Shown: positions 1 through 64,000 of the stretch, piece by piece
How positions within the stretch are numbered: position 1 is the first letter of the stretch
Layout of the letters: every line of letters begins with the position of its first letter
Origin: a virus
Reading direction: 5' to 3' (one strand)
IMG/VR virus record: IMGVR_UViG_3300045988_134806
Span: 535 to 64,534 of that record
DNA: 64,000 bases
The notes under the pieces: model-generated
Seen by the model: only the letters and a program-made list of their open reading frames with translations
Databases searched by the model: none
Told to the model about the DNA's origin: nothing
Made by a program: the position numbers and the translations under genes

Positions 1-2
1 AT

Positions 3-146
3 AAGGGTGAAAAAGGGGATACCGGACCGGAAGGTCCGCAAGGTCCGCAGGGAGAGAAAGGGGAGAAGGGTGATCCCGGCGAACTCAATGCAATTATTAC
101 ACCCGACCCCGTGGAAACATTTGAACAAGCATTAGGAGAACCGTAA
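3..146 (+). CDS. 3' end of a collagen-like tail fibre gene (5' part lies outside the window)
   Basis: Frame open from the window edge reads KGEKGDTGPEGPQGPQGEKGEKGDPG (Gly-X-Y repeats), then ELNAIITPDPVETFEQALGEP, with stop TAA at 144-146. Same repeat type as the fibre gene leaving the right edge. Confidence 0.7.
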   Translation, partial: KGEKGDTGPEGPQGPQGEKGEKGDPGELNAIITPDPVETFEQALGEP

Positions 147-147
147 A

Positions 148-816
148 ATGGCTGAAACCGAAACTAAAACACTTTCTGCTCAAATTAACGCTTTTGCTAC
201 CCGCGTAGGTACAGAAGTCAAGGCTGTTAAGAACCGTGTCACAACTGCCGAAGGCAAGATTTCCTCCTTGGAAACCGCCGTTGGAAACATTACGACAGAG
301 ATCGAATCTAAGTCTGAGATTAACGACGCTGCTGTTGCGACAAACTCCACTTACTCTTCCAGCAAGATCGTTTCTGAAATCACTGCCGCCAAACAGTCTG
401 TTAAGGACGACCTTCTGGACGGAGCCGGTGCCGCTTACGACACCCTGAAAGAACTGGGAGCTTTAATTGACACCAACAGAGACGCCATCGACGCTCTTGA
501 AGCCATTGCTGCCGGCCACGTCGTCTTTGACAAGGCTCAGTCCCTTACTGACCCCCAGAAAGCTCAGGCCCGCACCAACATCGGTGCTGCTTCCGCTGCT
601 GAAGTTACAACGTTGTCCGGGAAAGTCACTGTCAATGAGCAGGCCATCGCTCTCAAGGCTTCTCAGGCCGACCTCGATACAGCCAATGGCAAGATTTCTA
701 CTAACGAGCAGGCTATTGCCCAAAAGGCTTCTAAGACAGAACTGTCTGCCCTGGAAGCTAAGATTGGTGATACCAATACCGACTTTGTAGCAACTTTCGA
801 AGCTGCATTGGTTTAA
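148..816 (+). CDS. tail fibre protein (coiled-coil shaft type)
   Basis: 222-aa ORF with an AGGAGA RBS. Ala/Thr/Ser-rich periodic sequence. DAIDALEAIAAGHV and LTDPQKAQARTNIGA motifs are typical of phage fibre shafts. Lies between the collagen-like fibre and the fibre chaperone. Confidence 0.75.
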   Translation: MAETETKTLSAQINAFATRVGTEVKAVKNRVTTAEGKISSLETAVGNITTEIESKSEINDAAVATNSTYSSSKIVSEITAAKQSVKDDLLDGAGAAYDTLKELGALIDTNRDAIDALEAIAAGHVVFDKAQSLTDPQKAQARTNIGAASAAEVTTLSGKVTVNEQAIALKASQADLDTANGKISTNEQAIAQKASKTELSALEAKIGDTNTDFVATFEAALV

Positions 817-824
817 TCTAAAAA

Positions 825-842
825 GGAGGGGTTCGCCCCTCC
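825..842 (+). terminator. GC hairpin after the fibre gene (weak terminator or attenuator)
   Basis: GGAGGGG-TTCG-CCCCTCC, a 7-bp stem with a TTCG tetraloop, 9 nt after the stop. Only a weak T tract follows. Confidence 0.4.
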
Positions 843-861
843 CTTATCAGGAGATAAAAAT

Positions 862-1269
862 ATGGCGGACGAACAAAAAACTCTTTCCGGGCAGATTAAC
901 AACTTGGCAACAAGGGTTGCGCAGGAAATTAAGACTGCGAAGGCTTTAATCCCGAACACGAGCGGGCTTGTTCCAAAATCCGGTAACCGAGGGGCACTGG
1001 CGGGCTATGAAACAGCGGTGAGTGCTGCTTATATTAACAGCGATTCTAGCGATGCAAATTATTCCGGCGCAAATGTGACGGTTGCAGACGGGGCCGGGGG
1101 TACCGCTTGGACAAAAACTGTCCTTCTGACGGGAGCCGTGTCGGTTACGTTAGGTTCTTCTTGGTCTTGGGCAGGCGGAGAGGTGCCGACGGTCACTGTT
1201 AACAGTGTACTCGTTCTCCATTGGTGCAGCAGCCACGGCATTGCAAGTGTTATTTCCCCGACAGCATAA
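862..1269 (+). CDS. tail-fibre-associated protein, function unknown
   Basis: 135-aa ORF with an AGGAG RBS. Its N-terminus (KTLSGQINNLATRVAQEIKTAK) parallels that of the preceding fibre (KTLSAQINAFATRVGTEVKAVK). Confidence 0.6.
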   Translation: MADEQKTLSGQINNLATRVAQEIKTAKALIPNTSGLVPKSGNRGALAGYETAVSAAYINSDSSDANYSGANVTVADGAGGTAWTKTVLLTGAVSVTLGSSWSWAGGEVPTVTVNSVLVLHWCSSHGIASVISPTA

Positions 1270-1279
1270 GAGGTGAGAA

Positions 1280-1654
1280 ATGATTAAGAAATACCTTTAT
1301 AACTACAAAGAATATTCTTCTGAATACCAAGTCCGCCGAGCTGTTTGGGAGAACGAGCGCAAAGTTTTTGGTAAAGAACCGGACGAGGACCGCGAAGCGT
1401 TTTGGCTGAATTTAAACGTCGTCTATAAAGAAGAAGCCGACCCGGAAGTTCCCGAAGCAGTACTGGCCGCTCGCGCCAGAGATGAGCGCGATCGTTTGTT
1501 GGCTGAATCTGATTTTTATGTTATGCCTGACTATCCGAGCACCGAAGAAGGTCTTACTGAGGTCAAGGCGTATCGTCAGGCACTGAGGGACGTTCCTAAT
1601 CAGGAAGGCTTCCCGCACAGTGTTGTGTGGCCTGTGAAACCTGAAGCGCTTTAA
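1280..1654 (+). CDS. tail fibre assembly chaperone (Caudo_TAP-like)
   Basis: 124 aa. The C-terminal pattern RDRLLAESDFYVMPDYP...EVKAYRQALRDVPNQEGFPHSVVWPVKP matches the classic tail-fibre-assembly-protein signature. Confidence 0.7.
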   Translation: MIKKYLYNYKEYSSEYQVRRAVWENERKVFGKEPDEDREAFWLNLNVVYKEEADPEVPEAVLAARARDERDRLLAESDFYVMPDYPSTEEGLTEVKAYRQALRDVPNQEGFPHSVVWPVKPEAL

Positions 1655-1655
1655 G

Positions 1656-1850
1656 ATGGTGGCGATGCTGAACAGAGAGACGATGCTGACTGGGGGAAAG
1701 AAAAAAGCACAACTCCCAGTCACACTTGCAGTAGAAGAGCGTCTTAGCAGTAAGAACGGAGAATTTGGCTATCGTAACGATCCGGGCTTAAATATTGCTA
1801 GCTATGGAAAATTAGATAGAGTCCCATTGAGGGGAGACTGTTATGTTTAA
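1656..1850 (+). CDS. hypothetical small protein
   Basis: 64-aa ORF whose ATG sits directly after the upstream stop codon (TAAGATG). No recognisable motif. Confidence 0.3.
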   Translation: MVAMLNRETMLTGGKKKAQLPVTLAVEERLSSKNGEFGYRNDPGLNIASYGKLDRVPLRGDCYV

Positions 1851-2400
1851 TAAAGAGCTATTGTTTTCTTACAGAAAAAAGAAAACTATACGTGACATGC
1901 TGAAAACAGCCAATTTCTGGTTTAAATATTCTGGGTTTACCAGCGTACTAGAATACGGGATGTTTGATACTTATTACACGATTACGCTAAATAATTTAAC
2001 TGAAAAAAGTCAGTCATGCTCCGATATTGACTATAGCGGCCTTACAATATACCACCCAGATACGAAGGATATTATGTATGCACCGGTCTGTGCGTTATAT
2101 AGTACAAACATAATCAAGGGCGATAATTATTATGGGGCCGTATTAATAGGTGACGTTTTTCGTTATACTTATACATCGGACGGAACATCGCTATATAGCT
2201 CCAGCACAAACCTTTACTGGTGCACGTCTAGAGATAATGATGCCACTCGGAAAGATAGCTATCGGCTAGCAAACTGGTTTAAAACAGTATATGGAGCAGG
2301 AACGTTTGGGGTTCCTGTTATCATGGCATTTTGGAAAGATGGCATTCCTGAAGATATAAAGACGTACAAGACAAGTCTTGATGACTATCCAGATTGGTAG
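1843..2400 (+). CDS. hypothetical protein (A+T-rich, Tyr/Thr/Ser-rich)
   Basis: 185-aa ORF overlapping the upstream ORF by 8 nt. Composition shifts to A+T-rich. Last gene of the fibre block, before a hairpin terminator. Confidence 0.6.
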   Translation: MFNKELLFSYRKKKTIRDMLKTANFWFKYSGFTSVLEYGMFDTYYTITLNNLTEKSQSCSDIDYSGLTIYHPDTKDIMYAPVCALYSTNIIKGDNYYGAVLIGDVFRYTYTSDGTSLYSSSTNLYWCTSRDNDATRKDSYRLANWFKTVYGAGTFGVPVIMAFWKDGIPEDIKTYKTSLDDYPDW

Positions 2401-2449
2401 TACTCCTGAAACAAAAGTGGACAGCACATTTGTAAGGATTCGTAAAGAA

Positions 2450-2471
2450 CAGGGAGCTTGAAGGCTCCCTG
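2450..2471. terminator. hairpin between convergent genes (putative bidirectional terminator)
   Basis: CAGGGAGC-TTGAAG-GCTCCCTG, an 8-bp perfect stem between the plus-strand gene ending at 2400 and the minus-strand gene ending at 2488. Flanking T/A runs are short. Confidence 0.45.
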
Positions 2472-2487
2472 AAGGTTTGTTAGAAGT

Positions 2488-3042
2488 TCAATGATGTTTT
2501 CCTAAGTCCGGGCCTCCGCCATGGCATTCCCATCCTGAACCATGATGACTCAATACACTTTTCCAAGAACTTGCGTACCCGCCAAGGTGGAACCCTTTCA
2601 TAAAATTAGAATGATTTTTTGTTCTTACATTTTCTACCTCTATCCCCGGTCGTATTTTAGTTATCGTCTTTTGGGTTGAAGAAAACAACGTATGTTTAGT
2701 AGACCTCTTTTTCTGTTTAGTGCTTTTTTGGGAGTGGTGTGAGGACTTCACTACTATCTTGGCGTTCAAAAAGCTAGTAGGTTCAACATAAACTACTTTT
2801 ACGCAAAGTATCCTCTCCTCTATGCATAAAGAGAGACCTAAGTTTTCCCCCTCTTTTTCAGGTATGTTAAGTGATGGTATGCATATTTTGACTGGTACCA
2901 TGTTGAGCTCAAGCATGGTTCTTCCAGCAAGTTTTTTAGGAATTTGATGGCATCGACGAAGCTTTCCAAAGGGAAGAACATCGGTAATGACAGTGTTCGA
3001 AGGAGAGAAAAACTTAATGGGGAAGATGCCGAGGATTTTCAT
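2488..3042 (-). CDS. hypothetical protein of an opposite-strand moron
   Basis: 184-aa ORF, A+T-rich, start overlapping the upstream membrane-protein gene by 4 nt. Basic Ser/Lys/Thr-rich middle segment. No motif recognised. Confidence 0.55.
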   Translation of the reverse strand: MKILGIFPIKFFSPSNTVITDVLPFGKLRRCHQIPKKLAGRTMLELNMVPVKICIPSLNIPEKEGENLGLSLCIEERILCVKVVYVEPTSFLNAKIVVKSSHHSQKSTKQKKRSTKHTLFSSTQKTITKIRPGIEVENVRTKNHSNFMKGFHLGGYASSWKSVLSHHGSGWECHGGGPDLGKHH

Positions 3043-3365
3043 TTCTTTTGGGACTGTTTATAAGAGTAAAACACAATTGCGCCTTCAATGAGAATCGGGA
3101 CCCATAACACCCTTTCTTTCCAGCATTGATAAATGATTAAGGCCTGAGCGGCACTTAAAAAGAGCAGAGTTATTCCTTGGTCCCACGCAAATTTAGAAAC
3201 TAAATAATTGCCTACGATAGGGACGATAAAAAGGGAGATTCCAATGATCAACAAGGCTCCGATAAGGATTCCTGTAGGATCATGCCCTGAATACCCTTGC
3301 CCATAGTAGTAACCGGCAGAGCAGGCGGCTGAGTAAAACAGCAGAAGAGGTAGTAACTTTTGCAT
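3039..3365 (-). CDS. small integral membrane protein (moron)
   Basis: 108 aa with about 3 hydrophobic helices (LLPLLLFYSAACSA, ILIGALLIIGISLFIVPIVG, ITLLFLSAAQALIIY, VLWVPILIEGAIVFY). Oriented opposite to all surrounding late genes. Confidence 0.7.
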   Translation of the reverse strand: MQKLLPLLLFYSAACSAGYYYGQGYSGHDPTGILIGALLIIGISLFIVPIVGNYLVSKFAWDQGITLLFLSAAQALIIYQCWKERVLWVPILIEGAIVFYSYKQSQKK

Positions 3366-3547
3366 AGTTTTCTCCTGTAACTAACTACTATCTTAACAAA
3401 TCGTTACATAGGACTTTCCCGAGGGTGATCCCCTTAATAAGGCTATTTTTATCGTTTTCCCTATGCTCGTGCATACGTTACCTCAATACTTGAGACTAAA
3501 TAATTTCAGGCCGATAAAATTATTGATTATCTGCAAGGTTGGAAATT

Positions 3548-3847
3548 ATGCTGGATAAAGATCCACAATCTCTGAGCCTGTTTCACACTGCACTCGCTGC
3601 CGGAATGATGCTCTTAGGCGGCGGGCTTCGTCATGTCCAAAAAGTGATTGAAGGCAAGCCTTTCAGCTTCCGTGAATTTTTATTTGAGCTTTGCTCCAGC
3701 TTATTTGTCGGAATGGTTTTTTACCTGATTGCACGAGGCTTAAGCACCCCCGAATTTGTTTCCGTGGGAATTTCGGCTGCGATGTCGTACTTCGGCACTA
3801 AAGCTTTGACGCTGATTTACAAACAGGCAGAAAAGAGGAGCGAGTAA
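3548..3847 (+). CDS. holin (3 predicted TM helices)
   Basis: About 99 aa from the ATG at 3548; an in-frame TTG at 3539 gives M-E-I-M, a possible dual start. Three hydrophobic segments and a charged C-terminus (KQAEKRSE). First gene of the lysis cassette. Confidence 0.65.
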   Translation: MLDKDPQSLSLFHTALAAGMMLLGGGLRHVQKVIEGKPFSFREFLFELCSSLFVGMVFYLIARGLSTPEFVSVGISAAMSYFGTKALTLIYKQAEKRSE

Positions 3848-4332
3848 TGGACCTAAGAACGATTCTTAAAAACTTATGGCTGGCAATTACAGTGTTCGCG
3901 TTTTTCTGCGGGGGTTACTTCATAGCAAGCCAGCATTACAAAGAGGTCATCGTCGTTAAAGAAAGACGGTTTGCTCAAGAATGCGCGAGAGTCAAGGCAG
4001 AAGCCGATCTAAAGATCGAGCATTTCCAAAGAGAAGCCGCAGAGCAGGCTAACGAGGCGGTCCTAGAGCAGCAGAGAAAGAGCAGAGAGAGGGAAAATGA
4101 AATCTATAAGGAGATGGCAGCTTTACAGCGCAGGTTTTCTGATAATCGAACTCTTATTAAGCAGCTGCACGAGTCCCAAGCCAGTTTATGTAGCCGAGGA
4201 GTTCTCCCCGCTGACACCTGTCAGCGTCATCTCAGAGCGTGCGAAAAGCTCTTGGCAGAGGGAGCAGAAGTGGTTGGAGGAAGTATCGAGGTACTTCAAG
4301 AATCGAGCATCATCACAGGAGCAGGTAAATGA
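3847..4332 (+). CDS. i-spanin (Rz-like)
   Basis: 161 aa. N-terminal TM helix (LWLAITVFAFFCGGYFIA) followed by a charged coiled-coil region. Contains the o-spanin ORF in another frame. Confidence 0.75.
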   Translation: MDLRTILKNLWLAITVFAFFCGGYFIASQHYKEVIVVKERRFAQECARVKAEADLKIEHFQREAAEQANEAVLEQQRKSRERENEIYKEMAALQRRFSDNRTLIKQLHESQASLCSRGVLPADTCQRHLRACEKLLAEGAEVVGGSIEVLQESSIITGAGK

Positions 4333-4336
4333 GTGA
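4097..4336 (+). CDS. o-spanin (Rz1-like outer-membrane lipoprotein), overlapped architecture
   Basis: 79-aa ORF in the +1 frame inside the i-spanin gene, ending 4 nt beyond it. Signal peptide MKSIRRWQLYSAGFLIIELLLSSC with lipobox L-S-S-C. The mature part is Pro-rich. Confidence 0.75.
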   Translation: MKSIRRWQLYSAGFLIIELLLSSCTSPKPVYVAEEFSPLTPVSVISERAKSSWQREQKWLEEVSRYFKNRASSQEQVNE

Positions 4337-4817
4337 AATTTTCAGACTTCCGAGCGAGTTCAACCCGGACACAGCGAAGAATTTTATTAAAGTTGCCGAA
4401 GGCTTAAGACTTCAGGCCTATCAATGTACAGCGGGTCGTTGGACCATTGGTTACGGACATGCCCGCGGCGTAAAAAAAGGCGACCGGATCACTGAGGAAG
4501 AAGCCGAACGTATTTTGGACAAAGATCTAAAAGAGTGTCATCGTGCTGTTTGCAGGCACGTCAAACAATGTACTGAAGGTCAGTACATCGCCCTGATGAG
4601 CTTTGTCTTCAATTTTGGAGCTAACAGCTTTTCGAGTTCTACCTTGCTCAAGCTCCATAACGCAGAAGTGTACGAGACTGCTGCTGACCAGTTCGAACGA
4701 TGGATTTACTCCACTGATCCGAAGACCGGCAAAAAAGGGCCGGATTCCCGCTTAATCCCGCGCAGACGCGAAGAGAAAAAACAATATCTGAGAGGTTTGG
4801 TATGCAAGTTGAGCTGA
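4329..4817 (+). CDS. endolysin, glycoside hydrolase family 24 (T4/lambda-type lysozyme)
   Basis: EGLRLQAYQCTAGRWTIGYGH aligns with the T4 lysozyme catalytic region (Glu, then Thr at +15). ALMSFVFNFG follows downstream. The ATG overlaps the spanin stop. Confidence 0.9.
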   Translation: MSEIFRLPSEFNPDTAKNFIKVAEGLRLQAYQCTAGRWTIGYGHARGVKKGDRITEEEAERILDKDLKECHRAVCRHVKQCTEGQYIALMSFVFNFGANSFSSSTLLKLHNAEVYETAADQFERWIYSTDPKTGKKGPDSRLIPRRREEKKQYLRGLVCKLS

Positions 4818-5053
4818 TTAAATGGGTTGACACTTTTGGATGCCCTCCCGGATGGGAGTTCGAAGACGAGGTCGAATTTAAAGTGACTGAGGTTGTCTCC
4901 GTCGGTTTTATTAAGGATGAGGACGAAAGAATGGTTGTGCTTGTTCCGCACATGAGCAGCGCAGGTAGAAAACAAATTGCAGGACATATCTGTATCCCCC
5001 AACAGCAGATTATTGAGAGAAAGATACTTGCCTCCTTCCCCTCTATTTCCTGA
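4802..5053 (+). CDS. hypothetical protein
   Basis: 83-aa ORF overlapping the endolysin 3' end by 16 nt. No motif recognised. Confidence 0.5.
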   Translation: MQVELIKWVDTFGCPPGWEFEDEVEFKVTEVVSVGFIKDEDERMVVLVPHMSSAGRKQIAGHICIPQQQIIERKILASFPSIS

Positions 5054-5063
5054 GAGGTTTGGT

Positions 5064-5306
5064 ATGAAGAAATACAACGATGACTATTCAAGCGAAGAAT
5101 TACGAGACTTGATCGACGAAGAACTTGCGGACGCGTCCGACGGCTCGGCCTTTATTGCCACAGCTTTCGATGAAGATGAAGAGCCTGTCCTCGTGGTAGG
5201 TGTCAAAGATGCCGGTCGCGTCGGAACCGCCGTGGTAAATCTCACGGAAGGGCTTTTGAAAGAGTGGTGTGCCAACCTCGGGTACCACGTTGAGAGGGTG
5301 CAATGA
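5064..5306 (+). CDS. hypothetical acidic protein
   Basis: The ATG at 5064 is preceded by GAGAGG. The 80-aa product starts MKKYNDDYSSEELRDLIDEELADASDG. The longer track ORF from 4977 overlaps the previous gene and is less likely. Confidence 0.5.
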   Translation: MKKYNDDYSSEELRDLIDEELADASDGSAFIATAFDEDEEPVLVVGVKDAGRVGTAVVNLTEGLLKEWCANLGYHVERVQ

Positions 5307-5749
5307 GCAGGATCGTTTCCGGCAGAGGCGGTCCGGTTTTGAAGTGGCTGGACAGCCGAATTTTTACTCAGGATCACTTCCCGGAGGACACTACTTGGAT
5401 TGCCCTCATAGATGAGTGTACCGGCGGGATTCTCGGTGCTACCTGCTTCACGGATTACCGTGGCTCTTGCATTTCCATGCACTTCGCAGGCGCAAAACGT
5501 GGGTGGCTTACAAGAAGGTTCATCCAGACTTGTTTCAACTACGTGTTTAACGAGCTCGGCTGCCGCCGGGCTGTTGGCTTGGTAAGGAAAGACAACTTAA
5601 AGGCGCTCATTACCGACATCAAGCTTGGATTCACCGTGGAGTGCCTGATGAGAGAAGCCGATGACGACGGACAAGATATGTATTTACTTTCTATGCTAAG
5701 GGATGAATGTAAATGGCTGCCGAAGGCTGGGACTGGTAAGGAGGAATAA
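5303..5749 (+). CDS. GNAT-family acetyltransferase-like protein
   Basis: 148 aa. LGCRRAVGLVRKDNLKALITDIKLGFTVEC resembles the GNAT acetyl-CoA-binding and C-terminal core. Assignment made by eye only. Confidence 0.5.
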   Translation: MSRIVSGRGGPVLKWLDSRIFTQDHFPEDTTWIALIDECTGGILGATCFTDYRGSCISMHFAGAKRGWLTRRFIQTCFNYVFNELGCRRAVGLVRKDNLKALITDIKLGFTVECLMREADDDGQDMYLLSMLRDECKWLPKAGTGKEE

Positions 5750-6652
5750 ATGGGAAAGAAAAGTAGCAGCTCAGCACCGTCTATTCCGAAAGAAATCGGA
5801 ATAGCCCAAATGAAAATGGCCGAAACGGCCGAAGCTCAGCAGAAGTGGATGGAAGAGACGATTATGCCGTGGTACATGGAGTCCACGGAGAAGCAAAATG
5901 CTCTTCAGGAAAAACTGACAAATCAATATCTCTCAGACTCGGAATGGTATCGAAAGTTTACGACAGAGCAAACGGATAAAGCTAATGCGATCCGAGACGA
6001 ATATTACGACCACTGGAAGAATGACTACAAGCCTATTGAACAGGGTTTGATTGATAAAGCAATTAAATTCAACGAGCCAGCCTATGCTGAGCAACAAGCC
6101 CAAGCCGCCATCGGAGACGTAGCAAGTCAATATGCGAACCAGCGTCAGCAGACGGCTATGAATATGAGCAAATACGGCATCGACCCTAGCTCAGGCGCGT
6201 TCATGGGTCAGATGAACGCTCTCGGCATCAACCAGTCGGCAGCAACGGCAGCAGCTTCCAATGCGGCTCGTCAGGCGGCGGTCCAGTTAGGCTGGGATAA
6301 GAGTCTTCAGCTTGCGAACCTCGGAGTCCAATATGCGGGCATTACTAACAATGCCACTTCAGGGGTCAACCAAACAGTCGGGACGGGTAGTTCTGCTGTT
6401 AATAATTCTATGGGCGGCGCGTCCAATAGCTCCACTCAGCAGTTACAGAACATCGGTGGTTTAGCAACTACGGGCCTTCAGAGCTATCAGACCCTCAGCA
6501 ATGCTTGGGGAAGCTATGGACAACTTGCGAACCAAACTTACCAGAATCAGCTCTCTGCTTGGCAGGCTCAGCAGCAGGCGAGGTCGAACAGCTCAGCAGG
6601 TATTGGTTCTTTAGTCGGATCGGTAGCAACAACAGCAGCGGTGGCGTTCTAA
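5750..6652 (+). CDS. putative virion internal/ejection protein (Gln/Asn/Ser/Ala-rich)
   Basis: 300 aa. Helical N-terminal half and a low-complexity Q/N/S/A/G-rich C-terminal half. Lies in a block with the other large late proteins upstream of the giant gene. Confidence 0.55.
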   Translation: MGKKSSSSAPSIPKEIGIAQMKMAETAEAQQKWMEETIMPWYMESTEKQNALQEKLTNQYLSDSEWYRKFTTEQTDKANAIRDEYYDHWKNDYKPIEQGLIDKAIKFNEPAYAEQQAQAAIGDVASQYANQRQQTAMNMSKYGIDPSSGAFMGQMNALGINQSAATAAASNAARQAAVQLGWDKSLQLANLGVQYAGITNNATSGVNQTVGTGSSAVNNSMGGASNSSTQQLQNIGGLATTGLQSYQTLSNAWGSYGQLANQTYQNQLSAWQAQQQARSNSSAGIGSLVGSVATTAAVAF

Positions 6653-7218
6653 TGGAAAAAGAAATTTGGAAAGACATCAAAGGGTACGAAGGCCTTTATC
6701 AGGTGAGCAATCTCGGCCGAGTAAAGAGCCTTGAGAAAACAGTTCCTCATCCCACGGCTAAGTCTGGTTTCTGGACACTTCCTGAAAAGCTGAAGAGCCT
6801 TACTTGGAATAAGAAGATCAAATACTTCTACGTGACACTCAGTAAGAAAGATCATAAAAAGCTTTTTTCTGTCCACAGATTGGTTGCGGCGGCTTTCTGT
6901 GAGCACCCGGAAGGGAAAGATCAGGTTGACCACATCAATGGGGATCGAAGAGATAACCGAGCTTCCAACCTTAGATGGTGTACTGGCAAAGAAAATACAA
7001 ACAATCCAGTGACTCGGCTTAGAGGTGCGGCTAATAGGAGCTATAGAAGGGGGTCTATCCATCCAAACGCTTCGGCTGTTATCAATCGTCAAACCGGTGA
7101 ACGTTTTGGCTCAATGGTAGAGGCTGCGGCGGTTTATGGCATTTCCGACAAAGTCATTTGTAATTCTGCAAGAACAGGTTGCAGAGGCGGCGGTTTCAAC
7201 TGGGAGTACGCAAAATGA
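6652..7218 (+). CDS. HNH homing endonuclease (NUMOD4 + HNH_3 type)
   Basis: MEKEIWKDIKGYEGLYQVSNLGRVKS (NUMOD4-like), HRLVAAAF...VDHINGDRRDNRASNLRW (HNH) and a C-terminal HTH-like tail. The ATG overlaps the upstream stop (TAATG). Confidence 0.85.
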   Translation: MEKEIWKDIKGYEGLYQVSNLGRVKSLEKTVPHPTAKSGFWTLPEKLKSLTWNKKIKYFYVTLSKKDHKKLFSVHRLVAAAFCEHPEGKDQVDHINGDRRDNRASNLRWCTGKENTNNPVTRLRGAANRSYRRGSIHPNASAVINRQTGERFGSMVEAAAVYGISDKVICNSARTGCRGGGFNWEYAK

Positions 7219-7937
7219 TCGAAGAGATTTTTCAACGACATAAGGAGGTGGTCCTGTTCTATAGCGGAGGCAAGGATTCGTTGGCCTTGCTTCTGCTGCT
7301 CAAGCCTTATTGGGAGAGAGTTACTGTTGTCTGGGTTGATACCGGAAATCAGTTCCCGGAAGTTTTAGAACACATGGCTAAGGTAGCGGCCTTAGTTCCG
7401 CACTTCATAAAGCTTAAAGGCGACACCCCGGGTTTCTTGGCAAAGAACGGATTTCCTGTTGATGTCGTTCCGACGAGGGCGACAACCTTCGGTCAGTTTG
7501 CTTTCGGTCCTACTCAGACGACTGTTTGCAATAGGTTTGAATGCTGCAATGCAAATTTATGGGGACCTATGCAGGCTTTTCTTTTTGCGACCAAGCCTAC
7601 GTGCGTTCTTAGAGCAGATCGTCAGACAGAACGAGTCAAAGGCCCGAGCCAAGAAAACGGGATCGAGTTTTGTTTCCCTATTTGGCGATGGACTGACGAG
7701 CAGGTTTGGGAGTTTCTCAGGCTGGAAGCCGGTGACCTCCTACAGGATCGGCATTTTATGAAACACGGAACTTCTTTGGATTGCCAGACTTGTATGGCCT
7801 ACAACGAAGAAATCCCGGAGCGGTTGGAATATTTGGCAGCACATCATCCGAAGCTGCACGAACAAACAGTGACGTTCTTTAAAAGCTACAAGAGCTTAGT
7901 TGCGTCTGAACTTGAAAAATTAGGGGTGTTGAAATGA
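7215..7937 (+). CDS. PAPS reductase-family PP-loop ATP pyrophosphatase
   Basis: VVLFYSGGKDSLALLLLL (SGGKDS PP-loop), VDTGNQFPEVLEHM, a RADRQTERVKG segment, and WTDEQVWEFL...SLDCQTC, as in CysH-like enzymes. Confidence 0.8.
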   Translation: MIEEIFQRHKEVVLFYSGGKDSLALLLLLKPYWERVTVVWVDTGNQFPEVLEHMAKVAALVPHFIKLKGDTPGFLAKNGFPVDVVPTRATTFGQFAFGPTQTTVCNRFECCNANLWGPMQAFLFATKPTCVLRADRQTERVKGPSQENGIEFCFPIWRWTDEQVWEFLRLEAGDLLQDRHFMKHGTSLDCQTCMAYNEEIPERLEYLAAHHPKLHEQTVTFFKSYKSLVASELEKLGVLK

Positions 7938-9181
7938 GTTTTGATTTTGGAAGTTTTGCAGGCGGAGTTTCCAAGACTTGGGATTCTAAGGCCATTGGCG
8001 GAGCGATCAATCAAGGAATGCTGAACCAAGATGTTCAAGCCGCGGAAGATAAAGCTAAGGAAGATCAGGCGGCTCTGGAGCATTTAAAAAAGGCTCAGGC
8101 TGAAAAGGGCCATCGTGTCCAAGACGACACCGGAGAAATGTTCACTTATGGAGCATCAAGAGCAGTTGATGACGATTGGGTAAAGAAGCAGCAGGAAAGA
8201 TCTGCAAATAATAGAACCGAAGCAATTAAAACTGCGTATACCAAGTGGAAGTCTCCCGAGGCCTACAACGCCTATCTGAAGTCCGAGGCCGAGGGTTCCA
8301 AGGCAAGCTTTGAAAAGTTCGTGACCGACGGCAAGATGAGCTTTGCTAAAGAGCTAAGGGACCTCAGAAGCAACAAAGCAGCTATGGTTGAAAAAGCCGT
8401 GGAAATGGGCCAACTCCCGAAGGGGTCTGTTTTTGATCCAAAGTCCGGTCAAGTTTTAACACCGGGCCAGAACGGTCAGATGGTTCCCATGCCGATTTCA
8501 GATGCGGACATTAACAGCTTTATGGATTCTTACGAGCTGCAAGGCTGGAGAAAGTTCGGTGCCGGTGTGGATGACTTTTTGAAAGGTCAGCAGGCTGAGA
8601 TTGCCTTGGCAACCAAGGGAGATCAGATCGAAGCAGCGGGTCTTAAGAACAAAGAAACTAAAGCCAAAATTAACTATTTGGACAGAAGAGGTAAAGCGGC
8701 GATTATCGCGGCCGGTAGTAAAGGAACTACCGGAGGTGCGGCAAAGCCTCGCAAGGTTAAACTTGGCGATCCAGATGAGAATGGGACTCAGCTTGAAAGA
8801 GACGCAGAGACTCAGCAGCCGACCGGCTATTCAACTGATGCCCGTGGAAGCCGCTGGCCTAATGAGTTCCCTACAAATCAAGCTTATCAAGAAGCCCTCG
8901 CTGTGGCAAAAAAAGCTGGCGTCGAGATTATTCAAAACAAAGAAGGTGCGATTGCTTACCAAGCTGGATCTAAGCGCTTTAATTCTCTTTCCCAAGCAAA
9001 CGCCTACGCCATGGGCTACGCAAAGGAAGTAAACAACAACGCTAAGCAGAAGAGAGCTCAAGCCATTCAGACCGAAGCGCGTTCTCCTACCGGAAGGGCG
9101 AGGACAAAGGCGATCCAAGATGCAGCTCTGAAGCTTGTTGAGGAAGAAGAGAACCCTTACGGGGACTACTACGCGGAGTAA
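7934..9181 (+). CDS. putative virion internal/ejection protein
   Basis: 415-aa ORF, charged and helical, coupled (ATGA) to the upstream gene and 3 nt from the giant gene. No enzymatic motif seen. Confidence 0.55.
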   Translation: MSFDFGSFAGGVSKTWDSKAIGGAINQGMLNQDVQAAEDKAKEDQAALEHLKKAQAEKGHRVQDDTGEMFTYGASRAVDDDWVKKQQERSANNRTEAIKTAYTKWKSPEAYNAYLKSEAEGSKASFEKFVTDGKMSFAKELRDLRSNKAAMVEKAVEMGQLPKGSVFDPKSGQVLTPGQNGQMVPMPISDADINSFMDSYELQGWRKFGAGVDDFLKGQQAEIALATKGDQIEAAGLKNKETKAKINYLDRRGKAAIIAAGSKGTTGGAAKPRKVKLGDPDENGTQLERDAETQQPTGYSTDARGSRWPNEFPTNQAYQEALAVAKKAGVEIIQNKEGAIAYQAGSKRFNSLSQANAYAMGYAKEVNNNAKQKRAQAIQTEARSPTGRARTKAIQDAALKLVEEEENPYGDYYAE

Positions 9182-9184
9182 AAC

Positions 9185-12100
9185 ATGCAGGACGACGATT
9201 GGAAAGTCATTGATAGGGACCCCGGAACTATCTCTTATAACTACGAACCGACAAAACAGCAAAACGCAGACGGTAGTTTGTTTTCCACGGACGCTTTCCG
9301 TGATACAGCAATCTCTTTGGGAAAAGGTCTTTCCTCGTTGGGTACGGGAGTTGTTGACGCCCTCGCCTTGGGGGCCTCTCAAGGATACAACGCACTGAAT
9401 GCAGAACTCTACGAAAAAGCTGGCCTGGAAGCTCCTAAAAAGTACAGCATGAATGCAGAGCTGAGAAAATCGGGAGTGATGAACCCAGAGGCGATCAATT
9501 CTTGGTGGAATGACAAATACTCTGAAGGCACAAAGCAAGCTCTTCAGAACGTAAGTGAAGCCGAAGGTTTCTGGGACACTCTTGTTGCGTATGCGCAGAA
9601 TCCCAGAGCCGTAATGGCGAGCATCGCAGAGAGTGCTCCTGCCATGCTGCCGGTTTTCGGCACCGCAGGCAAAGCTTACAAAGCTGCTGAAGCAGCCGGA
9701 CTTGCCAAGGGGCTGGCAGGCAAAGAGCTTGAAAACTACATCAAACGTCGAGTTATGGTCGCTTCAGGGGCTGCCGAAGGCGCAGTATCTTCTGCCGCGG
9801 CCTCTCAGGCAATCGGCCAAGATAACTTGGAGAACAGCAGAGACTATTCCGAAGGACAGGGTTGGGCACTTCCTATCGGTGTTACGACAGGTGTTGTCGG
9901 GCAGCTTAACCCGATGGAAGCCAATATTATGACTAAGGGCCTCGTTAAAGGGGTCTTGATGAAAGAGGCGATTAAGACAGGTCAGCCTGTCTCTATGCTT
10001 AAGAGCACAGGCGGAGCCCTTGGAAGAGCCGGAATGTCTGCGGTTAAAGAAGGCGGAGAAGAAGTCGCTCAGGGTGTCTTTGAAACAGGCTTTACCAATC
10101 TCGGACAGAAGAAAGAGTTTATGGATGACCAAGGCAAATCAGCGGCTGAAAACTTCGTTGTCGGCGGAGCTATGGGTGTCGGGATGCATCCGTTCACGAA
10201 CGGCGGCTTCCATAAAGGCAGCGCCGAGCAGGCGATTAACAACGGTTCCCCGACTCAGCAGGTTCAAGAGCAGTCTCAGCAAGCTATTCCGCTTCTTCCT
10301 TACGACAGACCTTTGGGTGCCGACGGCCGTGGCGGCGTGATGGTAGGACCGGGTTCTGACAGTCCGAGTCCGAGAATGAGGCTCAATCCTGAGGAACAGT
10401 CTCAAGTCACTCAGGCAACCACAGACGCTCAGAACCCTAACGCTCAAGTGCAGCAGCCCGTGGAAACTCAGCAGCCCACGATGTCTCCTGAAGAGGCTGA
10501 GCTCGCCCAGATGGAAGCCGAAGAATCAGCGAGACGCCAAGCTGTTATTGATAAGTATGGGCTGGAGTTTAACCGGGAGCACGGTACAGCGTTTGCCGAT
10601 GTAACTCGGAATATCACTGACGAAGCCGAAAAAGACTTCCACGCGAAAATCCTCCAAGCTGCCGGAATGATGGGTATCAAAAATCCGTTCAAAGAAAAAG
10701 AGGCTGCTGCGAATTTTGCTACTGAATACAGGACTTTCGGAGGGGATCTTGCCAAGCTTGCAGAGTTCTACAGAAACATCGGCATAAAAGCCGAAAACGA
10801 TGCCGGAAAGAAACAGGGTGCGCTTCGTCAAGCGGAGTTTTATCAGCAGTTAGCCGACCTCTTGGAAGGCGGAGAACTCTTGAACTTCGAGCAGCGTCGC
10901 GCTCGTAAAGAAGAGAAGAAAGCAGCTCAGGCAGCAGAGATACAGGCCGCACAAGTGCAGCAGACAGCAGAGCAGATGATGGCTCAGGAACCCGCCCCTG
11001 TGGAAGCTCAGCCCGAGGTGAAGACTCAGCCGAAACCGGAAGCTCCTAAGCTCTCCGGCGTCATTCCTTCCGAAGAAGAGATGTCAGACATGCAGTATGA
11101 CAAGACTCGCCAATACAGAGGTGAAGTCGCTGCGGTTATGTCCCGCTTGGAAAAAGAAGGGAAGATTACTCCAGAGCAGAAAGAAAAAGTTTTTGGTCTG
11201 TTTAACAGAAACCCTAAAAAATATAAGGTGCTCGATAATTACAAAGCTGCGATGCACGCGCTTAAAGACATCGAGAATCCTCAGCCTCCGAAGGAAGCTA
11301 AGTCCACAAGGAAGACTTTAACTAAAGAGGCGGAAGAAACTTGGCTGGCGCAAGGCAAGCTTACACCCGAAGCGCGCCAAATACTGGGTTATACCGACGC
11401 AGAGGCAGATCAGCTGGAAAGTATCAACAAACTTTTTACTACAAAAGAAGTACCGGCCCATGCCAAGCAGGTAAACAAGCTTAACAGCCTAATTATGCAT
11501 GGCGACTCTCGCGGAGCCAAGCAGCTTGCTGAACTGATGACAAAGCGGGCCGAAGCTTTACATGTCAAGGAGTACATCGAAAGCGAAGAGATGCAAGGGA
11601 GCGATGTTGATAAATTTAACTCTCTTGTTGCAGAAGAACGGTACCAAGAAGCCCTGACGATGGCTTACAAGCCTTTTAGCGAAGGCGGCTTGGAGCTGAG
11701 CCGTGAAGAAATAAATTCTATCGACCCTTCAAGACTGAAAAAAGAAGGGGAAGCGATCAATAAGGGTACAGAGGAAGAAGGGGAAGGACAGTCTGCTGGA
11801 GAAGACTTGGAAAAGTCTGAAGAAAATTCTAATGAGGGTTCAGTAGAAGATATCGGCAGAGTAGAAGCTGAACAGAACGGAGAAAGCGGCTCCGATACTA
11901 TCGGTGTTGCTGCAAGGGCGAAGGGCGGTACTGAGAAAGCAGGCCGTGCAATGGCTGCGAAGCATTCTAAGACTGTTGCCAAAAAAGAAGAGGATCGTTC
12001 CAAGGGCACAGTCAAAATAACTAAAGGTGAAGATGTAAAAGAAAAGCTTGAAGTTATCCCTCCGAAGGAGAAAGGAAAGGTTGATTTCTCCAAGAAGTTG

Positions 12101-15100
12101 GAGAATACGGACAAGTCTCGCACCGAGGAAACGAAGGCCGTAGAAGAAGCTGATAAAGCTGCTGCTAAAGCAGAAGCCAAAACGGAAGAACCGAAGAAAG
12201 CTAAATTCGGAGAAGCTCTGAAAAAGGCCTTTGACGAAGCGAAAGAGAAAGCTAAAACGGAAGGGGAAAGCAAACCCATAGAGCTTAAATCGGCCCCGAA
12301 ATCTCCCAAAGATCCGTTTAAAGGGACTGAGGAGAACAAGGCTACTGTCTCTGCCGTGGAAGGAAAAGAAAAAGATGCCAAGGCAGTTGCTAAGGCAGAG
12401 ATGAAGGTGCGCTCAATTCTTGAGAGCATGCAGGATTACTTAGACGGGAAGAGAAAGAAGAGACTCTCGGAAAACCAAGTAGACCTTGTCAATGAACTTA
12501 AAGACAAGGGCTTCCTGTTTGTAGACGACGAAAAGGTCCTTGACGACTATAAGAAGCGTATTGAAACCAAATTTGGAAAATCAACACGCCATGCCTCAAA
12601 GTCTGCAAAGACTGATCCTGAAACATCCCGAATTAGAGGGCTCCAAAGACTCCAAGAAGCCTTGGAAAATAGGACATCCGCACATCGGGCGATGTGGAGT
12701 AAACCGATCAGTATGTGGAGCCCGTCTTTGAACGGATGGGTTGATTTTGACTATGGGAGACTTGGAAGCATTATCGACGAAAACTTCACCACAAAAGGAG
12801 CTATGGGTGTTTCCCATATTGTCGATAAGAGAAGTTTAGCTCAAGGATTAAATCCTGCCGAAGTGGCCTTAGTCTTAAGAGAGATGGTTAACACTGTAGC
12901 TTATGGAGAACAGGTTAAGGCACATGAAAAAGCAGTACTCTTAAAGAGTGACAAGTTCAAGGTTGTTCTTTCGAAGAGCGGAGGAAACTCGTATGTAATT
13001 ACGGGTTTCGGTAAGATAAACAAAGGGGAAGCTGTGTCCTCCGGCACGTCAGACACAGTTTATTCCGCTCAAGCCAATTTGGACGCCCATGGCAAGAGCA
13101 TACCCCCGATCCTAGAGAGAGAAAAGAACCTTTCTAGGATCGTAAAAATTATCGCAGACCAAAAGCTTCTTTTCAAGGGTGACGAGCTCAAAGCACGCAA
13201 AGCTTCCAAGAGTTCTCTGACCGAAAAACAGAAGAAGCAGAACTACAACGATGTCCGAAACGGCCTGAATAAGTCGTGGGGCGTTTCAACGACTAAAGAG
13301 CTGCTGGACTCCGGAAAGGTGGTGATCTGTGATTCCAACGAAGGGTTCATTGACACTATCGTCAAAGATTACCTTGCCAAGGACCCGAACTTGTCAGAGG
13401 AAGAAGTCAGAAACACTCTCCACGAAGAAGGTCTTGACAAAGGAACGAACGCTATTTACGACGAGAACACAGGGAAGGTCTACATCAACGGCGAAAACGT
13501 TGATGAAAATGAGGCAGGCTCGGTACTTGCACATGAAATCGGTGTACACGCTGCTAAAGACTCTGAGTTCAAGGGGCTTGTCAAAGACATCGAAGACCGT
13601 GTCGCGACTTTGATGGCAGAAGGATTAAAGAGCAAGAACCCTGCGGTAAAGAAGTTTTGGGAAGATGTTAAACGCCGGATGGATGACGCCGATGTTTCTG
13701 ACAACGAAGAAAGACTTGCCTACTTCTTGGAAGTCTACGTTAAACGAAACGGCGTTATCCCTCAGTCCATCCAGTCTGAAATGTATCAGGCCATCGGCCA
13801 ACTTAAGGACTGGCTTCTTAAGTTCCTTGGTATTAAGAGCATCAATGAGCACAAGGCAGCCGAGCTTCTATGTGACGTAGTGAGAGCTTACGCCGATCAG
13901 AGCGCTATGGAGAAGGGCGGCGGTCGTCATGCTTCCAAGAAAGGTAAAAACGATAAAAGCGACAAACCCAAGAAACCCCGCAAGCAGCTCACACCCGAAG
14001 AAAAGGAAAAGAAAGAGAAGGAAAAGCTTGCCAAGATGACACCGTCGCAGAGGGCAAGTTATGAGCGGCGAAAAAAGATCGCCGATCTTAAGAAGGAAGT
14101 ACAGAAGCAGAAAGACTTTAGAGAAGGCGAAGCCTACAGAGATCAAAAAGCTCAAGAGGAGGACATGAAGGACTTCAATGACCTCCAAGGTGGGAAGCCT
14201 ATTGTTGAGGTTGTCAAAAGCCGAAGTGAAAGAGCTTCCGGCATGGAAAAGCAGGCGTATGCAATCGGCGAAAAAGTTCTCGCTTATCTTAAACGGGCGG
14301 CTACATACTTAAACTTTAGATTCCTTAAGTTCACCAATGAGCTCGTAAACGATATCGGTGAAAGATGCCCCGCTGCCAAGGTCTGGTATAACGAACTGTT
14401 GGAATGGGGCAAGGACCGTCAGAAGTACAGAGCAGAAGCTCAAGAGATTTTCTCTCGTTTTGACAAGTTCCCTAAGAACGTAAAAGACGAAGTTGAAAGC
14501 CTTCTCTTTGACAGCACCACGTCAGGGCAGTGGGCCTTCGATATTTCTGACTGGAAAGATGCTAAGGGCAATAACCTCACAGCAGAAAAATATTCCATCA
14601 ATCCAGAACTTGAGGCTCGCTTCGATGAGCTGGCTAAAAATAATCCGCAGGCAGCGATGGTTGTCTATGACACACTGAAACACGGCTACGATCGTTTCAT
14701 CCAAATCAAGACCAAGATCGACACTGTCGGCAAAGCTGTCTTCGGAGATAAGTATCGTTCGCTGATTAAGATGCCAAAGAGCGTCATGCCCTACGTACCC
14801 TTGGTTCGTACAGGTCAATACAATGTTGTGTGGCGGAGCCATCAGCTCAAGGCCGAGTACTTGATGCTGGATAAGCTCAAAGCAGAACGTGATGCATACG
14901 AAGAAAAGAAACAGGATATACCTAGCGCGCTAACCAATGCGATTAAGAACACTGAAAGCAAGATTGATGCAATGGAACGCAACGAGAACCATTATGTCGT
15001 GTCTCGTTTCGACAGCCTCGCCAAGGCGATTGACTTCCAGTCGGAACTTAACGGCCGACAGCGTGACAACCAAGCCACGCTGACAGATGTCGGCGATCAA

Positions 15101-17143
15101 CAGAAGAAGTCTCTGACCGGTCAGGCCAACATCGACCGCATGCTCTCTGACTTTGAAGAGAAGTTCGAAGAGCACTATGGCAAAGGCATGGGGGTCGCCA
15201 TGCGTCAGACTGTCCAAGAAATGCTCTTGGAAAGCGCGCAAAAGACCCTGCACTCTGCCACCAAGCAGAGAAGAAACATTGCCGGTGCCAACCCGCACGT
15301 CATGGAAACATTCATGCACCACGCCAATACGGATGCTTGGATGCTCTCCAACCTTGACCATGGCAAGAAAATATCCAATGCCTTCACAACCCTTTATAAA
15401 GAAGTAGAAGCGTTCCGCAACAGTCCGAAAACTGAGGACCAAAAGGAAGCAACGGAGCTAAGTGACATCTATAACGAACTTGCTCGTCGTTACAACTTCA
15501 TTACCAAACGAGAAGATCACGGTCTGACAGATGACGTAGTCGAAGGGGTTCGGGCATTTAACACGTTCAGTATGCTGTCCCTGAAACCTGCATACTATAT
15601 TCAGAACGCTCTCCAGCCGACCATGATGACAATGCCTTATCTATCGGGCGAGTTCGGTGTCGGCCAAACCATGGCTCAGATGAAGCACTCTTACGGAGAA
15701 TGGCTGGGCTTTGTGAAAAAGACTTGGGGCACAGCAGAAACCAAAAGAGAAAAATACCACGCCATCAGCAACATTATGGATGCCATTCAGGGTTCCAAGC
15801 TTCCTGAAGACATAAAGGAAATGCTTCTTGATATGGAGCGCCTGAATCTTCTTGACTTAGGTGCTCAGGCCGACTTTGGAAGCTTCCGTGGAAACAACGC
15901 GCTTCTAAAAATGGCGAACAAAGGCATGACCGAACTCGGGTACCTAGCCCGAAGCGTAGAACTTGCCAACCGTTATGTGACTGCCACAGCGGCTTACCGC
16001 ATGATGAAGACCAAGCTGTTAAGCCAAAAGGCAACAAAAGAAGAAGCGGAAGCCGGTGCCAAAGAATATGCTGCCAAGGTTTTAAGTAAAACTCAAGGCG
16101 ACTACTCAGGAATCAATGCACCAAGTGCTTTCAACACGAAGTGGGGCAAGGTTGCGTTGCAGTTTAGAAAGTTCCAAGCCATCCAACTTAATTACTTCCT
16201 CGATATGGCCAAAGGAAGTTTTAAGGGTATGACCAAAGACGAAAGAGGCGTGTACCAAAAACAGCTCACCGTTGCTATCGCAACTCACTTGGTTATGGCA
16301 GGTATGAATGGGGCTCCGGCTATGGCGATCGGCTACATGCTTGCAGGAGCGTTATTCGGAGATGACGGAGAAGATGGGGAAGATACCGTTCGCAGACTCT
16401 TAAGTGAAGCAGGTTGGAGCGGTGACATGATTGACATTGCAATGGAAGGGCCGTTAAGCGCCATCGGTATCAACCTCTCCAACTCGGTCGGAGCAGGCCA
16501 GATGTTCTCTCCGGTTCCTTACACCCGCAAGGGCCTTACGGAAGAAGGTGGAATGATGGAGTTCCTGACATCCGCATTCGGGGGTGCTACGGCAAGCCGA
16601 CTGATAAGACTTCACACAGGCGCAGTCCAAAGCAAAGAAAGCAACAACTGGGGAAGACCCTTCTGGGAGGCTGCTCTTCCGGCAGGAATCCCTCAAATGC
16701 TCAAAGCCGCCCACATCATAGATCCCACAGTGGACAAGAGGACTGGTGCCAAGATGCTTAAGGACGAAGACTTCACAGTTTGGCATAGCTTTGTACAGGC
16801 CCTTGGCTTTACACCGAGCCCCGTGGAAAGAATGTATCAGATGAGAAACGTCGCTTATAAGACTCAGAAGGCAATCAAGGAAGAAAAGGGCGATCTAACG
16901 CGCCGTTGGATTGACGCCATGAAGAACCGAGATTACAAGGCGCAGTCGGAAATCCGAAAAGAGCTGCCTGAGCTTAATCGAAAGAGAAGAGCCAAGGGGT
17001 TCAAGCCTGTGACCATGAACGACCTGATGACTGCTTGGAAGACGCGCCAGAAGGAAGAAAAACTCATGCAGAAGAATCATGGGCTCAAACTTCCGAACAG
17101 CCAGCAGGGGTTTGCCAAGCAGCTCAACAAAATTTACAATTAG
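9185..17143 (+). CDS. giant 2652-aa virion-associated (ejected?) multidomain protein with zincin HExxH motif
   Basis: Single uninterrupted 7959-nt ORF. SVLAHEIGVHAAKD (HEIGVH at 13532-13549). E/K/A low-complexity tract at about 11.7-12.4 kb. Gly/Ala/Met-rich hydrophobic segments at about 16.27-16.36 kb. Strong terminator downstream. Confidence 0.9.
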   Translation: MQDDDWKVIDRDPGTISYNYEPTKQQNADGSLFSTDAFRDTAISLGKGLSSLGTGVVDALALGASQGYNALNAELYEKAGLEAPKKYSMNAELRKSGVMNPEAINSWWNDKYSEGTKQALQNVSEAEGFWDTLVAYAQNPRAVMASIAESAPAMLPVFGTAGKAYKAAEAAGLAKGLAGKELENYIKRRVMVASGAAEGAVSSAAASQAIGQDNLENSRDYSEGQGWALPIGVTTGVVGQLNPMEANIMTKGLVKGVLMKEAIKTGQPVSMLKSTGGALGRAGMSAVKEGGEEVAQGVFETGFTNLGQKKEFMDDQGKSAAENFVVGGAMGVGMHPFTNGGFHKGSAEQAINNGSPTQQVQEQSQQAIPLLPYDRPLGADGRGGVMVGPGSDSPSPRMRLNPEEQSQVTQATTDAQNPNAQVQQPVETQQPTMSPEEAELAQMEAEESARRQAVIDKYGLEFNREHGTAFADVTRNITDEAEKDFHAKILQAAGMMGIKNPFKEKEAAANFATEYRTFGGDLAKLAEFYRNIGIKAENDAGKKQGALRQAEFYQQLADLLEGGELLNFEQRRARKEEKKAAQAAEIQAAQVQQTAEQMMAQEPAPVEAQPEVKTQPKPEAPKLSGVIPSEEEMSDMQYDKTRQYRGEVAAVMSRLEKEGKITPEQKEKVFGLFNRNPKKYKVLDNYKAAMHALKDIENPQPPKEAKSTRKTLTKEAEETWLAQGKLTPEARQILGYTDAEADQLESINKLFTTKEVPAHAKQVNKLNSLIMHGDSRGAKQLAELMTKRAEALHVKEYIESEEMQGSDVDKFNSLVAEERYQEALTMAYKPFSEGGLELSREEINSIDPSRLKKEGEAINKGTEEEGEGQSAGEDLEKSEENSNEGSVEDIGRVEAEQNGESGSDTIGVAARAKGGTEKAGRAMAAKHSKTVAKKEEDRSKGTVKITKGEDVKEKLEVIPPKEKGKVDFSKKLENTDKSRTEETKAVEEADKAAAKAEAKTEEPKKAKFGEALKKAFDEAKEKAKTEGESKPIELKSAPKSPKDPFKGTEENKATVSAVEGKEKDAKAVAKAEMKVRSILESMQDYLDGKRKKRLSENQVDLVNELKDKGFLFVDDEKVLDDYKKRIETKFGKSTRHASKSAKTDPETSRIRGLQRLQEALENRTSAHRAMWSKPISMWSPSLNGWVDFDYGRLGSIIDENFTTKGAMGVSHIVDKRSLAQGLNPAEVALVLREMVNTVAYGEQVKAHEKAVLLKSDKFKVVLSKSGGNSYVITGFGKINKGEAVSSGTSDTVYSAQANLDAHGKSIPPILEREKNLSRIVKIIADQKLLFKGDELKARKASKSSLTEKQKKQNYNDVRNGLNKSWGVSTTKELLDSGKVVICDSNEGFIDTIVKDYLAKDPNLSEEEVRNTLHEEGLDKGTNAIYDENTGKVYINGENVDENEAGSVLAHEIGVHAAKDSEFKGLVKDIEDRVATLMAEGLKSKNPAVKKFWEDVKRRMDDADVSDNEERLAYFLEVYVKRNGVIPQSIQSEMYQAIGQLKDWLLKFLGIKSINEHKAAELLCDVVRAYADQSAMEKGGGRHASKKGKNDKSDKPKKPRKQLTPEEKEKKEKEKLAKMTPSQRASYERRKKIADLKKEVQKQKDFREGEAYRDQKAQEEDMKDFNDLQGGKPIVEVVKSRSERASGMEKQAYAIGEKVLAYLKRAATYLNFRFLKFTNELVNDIGERCPAAKVWYNELLEWGKDRQKYRAEAQEIFSRFDKFPKNVKDEVESLLFDSTTSGQWAFDISDWKDAKGNNLTAEKYSINPELEARFDELAKNNPQAAMVVYDTLKHGYDRFIQIKTKIDTVGKAVFGDKYRSLIKMPKSVMPYVPLVRTGQYNVVWRSHQLKAEYLMLDKLKAERDAYEEKKQDIPSALTNAIKNTESKIDAMERNENHYVVSRFDSLAKAIDFQSELNGRQRDNQATLTDVGDQQKKSLTGQANIDRMLSDFEEKFEEHYGKGMGVAMRQTVQEMLLESAQKTLHSATKQRRNIAGANPHVMETFMHHANTDAWMLSNLDHGKKISNAFTTLYKEVEAFRNSPKTEDQKEATELSDIYNELARRYNFITKREDHGLTDDVVEGVRAFNTFSMLSLKPAYYIQNALQPTMMTMPYLSGEFGVGQTMAQMKHSYGEWLGFVKKTWGTAETKREKYHAISNIMDAIQGSKLPEDIKEMLLDMERLNLLDLGAQADFGSFRGNNALLKMANKGMTELGYLARSVELANRYVTATAAYRMMKTKLLSQKATKEEAEAGAKEYAAKVLSKTQGDYSGINAPSAFNTKWGKVALQFRKFQAIQLNYFLDMAKGSFKGMTKDERGVYQKQLTVAIATHLVMAGMNGAPAMAIGYMLAGALFGDDGEDGEDTVRRLLSEAGWSGDMIDIAMEGPLSAIGINLSNSVGAGQMFSPVPYTRKGLTEEGGMMEFLTSAFGGATASRLIRLHTGAVQSKESNNWGRPFWEAALPAGIPQMLKAAHIIDPTVDKRTGAKMLKDEDFTVWHSFVQALGFTPSPVERMYQMRNVAYKTQKAIKEEKGDLTRRWIDAMKNRDYKAQSEIRKELPELNRKRRAKGFKPVTMNDLMTAWKTRQKEEKLMQKNHGLKLPNSQQGFAKQLNKIYN

Positions 17144-17196
17144 AAGCGCAACATTATTTGAGTCTTGTATCTAACTCGACTATTAAAGAACAGTTT

Positions 17197-17222
17197 CCCC
17201 GCCTTGTGCGGGGATCTTTTTA
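17197..17222 (+). terminator. rho-independent terminator of the late operon
   Basis: CCCCGC-CTTGT-GCGGGG followed by ATCTTTTTA, 54 nt after the giant-gene stop. Confidence 0.75.
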
Positions 17223-17225
17223 TCT

Positions 17226-17484
17226 GGTACACAAAGTGGTACCCATAAAAAATAAATAATTTAATTATCAATAGGTTGCTATTAAAATCGGCGACCACCT
17301 CTTCCGCCATTTTTATGTCCGCAAAGAACCTCTCTGAACCTCTCAGAGCTTTTTAAATTCATAAAATCAAATAGTTATCTAGATTCACCCATTTGCGTTT
17401 GGACCTCTGTGAACCTCCATGAATGGCCCATAAACATCAAATGGTCGGTACACATGGTGGTACACTTTCCCAAAATTTCTTACT
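17226..17484. promoter_or_regulatory. attP-like / int regulatory region with two repeat families
   Basis: GGTAC(A/C)C at 17226, 17238, 17448 and 17458, plus an inverted copy at 17477. G(A/G)ACCTC(T/C) in tandem pairs at 17326/17336 and 17401/17411. A+T-rich spacer. Immediately upstream of int. Confidence 0.4.
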
Positions 17485-17499
17485 TTGTGTACCACAATC

Positions 17500-18639
17500 A
17501 TGGCAAAGCTCCGTACCACCGACGTTCTCAAACTTCCCGACGGCTTCCACGCCGACGAAAACGGACTGTACTTATATGTGCGTGGAAACTCCCGCACTTG
17601 GGTCTATCGAGGGACCGTAAGAGGAAAGAGAGTTAAACGAGGTTTAGGTTCTGCCAAACTCATTTCTCTTGCTCAAGCGCGCCAAAAGGCTTTGGAGTTC
17701 AAACAAGCCGGAGTTCAGGAAACGGTAAAGAGCGTAAAGTTCCAAGACTTCTATTTAGACGCCGTGGAACACGCAGCCAAACTGAAGCAGTGGAAAAACA
17801 AAAAGTCAAAGTCTCAGTGGATCAGTACGATTAAAACCTACGCGCTCCCCGTGATCGGAGCCAAGTCGGTTAAGTCGGTCACTTCCGAGGACATCCGCAA
17901 GATCATCGACCCCATTTATGAAACCAAGACGGAAACCGCTTCTCGGCTGGTCGGAAGACTAAAGAATGTTTTCGACTATGCGCAAGTCTGCGGACTGCAT
18001 CAGGGGCCTAACCCTGCAATGTGGGTCGGAAACCTCGATCAGTTCTTTGCCCCGAAAGCAAAAGTGGCCCCGGTCAAGCACCACAAGTCGCTATCTTGGA
18101 GGGAGCTGCCGGTTGTGTTTAAGGCTCTTTGGGAAACCGGAGGAGTTGGAGCCCTGTCCGTTATGTTCGGGGCGCTTACTGCTTCCAGAGTAAATGAATT
18201 TGTGCCTGCTCAGTGGAGCGAGATAGACATAGAAAATAAGGTGTGGACGATGCCCGCCGGGCGAAGGAAAGACCAGAAGCTCTTTCCTCACAGAGTGCCG
18301 TTAAACGACAAAACTTTAATGGTTCTCGACAGGCTGCCGACGAGAGAAGGGAATATGTTCCCCGCATGGAGCGGGCCGAAGCATCAAAATAAGGAAACAC
18401 CTCGGAAGACACTACATGACTTGGGGCTCGATGTGACGATGCACGGGATGCGCTCCACGTTCAGAGACTGGGCGGCAGAGACCGGGCAGGATTACGCGGC
18501 AAGTGAGAAGGCGCTTTCTCATGCAGTGGGGACTGAAGTGACCCAAGCCTACCTTAGAACAGATATGCTCGAGAAGCGCCGAGGGATTATGCAGGCTTGG
18601 GCCGACTGGTGTTTCAGTGAAATTTCAAAGAGCAGCTAA
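17500..18639 (+). CDS. int: tyrosine integrase, P4-like (DUF4102 arm domain + catalytic domain)
   Basis: N-terminus LKLPDGFHADENGLYLYVRGNSRTWVYRG (arm-type domain). Catalytic residues in ASRVNEF, HGMRSTFRDW and SHAVGTEVTQAYLRTD (R, HxxR, H, Y). Confidence 0.9.
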   Translation: MAKLRTTDVLKLPDGFHADENGLYLYVRGNSRTWVYRGTVRGKRVKRGLGSAKLISLAQARQKALEFKQAGVQETVKSVKFQDFYLDAVEHAAKLKQWKNKKSKSQWISTIKTYALPVIGAKSVKSVTSEDIRKIIDPIYETKTETASRLVGRLKNVFDYAQVCGLHQGPNPAMWVGNLDQFFAPKAKVAPVKHHKSLSWRELPVVFKALWETGGVGALSVMFGALTASRVNEFVPAQWSEIDIENKVWTMPAGRRKDQKLFPHRVPLNDKTLMVLDRLPTREGNMFPAWSGPKHQNKETPRKTLHDLGLDVTMHGMRSTFRDWAAETGQDYAASEKALSHAVGTEVTQAYLRTDMLEKRRGIMQAWADWCFSEISKSS

Positions 18640-19167
18640 CTCAGAGAGAATCTTTTCTCGCTCGATCTGAAGGTCGAGCATTCTGAGCCGGGCTTCGAGT
18701 TCTTTTCGTCTCTCGCTGGTGTTCTGACTGCGTTGTACCTCGCAAACTTCCGTAAGCACAGGTTCATTACGTTCATCGGGTTCTTCCACGGGGATAGTCT
18801 CTTTAGCTGCTTCCAAGAAAGTTTCCGCCGTCGGGGGCGCTCCATGGATTCTTGCATACTCTCCGCGTTTGATAAGCTCCTCGTAGGTAAAAGCATAGTA
18901 AGTCAGATAGGGGTAGTAGACCGACGGATCAGTGTCGAGCTCTTCAGAGTAATAATTGCCGAGGTAGATATTGGTTGCTCTCTGCCCAAATCTAACAAAG
19001 GTACTTAGTGTCTTCTTTCCGATGCGAAGGTATATTCCAGTACCGCCGCCAAAACTTATCAGCACCTGAGTAGGTTTTTTAGATTCCGGTATTTCGAGGT
19101 AATTCTTAATGGCTTGGTCAATTTGACTTTGTGTGCGCAATGGCACCCTGCTATAATAAGCTCTCAT
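18625..19167 (-). CDS. protein with an integrase-arm-like N-terminal segment; function unknown
   Basis: 180 aa. GGGTGIYLRIGKKTLSTFVRFGQRATNIYLGNY resembles the DUF4102 arm DNA-binding motif of P4-type integrases. Coiled-coil C-terminus. Its 3' end overlaps the int 3' end by 15 nt (convergent). Confidence 0.6.
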   Translation of the reverse strand: MRAYYSRVPLRTQSQIDQAIKNYLEIPESKKPTQVLISFGGGTGIYLRIGKKTLSTFVRFGQRATNIYLGNYYSEELDTDPSVYYPYLTYYAFTYEELIKRGEYARIHGAPPTAETFLEAAKETIPVEEPDERNEPVLTEVCEVQRSQNTSERRKELEARLRMLDLQIEREKILSELAAL

Positions 19168-19193
19168 AACAATCTCACAGTTTTATCGACATA

Positions 19194-19220
19194 GGGGTCC
19201 TCACAGGCCCCTTTCTTTTT
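19194..19220 (+). terminator. plus-strand rho-independent terminator inside the minus-strand block
   Basis: GGGGTC-CTCACA-GGCCCC (one G-U pair) followed by TTTCTTTTT on the plus strand. Overlaps the stop codon of the excisionase-like gene. Confidence 0.5.
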
Positions 19221-19437
19221 ACATAGAAGCTAAGCGCTCAGCGGCGTTTTTCTTGGCAACGAGCTTTTGGCAAATGCCTTCGAGAAGAGCGTTGATGTCT
19301 TCTTCAAAATAAAGCTTGTCTTTGCCTAAACCCATCGTGCCGGTAATCTTGCCCTCGTCTTCAAGGCGCTTGAACGTGGAAAGGGAGATGCGAAGCATCT
19401 CCATCGCTTCCTTTCTTGTGACAAGCTTCTTAGGCAT
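19219..19437 (-). CDS. excisionase / MerR-AlpA-type HTH DNA-binding protein
   Basis: 72 aa. VTRKEAMEMLRISLSTFKRLEDEGKI is a typical HTH_17/Xis helix-turn-helix. Located near int. Confidence 0.7.
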   Translation of the reverse strand: MPKKLVTRKEAMEMLRISLSTFKRLEDEGKITGTMGLGKDKLYFEEDINALLEGICQKLVAKKNAAERLASM

Positions 19438-19438
19438 G

Positions 19439-19873
19439 TTATTTCCTCTCTAAACGTTTGATTTCAAAATTCACGACGGTCTCTAAGTTCTGCCAGAAAG
19501 TCTTTGGCTGGTCGCCCGGATCTTCGTGGGGCCTTTCATCGTTAATTTCCACGCCCGGGTAATACGCAGCGCGGATCAGATCGTTGTCGATGTTCTCGCA
19601 GAACAAACGGAAAAGACGGCCGTCGATAAGCCACATTTCCTCTCTGTCGTTGAGGTACCAAGCGGCTTTCTTGAGATCGAGAAGCTTGGACTCTTTCTCC
19701 GTCTTCCCCGGATAGAGCTTCTTGCCAGCGCGTAAGATGTACTTCAGCGCGTTGCCCTGCGGGTAAGCGAGGAATCTGAAAACCACATGGGGTTCGATCC
19801 AAAAACGGTTTTCAACATAGTGCTTCGGGTGGTTAACTTCGTCGTATTTTTCCACGGTTATTCTCCTTAACAA
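19439..19873 (-). CDS. DUF3310-family phage protein
   Basis: VNHPKHY...IEP...GNALKYILRAGKK...LLDLKKAAWYLNDRE matches the DUF3310 signature as I recall it. Confidence 0.7.
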   Translation of the reverse strand: MLRRITVEKYDEVNHPKHYVENRFWIEPHVVFRFLAYPQGNALKYILRAGKKLYPGKTEKESKLLDLKKAAWYLNDREEMWLIDGRLFRLFCENIDNDLIRAAYYPGVEINDERPHEDPGDQPKTFWQNLETVVNFEIKRLERK

Positions 19874-20142
19874 GTGACTTCATATTCTTTGATGTAGTGG
19901 TCAAACGGGTTCTCCCGAGGCTCCTTAGATGGAGCAGGAGCAAAGACCAGACGTGTCATTGACGGCTTCAGGTCTCCGAGCATTCCTATAAAGTCCTTGA
20001 AGTCGTTCACGGGGATCTCTTGCACGAGGTCGGGGCTTCCTTTTATTCTCACTGTCAAGACGACATTTTTAGAACCCGCTTGGACAGAGATCGAAAGCTC
20101 CATATTGTCTACAGCTAATTCGATTGCTTTTCTTGTCGGCAT
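19867..20142 (-). CDS. hypothetical protein
   Basis: 91-aa ORF tightly packed in the operon (7-nt overlap downstream). No motif recognised. Confidence 0.55.
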   Translation of the reverse strand: MPTRKAIELAVDNMELSISVQAGSKNVVLTVRIKGSPDLVQEIPVNDFKDFIGMLGDLKPSMTRLVFAPAPSKEPRENPFDHYIKEYEVTC

Positions 20143-20420
20143 TTCATTTCCTCTAAAAGTTTTGGGATTGCTTCATAAAGTTCTTCGAGCTGCTCTGCGG
20201 TTAAGTAGACGAATTGAGAAGCGAAACAAGCCCTTCCTCCGTCTACATCGACCACGAAGAGATCAGGCTCGTGAAGAAATTTCTTCCCGTTGTCTTCATC
20301 AGGGATGAAGATAGAGAACGAGCCCCCGTCTTCATACTTGCTGGAATCTTTCCAGCTGAAGTAATCATTTCCCTTCGACATATTTCTTCTCTTCTTCGAT
20401 CCGCTTGAGCTGGCGTTCAA
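20115..20420 (-). CDS. hypothetical protein
   Basis: 101-aa ORF overlapping both neighbours. No motif recognised. Confidence 0.5.
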   Translation of the reverse strand: MNASSSGSKKRRNMSKGNDYFSWKDSSKYEDGGSFSIFIPDEDNGKKFLHEPDLFVVDVDGGRACFASQFVYLTAEQLEELYEAIPKLLEEMKCRQEKQSN

Positions 20421-20757
20421 CCTTGGCCTTCATGTTTTCTTCAAGCAGTGCCTCAAACTCCGGTGTTACAGAAGCGAAGTATTCAAACTGTTTGACAAGC
20501 ACAAACACATCGGCCATCTCTTTGATGGAATCCTTGGAAGCGATGTCCCACTTGTGGTCGAAGTGCCCTTTGGCTTCTTCGTGCTCCACGGCTAACTGGG
20601 AATAAACAACGTTCTTCAGGGTGGCAGCAGAAAACTCAGCAGCCTCTTCGGCAAACTTAATCATTTGCACGTTCGGGCCGTAGTGTTTGGCGATGGTTTC
20701 AATATCAGTTTTCAGTTTCGAGTCCATGTTTGTAACCTTTGAAAAATTCGCCGACAT
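20365..20757 (-). CDS. MazG-like nucleotide pyrophosphohydrolase
   Basis: KFAEEAAEFSAA (EExxE) and IKEMADVFVLV (ExxD) motifs of all-alpha NTP pyrophosphatases. The true start may be the internal ATG at 20727 (MDSKLKT). Confidence 0.6.
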   Translation of the reverse strand: MSANFSKVTNMDSKLKTDIETIAKHYGPNVQMIKFAEEAAEFSAATLKNVVYSQLAVEHEEAKGHFDHKWDIASKDSIKEMADVFVLVKQFEYFASVTPEFEALLEENMKAKVERQLKRIEEEKKYVEGK

Positions 20758-21040
20758 AAGGGGCTCCGAGTTCTACGAGTTTGTCGGCACGGAGCTCGTA
20801 GATATGTCCGTTGCTTTTGCTTTCTCTGGTATGGCGGGTAACCAGTCCGGATTCAACCAGTTGTTGCACCGCTCTGCTGAAGGTTTGTCTGGGAAAATTT
20901 CCTCTTGCCACCAACTGCCCGGCAGATACTCTCATTTGAAGGTTCACCGAGTAGAGAAAGAAGAAAAGCAAAATTCTTGTACTTGGAGAAAAGGGTGTCT
21001 CACTTAGACACCACTCCGGTAATGTGTTGATGACTGTCAT
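20705..21040 (-). CDS. winged-helix (MarR-like) DNA-binding protein
   Basis: 111 aa. SAGQLVARGNFPRQTFSRAVQQLVESGLVTRHTRESKSNGHIYEL looks like a wHTH recognition helix plus wing. Confidence 0.55.
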   Translation of the reverse strand: MTVINTLPEWCLSETPFSPSTRILLFFFLYSVNLQMRVSAGQLVARGNFPRQTFSRAVQQLVESGLVTRHTRESKSNGHIYELRADKLVELGAPYVGEFFKGYKHGLETEN

Positions 21041-21286
21041 TTAAAAGCCCTGGTACATGCGAATGGCCGTGAGCCCGCTTGGCAGAAGGGCCGTTAGCGC
21101 AAAAAGTCCAAGCGCCCAGAAAAACGCTATGGTTACTGCTCTTTTTTGGCTAGATGAGGTAGCGTCAGCGGAACCGGCGATTGAGATAACAAGAAAGAAA
21201 GCCGCCACAGCGCCCAAACAAATTCTGATTGCAGAAGCGCTTCCCGCGTAGTAAGCGAGCCACCAAGGAAGATTGATTTCTGTCAT
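21041..21286 (-). CDS. small membrane protein
   Basis: 81 aa with two hydrophobic helices (ICLGAVAAFFLVISIAG, AFFWALGLFALTALL). Confidence 0.55.
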   Translation of the reverse strand: MTEINLPWWLAYYAGSASAIRICLGAVAAFFLVISIAGSADATSSSQKRAVTIAFFWALGLFALTALLPSGLTAIRMYQGF

Positions 21287-21287
21287 G

Positions 21288-21638
21288 TCATTCCTCTTTC
21301 AATTTCTTTTGAACATATTGGTCGGCCCATTGGAGAGCCCCCTTGGAAATGCTTTGAACCTCAACGTTGTTAACGACCGCAGGTATTAGGATCATCGCAG
21401 CAACTGTTTTTTGGCTCGGAACCAATATCTTTCCTGTTAGAAAAACTAATGAAGACGTGGTTGCGATGAGAAACCATTTAATAAAGGTTCTTTTGCCTCT
21501 TTCGTCGAAGTCTCCGGTAATTAGGCTAAATGCTGTAACCCCGGCAGCACATGCGCAGAAAACAGAAATCGCTTCAAAAGCACCCCTGATCGGATCGAGA
21601 ATGCTTAGAAGGTAAATATCTAATGGTGTTATTTCCAT
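21288..21638 (-). CDS. membrane protein
   Basis: 116 aa with three hydrophobic segments, 1 nt from the downstream gene. Confidence 0.6.
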   Translation of the reverse strand: MEITPLDIYLLSILDPIRGAFEAISVFCACAAGVTAFSLITGDFDERGKRTFIKWFLIATTSSLVFLTGKILVPSQKTVAAMILIPAVVNNVEVQSISKGALQWADQYVQKKLKEE

Positions 21639-21647
21639 CTTTCCCTC

Positions 21648-22550
21648 CTAAACTGCCACGGGGGCTTTGATTGCCGGGTGATACTTGTAGTTGTAGACAG
21701 TGATGTCTTCGAACTCGTAGTCCCACGGATACTCGTGCTGACGGCCGAACTGAATGAACGCTTGCTGCGGGTAGGGAGAGCGGGAAAGCTGGAGCTTTGC
21801 CTGCTCGATGTGGTTCTCGTAGATGTGAACGTCACCGCCTGTCCAAACGAACTCACCCGGCTTAACACCCAGACAGTCAGCAAAAATGGCTGTCAAGATG
21901 GCGTAAGAAGTAATATTGAAGGGGAGCCCTAAAAACGCATCACAGCTTCTTTGGTAGAGTTGGCAGGAAAGCTCCTCGTTGTTGTTCAAGTAAAACTGGA
22001 ACAGGCAGTGACATGGTGGAAGCGCCATCTGAGGCAGCTGAAGAGGGTTCCACGCCACAACCAAGTGACGGCGGGATGTCGGGTTTGTCTTAAGACTTTC
22101 AAACACTCGCCGGATCTGGTCGGCAGACTCCGTCATAGAAAACTTTGCTCTTTCGTCCTCGTCGTAATACATGCCGGAACGCAAGACTTCGCCCGTCTTT
22201 ATCTTTCCCTTCTTGGTACGGATCGTGGCAACCGTTCCAGCAGCAGAGAAGTCTCGGAACTGAGCTCCATAGATGGGTCCAAGGTCGCCGTCTTCACGCG
22301 CCCATTCATTCCAAATAGTGACTCCTCTTTCTTTAAGGTACTCGTTGTTGGTCTTGCCTTTGAGCATCCACAGAAGCTCGTGGATGACGGACTTCAGATG
22401 GACACGTTTCGTGGTAACAATCGGGAGATACTTGCGCATATCAAAGCGCATTTGGTACCCGAAGATGGCTCGGGTACCGACGCCTGTGCGGTCGTCTCTG
22501 TGTTCACCTTCCTTGAGGATTTTGTCTAAGAGTTCTAAGTATTGTTTCAT
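21648..22550 (-). CDS. thyA: thymidylate synthase (ThyA family)
   Basis: MKQYLELLDKILKEGEHRDDRTGVGT..., TTKRVHLKSVIHELLWMLKG, ALPPCHCLFQFY (catalytic Cys) and CQLYQRSCDAFLGLPFNITSYA are near-identical to canonical ThyA blocks. There is an extra insert of about 30-35 aa before the SRRHLVVAWNP block. Confidence 0.93.
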   Translation of the reverse strand: MKQYLELLDKILKEGEHRDDRTGVGTRAIFGYQMRFDMRKYLPIVTTKRVHLKSVIHELLWMLKGKTNNEYLKERGVTIWNEWAREDGDLGPIYGAQFRDFSAAGTVATIRTKKGKIKTGEVLRSGMYYDEDERAKFSMTESADQIRRVFESLKTNPTSRRHLVVAWNPLQLPQMALPPCHCLFQFYLNNNEELSCQLYQRSCDAFLGLPFNITSYAILTAIFADCLGVKPGEFVWTGGDVHIYENHIEQAKLQLSRSPYPQQAFIQFGRQHEYPWDYEFEDITVYNYKYHPAIKAPVAV

Positions 22551-22553
22551 TTT

Positions 22554-22733
22554 TTAGCCGAAGTTGATGGTGTAAATCAATGCGATAACAAATGTCAGAG
22601 TCACGATGAGAATGGAGAAAGCCATTCCCCCTTTAGTACGTGCAACGGCGAGTATTGCTAAATACATCATTAAGCCGCCTATGCATGTGGCTAACCGCAC
22701 AAACTCAATAGTGGTTTTTAAAAGAAGTTCCAT
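22554..22733 (-). CDS. small two-helix membrane protein (59 aa, below the track cutoff)
   Basis: Hand translation gives MELLLKTTIEFVRLATCIGGLMMYLAILAVARTKGGMAFSILIVTLTFVIALIYTINFG. It fills the gap between the tRNA-like gene and thyA. Confidence 0.5.
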   Translation of the reverse strand: MELLLKTTIEFVRLATCIGGLMMYLAILAVARTKGGMAFSILIVTLTFVIALIYTINFG

Positions 22734-22747
22734 AGTTATCCTTAAAG

Positions 22748-22840
22748 TGCGAGGGGAGAGATTCGAACTCTCAATGCCGATCTGATCGTGCTTCGATTCA
22801 CGCCATGTCGTCGGTGTTTCGCCTTCCTAACAGCCCTCGC
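22748..22840 (-). tRNA. tRNA-like gene, 93 nt, isotype unresolved (non-canonical anticodon region)
   Basis: Perfect 7-bp acceptor stem GCGAGGG/CCCTCGC with discriminator A. Canonical T arm GAGAG-TTCGAAT-CTCTC. Possible D arm GTT-AGGAAGGCG-AAC. The central part does not fold into a 5-bp/7-nt anticodon arm by eye. Confidence 0.55.
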
Positions 22841-23215
22841 TTAAATTCCCAAGGCGGAGAATGGAGAAGGATTCTGATTTCGCTTCATCTCGTCGATGGT
22901 CTTTTGAATCCTCGCCAAATCTGCCTGTCTGCGGCGGAGTCTTTTTGCCTCTTTAATCCTTTCCTCAAGGGCATACTCCGCGTCTTTTCGTTTAATCAGT
23001 TCTACTTTTTTCTCGTATGTGTGGAGAGTTGAAAAAGCAATTTCCTTTTTCATGTAATCCAAGAGCACTTCGACGTTGGCTGCGAGCTCTATCAACCCCG
23101 GCTCCCGCAGCCAATTCAATCTGGCGTCGGTCGGAATCAGATCCCTAATCACTCCCAGATACTCTCTGATTTCCGAGTTACTTGGTTCCGGTGAGCTTGA
23201 TGTCGTCTCTGTCAT
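22841..23215 (-). CDS. hypothetical coiled-coil protein
   Basis: The ATG at 23215 overlaps the primase 3' end. The 124-aa product begins MTETTSSSPEPSN. Charged helical C-terminus. Its stop codon abuts the 5' end of the tRNA-like gene. Confidence 0.55.
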   Translation of the reverse strand: MTETTSSSPEPSNSEIREYLGVIRDLIPTDARLNWLREPGLIELAANVEVLLDYMKKEIAFSTLHTYEKKVELIKRKDAEYALEERIKEAKRLRRRQADLARIQKTIDEMKRNQNPSPFSALGI

Positions 23216-26132
23216 CCAAAAGCCTCTTAAGGGTGAACCAGTCGCACCGGATCTGTGTCTTTGCCAGCTTAGGAATACCACGAGTAATCGTGGCCTTCTC
23301 GTTCTTCTTCCAAAGAAGACCCATCTGGAAAAGATCAGCTTCGAGCTTCTTAAGATCATGGCGGTTAGCCAAGCACCATTGGTTAAGCATTTTTCGGTCC
23401 ACGATGAAGAGACCAATATTCACATCCTGAATACTCTTATCACCGACAATCATCCGAGCGATGTATTTCTTCAGCGGAACTCTGTCTGCGTCATCAGGCG
23501 GAACCTCTTCATAACGACGAGTAGCAAGAATTTGCTCGCTATTGTCCTGAATAAACGAGAAGAGAATTTCGTCGGCGGTCATCTCATTAGTTTCTTTAGA
23601 TGCCACGCAGAGACTGATTACAGCTTCTTTGGCGAACTCAATCAGTTCTTTGATGTCGAACTTGCAAACTCCCAAATCCCGCATGATCTTTGCCGCCGTG
23701 ATCGTCGTGACCATGTGCCAGCGGTAGAAGCGGTATTTCGGCTCCACACCTAAGAACTTGTTATCCATGATCTCTTTCAGAGTGTCCGCCATCATCTGTC
23801 TGACATGTGTCAGATTGTCCATGATGTAGCTGATGTACAAGGGTCCTACAACACCCGAGTTGGCCTCCATCTTGGAAAGCGCTGCGGTCACTTCCAGCGG
23901 GTCAAGTGTGGGGATACCGTAGTTGTCCACACGGATCTCGAAGATACGCATGGCCTCAGCATCCGATGTGCCGTTCTGAGAGAGACGGTCAATCAAACAA
24001 GAGTTGCCGGTCAGACCCACCTGAGTACACCAAGTGGCCGTGTCCGCGAAACCCACGCCGCCCACGTCTTTATTGACCTGCAAGCGGTTGCGGTCGCCTC
24101 CGTTGGAAACCACATAGGCGAGATTGGAGAGTTCGCCTGATTTAATGTTGGTAATCTCGTCGATCAGGATCGGCAGAGACTGCATGACACCAAGGAACGC
24201 AGTTCTTGCGTTCGGCGTAGCGCCTTGCTCACCCTTAATCGTCATCTTCTCAGCGTTGCCGAAAGCGTAGAGCCCGGCGGTAAAAGCCGATGTTTTGCCT
24301 CGGCCGGATGTCACACCGGTCAGAGCACACGGGATGCCTTTGTAAAGAGCGTCTTCCACGAGGCCTGCAAGCGGAGCGCCCCAGAGGGAGGCAATCGCAT
24401 ACTGCATCGGCTCCATGCCTTTACGAGCGTAGATGGAGTTGAGCGCCTCGGCGTACTTCATAGGATCGCCCTCAGCCCCTACCTTAAAGAGCGCTGCCTT
24501 GGTTCTGGCATGTCCTCTTAAGACCACCTTGGCATCGACCTCGTGGGGTTTGTAGAGCTTCTCTCCGAGTAAGAACGCCTGCTTATCGTCTTGCCAACCG
24601 AAGCTCGTGAACGAGCGGGTCAGATCGACAGTGCGGCGCAGTGAGTTCATTGAATCTCTCAGATAGCCTGTCATCACTTGTTCACTTCCTTTATTCGTTG
24701 AAGGAGCAATTTCGTTTTTTCCTAACTCTTGCAGCAGGGTCACACCGCCAACCGAGATCGCTTTACAAGAAACATAAAACTCTCTCTTTGCTCCGAAGGG
24801 TTCGTAGAGCACAGCTTTGCAGACGTAAGAGCCGTCGATCTCCCGAATGCGGGAGACGAGGTAGAAGCGGTAGGGCGTGAACGGAAACGCAGTTTCTCCG
24901 TCTTTGCTCTTAAGCACTTTGACCATCACTTCGTTCTGAGAGTCCCAGAAGTAGCCCTCCGGGTGTACCTCATTAGTGAGCGGCAGTGCCGGTCTTTCTT
25001 CCTCGGGAACTTCCAGAGGAGGTTCCTCGACGGGTTCCACGACCACGCGGCCCGCAGTCAGCGGAGTTGCACACTTGTTCTTGCAGTCCTTGCAAAGTTC
25101 AGGACAGAGTGACCTAAAAGTTTCGCACTTGGTAGGCGCAGAGTTCCACGTGTCAAAACGAGTAGCAACGTCTGTGTTGGAGTGCCCCGTTTCGGATCTT
25201 TTGGCAGACCACTTAAACGCGGTTTCTCTACCATCCTTGCAGAACGTCAAAATGCCTATGGCGCTCCGCCAAGCGTCGTAACTCAGATCGCCTTGCGTCT
25301 CTCTGAACCGGTGCATCACCTGACAGTTGTCGGCAACTTTGTTCGCGTCGTACTCGTAGTTGTCAGAAAAATGGCTTAATTCCGAGTTGTCCGCTGAGTT
25401 GCCGAGCAAGTATGAAGGTAATTCACCTAGTTCAAACTCTTCTCCGGTGAGAGACGCAAGGACGGTCTTAACTTTCTCTCTGAAATCAGTAGGGGAAACC
25501 GGCATGTAGGGCACGCCCGTCCACTTAACTTCCTTGCTGCTTTCGTACTTCCTGTTATGTGTCCCCACAGGGCGCAGAATCGAAGCTGAATCCGCTGTCC
25601 GGCTGGGGTCCGTAATAATGCCAAGCTCGCTAAAGAGTCTCTTTAGGAGCAGTGCGGTTTGTGTCCATTGCGAAGCCTCAATCTCTTCCGTCAGCACCCA
25701 GTAAGCGTGAACTCCGTAGCCGGAGCTAATTACCAAGGGCATTGGCAGGTCTGTCTTCTCTTTAAATGCCAGAAGTGCCTTAACCGCATCTTTCTGCGTG
25801 GCGTAGCCAATTCCTTTCTCTGCCTTGTCCTGACCACAATCTAGGTCAAGCCAAAACGACTTACAGTATGCCGCGTTCCTTTGGGATCGGGAAAACTTTT
25901 CTCCGGGAGCCGGTTTCTTATAACTTGCACAAGCGTGGTAGACCGTTCTTGCTGCATCCAGTTGTACGATTTTTTCAGACATCTGTTCAAGCGTTTCACA
26001 TTGGAAATGCTCGAAAATCAAACGAGGCTTTTCACCTTCGTCGGCAACGTTCCTCGGAGCTGCAATGACATACAAACCGTTTCGGGGCAGAACGGCCCTC
26101 AAAAATTCGATTGTATTCATTGAGAACCTCAA
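23178..26132 (-). CDS. bifunctional primase-polymerase (AEP) / SF3 helicase
   Basis: N-terminus FWLDLDCG (DxD) and SSGYGVHAYWVL (SGxGxH) of prim-pol. C-terminal half has Walker A GVTSGRGKTSA and Walker B LPILIDEITN, as in P4/D5-type helicases. Confidence 0.9.
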   Translation of the reverse strand: MRFSMNTIEFLRAVLPRNGLYVIAAPRNVADEGEKPRLIFEHFQCETLEQMSEKIVQLDAARTVYHACASYKKPAPGEKFSRSQRNAAYCKSFWLDLDCGQDKAEKGIGYATQKDAVKALLAFKEKTDLPMPLVISSGYGVHAYWVLTEEIEASQWTQTALLLKRLFSELGIITDPSRTADSASILRPVGTHNRKYESSKEVKWTGVPYMPVSPTDFREKVKTVLASLTGEEFELGELPSYLLGNSADNSELSHFSDNYEYDANKVADNCQVMHRFRETQGDLSYDAWRSAIGILTFCKDGRETAFKWSAKRSETGHSNTDVATRFDTWNSAPTKCETFRSLCPELCKDCKNKCATPLTAGRVVVEPVEEPPLEVPEEERPALPLTNEVHPEGYFWDSQNEVMVKVLKSKDGETAFPFTPYRFYLVSRIREIDGSYVCKAVLYEPFGAKREFYVSCKAISVGGVTLLQELGKNEIAPSTNKGSEQVMTGYLRDSMNSLRRTVDLTRSFTSFGWQDDKQAFLLGEKLYKPHEVDAKVVLRGHARTKAALFKVGAEGDPMKYAEALNSIYARKGMEPMQYAIASLWGAPLAGLVEDALYKGIPCALTGVTSGRGKTSAFTAGLYAFGNAEKMTIKGEQGATPNARTAFLGVMQSLPILIDEITNIKSGELSNLAYVVSNGGDRNRLQVNKDVGGVGFADTATWCTQVGLTGNSCLIDRLSQNGTSDAEAMRIFEIRVDNYGIPTLDPLEVTAALSKMEANSGVVGPLYISYIMDNLTHVRQMMADTLKEIMDNKFLGVEPKYRFYRWHMVTTITAAKIMRDLGVCKFDIKELIEFAKEAVISLCVASKETNEMTADEILFSFIQDNSEQILATRRYEEVPPDDADRVPLKKYIARMIVGDKSIQDVNIGLFIVDRKMLNQWCLANRHDLKKLEADLFQMGLLWKKNEKATITRGIPKLAKTQIRCDWFTLKRLLDDRDDIKLTGTK

Positions 26133-26194
26133 AAATTTGGCCCGGTTTTTGTCCAGAACCGGGAAACTGGCTTACCTTCGGCCTAACGGAGGTA

Positions 26195-27157
26195 TTAGAA
26201 CTTGAAGTCTTCCAAGCCCGGGACTTCATCAGAAGAAGCAATCTGAGTGACCTCTTCTTTCTTAGTCTCTACGACTTCTTTGACAACTTCGGGTGTGATC
26301 TTACCGGTGGCAACAGCGGCTTCCACGGGGGAAACCTTGGGCTTGTCAGCGGCTGCGGGAGCCGGAGCGGCCGTCGGAGCAACACCGTTTTTGACAGCCT
26401 CTTCATAGGCTTTCAAGTGCTCCAGCACATCGGGAGTTTCACCCGTGATCGCCATAACGGTCGGGTCATTGTGCTCTTCCTGCACCAGACGGAACTGGTC
26501 TTCGTCGAGGAAGCCGACAGGCTCAAACACGAGCTTCTGAGCGGTCTCGTTCGGGTCGAACTTAATGCGTGTAACGGCAGCCATGTAGGGCACATTGTGC
26601 TTCGTGAGCTTGGCGCCATAGTCGCCCAGAGCCTTAATGGATGTGGGCGGAACGCGCAGCAGCATGGTTTCTTTCAGAGATCCTCTCGGGGCGATTGCCA
26701 AGCGGACTGCGTCACGGCATGCTTTGCCTTTACCGGCGATACCCTTGGCGTCAACAGCGGAGCCCCATGCGTTCTTCGGACAAGTCTTGCAGCTGGCACT
26801 CTGAGGCTGAGCACAACCCTGATCGGGGATGATACCTGTGGAAGAGAAGCAGATCGGAGTCTGAGCTTCTTCATTGTCAGCATTGTAAGTGCCGGAGTAG
26901 TAAGCCTTGGCTGTGAATTTCGGAACACGAACGAGAACCACGTCAATGTACTGAGCGGTGGAGCTCGGGTCCAGCGGGTTCATAACCACTTTCTTTTCAT
27001 CGCCGCGAATGACAGTGAAACGCTTGCCGTTCAAGGACAGAACAGGGAAGGACAAAGAAGCGTGGGCGGTAATATCGCCGTTTAAAGCTTCAACGTTTGT
27101 CTGAGCGAGGTATGCAGGAAGGGGTGCGGATGCAAAAATAGAAATGTCATTAGCCAT
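26195..27157 (-). CDS. putative ssDNA-binding protein (Cys-cluster, acidic aromatic C-terminus)
   Basis: 320 aa. Cys cluster GCAQPQSASCKTCPKNAWGS...GKACRD. Pro/Ala linker. C-terminal tail SSDEVPGLEDFKF (acidic, ending in Phe), as in phage and bacterial SSBs. Lies between helicase and primase genes. Confidence 0.55.
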   Translation of the reverse strand: MANDISIFASAPLPAYLAQTNVEALNGDITAHASLSFPVLSLNGKRFTVIRGDEKKVVMNPLDPSSTAQYIDVVLVRVPKFTAKAYYSGTYNADNEEAQTPICFSSTGIIPDQGCAQPQSASCKTCPKNAWGSAVDAKGIAGKGKACRDAVRLAIAPRGSLKETMLLRVPPTSIKALGDYGAKLTKHNVPYMAAVTRIKFDPNETAQKLVFEPVGFLDEDQFRLVQEEHNDPTVMAITGETPDVLEHLKAYEEAVKNGVAPTAAPAPAAADKPKVSPVEAAVATGKITPEVVKEVVETKKEEVTQIASSDEVPGLEDFKF

Positions 27158-27169
27158 TATCTTCTCCAG

Positions 27170-27559
27170 TTAGGCCTTACGGAAATTGAGCGTGATTTCT
27201 TCATTGTAATCGACGCCCGGTGGCAGAACGCCGCGTCCTGCCTTGTACTCTTCTACAGCAGACTTGAGCGGACGAACTTCCAAAAGTTCAAACATGTTGT
27301 TGTCTTTGACAAAGTCCATGAAGGCTGCTTTGTCGGGACAGGAAATTTTTACTCGGGTAGAGCGATAAGCAGTACCGGATTCAGTCTTGTAGGACTGCAC
27401 GCCGTCAATAGCCATTTTGTTGAGAATCGCAGATTCCAGCTTGGCAATATTAGCGTTAATCGGAGCCATCGCTTCTTTGAAGGCCGCCTCTTTAGCTGCC
27501 TTTTCTTCCTTGCATTTACGAAGGAAACCGATTGCTTCTTGAATTGTACACATAAGCAT
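27170..27559 (-). CDS. Gp157-like replication-module protein
   Basis: 129 aa. N-terminal coiled coil, then MAIDGVQSYKTESGTAYRSTRVKISCPD, resembling the Sipho_Gp157 pattern. Sits just downstream of the SNF2 helicase gene in the minus-strand operon. Weak by-eye call. Confidence 0.4.
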   Translation of the reverse strand: MLMCTIQEAIGFLRKCKEEKAAKEAAFKEAMAPINANIAKLESAILNKMAIDGVQSYKTESGTAYRSTRVKISCPDKAAFMDFVKDNNMFELLEVRPLKSAVEEYKAGRGVLPPGVDYNEEITLNFRKA

Positions 27560-27598
27560 TCCTGTAGGTAAGTAATTGCATTCTATATGTGAAGTCGT

Positions 27599-29170
27599 TT
27601 AATTGCAAGATTGAGTACTTTCCCGCATGAGGTCTAGTAAAGTTCCTTGCAAGCTTTGGCGGTTCTTCAATCGTTCATAAACAACTTCTTCATACTTCGT
27701 GGAAACAATGTGAACGATAACCGTCGTGTGCTTCTGGCCGGGGCGTCTGACGCGGGCGCAAGCCTGCTGATATGTCTCGTTGGAATAAACCGGCCCAAAC
27801 CAAATAATGGTTGTAGCTGCTGTCAGTGTTAGACCGTGGGACATCGCTGTCGGGTTTGCCACGAGCACTTTCGGATCATCGGTGCGCTGGAAAAGAGCAA
27901 ATATTCTGTCTCGATCTTCCTTTGAAGTAGAGCCGTCAATCACTTCGTTGGTCACTCCAGTATCTGTTAGATATTTGGAAACTCTTTGTAAAGCGGCTGT
28001 GAACGGGATGAACACGATGCACTTGCCCTCAGAGGCCTCAATCGTCTCCATGAGCACTTCCAAGCGCTTCAAGATGGGATACTCGACCACAGTATCGTTA
28101 TCGCCGTAGAGCGAGCCCAAGGCGATCTGCATGAGCTTGGAAGCCTTGATGGCTTCGTTGCTTGCCGTTATGTCTCCTTCTTCGAATTGCACCTGAAGCG
28201 AAGAGAGCATCGCCTTATATGCCAGCTCTTGAGGCGCAGACATCTCTGCTTTCTTGGTGAGGAACACCTGCGGGGGCAGGTCCAAGCACTCGTCGATACT
28301 GAAACGCACGGCGGGCTGCATGACACGATGAACATAAGCAGCAGAATCAGGCTTAGGCAACCATTTGAACTGGTTGACTTGCGTCATTACCTGATTGCGG
28401 AAGCTGTTGTAATAGAGCGGGCAGTCCTTATTATTCGGCGTTACCAACCGGATCTGAGCGTAAGCATCAGCAGGGGAGTTCGGGATCGGAGAACCTGTCA
28501 GCCCCCAGACACGGCGCGGTGTCTGCTTGTTGCAGATGGTGTTGAGTGCCTTCCAGCGGTCGGTCGTTTTCGTGCGCATAAGCGCCAGCTCGTCGATCAC
28601 GATGAGATCAATGTCTCTTCGGGCAGCCAGCTCATCGACGATGATCTTGGCACCGTCGGTGTTAATGAGATAAATGTCCGCCGGATCTTTGAGAAGCTTC
28701 AGGCGTTTATCTTTCGTGCCGTAGAGCACATTAACCTTGTACTGCGGGAAGCTGAAAAACGCTTCGTCAGCCCATGTTCTTTCCAAGGTGGAAAGAGGAC
28801 AGACAACGAGCATGGAACGAACCTGACCGCACTTTTTCAAGTAGTCGTAGGCCCACAGCGTTGTGATTGTTTTGCCAAGGCCCATGCTGTTAAGGATGAA
28901 GCAGCGGTCGTTCATCGTGGCGAACTCCGCCGAGATCCTCTGAGCTTCAAAGGGTTTGAACTTCGCAGGGAAGTCGTAGTACATCTGCATGGGAGAGGGC
29001 ACATCGTAGCCCAAAGAACGAAGCACCCTCGTTTCGTCGGGCCGGTGCGGCACGGCTACCATCGGCCCCTTGGCGGTTTTAACAACTTTGGCCGCCGGGA
29101 TGACGGTTGTAATCTGTGCGGGATTCTGCGGCTGAAGCAGAACCGCTTGTTTGTCTTTGAGAATAATCAT
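27599..29170 (-). CDS. SNF2-family DNA helicase/translocase
   Basis: NSMGLGKTITTLW (motif I), LIVIDELALMR (DExx, motif II), GLTGSPIPN, and C-terminal HGLTLTAATTIIWFGPVYSNETYQQACARVRRPGQ (motifs V-VI). Confidence 0.9.
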   Translation of the reverse strand: MIILKDKQAVLLQPQNPAQITTVIPAAKVVKTAKGPMVAVPHRPDETRVLRSLGYDVPSPMQMYYDFPAKFKPFEAQRISAEFATMNDRCFILNSMGLGKTITTLWAYDYLKKCGQVRSMLVVCPLSTLERTWADEAFFSFPQYKVNVLYGTKDKRLKLLKDPADIYLINTDGAKIIVDELAARRDIDLIVIDELALMRTKTTDRWKALNTICNKQTPRRVWGLTGSPIPNSPADAYAQIRLVTPNNKDCPLYYNSFRNQVMTQVNQFKWLPKPDSAAYVHRVMQPAVRFSIDECLDLPPQVFLTKKAEMSAPQELAYKAMLSSLQVQFEEGDITASNEAIKASKLMQIALGSLYGDNDTVVEYPILKRLEVLMETIEASEGKCIVFIPFTAALQRVSKYLTDTGVTNEVIDGSTSKEDRDRIFALFQRTDDPKVLVANPTAMSHGLTLTAATTIIWFGPVYSNETYQQACARVRRPGQKHTTVIVHIVSTKYEEVVYERLKNRQSLQGTLLDLMRESTQSCN

Positions 29171-29182
29171 AGTTGCAGAGAA

Positions 29183-29455
29183 TTAAACTTTCCGAACTTT
29201 ATACCCGGACTCTCCTTTACGCCACCCTCGATTACGATGACGCGAGATCACGCGGGTGTTGGACTTCGCACCGGAACCACCGGCCGATAAGGGTGTAATG
29301 TGGTCGATGTCCTTGTTATCCCCCTTCGAGACAAGTCCTTCACGGATCGCTTGGCGTCTTGCCTTGTTGCGGAGCACACGCTTATGGATATTTTCCGGTT
29401 TTGCGTCTCTGATTCTGTTGTACTCCCGTCCGCGGGGAGTGTTGCTGTTAGCCAT
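29183..29455 (-). CDS. small HNH-motif nuclease
   Basis: 90 aa from the ATG at 29455. DIDHITPLSAGGSGAKSNTRVISRHRN fits the D-H...N...N HNH core. Very basic. Confidence 0.55.
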   Translation of the reverse strand: MANSNTPRGREYNRIRDAKPENIHKRVLRNKARRQAIREGLVSKGDNKDIDHITPLSAGGSGAKSNTRVISRHRNRGWRKGESGYKVRKV

Positions 29456-29666
29456 AATTTCTCCTTTCCGCTTCTTGGCGGGCTCTGTAGTCCATCTCGC
29501 ACTCAATGCAGCAGAACTTATGCGCCGTTGTCTCCACGGGTTCTCCGCAGTTGATGCACTTCTGCTCATAATTGATGAACTGTGGCGGGGCTTTTGACTG
29601 CCCTTTAATGAGAGCGCTGAGGATTACTCCTTCGTTCTCGGTTGCTCGGTCGATCTCGTCGGCCAT
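29448..29666 (-). CDS. TraR/DksA-type C4 zinc-finger protein
   Basis: 72 aa. CINCGEPVETTAHKFCCIECEMDY gives the CxxC...CxxC arrangement typical of phage TraR-family proteins. Confidence 0.7.
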   Translation of the reverse strand: MADEIDRATENEGVILSALIKGQSKAPPQFINYEQKCINCGEPVETTAHKFCCIECEMDYRARQEAERRNYG

Positions 29667-29678
29667 GTCACTATCTCC

Positions 29679-30038
29679 TTATGGGACATACTTGGTTGTT
29701 TCTGCTTCTTTTTTTAATAAATCAATACACTCCTTGGCAAATGATGCTGTCTCAGTGACAATAGCCATCCCGCCTGCGGCGTATATTTCATTTAGGGCCT
29801 TCTTTTGATTTGGAGTCGTATTCTTCAGCTTGCCCTTTGCTTTTGCTTCTATGCCTCCGAACACTCCCAAGGTCTTGCCAACCATATCCTGTGTGATAGT
29901 CACCGGGATACAGCAAATAAAATCTGGAACTCCGACAGAGCTAAAACCACATGGCACTACCATGTAGAAGTAGCAATTCTCGTTTTTGAGAAGAATTTTA
30001 ATCTCTTTCTTAACCTTCCCCTCTGGTGTTGTTGCCAT
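29679..30038 (-). CDS. VRR-NUC domain nuclease
   Basis: GKVKKEIKILL...GVPDFICCIP...GGIEAKAKGKLKNTTPNQKKALNEIYAAGGMA matches the VRR-NUC D...E-x-K...Q core. Start taken at the ATG at 30038. Confidence 0.8.
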   Translation of the reverse strand: MATTPEGKVKKEIKILLKNENCYFYMVVPCGFSSVGVPDFICCIPVTITQDMVGKTLGVFGGIEAKAKGKLKNTTPNQKKALNEIYAAGGMAIVTETASFAKECIDLLKKEAETTKYVP

Positions 30039-30735
30039 TTCTTCTCCCTCTATAAACCAGCGGATCAAATAAGTGCTCTTCGCTCCAACCTCTTTTTATT
30101 CTGTGCATTACAGTATCTAAACTAATTCCTGTTTGCTTGCAGCGTTCTTCATAGAACTTTGTTATATCGCCCTTAGTTATCGGCCGTCTGAGCCTCTCGC
30201 CGCGGTCACCGTCAGAATACCGCGACACCAAAGTGACGTACGAGATACCCGTTTCTTGACTTATTTCCTTTAACGTTTGCCCGTTATCTTTTATTGTCAG
30301 TCTCTTGTTGTAAGCCTGTTCCTCAGTAGTTGCCCACCGACAATTTTCTTTGCAATAGCCTTTGTTAGGGTCAATCCTATCAATAGATTTATCCTCAGAA
30401 TAGCCAGACTTCATGTCCTTCCAAAAACCGTTAAAAGTCTCCCAATCATCAGAAACTTTAATTCCTCTGGCTCCGTAGTTCTTAAAGTCTTTGTTCTTCG
30501 GATTGTTGCAACGGTTTTTCATACCTACCCAAATCCGATAAGGTCGTGATCTACGCCCATGCTTTTGAATCTCTCCGTGTGTAGGGTCCCCTCTGCAACC
30601 ACAAGAAGGCTTTGCTCCTTGCTTAACGTGAGAGCGGAGAGAAGCAAGTCTCTTTACAACAACTGTTCCACAAACGCACTGACACTCAACCATAGTAGTC
30701 CATCTTTGCCCCTGTGCTTCTCTAAGAACGGTCAA
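30010..30735 (-). CDS. free-standing homing-endonuclease-like protein (paralogue of the intein-nested ORF)
   Basis: 241 aa. Cys cluster CQCVCG...CGC, then YRIWVGMKNRCNNPKNKDFKNYGARGIKVSDDW...SIDRIDPNKGYCKENCRWATTEEQAYNK, then a C-terminal HTH-like region. Clear homology to ORF 32877-33587. Confidence 0.7.
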   Translation of the reverse strand: MTVLREAQGQRWTTMVECQCVCGTVVVKRLASLRSHVKQGAKPSCGCRGDPTHGEIQKHGRRSRPYRIWVGMKNRCNNPKNKDFKNYGARGIKVSDDWETFNGFWKDMKSGYSEDKSIDRIDPNKGYCKENCRWATTEEQAYNKRLTIKDNGQTLKEISQETGISYVTLVSRYSDGDRGERLRRPITKGDITKFYEERCKQTGISLDTVMHRIKRGWSEEHLFDPLVYRGRRNGNNTRGEG

Positions 30736-30769
30736 AAATCCGAACTTCTCTCCGACAGGGATGGGGAGT

Positions 30770-30991
30770 TTATTCGCGGGAATCCTGCGATGTGCCTTCT
30801 GGGTTCTCCTTTGGTTCTAAGAGAACTGAGACGGCTAAGCTCGCCAGCTGGTTGACGTAATCTTCCAGTCTCGTAGCAAGCTCCTTTTCAAATGGTTTCA
30901 GATGATCCCAGCTTTGCGCGGCCATCTTAATCAGTTCTCTGTCGCTGAGCTTCTCAAGCTCTTCTACTTTCAATAAGTCTTTTTGTCTCAT
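30770..30991 (-). CDS. hypothetical protein
   Basis: 73-aa helical ORF with a 4-nt overlap to the upstream gene. Confidence 0.5.
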   Translation of the reverse strand: MRQKDLLKVEELEKLSDRELIKMAAQSWDHLKPFEKELATRLEDYVNQLASLAVSVLLEPKENPEGTSQDSRE

Positions 30992-31644
30992 TTCTTGGCC
31001 TCATAGTGCTCACAGGTTATACATGGACACCAACCTTTACATAGGCCGGAAGGTCTTGCGGGCCAATCGTCATTGTTGTAAGCGTTCTCAAGTCGGGAAG
31101 CTCGGGTGAGGAACGGTTTCCACAACTCCGGGATGTCGTCTCGCTTAAAGATTGTCTTATCAACTTTCTTTTCTTTGAGCCAAATAAACCCTGACTCAAC
31201 TTCCTTCACTGTCGGATAGTGAGCAAAGGCAAAGAGTGCGTAGAGTTCTAACTGCTCAGTCACCTTGCGTTTCCCTGTCTTGTAGTCCACCAGCAATACT
31301 TTGGAAGGTGTTTCCACAAGCAAATCAGCGATTCCTCGGGCCCAGCCCTTACGCCATTCCGTCGGCTGGAAAGCCTTGTCAACTGCGAGCTTAATCTCGC
31401 AGTGCTTGATGCCCGGCATTGCCCTTAATTGATCTCCAATGTTTTGGAAACTTGCCATCTCAGCAGGGAAGGGCTTCCCAAAAGAGATATTTTCTTCAAA
31501 CGCTTTGTGGACGGTGTTTCCCCACTTGATGTATTCCGACTCAGGCTCCTTAACATCATAGGCAACCCGAGTGTGATAGAAACGCTTCGGACAAGTCTCG
31601 AAGCCATCTAAGTGGGAGTACGTCCACGGCTTCATCTTCGCCAT
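30988..31644 (-). CDS. PD-(D/E)XK exonuclease, Cas4/RecB-like with Fe-S Cys cluster
   Basis: Has an N-terminal Cys (ETCPKRFYH), the nuclease core IADLLVE...LLVDYKTGK and a C-terminal CKGWCPCITC. This is the Cas4/AddB-type 1+3 Cys arrangement. Confidence 0.8.
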   Translation of the reverse strand: MAKMKPWTYSHLDGFETCPKRFYHTRVAYDVKEPESEYIKWGNTVHKAFEENISFGKPFPAEMASFQNIGDQLRAMPGIKHCEIKLAVDKAFQPTEWRKGWARGIADLLVETPSKVLLVDYKTGKRKVTEQLELYALFAFAHYPTVKEVESGFIWLKEKKVDKTIFKRDDIPELWKPFLTRASRLENAYNNDDWPARPSGLCKGWCPCITCEHYEAKK

Positions 31645-31679
31645 GTTTGTCTCCGTGGGGACAGCGTGTCCCCGGGTAG

Positions 31680-32549
31680 TTACTTCTTAAATTTCTGTTG
31701 GAGTTTCTGAATCTTATCCATTCGCTTATCGCTGTGAAAGTATTTACCTACAATATCGGGAAACCGAATATTGCTTCGCACAATCTTCGCGCCGCGCTCT
31801 TCAGCATCCAATGCTCGGATCGTGGCTGAGAGGTCTCTGTCATACTCTTCCCAGAACTTAGCCCGAGCTTCATGCTTCGATACTCCATTAACTGCGTGCT
31901 CTTGGGCGTAGAACCCTGCGGCAAGCGCAGCTCTGGAAGTCATTTTCTTAAAATCCTTGGCGAGATCTCCCTTGAGCTCGTCTACGTTATGCAAGTAGCA
32001 GAAGAGACGCTCCTGCGCTGCTCTGCGGGCGCGGAAAACCTTCAGGTAAGCATTCTGCTTAGTGCTGATCTCTTCCTTTTTTACCATCAAGCGGGCGTCA
32101 ACCAGCTTGCGGAAGCGTGTCATGCTCGCCTTGGCAATAGGCACCAAGACCTCCAAGCACGCTTTGTCGCCTCGGAGCGCAGAGAGTCGAGCTTTTGTCA
32201 CATCCCCGTCATAAGAGATGATCGAATTAACCACGCGAAGCGGGCGATCCAAGGCACTTAAAAAGTCAAACGCTTTATCGATCTTTTCTTTGTTCTCAGA
32301 AATGTAGGCTTCCAAGTCAAAATCATGCTTCTTTATACGCATTACCAGATCAAACAAGCGCTCAATGGCCTGTGGATTTTCGCGTCCGAAGTTGATAAGA
32401 GTCTTTGTCCGGGGAAGGATACCGCTGTTGACAGGCTTACCCGGGTTGCGGATGTAGTCGCGAATGGTGGATAGAGCTGCTCTCCAGTGTCTTGAATCGC
32501 AGATATCTTGAATTGCATCAGCAATCTCTTGATATTGTTTATCTTCCAT
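31680..32549 (-). CDS. hypothetical protein
   Basis: 289-aa helical ORF immediately downstream of the polymerase gene. No motif recognised. Confidence 0.6.
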   Translation of the reverse strand: MEDKQYQEIADAIQDICDSRHWRAALSTIRDYIRNPGKPVNSGILPRTKTLINFGRENPQAIERLFDLVMRIKKHDFDLEAYISENKEKIDKAFDFLSALDRPLRVVNSIISYDGDVTKARLSALRGDKACLEVLVPIAKASMTRFRKLVDARLMVKKEEISTKQNAYLKVFRARRAAQERLFCYLHNVDELKGDLAKDFKKMTSRAALAAGFYAQEHAVNGVSKHEARAKFWEEYDRDLSATIRALDAEERGAKIVRSNIRFPDIVGKYFHSDKRMDKIQKLQQKFKK

Positions 32550-32586
32550 TTCGGCTCCATTTTGAAACTTTGATATATTTTACATG

Positions 32587-35340
32587 CTATTTTGCTTCTC
32601 CGTATGACTTTCCGATACCACCTTCACAATCCACTGGGAGATCAGGCGCCCAAGCGGGACGAACTCTCATCATCTCTTCCATCATTGCCTTGGTTTCCTC
32701 AGCTTCTTCTTCAGGTACGACTACTACGACTTCGTCGTGTACGGTAAGTACAACTTGTCGGATCTTGCCATTGGAGTTTCCTCCTTTCTCCTTGAGCTTC
32801 TGGGCTATCCGGCCCATCTGCCAAAAGACCACTTCTCTCGCTAATGCTTGGATGATGTTCTCGCAGTTATGGACGATTAACGGCTTCCCGTCTGATCCTT
32901 GGACGACGTACCTGTGTCGGCGTCCGCAGTTTGTAATGTCGAAAACCTCCGACTCAAATCCGGTGGGTCTGCCAAGTGCTCTAAGGGCACTCCGTTCTTG
33001 ATCCTGTAGTGAACTGTTGTTACTCCCAAGCCATGCTTTCTGGCAAACTCCGCTATTGTCAGGTCGCCGATCCTTACATTGTTGCGTTTGTTGTTTGCCT
33101 GTTTCCGCATCGTAATCCAACGACAATTCGATGGCTCGTAGTTCCCATTCACGTCTATACGGTCCAGCGAAAGCCCAGCCTTGTAAGTCGGACCCATATC
33201 CGCATAGAAGTTCTCGAACTTTTCCAGCCACCTTTCGCAGACCTTGATCCCACGTCCTCCGTAGTTTTTCCAAGCCTGAGCATTGGGGTCCGTACATCTT
33301 TGCTTCATTGAGTGCCAGACATTCCATATTGGCGTTGCTGCCATGCCATGCCTTGTTAAGGCCTTGGAAAAATGCTCTCTGTGTTTGCATCCACAGCTTG
33401 GAAGGTAGCCGGCTCTTACTTGACTCTTTAGCTCGTGTGAATCCCTTAATACCTCTTTCCCACATTCGCATCTGTATTTCCAGTAGCTGTGATGCTTTCT
33501 GATGTGAGAGAAGCTCAAAGCCGTTAGGTAACCGAACTTCTGCCCGGTCAAATCTTTCCGCGGTTTCCCCGGTGCGCCAGCCGTCATTTGTTAGCACCTT
33601 ATGATCCTTTGTCATTGAAACTCCGAATACTTCAATGACTTGTTTTTTTCCGTTAAAAGCAACTCCGGTGTGCTTAACCCATTCAACACCGTCCCATACC
33701 TTGTCAGTGAGTTCAACATCCTGAATAGGAATCCATCCTCTGGAAGTTAGGACGGGTGTGTCCTTTGCTATGCAAAGCTTTCCGCCGTAGATCTTTGTCC
33801 TAAAGTTCTTCCTCCTATAAGAGTAGCCTTTCTCTTCTTTGTCGTTAGCTTCTGCGCGGTAGCGAAGCTCAGGGTAGAGCAGATAAGTACCGTTAGGAAG
33901 CCAAATCTTTCCGGGCTCGTACTTGAGCTTGACGCCTTCTCCAAACTCGCCGCTGTAGCCTGCAACCATATTGGAAAGAACGTCACTACATGTCTGCCAC
34001 ATGGACTTAATGGCATAATTTGAGCTCCTATAGATGTCAACAATTCGTTGGCATTCTGCATCACTCATTATAACGTTTCCGTTCTTCAATGCAGATTGAA
34101 GTTTTCTCCAACCCACCTGATAACCTAATCCAAGCGTAGCGGTTTTTCCGACGAATCTTTCAAGCTTATCAGCCTTCGTAATTTTCCGTCCGTAGATCTT
34201 AGAAGCCAGTTCGCAATACACATCGTTCCCTTCGGCAAAATGCTTAACTAGGTCTAATTGACCGCTAAACCAAGCATTAACCCTCCCTTCAATGTTGCTC
34301 GAGTCGCAGGCGCAGATCATGTGCTTAGGCGGAGCAATCAGCGACTTCCTTATTTCTCCTCCGCGGGGGAGATTTTGAAGATTTAATTTGTCACCCCCTG
34401 AAGCTCTTCCTGTTGACCCTCCCCAATAATTAAGTAGTATAGGTAAGGGTCCCCGATTAGCCACCCCTATGAGACTTTCCGTTCTTGTCTCTTCAATCGT
34501 GCTCTTAGTCCCGAGGCGTGCTGCTGCCACGGCCTGCACACGTTCGTCCGGGTGCTCCAAGAGTTCCTTAAAGCCGTCGTCCGTCTTAGCAAACGCAAAC
34601 GTTTCCTTACCAGTAGTAGGGCTCACCTTCATGGGAGGCGTAACTCCAAGGCTTTTCAGAACCTCAGCGAAGAGGTTGTTGCTCATCAGCTGATCCTTCG
34701 TGAAAGGGATTCGGGAGAGAAGCTCTTGTTTCTTCGCTCTTACGTCAGCTAGGTGGGCTTCGAGCCTCGGCTTGTCCAAGACGATCTTTGGCTCCGTGAA
34801 CATCCGCAGCATCATGTCGATGATGACAAGCTCGCCTTTGGTCGTGTATGGGAGCAGTTTCTTAAAGAGGTGGTACGTAAGGTTCACGTCCTGCCTGCAA
34901 TAAACACCGAAGGCATCGAGCTCCGACCTCGTGAAGTCTTTCTTGCGTTTGCCCAGCGTGTTGTAGATCTCCGTGCCTTTCTCGCCCAAGCCGAACAGCT
35001 TGGAAAGCGCTCGCAACGAACTTCCCACTGTAAGCCCAGTGAGAGGGCGGGCCATGCTCAATGTGTCGAGCAGAAACTTCGGATGGATGTCGTAGATCCA
35101 CGAAAGAATCGCGCCATCAAATGCAGTGTTGTGGCAGAGGACTTGGTGATCCTCCAAGTGAAGAGCCTTAAGCTCTTCGCCTATGTTCTCCGTGATCCAT
35201 CTGATGCCTCCTGAATCAATCTTCACCGAGACACCGATTACCTCAAATCTGGGATCTCTTATGTAGGATTCTGTGGTCATCTTTGAAAGACTAAAGTCTT
35301 TGCTATAGAAAGTCTCAAAGTCCAAAACGACTAGCGACAT
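32587..35340 (-). CDS. family A DNA polymerase with 3'-5' exonuclease domain, interrupted by an intein
   Basis: Exo motifs VLDFETF, HNTAFDGAIL, YCRQDV. Pol motif A ICACDSSNIEGRV, motif B RFVGKTATLGLGYQVG, motif C VLTVHDEVVV. A 303-aa Hint-type insertion sits between YGGKL and CENIIQALARE. Confidence 0.92.
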   Translation of the reverse strand: MSLVVLDFETFYSKDFSLSKMTTESYIRDPRFEVIGVSVKIDSGGIRWITENIGEELKALHLEDHQVLCHNTAFDGAILSWIYDIHPKFLLDTLSMARPLTGLTVGSSLRALSKLFGLGEKGTEIYNTLGKRKKDFTRSELDAFGVYCRQDVNLTYHLFKKLLPYTTKGELVIIDMMLRMFTEPKIVLDKPRLEAHLADVRAKKQELLSRIPFTKDQLMSNNLFAEVLKSLGVTPPMKVSPTTGKETFAFAKTDDGFKELLEHPDERVQAVAAARLGTKSTIEETRTESLIGVANRGPLPILLNYWGGSTGRASGGDKLNLQNLPRGGEIRKSLIAPPKHMICACDSSNIEGRVNAWFSGQLDLVKHFAEGNDVYCELASKIYGRKITKADKLERFVGKTATLGLGYQVGWRKLQSALKNGNVIMSDAECQRIVDIYRSSNYAIKSMWQTCSDVLSNMVAGYSGEFGEGVKLKYEPGKIWLPNGTYLLYPELRYRAEANDKEEKGYSYRRKNFRTKIYGGKLCIAKDTPVLTSRGWIPIQDVELTDKVWDGVEWVKHTGVAFNGKKQVIEVFGVSMTKDHKVLTNDGWRTGETAERFDRAEVRLPNGFELLSHQKASQLLEIQMRMWERGIKGFTRAKESSKSRLPSKLWMQTQRAFFQGLNKAWHGSNANMECLALNEAKMYGPQCSGLEKLRRTWDQGLRKVAGKVRELLCGYGSDLQGWAFAGPYRREWELRAIELSLDYDAETGKQQTQQCKDRRPDNSGVCQKAWLGSNNSSLQDQERSALRALGRPTGFESEVFDITNCGRRHRYVVQGSDGKPLIVHNCENIIQALAREVVFWQMGRIAQKLKEKGGNSNGKIRQVVLTVHDEVVVVVPEEEAEETKAMMEEMMRVRPAWAPDLPVDCEGGIGKSYGEAK
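32866..33774 (-). mobile_element. intein in the DNA polymerase (residues C523-N825)
   Basis: Block A CIAKDTPVLTSRGWIPIQDV, block B MTKDHKVLTNDGW, blocks F/G EVFDITNCGRRHRYVVQG...PLIVHN followed by a +1 Cys. The central ~190 aa in this frame have no endonuclease motifs. Confidence 0.85.
32877..33587 (-). CDS. homing-endonuclease-like protein encoded out of frame inside the polymerase intein
   Basis: 236-aa ORF on the same strand, shifted one frame relative to the polymerase. AAGGTG lies 7 nt before its ATG. IWNVWHSMKQRCTDPNAQAWKNYGGRGIKVCERW...SLDRIDVNGNYEPSNCRWITMRKQANNK is homologous to ORF 30010-30735. Confidence 0.75.
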   Translation of the reverse strand: MTAGAPGKPRKDLTGQKFGYLTALSFSHIRKHHSYWKYRCECGKEVLRDSHELKSQVRAGYLPSCGCKHREHFSKALTRHGMAATPIWNVWHSMKQRCTDPNAQAWKNYGGRGIKVCERWLEKFENFYADMGPTYKAGLSLDRIDVNGNYEPSNCRWITMRKQANNKRNNVRIGDLTIAEFARKHGLGVTTVHYRIKNGVPLEHLADPPDLSRRFSTLQTADADTGTSSKDQTGSR

Positions 35341-35350
35341 TTTTCCTCCT

Positions 35351-35722
35351 TTAGTAATCTATTCCTTGTAGTTTCTGAATTGTTTTTAAAACTTCGTAGT
35401 TGGGAATCTCTTCCGGCCATTCGTCTCTGAGTCTGTAATCAGCCATGCGCTCTACCCACTTGGTAGCTTCGTCAAAGTCTTCAAACACCTTGTAGAGCCC
35501 CATAGAAATAGACCAAGCAATACAGCGGCAATCGTCGTCCGCATAGGCCCGATAAACCTCTCCTAAGTCATGCTCGTCTTGTAAGCTATTCTCAAGAGCT
35601 CTTATCACCAAGACATCTGCCCAACGATTAAGCTCAAAACCAAAGGCTTCTTCTAAGTAGTCGAGAGTGCCGACGTTGTACTTATCACACGTCCACTCAG
35701 CATCTTTGATCGTGTAGCTCAC
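35351..35722 (-). CDS. hypothetical acidic protein
   Basis: Likely GTG start at 35722 in a GTGA overlap with the upstream stop. The 123-aa product begins (M)SYTIKDAEWTCDKY. The track ORF start at 35935 overlaps the upstream gene extensively. Confidence 0.5.
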   Translation of the reverse strand: MSYTIKDAEWTCDKYNVGTLDYLEEAFGFELNRWADVLVIRALENSLQDEHDLGEVYRAYADDDCRCIAWSISMGLYKVFEDFDEATKWVERMADYRLRDEWPEEIPNYEVLKTIQKLQGIDY

Positions 35723-36063
35723 TTCATCAACTCCATCCGAATCACTGTTCGATAAGCATTCAAAAGAGGCTCTAAATTCGTTCTGGTGAGCTTCCCTTCC
35801 TTTGGAATGAACTGCTTGAAAAAGTCTCGGTACCGATCCCGATCCTCCTTCCCGGTGATGCGGGGCATATAGAGCAGAGTGATTTCTCTGCACCGCCCGT
35901 AGGCAATCACCTCTATGAACTCCTGTGTAGCCCACTTAAGCCGTGGACGGAGCGTTGCCTTAACATGCTTTGGAGTAAAGTGCCAGAAGGCTCCGTCTTC
36001 TTCCAGCACCGGCGCAAACTCCTGCTGAAACCATTCCTTATCAGTTGGAACTATGGTAATCAT
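35719..36063 (-). CDS. hypothetical protein
   Basis: 114-aa ORF overlapping the upstream gene by 23 nt. No motif recognised. Confidence 0.55.
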   Translation of the reverse strand: MITIVPTDKEWFQQEFAPVLEEDGAFWHFTPKHVKATLRPRLKWATQEFIEVIAYGRCREITLLYMPRITGKEDRDRYRDFFKQFIPKEGKLTRTNLEPLLNAYRTVIRMELMK

Positions 36064-36313
36064 TTAAGCACTCCCGAGTTTCTTCAAGCTTCTTCAGTGT
36101 GTTTCCCAAAAAGATGGAAGCATTTTGCCAATAGCCTTCTTCGACCATGTCGGCGTACTTTGACCAAGCCCAAGCGATGATCGCGTCAACATCGAACTGC
36201 GTGTCTTCGACCACCGGGTTGTTTGCCAAATGCTTAGACGCGTAATACTCAAGCTCCATGGCGGAAAGTTCTTCCATTGTGTATGTGTGTCCGTTGATAG
36301 AAATTTTGCTCAT
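36041..36313 (-). CDS. hypothetical protein
   Basis: 90-aa ORF. No motif recognised. Confidence 0.55.
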   Translation of the reverse strand: MSKISINGHTYTMEELSAMELEYYASKHLANNPVVEDTQFDVDAIIAWAWSKYADMVEEGYWQNASIFLGNTLKKLEETRECLNDYHSSN

Positions 36314-36324
36314 TTGTTTCTCCT

Positions 36325-36885
36325 TTATTTGCCCAGTCTTTCCAATATGCGGAAGTACTCGGCTACTTCCTTAAGCGTCATTCTTTCTCCCTTGATGACT
36401 GATTTACCAAGGGCATCTGCTGCATAGACCTTACCTGTGTGTTGTAGGTAGCCTGAGTAATAGCGGCTTCCAATTCGGTAATTGAAAAAGGCTTTGTTGT
36501 TGTAGACACAGGGTTCCCAATACTTAGACGGATCAGACGGGATTTCTGCGTAAACAGTGTGCCTGAAGAAGTTCTCAAGGACGAGATCTATCGCTTCTTG
36601 CAGGGTCCCGCATATCTTGGTGAAGCTCCTGTTTGGACTGTACTTGCTGAACAACGTTGTCGCACTAATCCAATCATCTCGTGTAGAACTGTGGAAGCAA
36701 GTAATTAACCCGTGCTTGTCGTCATAAATCCGACGCAGCTTCCGCTCCTTTAAAAGCCATCCGAGATGCCAAAGTTCGTACCGATCATAGATCGGAGATG
36801 ACAACTTCTGAATAAAAACACCGCTCTGCATAGCACCATCGACTAACCCCGGCAGCTCATCTTCAAAAACGCCTAAATATTTCAT
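36325..36885 (-). CDS. hypothetical protein
   Basis: 186-aa ORF with a 4-nt overlap to the upstream gene. No motif recognised. Confidence 0.6.
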   Translation of the reverse strand: MKYLGVFEDELPGLVDGAMQSGVFIQKLSSPIYDRYELWHLGWLLKERKLRRIYDDKHGLITCFHSSTRDDWISATTLFSKYSPNRSFTKICGTLQEAIDLVLENFFRHTVYAEIPSDPSKYWEPCVYNNKAFFNYRIGSRYYSGYLQHTGKVYAADALGKSVIKGERMTLKEVAEYFRILERLGK

Positions 36886-37154
36886 TCAATCTCTCCGTTA
36901 AGCATTGCCATCGTCGTACGGTAGGCGAAGTAGTCGTTCCAGTTCCTTACGTTGTATTTCCAAAGCTTTTCAGTGATGCACTGGGGCTCCCAGTCGCGGC
37001 TGGTTGTGGTATCAAATTCAACTTCCACCCAACGTTTGTTGTCCAACTCATACAATTCATCCCAGCTCATATCTTCCAGAACATCTTCGGCACAACTCTC
37101 TGTAAGGTGTGAATATTTGTCATACTCATCAAACTCGACTTTCGGTTTCATCAT
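36882..37154 (-). CDS. small protein, paralogue family A (NW[NDH][DE][YF] C-terminal motif)
   Basis: C-terminus NWNDYFAYRTTMAMLNGEIE. One of four tandem genes sharing this motif. Confidence 0.6.
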   Translation of the reverse strand: MMKPKVEFDEYDKYSHLTESCAEDVLEDMSWDELYELDNKRWVEVEFDTTTSRDWEPQCITEKLWKYNVRNWNDYFAYRTTMAMLNGEIE

Positions 37155-37453
37155 CCCCCCAATCGTTTAATTGTTAAGAGTTCCCAGAGGTAGTCATTCC
37201 AATTCAACATGTAGTCACTGCGAACAGACAGAAGGACCGGTTTTATTACATACGGCCCCATGTGCAGCGCGCCTTGCATTGGATCAGGGTCAAAATTCAT
37301 ATACCCGGTTTCCAAAGCATCTGAAATCTTGTCCGGCAAAGCATGTGTTAAGAAATTTTCTATCTCCTTGATAGTCGTTCCTTTTCTATTACCGAAAATA
37401 CTGTCGATTGCTTCACACTGATGAACAAAAATCGATTCCCATATAGGTTTCAT
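37151..37453 (-). CDS. small protein, paralogue family A
   Basis: C-terminus NWNDYLWELLTIKRLGG. ATGA coupling on both sides. Confidence 0.6.
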   Translation of the reverse strand: MKPIWESIFVHQCEAIDSIFGNRKGTTIKEIENFLTHALPDKISDALETGYMNFDPDPMQGALHMGPYVIKPVLLSVRSDYMLNWNDYLWELLTIKRLGG

Positions 37454-37755
37454 GCTGTTTTCTCCAACAAGAACATCGTTTTGCGGTACATGTAGTATTC
37501 ATGCCAGTTGAGAATGCTGCCTCTATCGACATCGAACCTGTCAATGTGTCCTGTGAAAGGCCCTGCATCTATCAACCAATCACTGAACCCAAAGGAAACC
37601 GAGCCGGTCTGATCCAACTCGTCCAAATCTTCCTCGTAGTAAGCGTGGTCAAGAATATTTGACGCTCTCTCTAAAGCTTCTCCTTCTTCCCAACCATAAG
37701 ACTTATCCGCTTTTGCGCACCGTTTCTTGAAATCTTCAGACCATTCAATCTTCAT
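37450..37755 (-). CDS. small protein, paralogue family A
   Basis: C-terminus NWHEYYMYRKTMFLLEKTA. N-terminus W..DF.KRCAKADKSYGW parallels the next copy. Confidence 0.6.
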   Translation of the reverse strand: MKIEWSEDFKKRCAKADKSYGWEEGEALERASNILDHAYYEEDLDELDQTGSVSFGFSDWLIDAGPFTGHIDRFDVDRGSILNWHEYYMYRKTMFLLEKTA

Positions 37756-38065
37756 CGCATTCTCCCAGCAAGAACATCGTCAGCCGCGTAGAAATGAACT
37801 CATCCCAGTTGGTCATATCATCTCTGTAGATTGTTATTGCATTGATGCTCGCCTTGTAAGCAGTACCAAGATCTATGTATTCCTCGTCATCTAGGGTAAG
37901 GTAGAGGAAGTCGTTTCTCATCCCTTCCTCCAACTCGCTTCGGTTGGCTTTCTCGACAGCACTTATGAGATCATCAACTACAATCCCTTCGCCCCAGCCC
38001 ATGAACTTTTCAAAGGCGGCGCATTTTTCCAAGAACTCGAGTGTCCATTTAGGCGCGTTCTTCAT
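37745..38065 (-). CDS. small protein, paralogue family A
   Basis: C-terminus NWDEFISTRLTMFLLGECDED. N-terminus WTLEFLEKCAAFEKFMGW. Confidence 0.6.
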   Translation of the reverse strand: MKNAPKWTLEFLEKCAAFEKFMGWGEGIVVDDLISAVEKANRSELEEGMRNDFLYLTLDDEEYIDLGTAYKASINAITIYRDDMTNWDEFISTRLTMFLLGECDED

Positions 38066-39244
38066 TTATTCCTCCATGTCGATCTTCACGACTTCACCGC
38101 AGGGCGGAGTTTCATCCGACTCAGTAATCGCCCAAACGAGAGAGCAGGGCGTCTCTTGCGGGAAGGGTGTCCAGCCGTCTGTCAAAATGCAGCAAACGTC
38201 GCACTCAACGTTGTTGTCTTCGATCCACTGAGTAATCGCTCTCATGTCGGTACCACCGCCGCCATAGGCGTGAAGTTCAACGGGGTATGTCTCCTGCGTG
38301 AACTCTTCGACCTTGGCAACCGCTGAATCGCAGTAAACGACAATCACTTTCTCCGGTCGGCACTGTTCGATGATGGCATTTAGATGACCGCCAAAATACT
38401 GCAACTCACGAGGTCCGATGGAGCCCGAGGTATCCACGCCGATCACAACCGTTCCCATCGAAGGTTCCTTAGCATTGATCGGAAGGTAGATGTCCATGGA
38501 TGTAAAGCGTCGGTTCGGTCTCTCCCAGCTTTGATTCTGCTTGGTAAAGCCTGAGAAGTATTTCTCAAGAACTTCGTACCACTTCATCTTGGTGGTGAGA
38601 AGGTCGTTGACCATTCTTTCCAAGGCGCCTGATGCTCTGCCTCTTTCGCGGCAAACTCTTGCGGCGTCCGCCACATCAAGTTTTACTTGGAGCTCAATCT
38701 GCTTGGCTTCAGCTTCAGACATGGCGCCTCCTTCGTCCAAGAGGTCGTTGTTCAGCGGGTCTTTAGAAGGATCAGAGTTTCCGCTTCCGTCTCCGTCGTC
38801 TGTATCGCCGTTGCCTTTACCTTGCCCTTTGCCTTTTTGCTTCTGGGCTCGTTCAAGAAGCTCGTTATAAATCTCCTCTGTAGTCTTATCTTCCGAGCCT
38901 TCCTTAAAGAGCGCGCCTTTAGGCATAGAGCCAACGCCGCTGGAACACAAAAAAGAATTGATGTAGAAGTCGCCTGCCATATTCCAAAGTTGAGGGTCTC
39001 TGCTCTGCTGCCGAAGGGCATGCATGCACACCATGTGCATAACCTCGTGACACATAACAAACATCAGTTCGCGACGTTCGAGTGTCTCAACCCACCGAGG
39101 GTTGTAGTAGATGTTGCCTCCCTTATCCACCGCCATCGTAGGAATGTCCTCACGGGCTTTCAGCGGGCGCTTCATCAACAGACTTGCAAAAAACGGCTGG
39201 TCAAATGCCAGCTCGGCCTTGGCGGCCATGATCTTATCGCTCAT
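38066..39244 (-). CDS. VWA-like protein with N-terminal putative metallopeptidase domain (DUF2201-type)
   Basis: FDQPFFASLLMKRPL...MAVDKGGNIYYNP...FVMCHEVMHMVCMHA...MAGDFYIN (HExxH) in the N-terminal half. The C-terminal half has VIGVDTSGSI (a MIDAS-like DxSGS). Typical partner of MoxR-type ATPases. Confidence 0.8.
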   Translation of the reverse strand: MSDKIMAAKAELAFDQPFFASLLMKRPLKAREDIPTMAVDKGGNIYYNPRWVETLERRELMFVMCHEVMHMVCMHALRQQSRDPQLWNMAGDFYINSFLCSSGVGSMPKGALFKEGSEDKTTEEIYNELLERAQKQKGKGQGKGNGDTDDGDGSGNSDPSKDPLNNDLLDEGGAMSEAEAKQIELQVKLDVADAARVCRERGRASGALERMVNDLLTTKMKWYEVLEKYFSGFTKQNQSWERPNRRFTSMDIYLPINAKEPSMGTVVIGVDTSGSIGPRELQYFGGHLNAIIEQCRPEKVIVVYCDSAVAKVEEFTQETYPVELHAYGGGGTDMRAITQWIEDNNVECDVCCILTDGWTPFPQETPCSLVWAITESDETPPCGEVVKIDMEE

Positions 39245-39507
39245 ACATCCTCCAAAAGTTTGTCCCATACACCTAAGCGAAGCATCGTTTCTATGTAGGA
39301 TTTCTTTGCTTCAAGTTTGCGGTAGTAGTTTTTCGGGAATCTCATCGTTACTGACGCATGCACAAAAAAGTTGTTTCTGATAATGAACTCGCTTCGCTTC
39401 GGAAAAACGATGATGTATCGGTCGTTTTTACTCCATAAGCTGACGTACAGCTTGTAGATGACTTGGCCTCGGTTTTTTATCCTCTTCCAAGGAAGTTCCG
39501 GTTTCAC
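39241..39507 (-). CDS. small protein, paralogue family B ([ED]T.[LI]RL C-terminal motif)
   Basis: C-terminus KSYIETMLRLGVWDKLLEDV. ATGA coupling to the VWA gene. Confidence 0.55.
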   Translation of the reverse strand: MKPELPWKRIKNRGQVIYKLYVSLWSKNDRYIIVFPKRSEFIIRNNFFVHASVTMRFPKNYYRKLEAKKSYIETMLRLGVWDKLLEDV

Positions 39508-39541
39508 ATATCCTCCAAGACACCTTCCACGGCTCCGATTT

Positions 39542-39784
39542 TCATATCACTCCCTTCAGTCTCAGCAGGGTTTCGACATACTTCTTCATCTCCTCTGAAG
39601 TCCTAACCTGCTCAGGAAAGTCCCGTGCATAAGGTTCTGTAGAACAATCGAAAATTCTGTAGGTCTGACGGGACGGCCAAAAAGCTGCCATACAACAATC
39701 TGCATCATCCTCCCTACGGAGCCAAAACTCATACCTCGGAGCCGTGCCAAATCTTCGGTATGCCCAGAAAAAGCGCTTCTTCAT
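39542..39784 (-). CDS. small protein, paralogue family B
   Basis: C-terminus KKYVETLLRLKGVI. Trp/Arg-rich N-terminal part. Confidence 0.55.
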   Translation of the reverse strand: MKKRFFWAYRRFGTAPRYEFWLRREDDADCCMAAFWPSRQTYRIFDCSTEPYARDFPEQVRTSEEMKKYVETLLRLKGVI

Positions 39785-39817
39785 AGTGTCTCCTGCGGGA
39801 CCCGAAGGCCCCCTCAG

Positions 39818-40840
39818 TTATGCCAAGAGCTTGGCGTTAGACACCGCCCAGTCAGTAAAGCCCGGGACGGAAATCAAGTCTTTGTACCGTTTGTAGCATC
39901 CTATCATTAGGATGGTTTGAAATTCGGGTGACAAGCGAGCGCCATAAGCAACGATATTCTTGGCTGTCTTCTTGTCGATGAGGCTTTCAACCGCACCTAA
40001 GAACGCATAGAGCACATCAGGCTTGGTGGGCACAGGGGCTTTCTTCGGGTCTTTCAAGACTTCCTGCGGGTCAGGCATCTCTTTGGCAACCTTAATGAAC
40101 GCTGCAAACTCAGTGGCTGCGCCTTCGCCGATGGCTCCCTTGGCGTGTTCATAGAACGTTGCTGCATCGAGCTCAGTCGGGATTCTGTTGACGTCTTCCC
40201 AGCTTCTGGGCGTGGGGTTCACGGCCACCTTCGGATCGAAGCTGGAGAGTAGAACAGGGCGGAACTTAATGAAGGAAGTCACGATAGGCTTGATGCCGTG
40301 GGAATAAGCCCAGTCCATCCAGTCCTCGACGTTGGACTCAAACTCCAAGGTTCTGACACGGTTTCCAAGTTTGGTGCTCAGGCGGTTAGCGCCTGACTTA
40401 TCTTCGACTCGGTTGCCCGTGGCGATAATGAACAACTGCTCAGAGAGTTTCATCTGACCTGCATAGCGGTCTAAAATTACTCGACAAAGCGGGTTCTGCA
40501 TTGCCATCCCTGCGTCAGACATTTCTTCCAAGATGAGGATAGAGGGGCCTTGGCCTGCACGGATCGCATAGAACTCCTGCGGGGGAAGCCACTCGGAATG
40601 CGTGCCATCTTCAGATTTAAACGGAACACCCATAATGTCAACCGGGTCACGCAGGGAAGGATTGAACTCAACCACTCTTTCATCAGGGATGTCGAACTTG
40701 GCCTGCAACTCTTTAGCAATCTCACGAGCACAGGCGGACTTGCCCCCGCCTGGCTGACCGGTGATGAAGGGAACTACCAAGTGACCGTTTTCTTGACTGA
40801 ATTGCAGAAGAACAGAAGATTTAAGAGTAGAAAATTTCAT
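39818..40840 (-). CDS. MoxR/AAA_5-type AAA+ ATPase
   Basis: Walker A FITGQPGGGKSA, Walker B SILILEEMSDA, sensor-1 IIATGN. About 340 aa, as for MoxR/CbbQ/CobS-like ATPases. Confidence 0.85.
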   Translation of the reverse strand: MKFSTLKSSVLLQFSQENGHLVVPFITGQPGGGKSACAREIAKELQAKFDIPDERVVEFNPSLRDPVDIMGVPFKSEDGTHSEWLPPQEFYAIRAGQGPSILILEEMSDAGMAMQNPLCRVILDRYAGQMKLSEQLFIIATGNRVEDKSGANRLSTKLGNRVRTLEFESNVEDWMDWAYSHGIKPIVTSFIKFRPVLLSSFDPKVAVNPTPRSWEDVNRIPTELDAATFYEHAKGAIGEGAATEFAAFIKVAKEMPDPQEVLKDPKKAPVPTKPDVLYAFLGAVESLIDKKTAKNIVAYGARLSPEFQTILMIGCYKRYKDLISVPGFTDWAVSNAKLLA

Positions 40841-40842
40841 AA

Positions 40843-41115
40843 TTAACCTCGCTTGTTAAGCCGAATAACCGTCTCAGACCAACGCTTTGCTTCGTTGAAG
40901 TCTGAGAAAATCCTGAATGCCGATACTGTTTTATCGGGGAACTCCCAGCACTCTTTGCCGATAGGTTTGTCCCCGAAGACGAAAGTAAAAGTAATCGGGT
41001 ATTGGTATGCAACATAAGCCGCCCTTTCAACACCCGACCAATAAACCTCCGCAGGATCGCATCCGTTTTTGTCTATGACAGGAATCCATGTCCTATCCTC
41101 ATAGAAAATTCCCAT
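40843..41115 (-). CDS. small protein, paralogue family B
   Basis: C-terminus AKRWSETVIRLNKRG. 2 nt from the ATPase start. Confidence 0.55.
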   Translation of the reverse strand: MGIFYEDRTWIPVIDKNGCDPAEVYWSGVERAAYVAYQYPITFTFVFGDKPIGKECWEFPDKTVSAFRIFSDFNEAKRWSETVIRLNKRG

Positions 41116-41164
41116 TGTGTTTAACTCATATCTTACTCTTACTTGAAACTAATTTATTACATTT

Positions 41165-41446
41165 TTATGTGAAATTATTTAATCGCAGGATTGTGTCTGC
41201 GTACTGCGTGGCCTCTATGAGAAGGCGAAAGTGTATGTGCTTTGATTCACTAGGTCTCTTGGCGTAAATACAAACCGTGTAAGGTTTCTTTCTGCCTTCC
41301 CAGTTGGCCATGACACCTTGGTAGTGATACTTGAAGATGTCAACGACGCACTTTTTGATGTCCTCCCTGCGCCATGTAGCCTCCAAGAGAATGCAATCTC
41401 GAGGGTCTCCGCCCTTTGCCGCTTTTCGTATCCATTTATGCGGCAT
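41165..41446 (-). CDS. small protein, paralogue family B
   Basis: C-terminus ATQYADTILRLNNFT. Confidence 0.55.
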   Translation of the reverse strand: MPHKWIRKAAKGGDPRDCILLEATWRREDIKKCVVDIFKYHYQGVMANWEGRKKPYTVCIYAKRPSESKHIHFRLLIEATQYADTILRLNNFT

Positions 41447-42098
41447 GCTTCAGCCTCTGAACTGTTATCCACTCCAAGAAGTTTTCAGGGACGTTTCGGA
41501 TCGCTTCCTCCTTCGTGGCGAACCCGCCGTCCACCCACACACCCTTAAAACGTTTGTACTTCTGCAAATTCTCGTTATAAACTTGGTAACGAAGCCCTGA
41601 AGCGTAACTTCGGTAGGCCTGAATCTTGACGTCTCCTGCTAATTCCTCCACGGTCAAGCCTGCTGCAAACTTATTTGGACCGACACGCAGGATCTCCATT
41701 TTGTTCCATGTGTCCGGCTCAAACGGATCGCCTTGTCCTACATATTCGTCTGCACCGTCCGAGCTTTCCTTTGTATTGAACCACCAGCGAGGCAAAAGCT
41801 CTGTGGCCCGCTCGCCGTAAATACTGCCGAACATACGCATCTGCCTTGCAGTAGTGGCCGAATACCACCCAAACGGAACATCAACCATTGTTAAGTTAGG
41901 GTTGTAGAAATTGAAAATGATTTCCACGATAGTGGAGTAAGACTGGAGAGCTATGTGTCCGCGTTCAGTTCTTAAGACACAGCAGTTTCCGCGGTAATCC
42001 TTCTTGAGGTGCTGAGCATCGACAACATAATCAATCGCAGAGCTTCCGTCCCACTTAAGAACAACTCTAGTAAGAGGCCTCGTTAAAAATTTTCTCAT
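41436..42098 (-). CDS. hypothetical protein
   Basis: 220-aa ORF between families C and B. No motif recognised. Confidence 0.6.
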   Translation of the reverse strand: MRKFLTRPLTRVVLKWDGSSAIDYVVDAQHLKKDYRGNCCVLRTERGHIALQSYSTIVEIIFNFYNPNLTMVDVPFGWYSATTARQMRMFGSIYGERATELLPRWWFNTKESSDGADEYVGQGDPFEPDTWNKMEILRVGPNKFAAGLTVEELAGDVKIQAYRSYASGLRYQVYNENLQKYKRFKGVWVDGGFATKEEAIRNVPENFLEWITVQRLKHAA

Positions 42099-42396
42099 CC
42101 TTAATCTCCTTTAGAATTTTCCATAAGTTAAGAAGGGCATGCCCATAGGCCTCCTTCATCACTCCCTTCACACCTGATGTTTTGCTGAGGTCCCAATAGT
42201 AGTCAGGGAATTCAAACACCTCACACAACTCCGTCTCGCGCCAAAAAGCGTAGTGATCTTTATCGTAACCAGTCTCAGCAGCGGGATATTCTTCTATGAA
42301 TCCCATCTCATATTTCTTGCCGTCCTTATCGTAAAGGTAGAGGGTAGTGTAACCTTGCCATGAGCGCTCCCATTTAAGCTTGATTTCCTTGTTCAC
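42067..42396 (-). CDS. small protein, paralogue family C (LLNLWK C-terminal motif)
   Basis: KLKWERSW... N-terminus; C-terminus AYGHALLNLWKILKEIKDEK. Confidence 0.6.
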   Translation of the reverse strand: MNKEIKLKWERSWQGYTTLYLYDKDGKKYEMGFIEEYPAAETGYDKDHYAFWRETELCEVFEFPDYYWDLSKTSGVKGVMKEAYGHALLNLWKILKEIKDEKIFNEASY

Positions 42397-42694
42397 CTTC
42401 GATCTCCTTTAGCCTCCGAACAATTCTCCACAGATTGGTGATGATGTACGCATTCATTTTCTTTTGGTAAGGTTCAAGGGGTGCGTTTGCTTTCAGCATA
42501 AAAAAGCCATCGTCCATGAAATTGAACAGCTCGTTTCTCCAAATAATCTCCCAATGGAACCGTTGTCCTTTCTTGGAAAAGAATTTTCCTGCGGAGCCCA
42601 GCAAGTATTCCTTGCCTTCAAACTTAAGAACGATCCTTAGACATTCAACCTCGCTGATGCTGAAATCACGGCGCCACTCGATAACGTCCTTCAT
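42374..42694 (-). CDS. small protein, paralogue family C
   Basis: VIEWRRDF... N-terminus; C-terminus NAYIITNLWRIVRRLKEIEGE. Confidence 0.6.
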   Translation of the reverse strand: MKDVIEWRRDFSISEVECLRIVLKFEGKEYLLGSAGKFFSKKGQRFHWEIIWRNELFNFMDDGFFMLKANAPLEPYQKKMNAYIITNLWRIVRRLKEIEGEQGNQA

Positions 42695-42992
42695 ACGCTC
42701 TTAACTCCTTAATAAGTTTCCAGAGGTTCAAAAGAACACGCCCCTCCAGCCTCTTTTTGCACACTTCAAAGGGTTCGTCGTTTTCCTGTGCGACATAAGT
42801 TTTTAGCGCCCACGCGGCCGGTAGCGTCAAACCTTCGTTCCAGAAGTAATCAGGCTCATCAAGTCCAATAGCTTCCACTTCTGCGAAAAAATACTTTTCA
42901 TCTTCGTAGTTCAAGTACACTTTGTATGCTTCAATAGCAGGGGGCTTGGGGTTTTCAACTTTTACCCATTCAATAAGGTCTGCCACAGCCAT
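42666..42992 (-). CDS. small protein, paralogue family C
   Basis: LIEWVKVE... N-terminus; C-terminus LEGRVLLNLWKLIKELRAYEG. Confidence 0.6.
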   Translation of the reverse strand: MAVADLIEWVKVENPKPPAIEAYKVYLNYEDEKYFFAEVEAIGLDEPDYFWNEGLTLPAAWALKTYVAQENDEPFEVCKKRLEGRVLLNLWKLIKELRAYEGRYRVAP

Positions 42993-43296
42993 CCTCCTTT
43001 GCTGTCTTCAGCACTTTCCACAGGTTGAGTAAGACGGCGCGCTTTACGTTTTCCTTTATTTCCTGAAGATAGTCAAACTTCCAGCCGAGATCTCCGCCAA
43101 TTGTGTCAACCTCTTCGTACTCTTCGCAGACCCATCTGAGATACCAGTATCCCTTGCGGTCGTACTTGGCGGCCGTACAAAGCGGATACTCAACGCCCTC
43201 ATACCTCAGCCAACCGCCACGCCTACGCGCTATTCGCGTCCCGTTCTGTCTGAGCAGGTCATCTTCCTTCCAAACGATCTTCACCTTGTCCGGCAT
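42970..43296 (-). CDS. small protein, paralogue family C
   Basis: KIVWKEDD... N-terminus; C-terminus VKRAVLLNLWKVLKTAKEDG. Confidence 0.6.
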   Translation of the reverse strand: MPDKVKIVWKEDDLLRQNGTRIARRRGGWLRYEGVEYPLCTAAKYDRKGYWYLRWVCEEYEEVDTIGGDLGWKFDYLQEIKENVKRAVLLNLWKVLKTAKEDGCGRPY

Positions 43297-43610
43297 GATG
43301 TCTCCTTATGCCCGAAGTCTTTCACAAGCGGAGCGAACTTCCACAGGTATAAAAACACAAAGCTCTCAATCTTTTTCTTTTCGTCCTCTAAGGTAGGGAC
43401 AGCTTCCTGAATAAGAAACGGGCGAAAGTTCTCAGCCTCGAACAGGTCATAGACAGCATCACTAATCCAAAAGAGCCAAGGGGCATCGGAATCCTCGGTA
43501 GTCATACGCGCGGCTCTCCCTAAAAAGAGCCCTTTGCCGTTCATACACAGGGTGGCATTGATGCTTCTAAAATCAACATCTGAGCTATGCCACTCAATCC
43601 TCGCTGACAT
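43281..43610 (-). CDS. small protein, paralogue family C
   Basis: RIEWHSSD... N-terminus; C-terminus IESFVFLYLWKFAPLVKDFG. Confidence 0.6.
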   Translation of the reverse strand: MSARIEWHSSDVDFRSINATLCMNGKGLFLGRAARMTTEDSDAPWLFWISDAVYDLFEAENFRPFLIQEAVPTLEDEKKKIESFVFLYLWKFAPLVKDFGHKETSCRTR

Positions 43611-43728
43611 GTTCTTCTCCTTCGTGCATCTCGAACCACTTATCCCTTATGCTTTCGGCGAAGGCATCGATGTCAACGAGACTTTTGTACCTCTCAGGTG
43701 AGAGCTTTTTCGGTTTAACGAAGTTCAT
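43594..43728 (-). CDS. possible 44-aa protein
   Basis: Internal ATG at 43728 gives MNFVKPKKLSPERYKSLVDIDAFAESIRDKWFEMHEGEEHVSED. It fills the gap between two better-supported genes. The longer track ORF (to 43881) is Arg-rich and overlaps the upstream gene. Confidence 0.3.
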   Translation of the reverse strand: MNFVKPKKLSPERYKSLVDIDAFAESIRDKWFEMHEGEEHVSED

Positions 43729-43984
43729 GGTTTTTAGCCTCCAAAGAATTGAGCACGACTTCGGCTGCCGTCCTCGCTCTGCGAAGGCTTTGGAAGCAGG
43801 TACGAAGTGCCGCATTGAGCGCAGGAACTGCCTGCGCCTTTTTCCACGTCTGCGAGTCAGAGTCCACCCTAGAGAACACATACCCGGGATAGAATCCGCC
43901 TCTATAAATCGAAATCATGTGGTTTCCAAGGGTAGCGGACCATTGCGACGATCCATGACTCACCCAAACGATTTTGCTGTGCAT
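43715..43984 (-). CDS. hypothetical protein, possibly a divergent family C member
   Basis: 89 aa. N-terminus MHSKIVWVSHGSSQW resembles the (K/R)I(V/E)W starts of family C. The C-terminal helix is not LLNLWK. Confidence 0.45.
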   Translation of the reverse strand: MHSKIVWVSHGSSQWSATLGNHMISIYRGGFYPGYVFSRVDSDSQTWKKAQAVPALNAALRTCFQSLRRARTAAEVVLNSLEAKNHELR

Positions 43985-44436
43985 GATGTCTCCTTTCGGG
44001 GTGCCACGCAGGGGCTCCCGTCCTCATAGAACAAAAGATCATTGGCTTGGCAGTGGTCGATGACTTCGTCGGTGTAATCTCGGTTGCCGATCTCCTCATT
44101 GAGCCTGTCGAATACGCCACGGATCAAGTCTTCCAAGTTGTCCAAGTCAATTTCCAAGAAAAACTTCTTTTTGACAACCCGTTCAACAATTTCCATGGCA
44201 TACACGTGCCCGATCTCATTGCCGATCTTTACGAAGTCAGTAAAACGCACAACCTGCTGAAAGTCATCCGTGAGGTCTGAGACTTCTTGGACCTTTCCCA
44301 CCACCTCTTTATAGTTGTACTCAAGCTCGTTGTATTCAAAGCCCATCAGCTCCTCAGCAATGGGCCAATACGCATTGTCACGAGCGGACTGCGTGAGCTC
44401 CGTGTACTCATACACGGGAATTGTTACTTGCTTCAT
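43960..44436 (-). CDS. hypothetical acidic protein
   Basis: 158-aa Glu/Asp/Tyr-rich ORF. No motif recognised. Confidence 0.6.
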   Translation of the reverse strand: MKQVTIPVYEYTELTQSARDNAYWPIAEELMGFEYNELEYNYKEVVGKVQEVSDLTDDFQQVVRFTDFVKIGNEIGHVYAMEIVERVVKKKFFLEIDLDNLEDLIRGVFDRLNEEIGNRDYTDEVIDHCQANDLLFYEDGSPCVAPRKETSCTAKSFG

Positions 44437-44445
44437 AAGGCCACC

Positions 44446-44973
44446 TTAAAACGGCATCTGGCAATCCCTAAGAACCTTTCTGTCCGGGTCGTCAATGTCT
44501 CTGAAATCAAAGAAACTTCGTGCCACGGCTTCAGGGTCTTTCACGTCATGAGCCTTGGCCCATAAGAATGTTTCCCATAAGGGTGTGCTGTTCTCGTCCA
44601 CAATCACAGGCACTCCGCCAAACTCGAAGTAAGTAAACGGCGTGGCCTGCTGCTCCTTTGTCTTTAGGCGTCGAGACGCTTTAACCGCGCTGGCTTCCGC
44701 CTTGGCAAACCATTCAAGCAAAGCCCGCATAAACTCCGAGCCTCCGTGGGTCTTAATGAAAAGAAACTGCTGCATGGTAAGCTGGTAGGTGCATGCCCTC
44801 TTGGTGGAGAGAACGCTGTTTTCCACGACTACCGTGTGCTGCTCCTCAATAACACCAGCCTGTCTTGGCACGGTATTGCCACGGATGACAGTGTATGGGG
44901 CAGAGGCTTGCGCCTGAATACGGTCTTTCATAACGGACATACTTTTCTCCTTAAGGGATGATTCCAAAGACAC
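44446..44973 (-). CDS. hypothetical protein
   Basis: 175-aa ORF. No motif recognised. Confidence 0.6.
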   Translation of the reverse strand: MSLESSLKEKSMSVMKDRIQAQASAPYTVIRGNTVPRQAGVIEEQHTVVVENSVLSTKRACTYQLTMQQFLFIKTHGGSEFMRALLEWFAKAEASAVKASRRLKTKEQQATPFTYFEFGGVPVIVDENSTPLWETFLWAKAHDVKDPEAVARSFFDFRDIDDPDRKVLRDCQMPF

Positions 44974-45058
44974 ACATCAATCCGACGATCACAAAGACAA
45001 TCGGATACACAACTGCTTCGAGCCGGTTGATAAGCTCGTCATATTCCTTATCGCTCAT
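44951..45058 (-). CDS. possible 35-aa single-pass membrane peptide
   Basis: Hand translation gives MSDKEYDELINRLEAVVYPIVFVIVGLMCVFGIIP. It fills the gap after the first early gene. Below the track cutoff. Confidence 0.35.
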   Translation of the reverse strand: MSDKEYDELINRLEAVVYPIVFVIVGLMCVFGIIP

Positions 45059-45070
45059 GGTTATGCTTCC

Positions 45071-45505
45071 TTAACACATATGTGCATCGGTGTCGAAACA
45101 GACGTAATTAGCGACTGTCTCTAACAACCTCCAAATGATTTTTTCTTTGACTTCATCAGTGGGACGGCCACATTCCAAAGAGACAGCTTCGTTTCTTGTG
45201 AGACCGAACTCGCCTTCGATTTCTTCTTCAATGTCACGGTCAAAATAGCCGTCGTAGTCTCCGAAAATGAACGAGAAGATTTCTTCTTTGTTGCAGTCCC
45301 AGAACTCCAAGAGGTCGCAGTGTTCCACGAAACCATGGGGCGCAGTCATGGGGGCGCCGTATTCAGCGATTGCCTTGAGGTCAACCATGATTTGGCTTTC
45401 GTCTTCGTCGCTCATGTCATCCCCGGGGACGTAGTGGTATCCCATTTGATTGAAAAAATTCGGTGCAAACGGGAAAGTATTGGACGCTTGATCTAATGCA
45501 AACAT
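45071..45505 (-). CDS. acidic early protein (first gene of the leftward operon)
   Basis: 144 aa with acidic runs GDDMSDEDES and DRDIEEEIEGE. Preceded by a ~0.9-kb non-coding control region. Confidence 0.6.
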   Translation of the reverse strand: MFALDQASNTFPFAPNFFNQMGYHYVPGDDMSDEDESQIMVDLKAIAEYGAPMTAPHGFVEHCDLLEFWDCNKEEIFSFIFGDYDGYFDRDIEEEIEGEFGLTRNEAVSLECGRPTDEVKEKIIWRLLETVANYVCFDTDAHMC

Positions 45506-45747
45506 AGTTAGCTCCTAAAAGAATGCGCCTACAGTGTTTCCACGGCAGGCGCGACGAAAGAAAGGACAGGCGATTAGCCTGTTAATTGATTTAAAAAGTG
45601 CCCTAAAAATATCTTTAATAATCAATCACCTACAAAGGTGCTCCGGTGGGTTATCGGAAAATGTGTATGATTATTAAAGACTTTTTAGAAAAGTAGGGGT
45701 AGTTTGAGAGCGGGGTGAGCTTAGCGGGCTTTGTGGACTATAGGTGC

Positions 45748-46023
45748 AACTATCCAAACTATCCATTTTTGGATTGTAACTAGGCAGGTGTAACCTATTG
45801 ATTTAAAAGCAACTATCCTTATTATCCCAACTATCCATGCTTTTTAGGATGGATTCAAATATAGAAAAATTTTTTCCGAAAAATGGTGTCACATTAAAAT
45901 TCTCTCGTGACGTAAAAGCTATTTCTATTGGATATTAAGGATAATAAGGATAATAAGGATAGTTATATAAAAATACAGTTGTTTACCTCACTTGGAAACA
46001 CCCGCAAACTATCCCAATTATCC
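45748..46023. repeat. iteron-like cluster of (A/T)(A/T)(C/T)TATCC repeats
   Basis: AACTATCC at 45748, 45757, 45811, 45829, 46007 and inverted at 45957. ATTATCC at 45821 and 46016. (AAGGATAAT) x3 at about 45937-45962. Inverted repeats ATCCA-TTTT-TGGAT and ATCCAT...ATGGAT. Confidence 0.6.
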
Positions 46024-46097
46024 AAAATACCCTTAGTATGGTATAGTCACTAAGCCCATAAGTACACGTAAACCCTAGGTATACGCAAAAACCTCCT

Positions 46098-46124
46098 AAA
46101 AAAGCGGGCTACTGCATAGCCCGC
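46098..46124 (-). terminator. rho-independent terminator (minus strand)
   Basis: On the minus strand, GCGGGCTA-TGCAG-TAGCCCGC is followed by TTTTTT. Confidence 0.7.
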
Positions 46125-46160
46125 CCTGGAAACTAGGCACACTTTGCCCACGAAATCCGC

Positions 46161-46247
46161 CTAACTGCGTGAATCCCATTCCTGAGAATCGAGGTAGTCC
46201 TCGATAGCTTCGATTATTTGTTCAAGGTCTTCATAATCTGCGGACAT
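46161..46247 (-). CDS. possible 28-aa acidic peptide
   Basis: MSADYEDLEQIIEAIEDYLDSQEWDSRS. AAGGGAGTG lies 5 nt upstream of the ATG. Bracketed by two minus-strand terminators. Confidence 0.3.
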   Translation of the reverse strand: MSADYEDLEQIIEAIEDYLDSQEWDSRS

Positions 46248-46342
46248 GATTTCACTCCCTTGGAGACTTGGCACCCAATGCGCCTGATGTCTCCTTTTCG
46301 AAAAAATTTTTCGAGGGCTGCGGGCCCCCGGATTTTGGGTAC

Positions 46343-46366
46343 AAAAAAGCGCCCCACTTGGGGGCG
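46343..46366 (-). terminator. rho-independent terminator (minus strand) after the 245-aa gene
   Basis: On the minus strand, GCGCCCC-AAGT-GGGGCGC is followed by TTTTTT, 17 nt after the stop at 46383. Confidence 0.75.
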
Positions 46367-46382
46367 CCGTTCACTTGGTTAC

Positions 46383-47120
46383 TTAGTTTCCATTGACCGC
46401 TTTGTTATCTGAGAAGTCCACGGGCTTGATCTTGGTATCCGCAGGAGATTCGATGATAGCCACGGGCTTCGGTGATATCTGAATCTGATGCAGGGCTATA
46501 GAGATTTTTTCGATGTCGTGGATATTCTCAGCAATGAAGGCTAGGCATTCAAGGGCCGCGCGGTCTCGGTTCGTTGTATACGCGGCTGCATAGCGTTCTT
46601 TGGCTTTTAGTAGGCGTTTTTCAAGCGTGATTGTGGACTTGATTTCCGTATTATTTGACGATTTTGTAGCAGTTTCAGCCTCGAAAAGGTATTGAGAAAT
46701 TTTGCCACTATCACAAGCGGAATCGAATTTACCGCTTTTTTTCTTGAGATCATCATAATCTACAGAGGTGTCCTCAGACGGTAGGGTGATTGTTCGACCT
46801 TCGACCTTGACGGGATACCCTGCTTTGCGTAACCCCTTAGCCAACCAAATTCTGACATTGAGAATAAGAGAATCATCGGTGAGGAGCTGAGGGATCTCTG
46901 TATCTCCAATATTTGCGAGGGTGATGGCACCCACTGATTTACGGCGGGCCTCAGAGGCCAAATCACGGAAGCGGTCAATATGGAAGCGGACCACGATAGC
47001 AACATCAGCATTGACCTTGTGGAGACCTTTGAGCCGGGTGAGGGCTGCGTTCATTTTGGCACGAGCGGGTGAAAACTTTTTAACTTTTACGGAAGCCATT
47101 GCATTAAGTTTATTTGTCAT
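46383..47120 (-). CDS. hypothetical protein, stand-alone transcription unit in the control region
   Basis: 245-aa ORF with its own terminator, flanked by repeat-rich non-coding DNA on both sides. No motif recognised. Confidence 0.65.
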   Translation of the reverse strand: MTNKLNAMASVKVKKFSPARAKMNAALTRLKGLHKVNADVAIVVRFHIDRFRDLASEARRKSVGAITLANIGDTEIPQLLTDDSLILNVRIWLAKGLRKAGYPVKVEGRTITLPSEDTSVDYDDLKKKSGKFDSACDSGKISQYLFEAETATKSSNNTEIKSTITLEKRLLKAKERYAAAYTTNRDRAALECLAFIAENIHDIEKISIALHQIQISPKPVAIIESPADTKIKPVDFSDNKAVNGN

Positions 47121-47181
47121 TTTTTAACTCCTTTTGAGTTGGTGGGTAAAAATATCTGCATACTCGACGAATACACATATA

Positions 47182-47416
47182 TTTTTAGTTTCATGCCGAT
47201 CGCTTACTGCTATTCGGGGCGGTCGGTGGGTATTGCCTTTTTAATCCACCACAAGCCTGAATCGTCACCTCAGTTAAGAGGGTAATCCTTGCTATCCTAT
47301 ATAGGGGGTGAATATTATTAAGACTGAATACCGTTGAGAGGGGTGTCTACCTCTCGGTAGTCTCGTAGCCTCATTGATTCATGGTGGGCCTCTGTTTTTA
47401 GTTTCCATATCGATCC
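47182..47416 (+). repeat. pair of direct repeats TTTTTAGTTTC(C)AT..CGATC
   Basis: tttttagtttcatgccgatcg at 47182-47202 and gtttttagtttccatatcgatcc at 47394-47416, about 210 bp apart, upstream of the packaging genes. Confidence 0.5.
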
Positions 47417-47452
47417 TCCTTATATGTCCTATATCTAAGGGATTCATGGCCC

Positions 47453-47498
47453 GGGGGAGGGGGTGGGCTAGGTGGACAAGGGGGCTGGGGGTACCGGG
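47453..47498 (+). other. G-run tract (possible G-quadruplex / packaging-site element)
   Basis: GGGGGAGGGGGTGGGCTAGGTGGACAAGGGGGCTGGGGGTACCGGG has four runs of 5 G plus several shorter runs on the plus strand. This is unique in the window. Confidence 0.5.
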
Positions 47499-47544
47499 TA
47501 TGTTTTAATAAAAGGTCATAAAGCACACCCAGTTTTCTCAGAAT

Positions 47545-47567
47545 GTGCATACATTTGACATACATTT
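47545..47567 (+). promoter_or_regulatory. tandem CATACATTT repeats (candidate operator or late-promoter element)
   Basis: GTGCATACATTTGACATACATTT has CATACATTT at 47548 and 47559 (11-bp spacing), about 80 nt upstream of the RHH gene. A related GTGCATACGTT lies at 3469-3479 upstream of the holin. Confidence 0.35.
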
Positions 47568-47635
47568 ACCGACTAACCCCGTGTCCACGAAAAACACGAG
47601 TAAAATCAAGGAATAACTTCCTCTAATCTCTAAAA

Positions 47636-47797
47636 ATGAAGAAAAAGTGCTTTTACTTGGAGGAAGAGCTTTCCGCACGTCTCAAGGATTACTGTGTCCG
47701 CTACGGGCTCAAAGAAGCCCAAGTAGTTCGGATGGCTCTTCACATATTCATCAGAAACCACGGAGAACTTCTGAAACGAGATGCCCAACGAGCTTGA
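47636..47797 (+). CDS. ribbon-helix-helix (CopG/Arc-like) protein, 53 aa
   Basis: Hand translation gives MKKKCFYLEEELSARLKDYCVRYGLKEAQVVRMALHIFIRNHGELLKRDAQRA, a beta-strand plus two helices as in RHH proteins. No obvious SD. Below the track cutoff. Confidence 0.5.
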   Translation: MKKKCFYLEEELSARLKDYCVRYGLKEAQVVRMALHIFIRNHGELLKRDAQRA

Positions 47798-48275
47798 CTT
47801 GGAAACCATCCCGTTCGTCGTGGAGGCAATGGACAATTTGGCGCTTTTAACCGACATAGCGATCGGGGATTATTCAGATGCCAAAGAGGTCTATGAGCGC
47901 TACAACCTGACGGTTAAAGACTGGGAGGTTCTCGAAAAATCCAAAGCATTCCAAGCGGCAGTGCTGCAAGTGCGCTCCGAGCTGGAAAAAGACGGACGGA
48001 TGAGTCGGTACAAGGCCCGCATGATGGCCGACGACCTGATGGACGTGGTGTACCGGGAAGCAATGGATGAGAACAACGCGCTCCCTATCGAGAAGCGGCT
48101 GGAAACCCTGAAGGTTCTGGCTCGCCTAGGTGACATGGAACCTAAGAACACTTTGGGATCTAAAGGTTCGACCGGGCCGCAGTTCTCAATTCAGATTAAT
48201 CTTCCGTCAACACCTACGAACGCAGGTAAAGTGGAAATCGTAGAAGCAAAATTAGTAGAGGCAAACAATGGCTGA
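47781..48275 (+). CDS. putative terminase small subunit
   Basis: 164-aa helical ORF immediately upstream of, and overlapping, terL. Assignment by position only. Confidence 0.5.
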   Translation: MPNELDLETIPFVVEAMDNLALLTDIAIGDYSDAKEVYERYNLTVKDWEVLEKSKAFQAAVLQVRSELEKDGRMSRYKARMMADDLMDVVYREAMDENNALPIEKRLETLKVLARLGDMEPKNTLGSKGSTGPQFSIQINLPSTPTNAGKVEIVEAKLVEANNG

Positions 48276-50682
48276 AGCTATTAACTACACGCCGCCTAAC
48301 TCATTGGTGCCGTTTTTTACCAGCGAAAAATTTATTTCTTTGGTCTGTGGTCCGGTCGGATGTGTGTCCTGTGACACGGAGTTCCTTAGCCCGACAGGCT
48401 GGAAACGGATCGACCAGTACAGTGACGGAGGCTTGGTGGCTCAGTGGAACCCGGAAACGGAGCAGGCTGAGTTTGTGAAGCCCTCTGAGTACATTAAGTT
48501 GCCGTGTAAAGAGTTCTATCGTTTTTGGCATAGCCACGGCTTAGACATGGTTCTTAGCGCTGAGCACAGAGTTCTCTTAAAGAATCCCCGTGCAGTTGGT
48601 AAACGTTCCCCGAGCACAGTTGTGTTCACAGCAGCGGAAGTTGCTGAAAAGATCAAAAGCGGCTTTTCATTAGAGCGGAAGAATATTCCCGCCTCCTTCA
48701 AGGCACCGGTTTCTGAAGGAATGCCTTTTACTGATGATGAGATTCGTCTAGGCGTCGCTATTTGCGCTGATGGCTGGCTCCCAAAGAGACTCCCGGGAGT
48801 CAACATAGAAATTAAAAAGGAATATAAGAAGCGGCAGCTTCGCGAACTTTTAGATCGGATGGGCATTCATTATTCGGAGACAAAAACTTCTCAAGAGGGT
48901 TTCTTACGGTTTTATTTCCGCTCTCCGCTGCGAGATAAGGTCTTTGATGAAAAATGGTGGAAGGCCAGCCAGCATCAGTTGGAAGTTATCGCTGAAGAAC
49001 TGATTAAATGGGACGGTGGTAAGACCCACGCAGGCGGTAATATCTTCAGGACACGAGTGAAGGAGAATGCAGACTTTGCGCAGTACGCTTTTACTTGTGC
49101 CGGATATAAGACCTCGTTGAACTTTGAAAATGGGCTTACTTATCATGTCGTTACTCCGAAGGATAAAAAGCCGTTTACAAACCTTCCTTCTCACAGAGCG
49201 GTTTTGAGAGGCGAGGGTGTTGAGATTGTTCCTTCTGAGGATGGCTTCAAATACTGTTTCAGCGTCCCTACGTCGTATTTGATTCTGAGGCATAACAACT
49301 GTATTTTTGTCACCGGAAATTCTACGAAGACTTCAGCGTCCATTATGAAAATCGCCTACCATGCAAAGAAAATGGCCCCTTGTTACGACGGAATCAGGCG
49401 TTCTAGGTGTTGCTGGGTGAGAAATACTCGTCAACAGCTTGCTGATACGAGCATCAAGGACTTTATGAAATGGTTCCCGGACGGCATCGCAGGCACTTTT
49501 GAAAAGACGAACACTCAGTTCAAGCTCAAATTTGATGACGTTGAATGCGAGGTCTTGTTCCGTGGTCTTGATGACGCAAACGACGTTCGGCGCTTGTTGT
49601 CTTTGCAGTTGTCATTCGCTGTGTTTGATGAGTTTCGCGAGATCAATCGAGACATCTTTGAAACGATGCAAGGCCGCGTGGGCCGTTATCCCGACAAAAT
49701 GTTAGTCCCTCCGCGTCCTGAGTGGGGTGTGGATTCCCGCGGGAACCCGGTAGGTGGATGTGTAACAGACGAGGGTAAGAGTAATGCGCACGTTTGGGGT
49801 GCAAGTAACCCACCCGATCTTGAGAGCTATTGGGAAGAACTTCTTTCCGATCCGCCCGATAATGTACATGTGACCATTCAGCCCGGGGGCCTTTCCCCGG
49901 AAGCCGACTGGCTTGAATACCTCCCGGAAGACTACTATGAAAACCTTACGAAGGGTAAGAGCCAAGATTGGATTGATGTCTACGTAAATTCAAAGTTTGG
50001 AAAAACACTCGCAGGGTCTCCCGTTTTCAGAGCCTTTGCAAGAGACGTTCACGTGGCAAAAGAGCCGCTGAATTACATCCGATCGTCTTCGTTCCCGCTG
50101 ATCGTGGGGATGGACGTAGGGCTGCATCCGGCAGCCGTGATCGGCCAGATGACGCCGACCGGAAGATTGGTCGTGCTGCACTCGATGTCTGAGTCAGGCA
50201 TGGGAGCCTTACGTTTCGTTCGCGAGAGATTAAAACCCGTGTTGTCACAGAGGTTTCCGGGGCAGCCTGCGATTGTGATCCTTGACCCGGCAGCGAATAC
50301 CCGCTCGCAGACCGATGAGCGCACCGTGCTGGAGGTTTTGAAGGAAGAAGGGTTCCAAGTACGTACCGCAAAAACAAACGCGCTACAGCCCCGGATAAGC
50401 GCCGTAGACAGCTTTTTAACAAGGATGATCGACGGCAAGGGCGGCATTGTGTTCGATGAGGCTTACTGTCACGGGATCATCACGGCGTTGGCCGGTAAGT
50501 ACCGTTATCGCCTCAAAAAGAACGGGGATGCTGAAGATTCACCGGAAAAGAACCATCCGTGGTCCGATTTGGCGGACTCTTTGCAGTATTTATGCCTTCA
50601 TACCGACACTTCCGGGGTCTTCGGAGGCCATAAAAATACCAAATCTAGGCCCGTAAAACAGGTGAATTACCGCTATGTTTAG
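48268..50682 (+). CDS. terL: terminase large subunit, interrupted by an intein in the Walker A loop
   Basis: The exteins join as LVCGPVG|STKTSA (P-loop-like). Walker B LSFAVFDEF. The C-terminal nuclease-domain-like region begins IVGMDVGLHPAAV. A 320-aa insertion has intein termini. Confidence 0.9.
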   Translation: MAEAINYTPPNSLVPFFTSEKFISLVCGPVGCVSCDTEFLSPTGWKRIDQYSDGGLVAQWNPETEQAEFVKPSEYIKLPCKEFYRFWHSHGLDMVLSAEHRVLLKNPRAVGKRSPSTVVFTAAEVAEKIKSGFSLERKNIPASFKAPVSEGMPFTDDEIRLGVAICADGWLPKRLPGVNIEIKKEYKKRQLRELLDRMGIHYSETKTSQEGFLRFYFRSPLRDKVFDEKWWKASQHQLEVIAEELIKWDGGKTHAGGNIFRTRVKENADFAQYAFTCAGYKTSLNFENGLTYHVVTPKDKKPFTNLPSHRAVLRGEGVEIVPSEDGFKYCFSVPTSYLILRHNNCIFVTGNSTKTSASIMKIAYHAKKMAPCYDGIRRSRCCWVRNTRQQLADTSIKDFMKWFPDGIAGTFEKTNTQFKLKFDDVECEVLFRGLDDANDVRRLLSLQLSFAVFDEFREINRDIFETMQGRVGRYPDKMLVPPRPEWGVDSRGNPVGGCVTDEGKSNAHVWGASNPPDLESYWEELLSDPPDNVHVTIQPGGLSPEADWLEYLPEDYYENLTKGKSQDWIDVYVNSKFGKTLAGSPVFRAFARDVHVAKEPLNYIRSSSFPLIVGMDVGLHPAAVIGQMTPTGRLVVLHSMSESGMGALRFVRERLKPVLSQRFPGQPAIVILDPAANTRSQTDERTVLEVLKEEGFQVRTAKTNALQPRISAVDSFLTRMIDGKGGIVFDEAYCHGIITALAGKYRYRLKKNGDAEDSPEKNHPWSDLADSLQYLCLHTDTSGVFGGHKNTKSRPVKQVNYRYV
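48361..49320 (+). mobile_element. intein with LAGLIDADG-type endonuclease domain in terL (residues C32-N351)
   Basis: Starts CVSCDTEFLSPTGW. SAEHRVLL provides the block B His. LAGLIDADG-like LGVAICADGW and IAEELIKWDGG. Ends YCFSVPTSYLILRHNNCIFVTGN, followed by a +1 Ser. Confidence 0.85.
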
Positions 50683-50690
50683 GAGAAAAA

Positions 50691-52949
50691 ATGCCATTAA
50701 ATTCCGCAGAAGTCCCTGAAAACGGGGCTATAAATGTACAAAATTTGGGGGTGGGACCAAATGGTGGGGGAAATTCGCCAAACCCTGCGCCGGATATGGG
50801 TTTTGTACCCGGGACTAACTCACCTTTATTGCTGGGCCATGACGGCAGACCCGCAGGATCGGTCAGTATCGGCGGAATCGTCGAAATTAAGAGCGCAGCT
50901 CAGCTCATCGAAGAAGAAAGGGCCAAAGCTGACGAAGAAAACGCAGAACCGATGATTCAAGGCTTGGCGAGCCACATTCGTAAATGCTGGGAAGAAGCTA
51001 AATCTGCGAAAGAGACCACAGTCGAGCCACGAATGCTTAAGAGCCTGCGTCAGAGACGCGGTCAGTATGATCCTGACTTGGAAGCAATCCTTAAGTCTCA
51101 GGGTTCGACACTCGTCTACATGATGCTGACCTCAAATAAATGCCGGTCGGCTGCTGCGTGGCTCAGAGAAGCGATGGCCGATATGCCGTGGGAGTGCGAG
51201 CCCACACCGGTCGCAGACATCGACCCCAAGACGCAAAGCACGATTTTTAAAGAAGCCCAAAGCGCGGCGATGATGTCGGCTAAGATGGGCTACATCCCGT
51301 CGCCTTCCGAGATCATGGGCTACATGCTTGCCATGAAGAATATGGCGATGGTCAAGGTCCAAGAGATCGCCAAGCATAAAGCGGAGCTGATGACCCGCAA
51401 GATGAAGGACCAGATGACAGAAGGGGGCTTCCAGAAAGCCATCGAGGATTTCATTGATGACTTGGTGACGTTCCCGGCGGCATGCTTCAAAGGGCCCGTC
51501 GTGCGCTACAAGCCTGCGCTTAAATGGACGCCGGATGTCAACGGCGCCTACAAGGTCGAAGTTCAGAAAGAGTTCCTGCTTGAGTGGGAGAGAGTCGATC
51601 CGTTCAACCTTTATCCGGCCCCCGATGCTACGGGTGTGGACGACGGCTACCTCATTGAGCGTCATAAATTGTCGCGGGAAGACTTAGTCGCGTTAAAGGG
51701 TGTCGAAGGGTACTCGGAAGCGTCGATCAACGCGGTCTTGGCAGATTATTACCAGACCGGACTTGAGCGGCAAATTTCGATAGATTCTGAGCGTGATTCA
51801 GCCGAAGGAAGGGATGGAATGCCCGGTAATAACCCTTCGGGCCTCATCGAGGCTTTGCAGTTCTGGGGCAGTGTCAACGGTCAGCTCCTGCTTGACTGGG
51901 GCATGGATGAAAGCGAGATTGAAGATCCGCTGGGCGAATACCACATCGAGGCTTGGCTCATCGGGAACTATGTGATAAAGGCCACAATCAATCCCGATCC
52001 TCTGCATCGCAAACCCTACTACAAGACCTCTTGGGAAAACGTTCCCGGGTGCTTCTGGGGGAACTCTGTACCCGATCTTTGCCGTGACGCTCAGGGCGTC
52101 TGCAACGCAGCAGCCCGAGCTCTGGTAAACAACATGGGACTTTCGTCCGGCCCGCAGGTGATGATTAACTCGTCCCGCCTACCGGAAGGCGAAGAACTCA
52201 CAAACATGTACCCGTGGAAAATTTGGCAGTATTCGGATGACGGTTACGGCACAACAGCAGGGGCTTTGCAGCCGATTGCATTCTTCCAGCCGAACTCCAA
52301 CGCGCAGGAGCTCATGCAGATCTACCAGCAGTTTTCGCTTATGGCTGACGAGCACACAGGTATCCCGCGTTACATGACGGGTGACTCCGCCACGGGCGGC
52401 GCAGGCAGAACGGCCTCGGGCCTTTCCATGCTGATGAGCAATGCGGGCAAGACGATTAAAGGTGTGATCTCTTCGATTGACCGGATCTTGGAGCCTGCGA
52501 TTGAGCGCCTCTACGTTTACAACATGCAGTTCTTAGAAGACCCGGATCTCAAGGGCGACGTGAAGATCGTAGCCCGCGGTGCGATGGCGCTTGCGATGAA
52601 AGAGCAGCAGCAACAGCGAGTGAACGAAGTGTTCCAGATGTGCTTGCAGTCTCCGGTATTGCAGAACATCGTGGGGCCGACCGGTATCGCTTACTTGTTC
52701 CGAAACGTCATCGAGCGCTTGGACATCAACCCGGACGAGCTTGTTCCGTCCGTGGAAGTTTTGAAACAGCAGCAGGCTCAGCAGCAAGCCATGATGATGC
52801 AGGCTCAAGGTCAGATTGCCGCTCAACAGCAGCAAGCCGAAGGTCAGCCCGACGCAGGCGGGTCAGCCGCAAAACCGGAGAACAAGTCTCAGGGAAAACA
52901 GCTCATGGACGGCACGCCTCAGGCAGGGGCCAAAATGCAGGGAAGTTAG
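50691..52949 (+). CDS. portal protein
   Basis: 752-aa ORF directly after terL. Size and position are typical. Gln-rich C-terminus. No contradicting motif. Confidence 0.7.
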   Translation: MPLNSAEVPENGAINVQNLGVGPNGGGNSPNPAPDMGFVPGTNSPLLLGHDGRPAGSVSIGGIVEIKSAAQLIEEERAKADEENAEPMIQGLASHIRKCWEEAKSAKETTVEPRMLKSLRQRRGQYDPDLEAILKSQGSTLVYMMLTSNKCRSAAAWLREAMADMPWECEPTPVADIDPKTQSTIFKEAQSAAMMSAKMGYIPSPSEIMGYMLAMKNMAMVKVQEIAKHKAELMTRKMKDQMTEGGFQKAIEDFIDDLVTFPAACFKGPVVRYKPALKWTPDVNGAYKVEVQKEFLLEWERVDPFNLYPAPDATGVDDGYLIERHKLSREDLVALKGVEGYSEASINAVLADYYQTGLERQISIDSERDSAEGRDGMPGNNPSGLIEALQFWGSVNGQLLLDWGMDESEIEDPLGEYHIEAWLIGNYVIKATINPDPLHRKPYYKTSWENVPGCFWGNSVPDLCRDAQGVCNAAARALVNNMGLSSGPQVMINSSRLPEGEELTNMYPWKIWQYSDDGYGTTAGALQPIAFFQPNSNAQELMQIYQQFSLMADEHTGIPRYMTGDSATGGAGRTASGLSMLMSNAGKTIKGVISSIDRILEPAIERLYVYNMQFLEDPDLKGDVKIVARGAMALAMKEQQQQRVNEVFQMCLQSPVLQNIVGPTGIAYLFRNVIERLDINPDELVPSVEVLKQQQAQQQAMMMQAQGQIAAQQQQAEGQPDAGGSAAKPENKSQGKQLMDGTPQAGAKMQGS

Positions 52950-53031
52950 GGAAATCGATACCTGAAAATAAATGATTTCACGTATGCACATTATCAATTA
53001 AATGCAACATTGCTTATAGGAGCTGTGTAAA

Positions 53032-53241
53032 ATGAAAGCCAATAACCAGCAGTTGGAGAGTTTTTTCAAGCAAATGAAGGGACCGCAAGGGGAGATCTTC
53101 AGAGAATACTTGAGAAAAACAAAGACTGACCGGCTCGATGATCTTGCCAAAGCCTCGGACTCGGTATCCATATATCGACTTCAGGGGGAGGTAAGAGTCA
53201 TCGACATGCTTCTCGGCTTAGTCACCGAGAAGCGTGGCTAA
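53032..53241 (+). CDS. hypothetical protein
   Basis: 69-aa ORF with an AGGAG RBS, between portal and scaffold. Confidence 0.5.
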   Translation: MKANNQQLESFFKQMKGPQGEIFREYLRKTKTDRLDDLAKASDSVSIYRLQGEVRVIDMLLGLVTEKRG

Positions 53242-53313
53242 AAGACAGCTCAAAGCACTTTTAACCATTAAGCACACCGACAAAACGTCGGAGCTATACA
53301 GACGGAGAAAACA

Positions 53314-54231
53314 ATGGCATTACCTAGTTCAGTTCAAAGACAGGTCGAAGAAGTCGAACAGATCGAAAAGCATCTTAACGGAGAGCAGAAGGCACCGGAA
53401 GAGCAGGAAAGTGGAGCGACAGCACCCGCAGAACCGAAACCGCAGGAACCCGTTGAAAGTAACAGGGAAGAGGAATTTAGAAAGCTTGAGGCTCGATATA
53501 AGACACTTCAAGGCATGCACCAAGCAGAGAACGCCCGCTGGAAGGCCCTCCGTGAAGAGGACGAAAAACAGCGCCGCGAGCTGATGGAAGAGATCCAAAA
53601 GCTGAAATCTCAGGTGAAAGAAAAATCCGCTCCCTTGGTAAGCGAACAGGATAAAGAGACATTTGGCGAAGAAATGTACGATTTCGTCAACCGCGTTGCG
53701 GAGCAGGCCTCCAGAAAGGTTCAGCCTCAGAGCGACGACATGGTTAAGGCTGAAATCGAACAGATGAAACGCGAGATGCAGGCTCAGCGTGAGGCCCGTG
53801 CGGCCGCCGAAGAGCAGCGATTCTTGAACTCTATGGACGAGATGCTGCCCGATTGGCGCGACCAAAACGTGGACAAAGACTTCTTGGCGTGGCTTGCGGA
53901 AGCAGATACGACATACGGTTTCCAAAGACAAGAGATGTTAAGCAGAGCTGTAGCAGCGCGTGACGCAGCCAGCGCGGTATCTATTTTCAAGCTCTACCGC
54001 GACAGCAAAAATTCTCCGACTCCCAATCCGCTTGCTCGGCAAATAGCACCGGCGCACAACCGAAACACACCGGTCCAGACCACCGAGCCTCAGAAGAAGA
54101 TTTACACCCAGTGGGACGTGAAGGCTTTCTACGAGGATCTCAGACGCGGAAGGATCTCAGGCGAAGAGGCAGAGCGCATGGAAAAAGAAATTGACCGAGC
54201 TGTCGCAGAAGGCCGTGTGAAACTCAAGTAA
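53314..54231 (+). CDS. scaffolding protein
   Basis: 305 aa, highly charged E/K/Q/R coiled coil, immediately upstream of the capsid gene. Confidence 0.65.
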   Translation: MALPSSVQRQVEEVEQIEKHLNGEQKAPEEQESGATAPAEPKPQEPVESNREEEFRKLEARYKTLQGMHQAENARWKALREEDEKQRRELMEEIQKLKSQVKEKSAPLVSEQDKETFGEEMYDFVNRVAEQASRKVQPQSDDMVKAEIEQMKREMQAQREARAAAEEQRFLNSMDEMLPDWRDQNVDKDFLAWLAEADTTYGFQRQEMLSRAVAARDAASAVSIFKLYRDSKNSPTPNPLARQIAPAHNRNTPVQTTEPQKKIYTQWDVKAFYEDLRRGRISGEEAERMEKEIDRAVAEGRVKLK

Positions 54232-54284
54232 ACGCTTAATGGTACGTCTGTGGCGGCTCTTAAGAATCATCAGGAGAGCAATAA

Positions 54285-55379
54285 ATGGCTACAGTAACAC
54301 CGGGCGTAGTATTTCCTCAAGGTACTACGTTCAACTATCCGGGCGGCAGTGCAGCCGCCCCGACAACTCCGTACTCCGGTACCTTTATCCCGACCCTCTG
54401 GTCCGGTAAGTTAACCGCGAAGTTCTACAAGACCACGATTTTCGGTGAAATTTCCAACACTGACTATCAGGGTGAGATTTCCGGTATGGGCGACCGTGTC
54501 ATCATTAACACGATCCCTGACCTGACAATCAAGGACTACAAACTCGGCGGCAACCTCGAATATGAAATGCCGCAGGGTGAAACCATCGACCTCGTTATTG
54601 ACCGTGGTAAGTATTTTGCTTTCCAAGTCAATGACCTGCTCGAACTCCAGTCCAAGCCCAATCTTATGAGCATGTTCACGGACGATGCCACAGAGCGTAT
54701 GAAGATCGCGATTGACTCCGACCTTCTATACCGCACTTTCTTCAATCCTGATGGCTCTTGGAACTCTTATAGCCCGACACGTGATAACGCTTATGGCGCT
54801 ATCGACGAACGCAACATGGGTGCTTCTGCCGGCCGTGAATCCGGCGAGTACAACATGGGTACTGATGATGCACCGGTTGCTCTGACAGGCGCCAACATCA
54901 TCGAAAAGATCACTGCAATGTCCACAATTCTGGATGAAGCAAACGTTCCGCAGGAAGGCCGCTTCTTGGTGATCTCTCCGCGCGAACGTCACATCCTGAT
55001 GCAGTCTAACCTTGCTCAGGCTCAGTTCATGGGCGACCAGAAGTCCATCATCCGCAACGGTAAGATTGGTATGATTGACCGCTTTACGATCTATGTGTCT
55101 AACCAGCTTCCGAAGGCTGCTGCCGGTAAGACTTGGGACAACACTACGGTTTGGAAAGAGCCGGGTCTCGGTGAAGGCCAGACCTCTACCAAGGCCGCGC
55201 TTAAGCGCCATCTGATCTTCGCAGGCCACAAGTCTGCTATCACGTTCGCTTCTCAGTTTACTAAGACTGAGCATCTGCGTAACCCGCAGGATTTCGGCGA
55301 TCTTGTTCGCGGATTGAACGTTTACGGCTCTAAGGTTATTAAGGGCGACGCTCTGGTACCGATGGTCGTATCTGGCTAA
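54285..55379 (+). CDS. major capsid protein
   Basis: 364 aa. FIPTLWSGKLTAKFYKTTIFGEISNTDYQGEISGMGDRVII resembles the N-terminal signature (IPExWS...dY.GeI..G..V.I) of N4-gp56-type HK97-fold capsid proteins. Strong AGGAGA RBS. Confidence 0.8.
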   Translation: MATVTPGVVFPQGTTFNYPGGSAAAPTTPYSGTFIPTLWSGKLTAKFYKTTIFGEISNTDYQGEISGMGDRVIINTIPDLTIKDYKLGGNLEYEMPQGETIDLVIDRGKYFAFQVNDLLELQSKPNLMSMFTDDATERMKIAIDSDLLYRTFFNPDGSWNSYSPTRDNAYGAIDERNMGASAGRESGEYNMGTDDAPVALTGANIIEKITAMSTILDEANVPQEGRFLVISPRERHILMQSNLAQAQFMGDQKSIIRNGKIGMIDRFTIYVSNQLPKAAAGKTWDNTTVWKEPGLGEGQTSTKAALKRHLIFAGHKSAITFASQFTKTEHLRNPQDFGDLVRGLNVYGSKVIKGDALVPMVVSG

Positions 55380-55388
55380 CCAAGACTT

Positions 55389-55429
55389 GAGGGGGTTTAA
55401 GGGGTTGCAGCTGTGCGGCCGGCCCCCTC
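55389..55429 (+). terminator. GC-rich hairpin after the capsid gene (possible leaky terminator)
   Basis: GAGGGGG...CCCCCTC, a 7-bp stem enclosing a 27-nt loop with an internal GGCCGGCC palindrome. No T tract. Confidence 0.3.
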
Positions 55430-55446
55430 GATTCGCCGGAGGTTTT

Positions 55447-56124
55447 ATGGGAGTTCTTACTGCTAAAGACATTATCAATCGGGCCTCTTTCATTTTGAAA
55501 GATCCCGAGAATGTTCGTTGGCTCAGAGATGTCATGTTGGACTACGTCAACGAGGCCCAAGCGGCTGTTGTGCGATTCCAGCCGTCGGCCAACAAGGTTA
55601 GAACTACCATAAAACTTCAGGAAGGGACTTCTCAGGAGCTCCCGGAAGACGCCCTTTGCCTGCTTACTGTCACACGCAACATGCTGGACGGAGAGCCGGG
55701 ACCTGCCATTCGCTTGGCAACACGCAGCATTTATGACGCGATGTTCTACGACTGGCACGAACAGTGGCCCGAGTCTTACGTTATCAACTACATCTACGAC
55801 GACAGAGAAGGCAGAGAATTTGAGGTTTACCCGCCTAACGACGGGTCAGGAGAAATTGAGGTCGTTTATTCGGCCCTTCCGCCGGTCATCAAAGAAGACG
55901 ATGAGCTTACGCTCGGAGACGAGTTCGGGACCATTATTACGAACTACGTGCTCTATAAATGTGCTCTTCTGGATAGTGACTTCAACGGCACGCAAAGCCT
56001 CGCTCAGTTCTACTACCAGCTCTATCTCTCTGAGCTTAACGGACAGAGCCAAGCCCAAAGCAAGGAAGGCCCGAACCCGTCGCATTCGACAGGGCCCATC
56101 GCCGCAAACGGAGGCACTGAATGA
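55447..56124 (+). CDS. putative head-tail adaptor / head completion protein
   Basis: 225 aa from the ATG at 55447 (MGVLTAKDIINRASF). Position after the capsid gene. Similar overall layout to the next ORF. Confidence 0.5.
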   Translation: MGVLTAKDIINRASFILKDPENVRWLRDVMLDYVNEAQAAVVRFQPSANKVRTTIKLQEGTSQELPEDALCLLTVTRNMLDGEPGPAIRLATRSIYDAMFYDWHEQWPESYVINYIYDDREGREFEVYPPNDGSGEIEVVYSALPPVIKEDDELTLGDEFGTIITNYVLYKCALLDSDFNGTQSLAQFYYQLYLSELNGQSQAQSKEGPNPSHSTGPIAANGGTE

Positions 56125-56750
56125 CACCTGTGGATAAGTTTTTACCCTTTGTTCTGCCCTATGCCGACAGTGTTCCGCTGCCTGTGGCAAAAGTGGCGAT
56201 TGCAAAGGCTGCCAGTCAGTTTTGTACTCAGTCTCTGCTTTGGCAGGAAGAATACCCGGAGGTGAAAGTCCACCCCGGAAAGTTCGTTGAAATTCCTGTT
56301 CCTAAATCAGCTATGGTGGTGAAGGTGATGTCTGTGGCCTACAACGGATATCGGCTCACCTCAACCTCTCGGGATGAGCTTAATTCTACAAACGTGATCG
56401 ACTATCGCCTCTTTGACGGGCCTCCGAAGTTCTTCTTTCAAGCGGATTTAAACGTTTTAAGACTCGTTCCCGAACCGGTTAAACACGGTGTTTTATCCAT
56501 CGTGGTAGCTCTGGCTCCGACGCCTGAGTCAACCGAGGTGCCAAGCAGCCTCTATACGCGCTTCTGGGAAGCGATTGCAAACGGGGCCTTAGCGGATATC
56601 AAGCAGATTCAAGGACAGTCCTACAGCGATCCTAATGCGGCTCTGGCCTATAAGACGCTCTTTCAGCAGGGTGTTAGAGAAGCGAAAAATGAAGCGGTAA
56701 GGAGTTTGGGAAGAACGGTCGGAAGAGTTGCATATCAGAGGGTTGTATGA
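56121..56750 (+). CDS. putative virion (neck/adaptor) protein
   Basis: 209-aa ORF with ATGA coupling on both sides. No motif recognised. Confidence 0.5.
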   Translation: MTPVDKFLPFVLPYADSVPLPVAKVAIAKAASQFCTQSLLWQEEYPEVKVHPGKFVEIPVPKSAMVVKVMSVAYNGYRLTSTSRDELNSTNVIDYRLFDGPPKFFFQADLNVLRLVPEPVKHGVLSIVVALAPTPESTEVPSSLYTRFWEAIANGALADIKQIQGQSYSDPNAALAYKTLFQQGVREAKNEAVRSLGRTVGRVAYQRVV

Positions 56751-58027
56751 CAGTAAAAATTACAAACAATGCGTGGGGAACACTCGCCGTCGGTGTAAAC
56801 GACTCCGACACAACGCTGCTCCTTGGTACAGCCCAAGGGGATCGTTTCCCGACATTACCGGCGAATAATGCTTTGAAGCCGGTTGACTGCTTCTACGTCA
56901 CGTTAATCGATGAGTCTACGAATGAAGTTGAAATCGTTCGTGTGATTGAGAGAAACGTTGATGTTCTATCAGTGGTTCGTTCTCAGGACGGGTCGCGTAG
57001 AAAGCAGTTCCTAGCGGGCTCTCGTGTAGAGCTTAGACCGGTTGCTGCTCTTTTTAATTCAAAGAAAGACGCAGTCGAGGCCGCTGAGGATAAACAGGAA
57101 ATTCTTGACAAAATTGGCTTATTAGAACGAGAAGCTAAAGAAGGGATTGAGAATGCAGTTCAGAAAGGTGAGCAGAATTTAACCGACGGGGAACAGGCGC
57201 AAGCCCGCGAAAACATCGGTGCGATGTCTTTAGATACAGACGAAGAAGCCAACGGGTCTAAAACTTGGTTAAAACCGCAGTTTCACAAGAACAATGTTGT
57301 TTTGTTGCAGCGAAGCGAAGATAAAAACAGCTTCGCACTCATCGGCCGCATGGCAGAAAACGACGCTTGGATTATTCGCGGCATTGCAGAAAACATTCAG
57401 AACGGCGCTAATAATACTTGGACGACTACTGACAACGGAGCCTTGGAGTTGGCGACCGCAGACAACGGCACAGAGCCTATCTACGTTACGCAGTATTCCG
57501 GCGGAAAAATTCCGGATTTAGATCAGGTAAGTATCGAAGGCTGGGATGGTTGTTTTGGAGAAGTCTTACATAGGGCTGTGATTTTGGACCGTTCCGGCAA
57601 CACTTTTTTTCCAGGAGTTGTTTATGGTTCTAGCTTTCAAGCTACGTCCGACAGAAGACTTAAGTTCGGTTTTGAAGAGGTTGCTAAAGAGTCTGTGCTG
57701 GACGCAATAACACCATACCGTTATGGCCGCTTGGATAAGCATCCTAAAGAACGTTTTATCGGGGTTATTGCTCAAGACGTACAAGAGGTTATCCCAGAAG
57801 CTGTGAGAGAAGACGGTAATGGGTATTTGAGCGTTGACTATGCCGCGCTTACAGCTGTGCTGTGGGGCGAAGTCAAACGATTGAAAAACGAAATTAAGGA
57901 GATCAAAGATGGCATGCGGAAAGAAACCTTGCAAACCGAGCAAAAAGACGCCCTCCAAGAAGCCGTGCAAGAAGTGCTAGTTAAACCTGCTAAGCAGGTT
58001 TGTTCAGGACGACAAACTAAGAGGTAG
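56747..58027 (+). CDS. tail fibre/spike with C-terminal S74 intramolecular chaperone domain
   Basis: LTDGEQAQARENIGA fibre motif. C-terminus SSFQATSDRRLKFGFEEV...IGVIAQDVQEVIPEAV...YLSVDYAALTAVLWGEVKRLKNEIKEIK is the endosialidase-type auto-cleaving chaperone (Ser at 57647-57649). Confidence 0.85.
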   Translation: MTVKITNNAWGTLAVGVNDSDTTLLLGTAQGDRFPTLPANNALKPVDCFYVTLIDESTNEVEIVRVIERNVDVLSVVRSQDGSRRKQFLAGSRVELRPVAALFNSKKDAVEAAEDKQEILDKIGLLEREAKEGIENAVQKGEQNLTDGEQAQARENIGAMSLDTDEEANGSKTWLKPQFHKNNVVLLQRSEDKNSFALIGRMAENDAWIIRGIAENIQNGANNTWTTTDNGALELATADNGTEPIYVTQYSGGKIPDLDQVSIEGWDGCFGEVLHRAVILDRSGNTFFPGVVYGSSFQATSDRRLKFGFEEVAKESVLDAITPYRYGRLDKHPKERFIGVIAQDVQEVIPEAVREDGNGYLSVDYAALTAVLWGEVKRLKNEIKEIKDGMRKETLQTEQKDALQEAVQEVLVKPAKQVCSGRQTKR

Positions 58028-58029
58028 AG

Positions 58030-58311
58030 ATGGCATATAGCAAAACGGACTACCGGCTTTCCGACGGTACAGATTTGATCGAGCTTTTTAAAAACCCGAA
58101 TTTAAGCGGCTTAACTCAGTCGATTCAGAACGTTATGAGAGTTGGTGCTCAAACGTTCTCTGTCACGAAAGACCGTTTAACAGTCTCGGCAAGCAGAGAT
58201 GATTTTGGCAGGCTTATCGGAGTGAATCTTGATTACAAGTGTCCTGATTGTGCGGATTATCCGTGCAGCGACTCAGGGGATAGTTGCTGTAACGAATGCG
58301 ATGCGGGCTAG
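58030..58311 (+). CDS. 93-aa protein with Cys/Asp-rich C-terminal core (candidate radical-SAM substrate)
   Basis: AAGAGG RBS. All six Cys lie in the last 23 residues, KCPDCADYPCSDSGDSCCNECDAG (58240-58308). Directly upstream of the rSAM/SPASM gene. Confidence 0.6.
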   Translation: MAYSKTDYRLSDGTDLIELFKNPNLSGLTQSIQNVMRVGAQTFSVTKDRLTVSASRDDFGRLIGVNLDYKCPDCADYPCSDSGDSCCNECDAG

Positions 58312-58329
58312 GAACAACGGAGATTTTTA

Positions 58330-59496
58330 ATGAAAACAGACTTCGGAAGAATCTATGTGATGATGGGTACAGCTTGCAACTTTAATTGTGTGTACTGTTC
58401 CCAATCGACTTCTCAGCAGGGTATTCAAAAGACAGAGTGCCGTCCTCACATATCTAAGCGTCCAAGCAAAGAGTTCTTAGACTACATGAAGCGCTACGGC
58501 GAGGCTCTCGATGTAACTAACTTAAAGCGAAAGCCCACCATTGCCTTCTGGGGCGGGGAGCCTTTGCTTTATTTCGATACTATCAAGCAGATTATCGATG
58601 TGCTTGGAGAAAATGTCTCTAAGTTCCGTCTTGGGACAGTCACTAATGGAGAGATGATTACTGATGAGATGGTTGATTTCTTCAACAAAAACCATGTAGT
58701 GGTCAACCTTTCTCACGACGGCCCTAAGACAGTTGTTACACGCGGAAAAGACGTGCTGAAGAGCTCGGTCATTAGAGATCGCTTCCATGCTTTGAACTCT
58801 GTGACGTTCCATACGGTTATCAGCGGCGTGACACAGGATCTCTACAGGAACTGGGACTATTTTGCTGAGATGGGTTTTCCTGAGAATGAGAATACTTCTT
58901 ATATGCAGATGATGGTGTACCCGTATGACGGTATCCCGGACTATCTGCTCAAGTTCGATCTTGCTAAATGGGAAGAGACCCTTCAGAAAGTCGTGGCTTC
59001 GCTCTACAAGTCTTTCTTGGAAAACAACGGTGAAGTCAATGTCAGAAGCAAAGAATTTCAGGTGATTACACATCAGCTTGGAAGTCTTTATCGCTCTAAC
59101 TATGAACATTTCAAGGCTACGGGCGAAGTCCATTATTGCCAGACAGCGACGAAGATGCTGGCAGTGGATGTGCAAGGTAAGACTTATTTCTGTCACAACT
59201 CCAGCAAAGAAATCCTGCCTGTTTACGACCCAAATTTTGACAGCCTTTATGCGGGCCTCGCAGAAGACATGGTTTGCAAAACCATGAAGGACAGTCGAGA
59301 TTATTGCAGGGATTGTGAATACGGTTATTTCTGTACAACGTCTTGTCCGCTCCCGCATGATAAAAGCAAAGCTCAAACGCTTTGTGGCGCTGTTAAGTTG
59401 CTTTGCGAATACGTTCGTAGGTATTTCCATTTAACGGAAGCATACAGAGGGAATATCGTTCTTCCCGACTCTATTAAGGTGCCTAGACATGCCTAA
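58330..59496 (+). CDS. radical SAM enzyme with SPASM domain (peptide/protein-modifying maturase type)
   Basis: GTACNFNCVYCSQ (CX3CX2C). FWGGEPLL. VTNG. SPASM signature C-QTATKMLAVDVQ-G-KTYF-C, then CRDCEYGYFCTTSC (CX2CX5CX3C), then further Cys. Confidence 0.9.
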   Translation: MKTDFGRIYVMMGTACNFNCVYCSQSTSQQGIQKTECRPHISKRPSKEFLDYMKRYGEALDVTNLKRKPTIAFWGGEPLLYFDTIKQIIDVLGENVSKFRLGTVTNGEMITDEMVDFFNKNHVVVNLSHDGPKTVVTRGKDVLKSSVIRDRFHALNSVTFHTVISGVTQDLYRNWDYFAEMGFPENENTSYMQMMVYPYDGIPDYLLKFDLAKWEETLQKVVASLYKSFLENNGEVNVRSKEFQVITHQLGSLYRSNYEHFKATGEVHYCQTATKMLAVDVQGKTYFCHNSSKEILPVYDPNFDSLYAGLAEDMVCKTMKDSRDYCRDCEYGYFCTTSCPLPHDKSKAQTLCGAVKLLCEYVRRYFHLTEAYRGNIVLPDSIKVPRHA

Positions 59497-60235
59497 TTTT
59501 GTCTGCTATCGGTCGCCTACAAGCGCCCAGAAACGAAAGGAAACTGGTAATCCTGATCGAATTATGAGGAAACCGGGATTTGATCTTGTGCTTTTTCCGA
59601 CAGAAAAAGGAATCAGGATTGATTACAAAGTTCTGATGATGGAAAAGCTGTTGATGGCCGAGGGCAGCAAAGAAGTAGAGCCGGAAGTCGGTGTTCTTTA
59701 TTCCGTCGATTATTCTCTTTCAACTAAAGACGCATTTGTTAGAGAAAGTTCTTTCGGGAGTATTTCCGAAGTTAGCAACGCTCCGAAGATCAACATTGCT
59801 GCGATTCTTAAGCTTTCGGACGGAACAGTGTTAGTCAAGATCTCGAACATGATTTCTATTTCCTGCAACTCTAATGAATTTGGATGTGCGGAAGAAAAAA
59901 TCGTTGAGGCAGGAACGCGGCCCTTCACCTGTTTTAGCAGCTATAACGAAGAAGCGGCCGAGCTTATGCACGCCAGCCAAGCCAAAAAGAGCGCCTTGGT
60001 AGATATCAATTTTTTGGATTCGCTGTCTTATCTGGAAGCTCAGGTAGATATCTTGACGAAGGTTGTTTTGGCGGGCGGACTAGCAGATAAAGACGAGCTT
60101 AAGGAAGTGCTCATTAGGGCAGATGCTGAAGGTATTTGGCGCTCTAACAGCAAGGAAAAACTTCTAAAGAAGATGGATAAGAAACGCAAGTTCAGAGAGC
60201 TCCAACTAACCTACTACGAAGCTAATAAAAAATGA
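59489..60235 (+). CDS. hypothetical protein co-located with the radical SAM gene
   Basis: 248-aa ORF overlapping the rSAM gene by 8 nt. A+T-rich like its two upstream neighbours. No motif recognised. Start uncertain. Confidence 0.55.
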   Translation: MPNFVCYRSPTSAQKRKETGNPDRIMRKPGFDLVLFPTEKGIRIDYKVLMMEKLLMAEGSKEVEPEVGVLYSVDYSLSTKDAFVRESSFGSISEVSNAPKINIAAILKLSDGTVLVKISNMISISCNSNEFGCAEEKIVEAGTRPFTCFSSYNEEAAELMHASQAKKSALVDINFLDSLSYLEAQVDILTKVVLAGGLADKDELKEVLIRADAEGIWRSNSKEKLLKKMDKKRKFRELQLTYYEANKK

Positions 60236-62100
60236 CCACGCTTTCCCTCTCCAACTTCAACGGCCTCATCCCTCGCACGGGCCCGGCCAACCTCGATCCG
60301 ACAAATGCTCAGATCGCAGTCAATACTCGCCTTCAGTCAGGCGAGATTAAGTCTTGGAAAGGAAAGACAGTCGAATACCAGACGATCCAAGAGGGCGTGC
60401 AGACGATCTTTAAGCTCGAAGGGCCTTCCGGTGAAGGCGCTTGGGCGGAGTGGACAGTAGACACGGACGTGGTTTTCAGCCCGATGGCAGACTTGAAGGA
60501 ACATCGCTTCTACTACTCCGAAGCCGGTATTTGCAAAAAAGCTAACTGGACGATGGCCCATGACGGTCTTGATGGTACGCCGATCCCGAGAAACTGGCTC
60601 TATCTTGGTGTTCCTCGCCCCAATAAGGCGCCTCACGCTACAGCTACCCGCACAGACACGAGTCCTGAGAACACGGAAGAGCGAGCCTATGTCTATACCT
60701 ACGTGAGCACATTCGGAGACGTGAAGGAAGAGTCCGCTCCGTCGGATGCCTGCAATGTCACGGCCGATATCGTTGGTGGCAAAGTCGTTTTTGACGAGTT
60801 CCCGGTTGCGCCCACCGAGCACTACAACATCACGGCTCTGCGTCTTTATCGTGCAGTCATCGGATCGTCCGAGATCTCCTACATGCTTGTGGACGAGTTC
60901 ACAGTCGTCAAAGGCGAGGTAGTCACTTCCAAGAGGTCTCTCAACGGCGTTCGTTTCGAGGACGGCAAGTACCCGGACACGAGAAAGACCGAGCAGCTCG
61001 GCATTGTCTTAGAGTCGATGTACTACGAAGAGCCGCCGGAAGGCTTGCGCGGGCTTGTGAATATGCCGAACGGCATGATTGCAGGGTTTGTCGGAAATCA
61101 GGTGTGGTTCTGCGAGCCCTACCTGCCGCACGCGTGGCCGTCAACCTACATGCTGACGACTGATGCTCAGATCGTGGGTTTGGGTGTCTACGGTAACACT
61201 CTGGTGGTCTGCACAGAGCGCCAGCCCTTTACGATTGCCGGTACTCATCCGGCCGCCATGACGCAGGAAAAGCTTCCTATGCTGCAACCCTGCGTCAATA
61301 AACGTTCCATCGCATACGACCAGTACGGCGTGCTTTACGCCTCATCCAACGGTCTAGTGGTAATTGCTGGTGGGCAGATGGATGTATTTTCCCGTCCTTT
61401 GTTCACACGAGAAGGCTGGCTAGAGTATAACCCTGTAGTAATGGTAGGCTCCATGTATAACAACAACTACCTGTGCGGCTACCAGCAGGGCAACACTTCC
61501 GGCATGTTTGTTTTCGCTCGCGGTGATACCCCTGCGTTAATTAAAGTTGAGTTCGACCCGGTTTGCCTTTTCGTGGAAAGAATCACGGGCTACGTTTACG
61601 GACTGTCGCATGCCGACGGGATCGTTTACCGCTTGGACGCTTCCTCTACAAACCTCATGGGCTACACGTGGAAGAGCAAGATGTTCGTTTATCCGCGCTC
61701 GGTCTCGTTTTCCTGCGCCAAGCTCGATGCAGAGTTTGACGACAAAGAAGTGGCTGACATGCTTAACAAGCAGCGGCAGGACATCATCGACTACAACCGC
61801 ACACAAGCTGAAAAATACAAGGGGCAGTGCCTGCTGGGGTGCTTAAACGATGTGCCGGTGAACACTTGGACAGTAAACGGCGGAGTGCTCTTGGATGTTC
61901 CCGAGGAAGCGGAGGTGCGCTATGTGCAGCTCACGTTCTACTCCGACGGGAAAGCGATCTATACCAAGGACGTGGAAAACTGCGTTGCGTTCCGATTGCC
62001 CGCATACAACGGCTATCGCTGGGAAGTTCGCATGGCAGGACACCTGCCGATTAGGGCGTTTCAGATGGCAACCTCAATGGCGGAGCTGGTAGGCGAATGA
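60232..62100 (+). CDS. large tail/baseplate-type structural protein
   Basis: 622-aa ORF with ATGA coupling, in the tail block. No enzymatic motif recognised. Confidence 0.6.
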   Translation: MTTLSLSNFNGLIPRTGPANLDPTNAQIAVNTRLQSGEIKSWKGKTVEYQTIQEGVQTIFKLEGPSGEGAWAEWTVDTDVVFSPMADLKEHRFYYSEAGICKKANWTMAHDGLDGTPIPRNWLYLGVPRPNKAPHATATRTDTSPENTEERAYVYTYVSTFGDVKEESAPSDACNVTADIVGGKVVFDEFPVAPTEHYNITALRLYRAVIGSSEISYMLVDEFTVVKGEVVTSKRSLNGVRFEDGKYPDTRKTEQLGIVLESMYYEEPPEGLRGLVNMPNGMIAGFVGNQVWFCEPYLPHAWPSTYMLTTDAQIVGLGVYGNTLVVCTERQPFTIAGTHPAAMTQEKLPMLQPCVNKRSIAYDQYGVLYASSNGLVVIAGGQMDVFSRPLFTREGWLEYNPVVMVGSMYNNNYLCGYQQGNTSGMFVFARGDTPALIKVEFDPVCLFVERITGYVYGLSHADGIVYRLDASSTNLMGYTWKSKMFVYPRSVSFSCAKLDAEFDDKEVADMLNKQRQDIIDYNRTQAEKYKGQCLLGCLNDVPVNTWTVNGGVLLDVPEEAEVRYVQLTFYSDGKAIYTKDVENCVAFRLPAYNGYRWEVRMAGHLPIRAFQMATSMAELVGE

Positions 62101-62315
62101 AAAAGGTAGTAGCAAGAAAGCCCGTGATTTCTACGATGGGTATGCCCGCGGAGCTCGCGTGGTTTTTAAAACCCGTGAAGGAAAACATCGAGATGGTGAC
62201 GGGAGCCAGAGGCGGAGAGTTGAAAGGGCTCAAACCCGAAGCAACTCAGGACGAGATTATTAAGAAGGTGAACGAGCTTATCGCTCGGATCAACGTGAGC
62301 GGAGAGGCGAAGTAA
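62097..62315 (+). CDS. hypothetical small virion-module protein
   Basis: 72-aa ORF with ATGA coupling. Confidence 0.5.
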   Translation: MKKVVARKPVISTMGMPAELAWFLKPVKENIEMVTGARGGELKGLKPEATQDEIIKKVNELIARINVSGEAK

Positions 62316-62569
62316 TGGCAAGAATTTCTATTAAGACGGCGAACTACGGGCGCAAAGCTGCCGTACGCCAGACCGGTTCTCGCATTTGGCAGCCTCCGCA
62401 CAGAACAAAACAGGTTCCGGTTAAAGACAGCAAGTTGCCTAAGCCCGCTGAGAAGCAACCGACATTAACGGCCAAAGACGCAAATAAACTGAAACGAGGG
62501 TCCGTTAAGTCGGCTGCCGCTCCGGCAAATGTGAATGTCAAACGCAAGCGCGCGTGGAGTAAGAGATGA
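62315..62569 (+). CDS. hypothetical highly basic protein
   Basis: 84-aa Lys/Arg/Pro/Ala-rich ORF coupled to its neighbours. Confidence 0.5.
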   Translation: MARISIKTANYGRKAAVRQTGSRIWQPPHRTKQVPVKDSKLPKPAEKQPTLTAKDANKLKRGSVKSAAAPANVNVKRKRAWSKR

Positions 62570-62885
62570 GACCCACGATAAAAGTTCTTAGAGGAAGCGA
62601 TCAGATTGTAAAAATCCCCTTTTGCGGGCATGCAAACTTGGAAGGGTACAAGGCATGGGCTCAGCTTAGACGCTCTCCCTTCAGCGAAGAAGTTCTTGAT
62701 GAGCTGACCACTGAGAACGAAAGAATTGTTATTTGTCGCGACCACTTCGATTTGAGCTTCCCCCACGATGTTACGCAAAAGTGGAAGTTCAGAAAAGCGG
62801 TTTTTGATATTAAAGCACTAAGCCCAAACGGCGGAGAAGTAAGGATGGCCGAAGGGAGGATTTTGGTGATACCGGAGGTTACACG

Positions 62886-62889
<4 letters not shown>
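62566..62889 (+). CDS. hypothetical protein
   Basis: 107-aa ORF with ATGA coupling to the collagen-like fibre gene. Confidence 0.5.

Positions 62890-64000
<1,111 letters not shown>

Follow-up and report, generated by a model that had tools for sequence, protein, structure and literature searches.

Where does the homing endonuclease of an intein reside when the reading frame of its host gene encodes none? In canonical inteins, the endonuclease is an in-frame domain located between Hint blocks B and F. In the window, a 64,000-nucleotide stretch of viral DNA, the first-pass annotation had described a DNA polymerase gene carrying an intein and, within the intein, an ORF open in another frame of the same strand. 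We consider, with a probability of about 0.8, that this locus holds a mobile class-1 intein in a phage family A polymerase, and that its homing endonuclease would be a separate 236-aa protein read from the +1 frame and not a domain of the intein. The polymerase gene and its predicted parts are the following.

32587..35340, minus strand: gene of a family A DNA polymerase (917 codons and a stop codon), an uninterrupted ORF for a precursor that comprises 3'-5' exonuclease and polymerase domains
33775..35340, minus strand: N-extein, aa 1-522, ending in ...KIYGGKL
32866..33774, minus strand: predicted class-1 intein, 303 codons, aa 523-825, from Cys1 to His-Asn and followed by Cys+1
32587..32865, minus strand: C-extein, from Cys+1-ENIIQALARE through the VHDE motif C to the stop

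The polymerase ORF matches PF00476 (E=1e-31) and also PF01612 in Pfam, and the coordinates first given for the 917-aa ORF and its 303-aa intein proved exact. Alignment with intein-less references, the polymerases of Rhizobium phage RHph_TM3_14A and Pseudomonas phage KPP25, places the 303-residue insertion exactly between IYGGKL and [C/L/T]ENI[IV]QALAR, at a site (YGGKL followed by xENxxQAxAR) which is conserved and nearly invariant in phage family A polymerases. At the nucleotide level, a megablast of the polymerase against phage records gave no match, and relatives had to be sought at the protein level. A group I intron with an endonuclease gene was rejected, as the insertion is in frame, Hint blocks are present and no Rfam family matched the locus at E<=1. 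A fractured gene or split intein was likewise rejected for the window locus, its polymerase ORF being continuous. The splicing regions of the insertion are located at its two ends.

33577..33774, minus strand: Hint N-terminal splicing region, with block A CIAKDTPVLTSRGW and block B MTKDHKVLT, which holds the T-x-x-H motif
32866..32949, minus strand: Hint C-terminal splicing region, with block F EVFDITNCGRRHRYVV and block G PLIVHN

The splicing residues C1, T55/H58, D279 (the block F Asp), H302-N303 and Cys+1 are all present and are invariant in four lineages, as is D57 in block B, and the Hint N region is 50-65% identical to those of APSE-1, Caulobacter phage GB2A and Shewanella phage SFCi1. 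In the AlphaFold model, the Hint N and C parts reach pLDDT values of 95-98 and 93-96, respectively, and a Foldseek search with the intein model returned mini-intein structures only (Ssp DnaB, Npu DnaE, gp41-1 and RecA; probability 1.0, best E=2.9e-4). When the intein alone served as query, a protein search yielded 3 proteins; with the alignment, it yielded 33. Pfam detected no Hint domain in the intein, and TIGR01445 matched it weakly, at E=0.031, below the family cut-off. Both results would fit an insertion which does not splice, the polymerase being a pseudogene or the 303 aa being tolerated as a surface loop, as has been suggested for the ShiLan insertion of phage methylases (PMC11855218). 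Such an explanation is very unlikely in view of the invariance of every splicing residue across lineages, the Hint fold of the model, the strong purifying selection acting on both exteins (in the comparison of the window with its syntenic relative L077 and in 14 locus pairs) and the nearly invariant polymerase motif which the insertion interrupts. The ShiLan insertion, found in mycobacteriophage methylases, has no splicing domain, whereas complete Hint blocks flank the endonuclease gene of the window. From the conserved residues and from the selection on both exteins, we infer that the class-1 intein at 32866..33774 is able to splice.

The nested gene occupies the region between Hint blocks B and F.

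32877..33587, minus strand: nested +1-frame gene with an ATG start, for a putative homing endonuclease of 236 aa, supported by phrog_374, AlphaFold and selection
33594..33599, minus strand: Shine-Dalgarno-like motif AAGGTG, preceding the ATG of the endonuclease gene by 7 nt and also forming the block B codons for Lys-Val
32950..33576, minus strand: endonuclease gene as read through in the polymerase frame (intein aa ~67-275), a non-conserved and stop-free linker

This ORF was found as first described, with an AAGGTG-N7-ATG (33599..33585). Its frame is +1 relative to the polymerase, and its ends do overlap the Hint blocks: its start lies in block B codons, and its unconserved C-terminal tail overlaps the Hint C-terminal region (32866..32949) with blocks F and G. 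The absence of an endonuclease motif from the intein center in the polymerase frame also held, since Pfam, PHROGs and NCBIfam revealed no endonuclease domain across the intein in this frame, and the center is modeled by AlphaFold at a pLDDT of only 29-63.

Could the second frame be open by chance, or result from an assembly or frameshift artefact affecting an ordinary in-frame intein endonuclease? The +1 frame contains 39 stops over the rest of the polymerase gene (~1 per 52 nt) and none over 714 nt (polymerase nt 1747-2461). Conversely, a stop in the polymerase frame requires a T at the third position of an endonuclease codon, followed by a codon starting with AA, AG or GA. Such risky contexts number 71 in the window, none of them with a T, while elsewhere T occurs in 42 of 165 (25%), so that ~18 stops would be expected and the probability of finding no stop is 9e-10. 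The equivalent relative frame of the free-standing paralogue described below has 24 stops. Across relatives, the corresponding figure is 0/3398, but the loci had been selected beforehand by their open host frame; what is independent there is the number of loci, many of which share ancestry. Keeping the polymerase frame open costs the endonuclease nothing, because every NNT codon has a synonymous NNC.

Which of the two frames is constrained as a protein was addressed by the distribution of substitutions. Between lineages, identity in the overlap is 21-30% for the polymerase frame vs 44-47% for the endonuclease frame. Between the window and L077, substitutions at polymerase codon positions 1/2/3 number 20/10/132 in the N-extein, 59/10/9 in the overlap and 5/2/40 in the C-extein region, and the pattern is already back at position 3 in the Hint C-terminal region. 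Over 14 independent locus pairs, 885/1318 and 607/938 substitutions in the exteins fall at polymerase position 3, and 985/1654 in the overlap at polymerase position 1. As the latter corresponds to endonuclease position 3, it is the endonuclease protein that selection constrains in the overlap, the polymerase frame being merely kept open. The codon-position analysis proposed in the first-pass annotation hence located selection in the alternative frame. A fortuitous or artefactual frame, for which the only argument is that such arrangements are rare in annotation, is refuted by the probability of ~1e-9 for the open polymerase frame and by the recurrence of the same +1 offset in independent isolates and metagenomes; we consider it close to impossible. 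Judged by these sequence patterns, the +1 ORF at 32877..33587 is a real gene, under purifying selection as a protein and presumably translated.

How would such a gene be expressed? One answer is that the endonuclease is made as a fusion, by programmed +1 ribosomal frameshifting from the polymerase/Hint-N frame and without independent initiation. The overlap of two frames on one strand with a +1 offset would suit this mechanism, as would the lack of a promoter-like site just upstream (no sigma-70-like promoter was found upstream of the nested start). However, in the window and in many relatives, a TAA in the endonuclease frame stands two codons before the ATG (CTAACAAATG). A frameshift would thus be confined to 6 nt, and a fusion of this kind was rejected. 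Furthermore, the Shine-Dalgarno-like motif and the start codon are conserved, upstream of the conserved DLTG motif, in 20/21 distinct relatives, and where the start is placed differently (at intein aa 68 or 74) a Shine-Dalgarno motif and a start codon are again present, leaving frameshifting highly improbable. The RNA around the nested start showed no significant structure. Internal initiation, at a Shine-Dalgarno motif and an ATG built of block B codons (DH-KV-LT-ND), would therefore be the source of the endonuclease in the preferred reading of a separate protein.

The nature of this protein is indicated by its family. The +1 ORF matches phrog_374 with E=7e-68, the PHROG families matched carry an HNH endonuclease annotation, and at least 7875 homologues were found. 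No HNH match was obtained in Pfam and no useful one in NCBIfam, the family being endonuclease-like and without a Pfam model. The protein is modular: a Cys-rich module (CxC...CGC) at the N terminus is followed by an HNH-like (I-HmuI-like) core at ~132-170 and, at the C terminus, by a helix-turn-helix-like region. Its AlphaFold model (pLDDT 89.7) has 136 matches in BFVD, the named ones including HNH or homing endonucleases, which agrees with the earlier proposal that the alternative frame encodes the likely mobility enzyme: by score and by predicted fold, the ORF belongs to a family that carries a homing endonuclease annotation. Against the PDB, Foldseek returned nothing below E=0.35 for this model, and its fold is thus not assignable from solved structures.

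Among solved structures, the family profile matches I-HmuI alone (PDB 1U3E; E=0.0034, a weak match), an HNH nicking homing endonuclease which, like the window protein, is modular with a C-terminal DNA-binding region. The match spans the motif LDRID..G.Y..NCRW.T..Q..N and aligns D142-R143 of the family with D74-H75 of I-HmuI. The Asp aligned with Asp74 and the Asn positions are conserved and His80 is invariant, but the residue following the Asp, a His in I-HmuI, is an Arg in all 58 aligned members, and the N-terminal Cys-rich module is an addition relative to I-HmuI. His75 of the Asp-His pair is the general base of I-HmuI. A beta-beta-alpha metal motif with a general-base His was not found in the 58 sequences of the family, which have Arg at this position, and canonical HNH chemistry is consequently not supported.

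This substitution raises the question of whether the product of the nested ORF, while expressed and conserved, lacks nuclease activity or has lost it. This product could be a DNA-binding protein with sequence specificity, for instance a regulator or a helper recruiting another nuclease, the intein being kept mainly by vertical descent or by recombination due to other enzymes. Besides the invariant Arg in place of the His of the I-HmuI Asp-His pair, the lack of a PDB structural match, the weak helix-turn-helix matches of the protein (Sigma70_r4 and Ner) and the naming of some BFVD neighbors as AP2/ERF or DNA-binding proteins all point in this direction. We nonetheless regard this alternative as unlikely, if the most serious of those considered, since the family behaves as a mobile element, inserted at many different conserved polymerase and helicase sites, with a sporadic distribution, free-standing copies polymorphic for presence or absence and split-gene versions as known for homing endonuclease genes, and since it retains the Asn positions and the Asp that corresponds to Asp74 of I-HmuI. 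In the preferred reading, the 236-aa protein would be a nuclease.

The evidence for mobility begins in the window itself.

30010..30735, minus strand: free-standing paralogue of the nested endonuclease gene, identified by sequence similarity to the nested ORF

The homology claimed at the outset between these two ORFs was borne out (35% identity over 188 aa, E=6e-37), and the free-standing copy is absent from L077, which constitutes a presence/absence polymorphism. At the polymerase site, an intein is found in 1/80 of the closest polymerase relatives, 77/80 having an uninterrupted YGGK[VL][VI]EN..Q. The family thus displays what characterizes homing endonuclease genes, namely a sporadic occurrence at conserved sites of essential genes and both free-standing and element-embedded copies. 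The window and L077 share 96-98% identity in the Hint N region and ~80% in the adjacent extein, a difference which could reflect general genome mosaicism instead of recent homing. An apparent break in the L077 polymerase proved to be a scaffold gap of Ns, with no real interruption.

The nested ORF also persists in relatives. It is intact in the two close ones, L076 and L077, the +1 nesting recurs in three cultured phage lineages (APSE-1, GB2A and SFCi1), and in 63/72 related IMG/VR loci a +1 homologue of the endonuclease is accompanied by a host frame that reads through, the endonuclease frame being decayed or short in a few of these. Other relatives are mini-inteins without endonuclease (L039 and L061) or split inteins (L055 and L073), in which the host gene forms two ORFs flanking the endonuclease gene and the Hint and endonuclease families are those of the window. 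The first-pass annotation had viewed the locus as a mini-intein invaded by a free-standing gene and as an intermediate in assembly. Invasion fits the mini-inteins, the free-standing paralogues and the split versions; the label of intermediate is open to doubt, as phages that are very diverged have this state conserved.

Taken together, the following cycle can be proposed. Ribosomes translating the polymerase would read through the overlap and produce an unstructured linker of ~200 aa, to be removed along with the Hint domain upon intein splicing, which would involve Cys1, the block B Thr/His, His-Asn and Cys+1. The separately initiated endonuclease would cut or nick intein-less polymerase alleles during co-infection, and repair of the cut allele would copy the intein and the endonuclease gene into the intein-less polymerase.

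The first-pass annotation took this arrangement to be undescribed, which is not the case. Out-of-frame intein endonucleases have been reported, and termed rare, in two preprints of 2025-26 (bioRxiv 10.1101/2025.01.02.630785; 10.64898/2026.09.14.751524), and P46 of APSE-1 is annotated in RefSeq NC_000935 as 'HNH endonuclease' inside P45. This intein of the polymerase P45 of the Hamiltonella phage and its nested ORF are homologous to the window element. They share the polymerase site (YGGKS, then CENICQAAARD), the Hint blocks are 55-63% identical, and the endonuclease homologue is 44% identical and in the same +1 frame, both frames being open, whereas the host phage lineage is another one and the polymerases are distant (~26% identity in a partial BLASTP match). 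The P46 annotation begins at an internal Met and covers part of the open frame only; its start is likely the GTG aligned with the GB2A ATG. Intein loss has been reported in some APSE variants (PMC7313666). The records of GB2A and SFCi1 annotate the polymerase alone at this locus; the inteins of the phiCbK paper, located in the terminase and the ribonucleotide reductase, are unrelated.

In the actinophage out-of-frame inteins, similarly, the endonuclease lies between the splicing blocks, on the same strand and in a different frame, the in-frame translation has no recognizable structure, and invasion of a mini-intein by a free-standing endonuclease gene has been proposed by the authors (10.1101/2025.01.02.630785). 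These elements differ from the window by their hosts, by their frame ('frame 3' vs +1) and by an endonuclease VII-like enzyme with a catalytic core at residues 1-67, in place of an I-HmuI-like core at ~132-170 with an N-terminal Cys-rich module; the out-of-frame HEN type is not assigned there among the four host proteins. The cyanobacterial dnaX intein (Phillips, DeSimone and Gogarten, 10.64898/2026.09.14.751524) has overlapping frames, a disordered in-frame center, an endonuclease frame which is constrained while the extein frame is relaxed in the overlap, and a sporadic distribution, all as in the window, but involves a LAGLIDADG enzyme, a +2 ORF and a cellular gene, unlike the HNH-like +1 family of phage polymerases and helicases. 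A free-standing-type endonuclease gene located in the intein slot, and overlapping neighboring coding regions, is also known from fractured genes (Dassa et al. 2009, PMC2677866). L055 and L073 show this split arrangement, whereas the host ORF of the window is continuous and would thus contain a contiguous cis-splicing intein; the enzymes of the fractured genes in that paper were GIY-YIG and Vsr-like, and that of the window is HNH-like. Finally, leaderless initiation has been proposed for ShiLan (PMC11855218), in contrast to the Shine-Dalgarno-like site of the window.

The general arrangement is already known, and the window intein is a further case in phages. A wider interpretation, which we advance tentatively and for which we would offer a little less than even odds, is that it belongs to a large and largely unrecognized clade of phage inteins, present at several sites of family A polymerases and SNF2/DEAD helicases. 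A separately translated +1 endonuclease gene, with its ribosome-binding site and start in block B codons, would be the stable, normal state of this clade and not a transient one, and the Arg-for-His family would possess a non-canonical active site. In this clade, the +1 offset would be favored because it is the sole overlap that purely synonymous endonuclease choices keep free of host stops.

In textbook inteins, the homing endonuclease is an in-frame domain. The family of the window suggests that the out-of-frame arrangement is common in phage replication genes, where it has been missed because gene callers keep one ORF per locus. As mini-inteins, nested +1 genes, decayed genes and split inteins occur in one homologous set, the model of a splicing domain first, invaded later by an endonuclease gene, becomes testable by phylogeny and experiment. 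A simple codon-level rule would explain how the host frame stays open at no cost to the overlapping gene, and, for an abundant and uncharacterized endonuclease-like family, the targets may be read directly from the insertion sites.

The family A polymerase gene of the window is a continuous ORF interrupted, at the protein level, by an intein, and a second ORF lies within the intein on the same strand.

32587..35340 (-): polymerase ORF in the ORF listing of the window, continuous, 917 aa
32866..33774 (-): intein, polymerase residues 523-825, starting CIAKDTPV and ending PLIVHN, then Cys
32877..33587 (-): nested endonuclease-like ORF, 236 aa, ATG start, +1 frame relative to the polymerase

A domain search of the 917-aa ORF returned a family A polymerase and a 3'-5' exonuclease. 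The 303-residue insertion proposed in the first-pass annotation was recovered exactly, between IYGGKL and [C/L/T]ENI[IV]QALAR, when the polymerase was aligned with its intein-less counterparts from Rhizobium phage RHph_TM3_14A and Pseudomonas phage KPP25. Its centre had been described as devoid of endonuclease motifs in the polymerase frame and, consistently, Pfam, PHROGs and NCBIfam gave no endonuclease match for this translation. The AlphaFold model is confident at the two Hint ends only (pLDDT 93-98; 29-63 over the ~180 central residues), and Foldseek retrieved mini-intein splicing domains alone (Ssp DnaB, Npu DnaE, gp41-1 and Mtu RecA). Elsewhere in the window, a very long ORF (2652 aa) spans 9185-17143 (+).

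The +1 frame of the polymerase gene contains no stop over 714 nt and 39 stops in the remainder of the gene. The nested ORF shares 35% identity (E=6e-37) with the free-standing gene at 30010..30735 (-), in line with the homology noted in the first-pass annotation. Its PHROG matches are to families that carry the annotation HNH endonuclease, the best being phrog_374 (E=7e-68). It has at least 7875 homologues in the database. A Pfam-A search with the window protein gave nothing significant, and a Pfam domain is absent from most of the best matches. Its AlphaFold model reaches a mean pLDDT of 89.7; in BFVD, this model matches 136 proteins of phages, of which many are uncharacterised and those with names include HNH or homing endonucleases. 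The +1 ORF codes for a real protein, and profile searches and structure prediction in the two frames agree that both are meaningful, in different ways.

At a +1 offset, a stop in the polymerase frame requires a T at the third position of an endonuclease codon, followed by a codon beginning with AA, AG or GA. In the window, T occupies this position in 0/71 such contexts, versus 42/165 in other contexts; 18 stops were predicted in the polymerase frame and none is present (P=9e-10). In the free-standing paralogue, T occurs in 24 of the 83 equivalent contexts, giving 24 stops. Since the standard code offers a synonymous NNC for each NNT codon, keeping the host frame open has no amino-acid cost to the endonuclease.

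Both frames are open in each of the two close relatives found. L076 is a Logan contig whose endonuclease shows 89% identity; L077 comes from ENA and is a contig in synteny with the window.

Substitutions between the window and L077 at polymerase codon positions 1/2/3
N-extein: 20/10/132
Overlap of the two frames: 59/10/9
Last 11 nt of the intein and C-extein: 5/2/40

Within the overlap, the first position of a polymerase codon corresponds to the third of an endonuclease codon, and substitutions switch to it. All 14 independent pairs compared among related loci show the same switch: polymerase position 3 takes 885/1318 and 607/938 substitutions in the exteins, and position 1 takes 985/1654 in the overlap. 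When distant lineages are compared, identity over the overlap is 44-47% for the endonuclease frame and only 21-30% for the polymerase frame. Substitution positions and identities together indicate that the overlap codes for an endonuclease under purifying selection, the polymerase frame being just kept open. Over Hint blocks F and G, where the tail of the endonuclease ORF lies, substitutions versus L077 return to polymerase position 3; this C-terminal tail is modeled with low confidence and is not present in relatives.

An AAGGTG-N7-ATG signal precedes the nested ORF, its SD and ATG being made from block B codons (DH-K/E-V-L-T-N/D-D, ..AAGGTGCTAACAAATGAC..). An SD-like motif and a start codon lie 5' of the conserved DLTG motif in 20/21 distinct relatives, and we infer that the nested gene would be expressed from these embedded signals. 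Neither a promoter-like site nor significant RNA structure was found near the nested start of the window. Production of the endonuclease as a frameshift fusion is argued against by a TAA located, in the endonuclease frame, two codons ahead of the ATG.

When the family profile was compared with solved structures, I-HmuI was the sole match (E=0.0034). Its Asp74 aligns with a conserved Asp of the family. The Asp-His pair of I-HmuI, whose His75 acts as the general base, is Asp-Arg in 58/58 aligned members (residues 142-143 of the window protein). His80 and Cys98 are invariant, Cys117 and Cys155 nearly so, and together these four residues may make up a zinc site; nearer the N-terminus, Cys40, Cys42, Cys65 and Cys67 resemble a zinc ribbon. 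On genomic grounds nuclease activity is likely, with a putative chemistry that would differ from canonical HNH.

The best tblastn matches of the nested protein fall inside annotated polymerase genes of Caulobacter phages GB2A, RW, RLK and KcrB, Shewanella phage SFCi1 and Hamiltonella APSE phages. Three loci were examined, those of GB2A, SFCi1 and APSE-1: each has an unbroken polymerase ORF and a +1 endonuclease homologue open over 660-678 nt. Scanning IMG/VR with an alignment of the intein gave 72 loci, many of them related, so that counts are not independent events.

+1 endonuclease homologue: 65/72, the host frame reading through in 63
+2 endonuclease homologue: 3/72
Mini-inteins of 128-133 aa without endonuclease: 2/72 (L039, L061)
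Longer inteins with no detectable endonuclease homologue: 2/72

The endonuclease ORF persists with the intein in L076, L077 and the three phages, and is decayed in L022 and L033 of the +1 set. The stop-avoidance rule may be the reason for the predominance of +1, given that a +2 offset would, from the genetic code, forbid Met followed by an A-starting codon; shared ancestry could be an alternative reason. In L055 (1060-4226) and L073 (1843-4532), the host family A polymerase gene is broken up: an N-part that ends in Hint-N, a gene for an endonuclease of this family and a C-part that begins with Hint-C occupy separate ORFs in three different frames. These look like fractured-gene, split-intein versions of the same element, each known from one metagenome contig in which sequencing frameshifts are possible.

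Insertions occur in the YGGK..EN..Q motif, in three registers or more, as well as in the motif B region of the polymerase and at several SNF2/DEAD helicase sites. Comparison of the window with SFCi1 (L003), L004, L018, L021, L026 and others showed three or four registers in the same 8-residue motif (YGGK|CVEN, YGGKL|CEN, YGG..EN|C.Q), suggesting either a point of insertion that moves about inside a single recognition region or repeated invasion of neighbouring sites. In L007, L014, L038 and L066, helicase genes of the SNF2/DEAD type are interrupted by related inteins that hold a nested +1 endonuclease gene; the SNF2-like gene of the window (27599..29170) has no intein. Some polymerases carry two such inteins: a second, upstream one (about 1190-2210 or 1624-2420, locus coordinates) occurs in L004, L005, L009, L017, L020 and L022. 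With the Hint N block of that intein as reference, its endonuclease-like stretch is +1 in the first four and +2 in L020 and L022.

The YGGK[VL][VI]EN..Q motif is uninterrupted in 77 of the 80 IMG/VR polymerases most closely related to that of the window. L080 lacks the contiguous motif, and its intein, which contains a +1 endonuclease gene, would fit an insertion at the window's site or close by; L091 and L118 also lack the motif, with no Hint or endonuclease match, and in L124 an intein is located elsewhere. Intein loss has been reported in some APSE polymerases (PMC7313666). In a comparison with L077 (window 33541-33810), the Hint N region is 96-98% identical, versus ~80% for the adjoining N-extein and 71-81% for the N-terminal third of the endonuclease gene; mosaic boundaries roughly coincide with the intein start. 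The intein may have been transferred recently, or the element may have recombined internally; as a sign of mobility the contrast is only suggestive, because both genomes are mosaic in general.

The free-standing paralogue is not in the otherwise syntenic L077. Its homology (30010-30756, -), including the conserved N-terminal motif GEKFGFLTVL, reaches upstream of the first ATG/GTG/TTG at 30735, so that a full-length product has no obvious start; a non-canonical start, translational coupling or decay may be involved. The frame is open upstream as far as the stop of the preceding 73-aa gene, and the paralogue overlaps a VRR-NUC-like ORF (29679..30068) by 59 nt.

The first-pass description (intein position, +1 ORF, AAGGTG-N7-ATG, homology to the free-standing ORF) was correct in every element, and its interpretation as an intein with an out-of-frame endonuclease gene is supported by the analyses of both frames and the selection switch. 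Its supposition that the arrangement was undescribed did not hold. Actinophage inteins with an endonuclease VII-like gene in 'frame 3' (bioRxiv 10.1101/2025.01.02.630785) and a cyanobacterial dnaX intein with an out-of-frame, +2 LAGLIDADG endonuclease under the same frame-dependent selection (bioRxiv 10.64898/2026.09.14.751524) have been reported and, for the homologous element of APSE-1, RefSeq annotates P46 within P45. Also known are an out-of-frame HNH gene without intein (PMC11855218) and split inteins with free-standing endonuclease genes (PMC2677866). The window thus adds another example of a described arrangement, set apart by its endonuclease family, its +1 offset and start signals embedded in block B, and distinct also in its occurrence, where hosts are known, in phages of Proteobacteria and in the breadth of its mini, nested, decayed and split states.

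Follow-up and report, generated by a model that had tools for sequence, protein, structure and literature searches.

A radical-SAM/SPASM enzyme, a Cys/Asp-tailed small protein and a conserved partner: a proposed protein-maturation module in the tail-fibre region of SU10-like Parasutterella phages

Several described systems bring together a radical-SAM/SPASM enzyme and a peptide or protein that it modifies. In the freyrasin system, PapB acts on the Cys/Asp-rich PapA, a short leader-core peptide with CX3D units, and joins the Cys sulfur to the carbon beside an Asp or Glu carboxylate; the C-terminal residue is also usable (PMC12373016). CteB/Tte1186 is a thioether synthase that has an RRE-like N-terminal domain of ~100 residues and acts on a Cys-rich C-terminal core, and SCIFF precursors are about 45 aa long. 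QhpD possesses an N-terminal extension, and the QhpC of that system is the gamma subunit of quinohemoprotein amine dehydrogenase, a redox enzyme. Enzymes of the anSME kind lack an RRE, act on a folded protein at the motif C/S-x-P/A-x-R, and generate formylglycine. The CcpM/CLI_3235 system is not known to be phage-associated; to our knowledge, CcpM has been defined bioinformatically and its chemistry is uncharacterised.

Here, we describe a three-gene locus from a viral stretch of 64,000 nucleotides, the whole of which we refer to as the window. On balance, we read this locus as a three-component protein-maturation module among the tail-fibre genes of the late operon in an SU10-like Parasutterella phage, in which the tail of a small protein would be modified by thioethers. 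It suggests that the host-recognition apparatus of the phage is modified enzymatically in a way not described before. We found no published description of a module class that combines a Cys tail with a radical-SAM/SPASM enzyme, with or without the third component described below.

Gene order and the radical-SAM/SPASM enzyme

All features discussed are on the plus strand. The gene upstream of the locus encodes a 426-aa S74-chaperone tail fibre (56747..58027), which matches tail-fibre PHROGs and has a C-terminal Peptidase_S74 domain (PF13884 at residues 301-354, 41.1 bits versus a cutoff of 22). A ribosome-binding site, AAGAGG, read directly at 58019..58024, still lies within the fibre gene, at its end, with 5 nt separating it from the ATG of p93, the 93-aa Cys-tailed carrier that is the proposed substrate (58030..58311). 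After a gap of 18 nt follows the gene for the radical-SAM/SPASM maturase (rSAM), which has 388 aa (58330..59496). The third gene encodes the conserved accessory protein p248 (248 aa, 59489..60235); it overlaps the rSAM gene by 8 nt, and its stop overlaps by 4 nt the start of the downstream neighbour, the 622-aa virion protein p622 (60232..62100; phrog_511, 4.8e-130). The ORFs, their spacing, the ribosome-binding site, and the Cys motifs described in an earlier note on this DNA were all confirmed.

That note took the three genes for an inserted cargo cassette that is A+T-richer than the flanking tail genes. The trio (GC 0.44-0.47) is A+T-richer than p622 (0.545) and the capsid gene (0.518), the window mean being 0.489, but the S74 fibre is equally low in GC (0.468). 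Fixation argues against insertion: the trio is present in the structural module of all SU10-like Parasutterella phage relatives, with p93 identity down to 56%, and no promoter or terminator was found that separates it from the operon. The ORFs and PHROG assignments in or near the trio included no protease, exporter, or immunity gene.

The 388-aa protein is placed in the radical-SAM superfamily by PF04055 (48.8 bits against a cutoff of 29.5, E 1e-12). Its CX3CX2C motif CNFNCVYC (residues 16-23, 58375..58398), with C16, C20, and C23 invariant, is that of the SAM-cleaving [4Fe-4S] cluster, and the SAM-binding GGE motif is present as GGEPLL at residues 75-80. The SPASM region (residues 270-352, 59137..59385) comprises seven conserved Cys for two auxiliary clusters, arranged as C270-x12-G283-x4-C288, C326-x2-C329-x5-C335-x3-C339, and C352, which fits CX9-15GX4C ... 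CX2CX5CX3C ... C. CNFNCVYC, GGEPLL, the SPASM cysteines, and G283 do not vary among 14 homologues with 21-74% identity to the window enzyme. The SPASM models score close to or below threshold: TIGR04085 reaches 26.4 bits (E 6.7e-6) for a cutoff of 27, whereas PF13186 does not match the window enzyme and gives 18.9 bits versus a cutoff of 21.5 for its relative P0004. An N-terminal RRE domain is absent, the cluster motif being reached already at residue 16.

The best NCBIfam families are PapB (1.7e-20), CcpM (1.2e-17), and QhpD (3.6e-17), followed by HxsB and SCIFF, all below cutoff. By sequence score, these top families are all Cys-directed peptide or protein maturases, and the enzyme clusters with peptide and protein modifiers, away from the cofactor enzymes. 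A profile of the rSAM family gave full-length matches in the PDB to 8VPO (2e-33), CteB (2e-31), anSME (2e-18), and SuiB. The best of these, 8VPO, is a cyclopropylglycine synthase, and the chemistry is therefore unreadable from similarity at that level. The superfamily match, the invariant motifs, and the structure-profile matches thus bear out the general assignment as a radical-SAM/SPASM enzyme of the peptide/protein-maturase kind; a place within the SCIFF, PapB, or anSME families does not follow, as the curated family cutoffs were all missed widely.

The small protein p93 and other Cys-tailed carriers

As counted before, p93 has exactly six Cys (71, 74, 79, 86, 87, and 90) and its tail has five Asp. 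The tail (residues 70-93, KCPDCADYPCSDSGDSCCNECDAG; 58237..58308) is composed of four C-x-[DE] units, then C-D and a terminal Gly. Within the family, C74, Y77, C79, D81, G83-D84-S85-C86-C87-N88-E89-C90-D91, and G93 are invariant. Across the whole window, p93 is the sole stop-to-stop segment that combines a D/E/N-rich composition with four or more Cys among its last 25 residues. At the other end of the protein, residues 1-23 (MAYSKTDYRLSDGTDLIELFKNP; 58030..58098) form a near-invariant segment, a candidate for docking or recognition: in an alignment with four homologues, whose identity to the window protein there is 61-82%, all positions but 7 and 9 are the same (21 of 23). This segment is part of an N-terminal stretch of 39 residues that is predicted to be disordered, and the AlphaFold model of p93 is uninformative (pLDDT 50). 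Searches of Pfam, NCBIfam, and PHROG gave no match for p93, hence no fibre domain is detectable in it by Pfam or PHROG, nor did BLAST find significant similarity to the Hint-fused protein that has the same position in Sutterella.

Residues 37-71 of p93 (58138..58242) are homologous to the segment that precedes the tail in a larger carrier with a Cys tail (hhalign probability 92.8%, E 4e-7; BLASTP E 3e-5). This carrier, from locus L260, comprises 371 aa and ends in ...KRDAYGRLLDLGFAKSDCNCDCNCNCDCGDSDSDGA; the L260 module is located away from tail genes. The p93 tail also matches in composition the tails adjoining homologous rSAMs. Carriers of such tails range from 61 to 664 aa, 42 of the 80 distinct ones having at most 150 aa, and those of L014, L094, L039, L059, and L151 as well as gp028 of phage JWF match tail-fibre PHROGs. 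The tails contain almost only Cys and possible acceptors, the residues between the Cys being N (51%), D (26%), and A (12%). In some carriers, an SHxH motif immediately precedes the tail.

Several carriers continue beyond the tail with a self-cleaving domain. A Hint-like domain starts at the Cys immediately after the tail in JWF gp028, L096, L100, L122, L213, L226, and L228, and an S74 domain follows right after the tail in L280 (32 bits versus a cutoff of 22); in these few lineages, self-cleavage would make the tail the mature C-terminus. Ties to S74 fibres are also seen in gene order and in divergence. In the Sutterella loci L096 and L100, an S74 fibre is encoded directly upstream of the Cys-tailed gene, and in L005 p93 and the S74 fibre have diverged in parallel (82% and 80% identity, respectively), while the capsid protein, rSAM, p248, and p622 are 98-100% identical.

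Association across phages and the third component

The small ORF adjoins the rSAM gene in every homologous phage, and the association extends to very divergent loci. A search seeded with the enzyme found a same-strand carrier with an alternating-Cys tail (e.g., CNCNCDCSDDGG) in 79 of 169 loci and an opposite-strand carrier in six, compared with 13 of 507 shuffled control loci. Counted by lineage, the figures were 27 of 59 versus 4; about half of the rSAM lineages have no recognisable Cys-tailed carrier nearby. In the other direction, a search seeded with the tail (CNCNCDC at the C-terminus of an ORF of 100 aa or more) found a same-strand rSAM in 55 of 70 loci, and in 11 of the 15 loci without one the downstream sequence is shorter than 2.3 kb; an rSAM was near 2 of 28 chance-type matches. 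We consider p93 the most likely substrate, as the earlier note had suggested, because of this conserved co-occurrence across divergent loci and not because of adjacency alone.

We propose a class in which an rSAM homologue lies beside a protein that is encoded on the same strand and has a Cys-rich tail as its mature C-terminus, the tail having N/D/A/E spacers and an end rich in D/G/S. In the window, the p93 tail lies upstream of the rSAM at the 18-nt spacing given above, and p248 adjoins on the same strand. The window tail is not strictly alternating and thus fails the C.C.C regex used for the association statistics; its putative class membership rests on synteny, composition, and links to L260, L094, and L097. 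In the latter two, which have the closest rSAMs outside the genus, the enzyme is preceded by a tail fibre ending in ...YDCCDDCCGDS or ...CDYNCDCCNDCCGDSE, with a p248 homologue in addition, and the window tail matches both tails in composition. Judged from genome sequences, the module class is widespread, occurring in dozens of unrelated phages. The cultured Achromobacter phages JWF and 2-1 carry it, and it is therefore testable. GenBank annotates JWF gp030 as an anaerobic sulfatase-maturating enzyme.

The 248-aa ORF had been called unrecognisable. It has no match in Pfam, PDB, and fold searches, yet it is a conserved third component of the module: with a family HMM, full-length p248 homologues were found to adjoin rSAM homologues in 41 loci, without exception on the same strand, and in L106 the two are fused in a single ORF of 650 aa. 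JWF gp029 also matches the family (E 1.6e-17). AlphaFold predicted an N-terminal beta-sandwich and a C-terminal helical domain (pLDDT 74.8 overall, about 90 for residues 1-140). The family signature YLEAQVD (residues 181-187, 60029..60049) has E183, Q185, and D187 invariant and Y181 and L182 nearly so in 35 members with 15-33% identity to the window p248. The family comprises about 238 clusters among 1.84 billion representatives worldwide. As a candidate role, p248 may present or hold the substrate.

Possible function and comparison with known systems

In the thioether reading that we favour, p93 would be a miniature fibre-end protein, and its last 24 residues, the Cys/Asp tail, would be the site of modification. 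Late in infection, the rSAM would reductively cleave SAM to give a 5'-deoxyadenosyl radical, which would take hydrogen from an acceptor in the tail; this acceptor would be Asp, Glu, or Asn here and Ala in other phages. With help from a SPASM auxiliary cluster, a thioether would then form between the acceptor and a Cys thiolate, and repetition along the tail would tie it into a compact knot, stable to reduction and to proteases. Throughout, p248 would take the place of the missing RRE, and modified p93 would be assembled with the S74 fibre as a component of the virion. The crosslinks are probably thioethers, a chemistry that we propose from family resemblance.

For the class as a whole, we tentatively suggest that the rSAM/SPASM enzyme and its ~250-aa partner may install thioether crosslinks in the C-terminal Cys tail of fibre or fibre-tip proteins, in many phages of both anaerobes and aerobes. 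Such crosslinks could form within one chain or between the chains of a fibre trimer, and the self-cleaving Hint and S74 domains could expose the tail or activate it as a thioester. The modified knot might belong to the tip that recognises the host, which would account for the joint swapping of p93 and the fibre. This would, if true, be the first case of a virion structural protein modified post-translationally by a radical-SAM enzyme.

Other readings of the tail were weighed against this one. It could be a structural metal or Fe-S site at the end of a trimeric fibre, with the rSAM either loading the site or modifying something else and no thioether being formed. This is fairly unlikely, even though the T4 gp37 needle with its HxH iron sites offers an analogy, alternating Cys would face one side of a beta-strand, an SHxH motif precedes some tails, and tails like CACACACACGK have few obvious side-chain acceptors. 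A passive site would have no need of its own SPASM enzyme, yet tail and enzyme genes are closely associated in both search directions, and Cys-containing substrates are common to all of the closest enzyme families. Ala spacers are compatible with thioethers, as the C-alpha of Ala is open to sactipeptide-type enzymes. We also regard as unlikely that the locus makes a free RiPP, as implied by the earlier view of p93 as a ranthipeptide core behind a long leader. The N-terminal leader of ~65 residues would be cleaved and the Cys/Asp core released at lysis as a diffusible ranthipeptide or sactipeptide, an auxiliary cargo such as a bacteriocin, a signal, or an anti-competitor molecule. RiPPs are released peptides whose leader is bound by an RRE or an equivalent and then cut off by a protease; in sactipeptides the thioether joins the Cys sulfur to the C-alpha of an acceptor residue, and in ranthipeptides to its C-beta or C-gamma. 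The small size of p93, a disordered N-terminus with a near-invariant segment like a leader recognition sequence, the many carriers of at most 150 aa, and the fact that the nearest characterised enzyme families are RiPP maturases are in keeping with such a product. However, identical tails end proteins of 200-664 aa elsewhere, several of which are tail fibres by PHROG, p93 itself shares its pre-tail segment with a larger carrier and co-varies with the fibre, and the Hint/S74 processing of larger carriers points to protein ends rather than released peptides. An rSAM that lacks an RRE, a cassette without protease, exporter, or immunity gene, and the fixation of the trio in the structural operon of all relatives without signals of its own argue in the same direction.

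Quite improbable, in our view, is a different Cys chemistry, either anSME-like oxidation of Cys to formylglycine or some other radical reaction on the tail, such as C-C crosslinking or epimerisation. The anSME motif is absent from p93 and the surveyed tails, PapB, CcpM, and QhpD outscore anSME, and Cys with carboxylate or amide acceptors is the pattern of a thioether substrate; these points outweigh the full-length alignments to the anSME model (TIGR03942, 1.1e-12) and structure (4K36, 2e-18), the likewise RRE-less and protein-acting nature of anSME, and the cyclopropylglycine synthase 8VPO as best PDB match. Highly improbable is a merely coincidental neighbourhood, in which p93, as a small structural protein or chaperone, would have no relation to the enzyme and the rSAM would act on another target, for instance the N-terminus of the collagen-like fibre, the S74 fibre, or a host molecule. 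The N-terminus of the collagen-like fibre is indeed Cys/His/Asp-rich, for which the earlier note had named it an alternative substrate, but this motif is lost in L173 and L174, both of which keep the trio, and it is thus not a conserved alternative. Ahead of its cleavage site, the S74 fibre lacks a Cys tail. A recognisable Cys-tailed neighbour is missing from half of the rSAM lineages, as a chance neighbourhood would allow, yet the association of tail and rSAM holds in both search directions.

Set against the described systems, the proposed thioether module shares features with each and coincides with none. S74 chaperones and Hint/BIL domains are known as folding chaperones or inteins, whereas here they directly follow a Cys tail, and we found no published description of their use for exposing an rSAM-associated Cys tail. 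Like anSME, the window enzyme is an RRE-less protein of similar length, and TIGR03942 aligns over its full length with 47.8 bits versus a cutoff of 349; the composition of the tails does not suggest formylglycine. The SCIFF model (TIGR03974) aligns with the core domain alone (54.1 bits versus 425). CteB is akin in its Cys-rich C-terminal core substrate and in structure (5WGG), but the alignment starts from chain residue 93, the N-terminal RRE-like domain of CteB having no counterpart in the window enzyme. Similarly, QhpD (TIGR03906, third-best family, 62.2 bits versus 453) matches best in the core domain, its N-terminal extension is missing (alignment from model position 98), and QhpC is unlike a virion protein. 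CcpM (TIGR04068), the second-best family, aligns over its full length with 63.9 bits versus 500, and the CLI_3235 precursor model TIGR04065 is the only precursor model with any signal in a carrier, an 86-aa ORF in L012 (E 0.0066, 16.6 versus 26); p93 does not match this model, so that neither enzyme nor substrate scores above cutoff, and the window module differs further in being phage-associated. PapB (NF047865) is the best family and aligns almost end to end (residues 9-340 on model positions 6-317 of 330), with 73.5 bits versus a cutoff of 340. The PapB/PapA pair resembles the window pair in joining a radical-SAM/SPASM enzyme to a Cys/Asp-rich substrate. It differs in its substrate, a short leader-core peptide, where the phage carriers are proteins of 61-664 aa and include several tail fibres by PHROG, in its CX3D units, where the phage tails are built of C-x-[DE] or C-[ND]-C, and in its setting, which in the window is a phage structural module with p248 as a partner.

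The trio and its place in the late operon

The 93-aa ORF with a Cys/Asp-rich tail (p93, 58030-58311), the 388-aa radical-SAM/SPASM enzyme (rSAM, 58330-59496) and the 248-aa ORF p248 (59489-60235) all lie on the plus strand, between a 426-aa S74-chaperone fibre upstream of p93 (PF13884, 41 bits against a cutoff of 22) and the 622-aa virion protein p622 downstream of p248 (phrog_511, 5e-130). An AAGAGG stands 5 nt upstream of the p93 start, 18 nt separate p93 from rSAM, and rSAM overlaps p248 by 8 nt and p248 overlaps p622 by 4 nt. p93 has six cysteines (71, 74, 79, 86, 87, 90), with five Asp in the tail. The earlier note, made from the sequence alone, had placed the ORFs, ribosome-binding site, spacing and Cys content correctly, and had taken the trio for an inserted cargo cassette, more A+T-rich than the flanking tail genes. 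The compositional difference (trio GC 0.44-0.47, window mean 0.489) exists relative to p622 (0.545) but not to the S74 fibre (0.468). We reject a cargo, or moron, origin because of the presence of the trio in all relatives and the lack of a promoter or terminator of its own. No plus-strand promoter-like site was found in the 50-64 kb part of the window and terminator-like sites occur at chance level, so we read the three genes as belonging to a single late transcription unit.

The phage is SU10-like (SU10_portal and SU10_adaptor domains were detected), and a Parasutterella MAG bins a 99%-identical copy of it. At the nucleotide level, the 6.2-kb region has no match among GenBank phages. Two adjacent genes between the capsid gene and the S74 fibre (55387-56750) are probably paralogues: the second (56121-56750, 209 aa) has a direct match to PF24175 SU10_adaptor, and the first is called a 225-aa SU10_adaptor gene in near-identical contigs. 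One copy of the ~65-kb phage is held by a 234-kb contig (L298; ENA ERZ27252972, contig k141_71582), which could reflect prophage integration or a chimeric assembly.

All related SU10-like contigs recovered keep the order S74 fibre, small Cys protein, rSAM, p248 and p622, so the adjacency of the small Cys ORF to the enzyme is conserved in every one of them; the diverged relative L173 retains it in full although p93 identity is down to 56%. Compared with its relative L005, the window shows 98-100% identity in the capsid protein, rSAM, p248 and p622, but 80% in the S74 fibre and 82% in p93. Fibre and p93 have therefore been exchanged or diversified jointly, as expected for a host-range unit, and this co-variation suggests that p93 may assemble with that fibre. 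Within the p93 family, residues 1-23 are invariant but for two positions, the tail residues C74, Y77, C79, D81 and G83-D91 are invariant, and the middle of the protein is variable. One p93 variant (nr DAJ56200.1, P0043) bears the public name "General transcription factor IIH subunit ...", which looks like a spurious profile-based label due to the Cys-rich tail. The diverged relative L174 has, immediately downstream of its structural genes, a gene of the BrnA antitoxin family that is encoded on the other strand (13385-13705, minus strand).

The earlier note had offered the Cys/His-containing N-terminus of the collagen-like fibre (62886-64000, running past the window end) as an alternative substrate. 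We dismiss this candidate, as the motif is absent in L173 and L174, both of which have the trio. Compared across L005, L006, L173, L174, L297 and L298, the fibre has 465-914 aa in phages that share the window's fibre start or are otherwise ~99% identical; the proteins at the same position in L173 and L174 have 445 and 170 aa.

Cysteine-tailed carriers beside radical-SAM genes

Distant rSAM homologues (~25-31% identical) in a 130-kb contig (L012) and in three IMG/VR contigs (L001, L002, L004) are flanked by small ORFs that end in CNCNCDCDCGDDGG, CNCNCDCNCDCGGDDGS, CDCNCSDDGG or CNCNCGDDGG. We picked 172 loci from viral contigs and GTDB genomes on rSAM homology alone and counted carriers, that is, proteins near an rSAM homologue with a Cys-rich tail at the mature C-terminus, over 169 of them with a strict motif (C.C.C in the last 20 residues, or C.C.C followed by a Hint or S74 start). 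Carriers were found on the rSAM strand at 79 of the 169 loci, on the opposite strand at six, and in 13 of 507 shuffled DNA sequences; by lineage (rSAM clusters at at least 50% identity), 27 of 59 had a same-strand carrier and 4 of 59 an opposite-strand one. The strict motif and shuffled-sequence control replaced a relaxed tail criterion with noisy opposite-strand counts. Antisense reading accounts for some of that noise: (TGC AAC)n tail coding, when reverse-complemented, reads as CSCS... in one frame at all such loci, so opposite-strand Cys tails are not a clean negative control.

The search was also run in reverse, scanning viral contigs for DNA encoding CNCNCDC. At 70 loci this motif lay at most 15 residues from the C-terminus of an ORF that is 100 aa or longer, and 55 of them have a same-strand rSAM of the family; for 11 of the other 15, the sequence downstream is shorter than 2.3 kb. 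Among 28 chance-type matches, just 2 are accompanied by an rSAM. Tail and enzyme are thus associated in both directions.

The 80 distinct carriers of the rSAM-seeded set are 61-664 aa long (median 137). Residues between tail cysteines are mostly N (51%), D (26%) and A (12%), and the few that follow the Cys run are mostly D, G and S. Tail peptides such as DYKCPDCADYPCSDSGDSCCNECDAG and NCNCDCNCNCS would be candidate substrates of the enzyme. Tail-fibre PHROG matches and typical fibre motifs occur among the carriers (L014, L094, L039, L059, L151 and gp028 of the cultured Achromobacter phage JWF). A minority of independent lineages have more translated sequence after the tail, in the form of a directly adjoining self-cleaving module: L280 has a Peptidase_S74 domain (32 bits against a cutoff of 22) that starts at ...CNCNCNCDCLF/SDDRLK, and JWF gp028, L096, L100, L122, L213, L226 and L228 have a Hint-like domain from the Cys right after the tail. 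The Hint-like scores are all below threshold (Hom_end_hint, E 3e-6 and 1e-4; Hint_2, E 0.007), and the N-terminal Cys and a TxxH block are in register. With either kind of module, the mature C-terminus is the Cys tail.

The window tail (C..C....C......CC..C) fails the strict alternating motif, and its place in the class is drawn from three comparisons. The closest rSAMs outside the genus (L094 and L097, E ~1e-42) are preceded by a tail fibre ending in ...SHYHEISHYDCCDDCCGDS or ...CDYNCDCCNDCCGDSE, tails that share CC doublets and Asp with the window tail, and are accompanied by p248 homologues (E 1e-24 and 3e-29). The Sutterellaceae loci L096, L100 and L115 have a window-like layout of fibre (S74-type in L096 and L100), Cys/Asp-tailed protein, rSAM genes and p248 homologue, and the tails read NCNCDCDCDCDCWDICDTDTDG or NCTCDVDVDVCDSDSDG, with a Hint-like domain after them, or CNCNCDCGCSDTDSDGD. 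Residues 37-71 of p93 share homology with the stretch that directly precedes the tail (...FRVSAGGYTITAKRDAYGRLLDLGFAKSDCNCDCNCNCDCGDSDSDGA) of a 371-aa carrier in L260 (hhalign probability 92.8%, E 4e-7; BLASTP E 3e-5). To judge from these sequences, p93 belongs to the class as a miniature form, in essence the separately encoded end of a larger Cys-tailed carrier. Pairwise BLAST gave no significant N-terminal homology between p93 and a 241-aa Hint-fused protein that occupies its position in Sutterella, and the link between them is positional and compositional only. An AlphaFold model of p93, built from four sequences, was unusable (pLDDT 50).

Other arrangements were also seen. Several Sutterellaceae loci (L095, L096, L100, L106, L112, L115, L120), as well as L012, have three to five rSAM genes in a row beside a Cys-tailed gene, with a single orthologue of the window enzyme in each; such series suggest multi-step or multi-substrate maturation. 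Ralstonia phage RP12 (L296) has three rSAM genes (ORF076, ORF077, ORF079) beside a virion structural protein and no Cys-tailed ORF, and its cluster was for this reason set aside as evidence for the module. In Negativicutes prophages and phages (L001, 9034-9846; L004, 9013-9755; L015-L029; L098-L110), two proteins of ~100-140 aa directly after rSAM combine Cys-every-third repeats (CQxCQxCQ...) with CNCNCGDDGG-type tails, and a third carrier of 207-220 aa lies upstream of rSAM, which gives three candidate substrates per phage. In L260 (81-9783) the 371-aa carrier is accompanied by three rSAM genes and by a p248 homologue; this module is flanked by anaerobic ribonucleotide reductase NrdD/NrdG and by a metallophosphoesterase and PhoH, and is not part of a tail gene cluster. 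One subclass of carriers (in L013, L014, L017, L094, L097, L116, L012 and L228) has a conserved motif GTYxLxxxLxxLVNxSHxH ~15 residues before the Cys tail; the GTYxL-like part occurs in 20 of 159 distinct carrier ends and SHxH in nine, and the HxH is reminiscent of metal-binding motifs in other fibre tips.

The enzyme and its partner p248

The 388-aa protein matches PF04055 (1e-12). Across 14 homologues that are 21-74% identical to the window enzyme, C16, C20, C23 and GGEPLLY are invariant, as are C270, G283, C288, C326, C329, C335, C339 and C352, which make up the complete SPASM cysteine pattern. With TIGR04085 just under its cutoff on the C-terminal region (26.4 against 27 bits) and the Pfam SPASM model unmatched, the SPASM domain is, by these profiles, divergent. 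The cluster motif begins at residue 16, so an N-terminal RRE is absent. In NCBIfam the top-scoring families are without exception maturases of peptides or proteins, and the enzyme stays far below the cutoff of each: PapB (1.7e-20) and CcpM (1.2e-17) in full-length alignments, next QhpD (3.6e-17), then HxsB, SCIFF and anSME. A profile of the family matches RS-SPASM structures over the full length (8VPO, 2e-33; CteB, 2e-31; anSME, 2e-18; SuiB, 8e-11); PDB 8VPO is a cyclopropylglycine synthase, and the best match is therefore uninformative on chemistry. MoaA-type cofactor enzymes match over the core domain only. The initial assignment to the maturases is thereby upheld, as the enzyme groups with these families and not with non-peptide rSAM enzymes. 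Close relatives are rare, with one cluster at 99% and one at 74% identity among 5.8 billion proteins.

p248 has no match in Pfam, NCBIfam or PHROG, and profile searches against PDB sequences and Pfam found nothing. Its C-terminal half recurs in tblastn searches of rSAM loci, where full-length homologues have 231-262 aa and the signature DSL[ST]YLE[AS]Q[VL]DLLT, and E183, Q185, D187 and K232 are invariant. A family HMM found 41 loci with both p248 and rSAM, on the same strand in all; the family forms 238 clusters at 50% identity among 1.84 billion representatives. Supposed fusions of a p248 helical domain to the rSAM N-terminus in several loci proved to be separate ORFs, the one true fusion being a single 650-aa ORF in L106 with an rSAM domain (residues 42-394) and a p248 domain (433-617, E 2e-14). 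In the AlphaFold model (pLDDT 74.8) the N-terminal part is a beta-sandwich predicted with confidence, and the C-terminal part is helical and less certain; fold searches with the model gave nothing in the PDB (best E 0.08) and weak matches only in BFVD.

Candidate chemistry and known systems

From the anatomy, enzyme class and gene associations we infer a mechanism in which rSAM would make serial thioethers along the tail, turning it into a compact knot resistant to reduction and proteases, with p248 as a substrate-presenting partner that would substitute for an RRE. Serial thioether formation is favoured because the tails consist almost solely of Cys thiols and the potential hydrogen-donor acceptors Asp, Asn, Glu and Ala, and because the most similar characterised enzymes (PapB, QhpD and CteB) form Cys thioethers. 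QhpD makes Cys to Asp or Glu links in a protein subunit, and CteB works on SCIFF precursors. PapB bonds Cys to the carbon that adjoins the carboxylate of Asp or Glu, and can use a C-terminal residue as well (PMC12373016). The terminal position of the tail leads us to speculate that the C-terminal carboxylate, or Hint-derived thioester chemistry, is used.

The earlier note saw in p93 a ranthipeptide-type leader and core. The conserved association supports a maturase with an adjacent Cys-rich substrate, but a released RiPP is weakened by the larger fibre carriers, by the fixed place of the trio in a structural operon and by the lack of a protease, exporter or RRE. Rivals to thioether formation are a metal or cluster site in the tail without covalent change, and anSME-like or other Cys chemistry, anSME being among the families that the enzyme matches. 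That the enzyme is a coincidental neighbour of the tails is a further rival, to be weighed against their association in both search directions. Serial thioether formation is directly testable, since the full module is also present in two cultured phages of Achromobacter, JWF and 2-1: in JWF, gp028 is a fibre whose Cys tail, ...RQNCNCDCNCNCS, is followed by a Hint domain starting CFPAGTMVLMADG..., gp029 belongs to the p248 family (E 1.6e-17) and gp030 is the rSAM (E 1.5e-38).

If true, a clade of these enzymes acts on phage tail-fibre ends, which would be a new kind of virion protein modification and would suggest a new means by which receptor-binding tips are stabilised or shaped where the surroundings are reducing and rich in proteases, as in the gut. 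Three gene families are defined, and the recurrence of rSAM genes in phage structural modules would be explained. For enzymology, the module would offer thioether-type enzymes that lack an RRE, target very short, highly regular motifs ((C-N/D)n) and come with a new partner protein; they might serve in protein stapling. In phage engineering, and when host range is predicted, it is relevant that a transplanted fibre may need its own maturase and partner in a new chassis.

Public records name these proteins "radical SAM protein" or "hypothetical protein", and full-text literature, including that on JWF-like phages, gave no description of an rSAM tied to tail-fibre Cys tails, in a coverage outside which most subscription-journal papers fall. 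The radical-SAM/SPASM maturases known so far belong to RiPP natural products or act on a small number of cellular proteins, e.g., sulfatases and QhpC. The kind of enzyme is thus known; new, as far as can be told, are the class of substrate, the setting in a phage structural module, the partner p248 and the exposure of the tail by Hint or S74.
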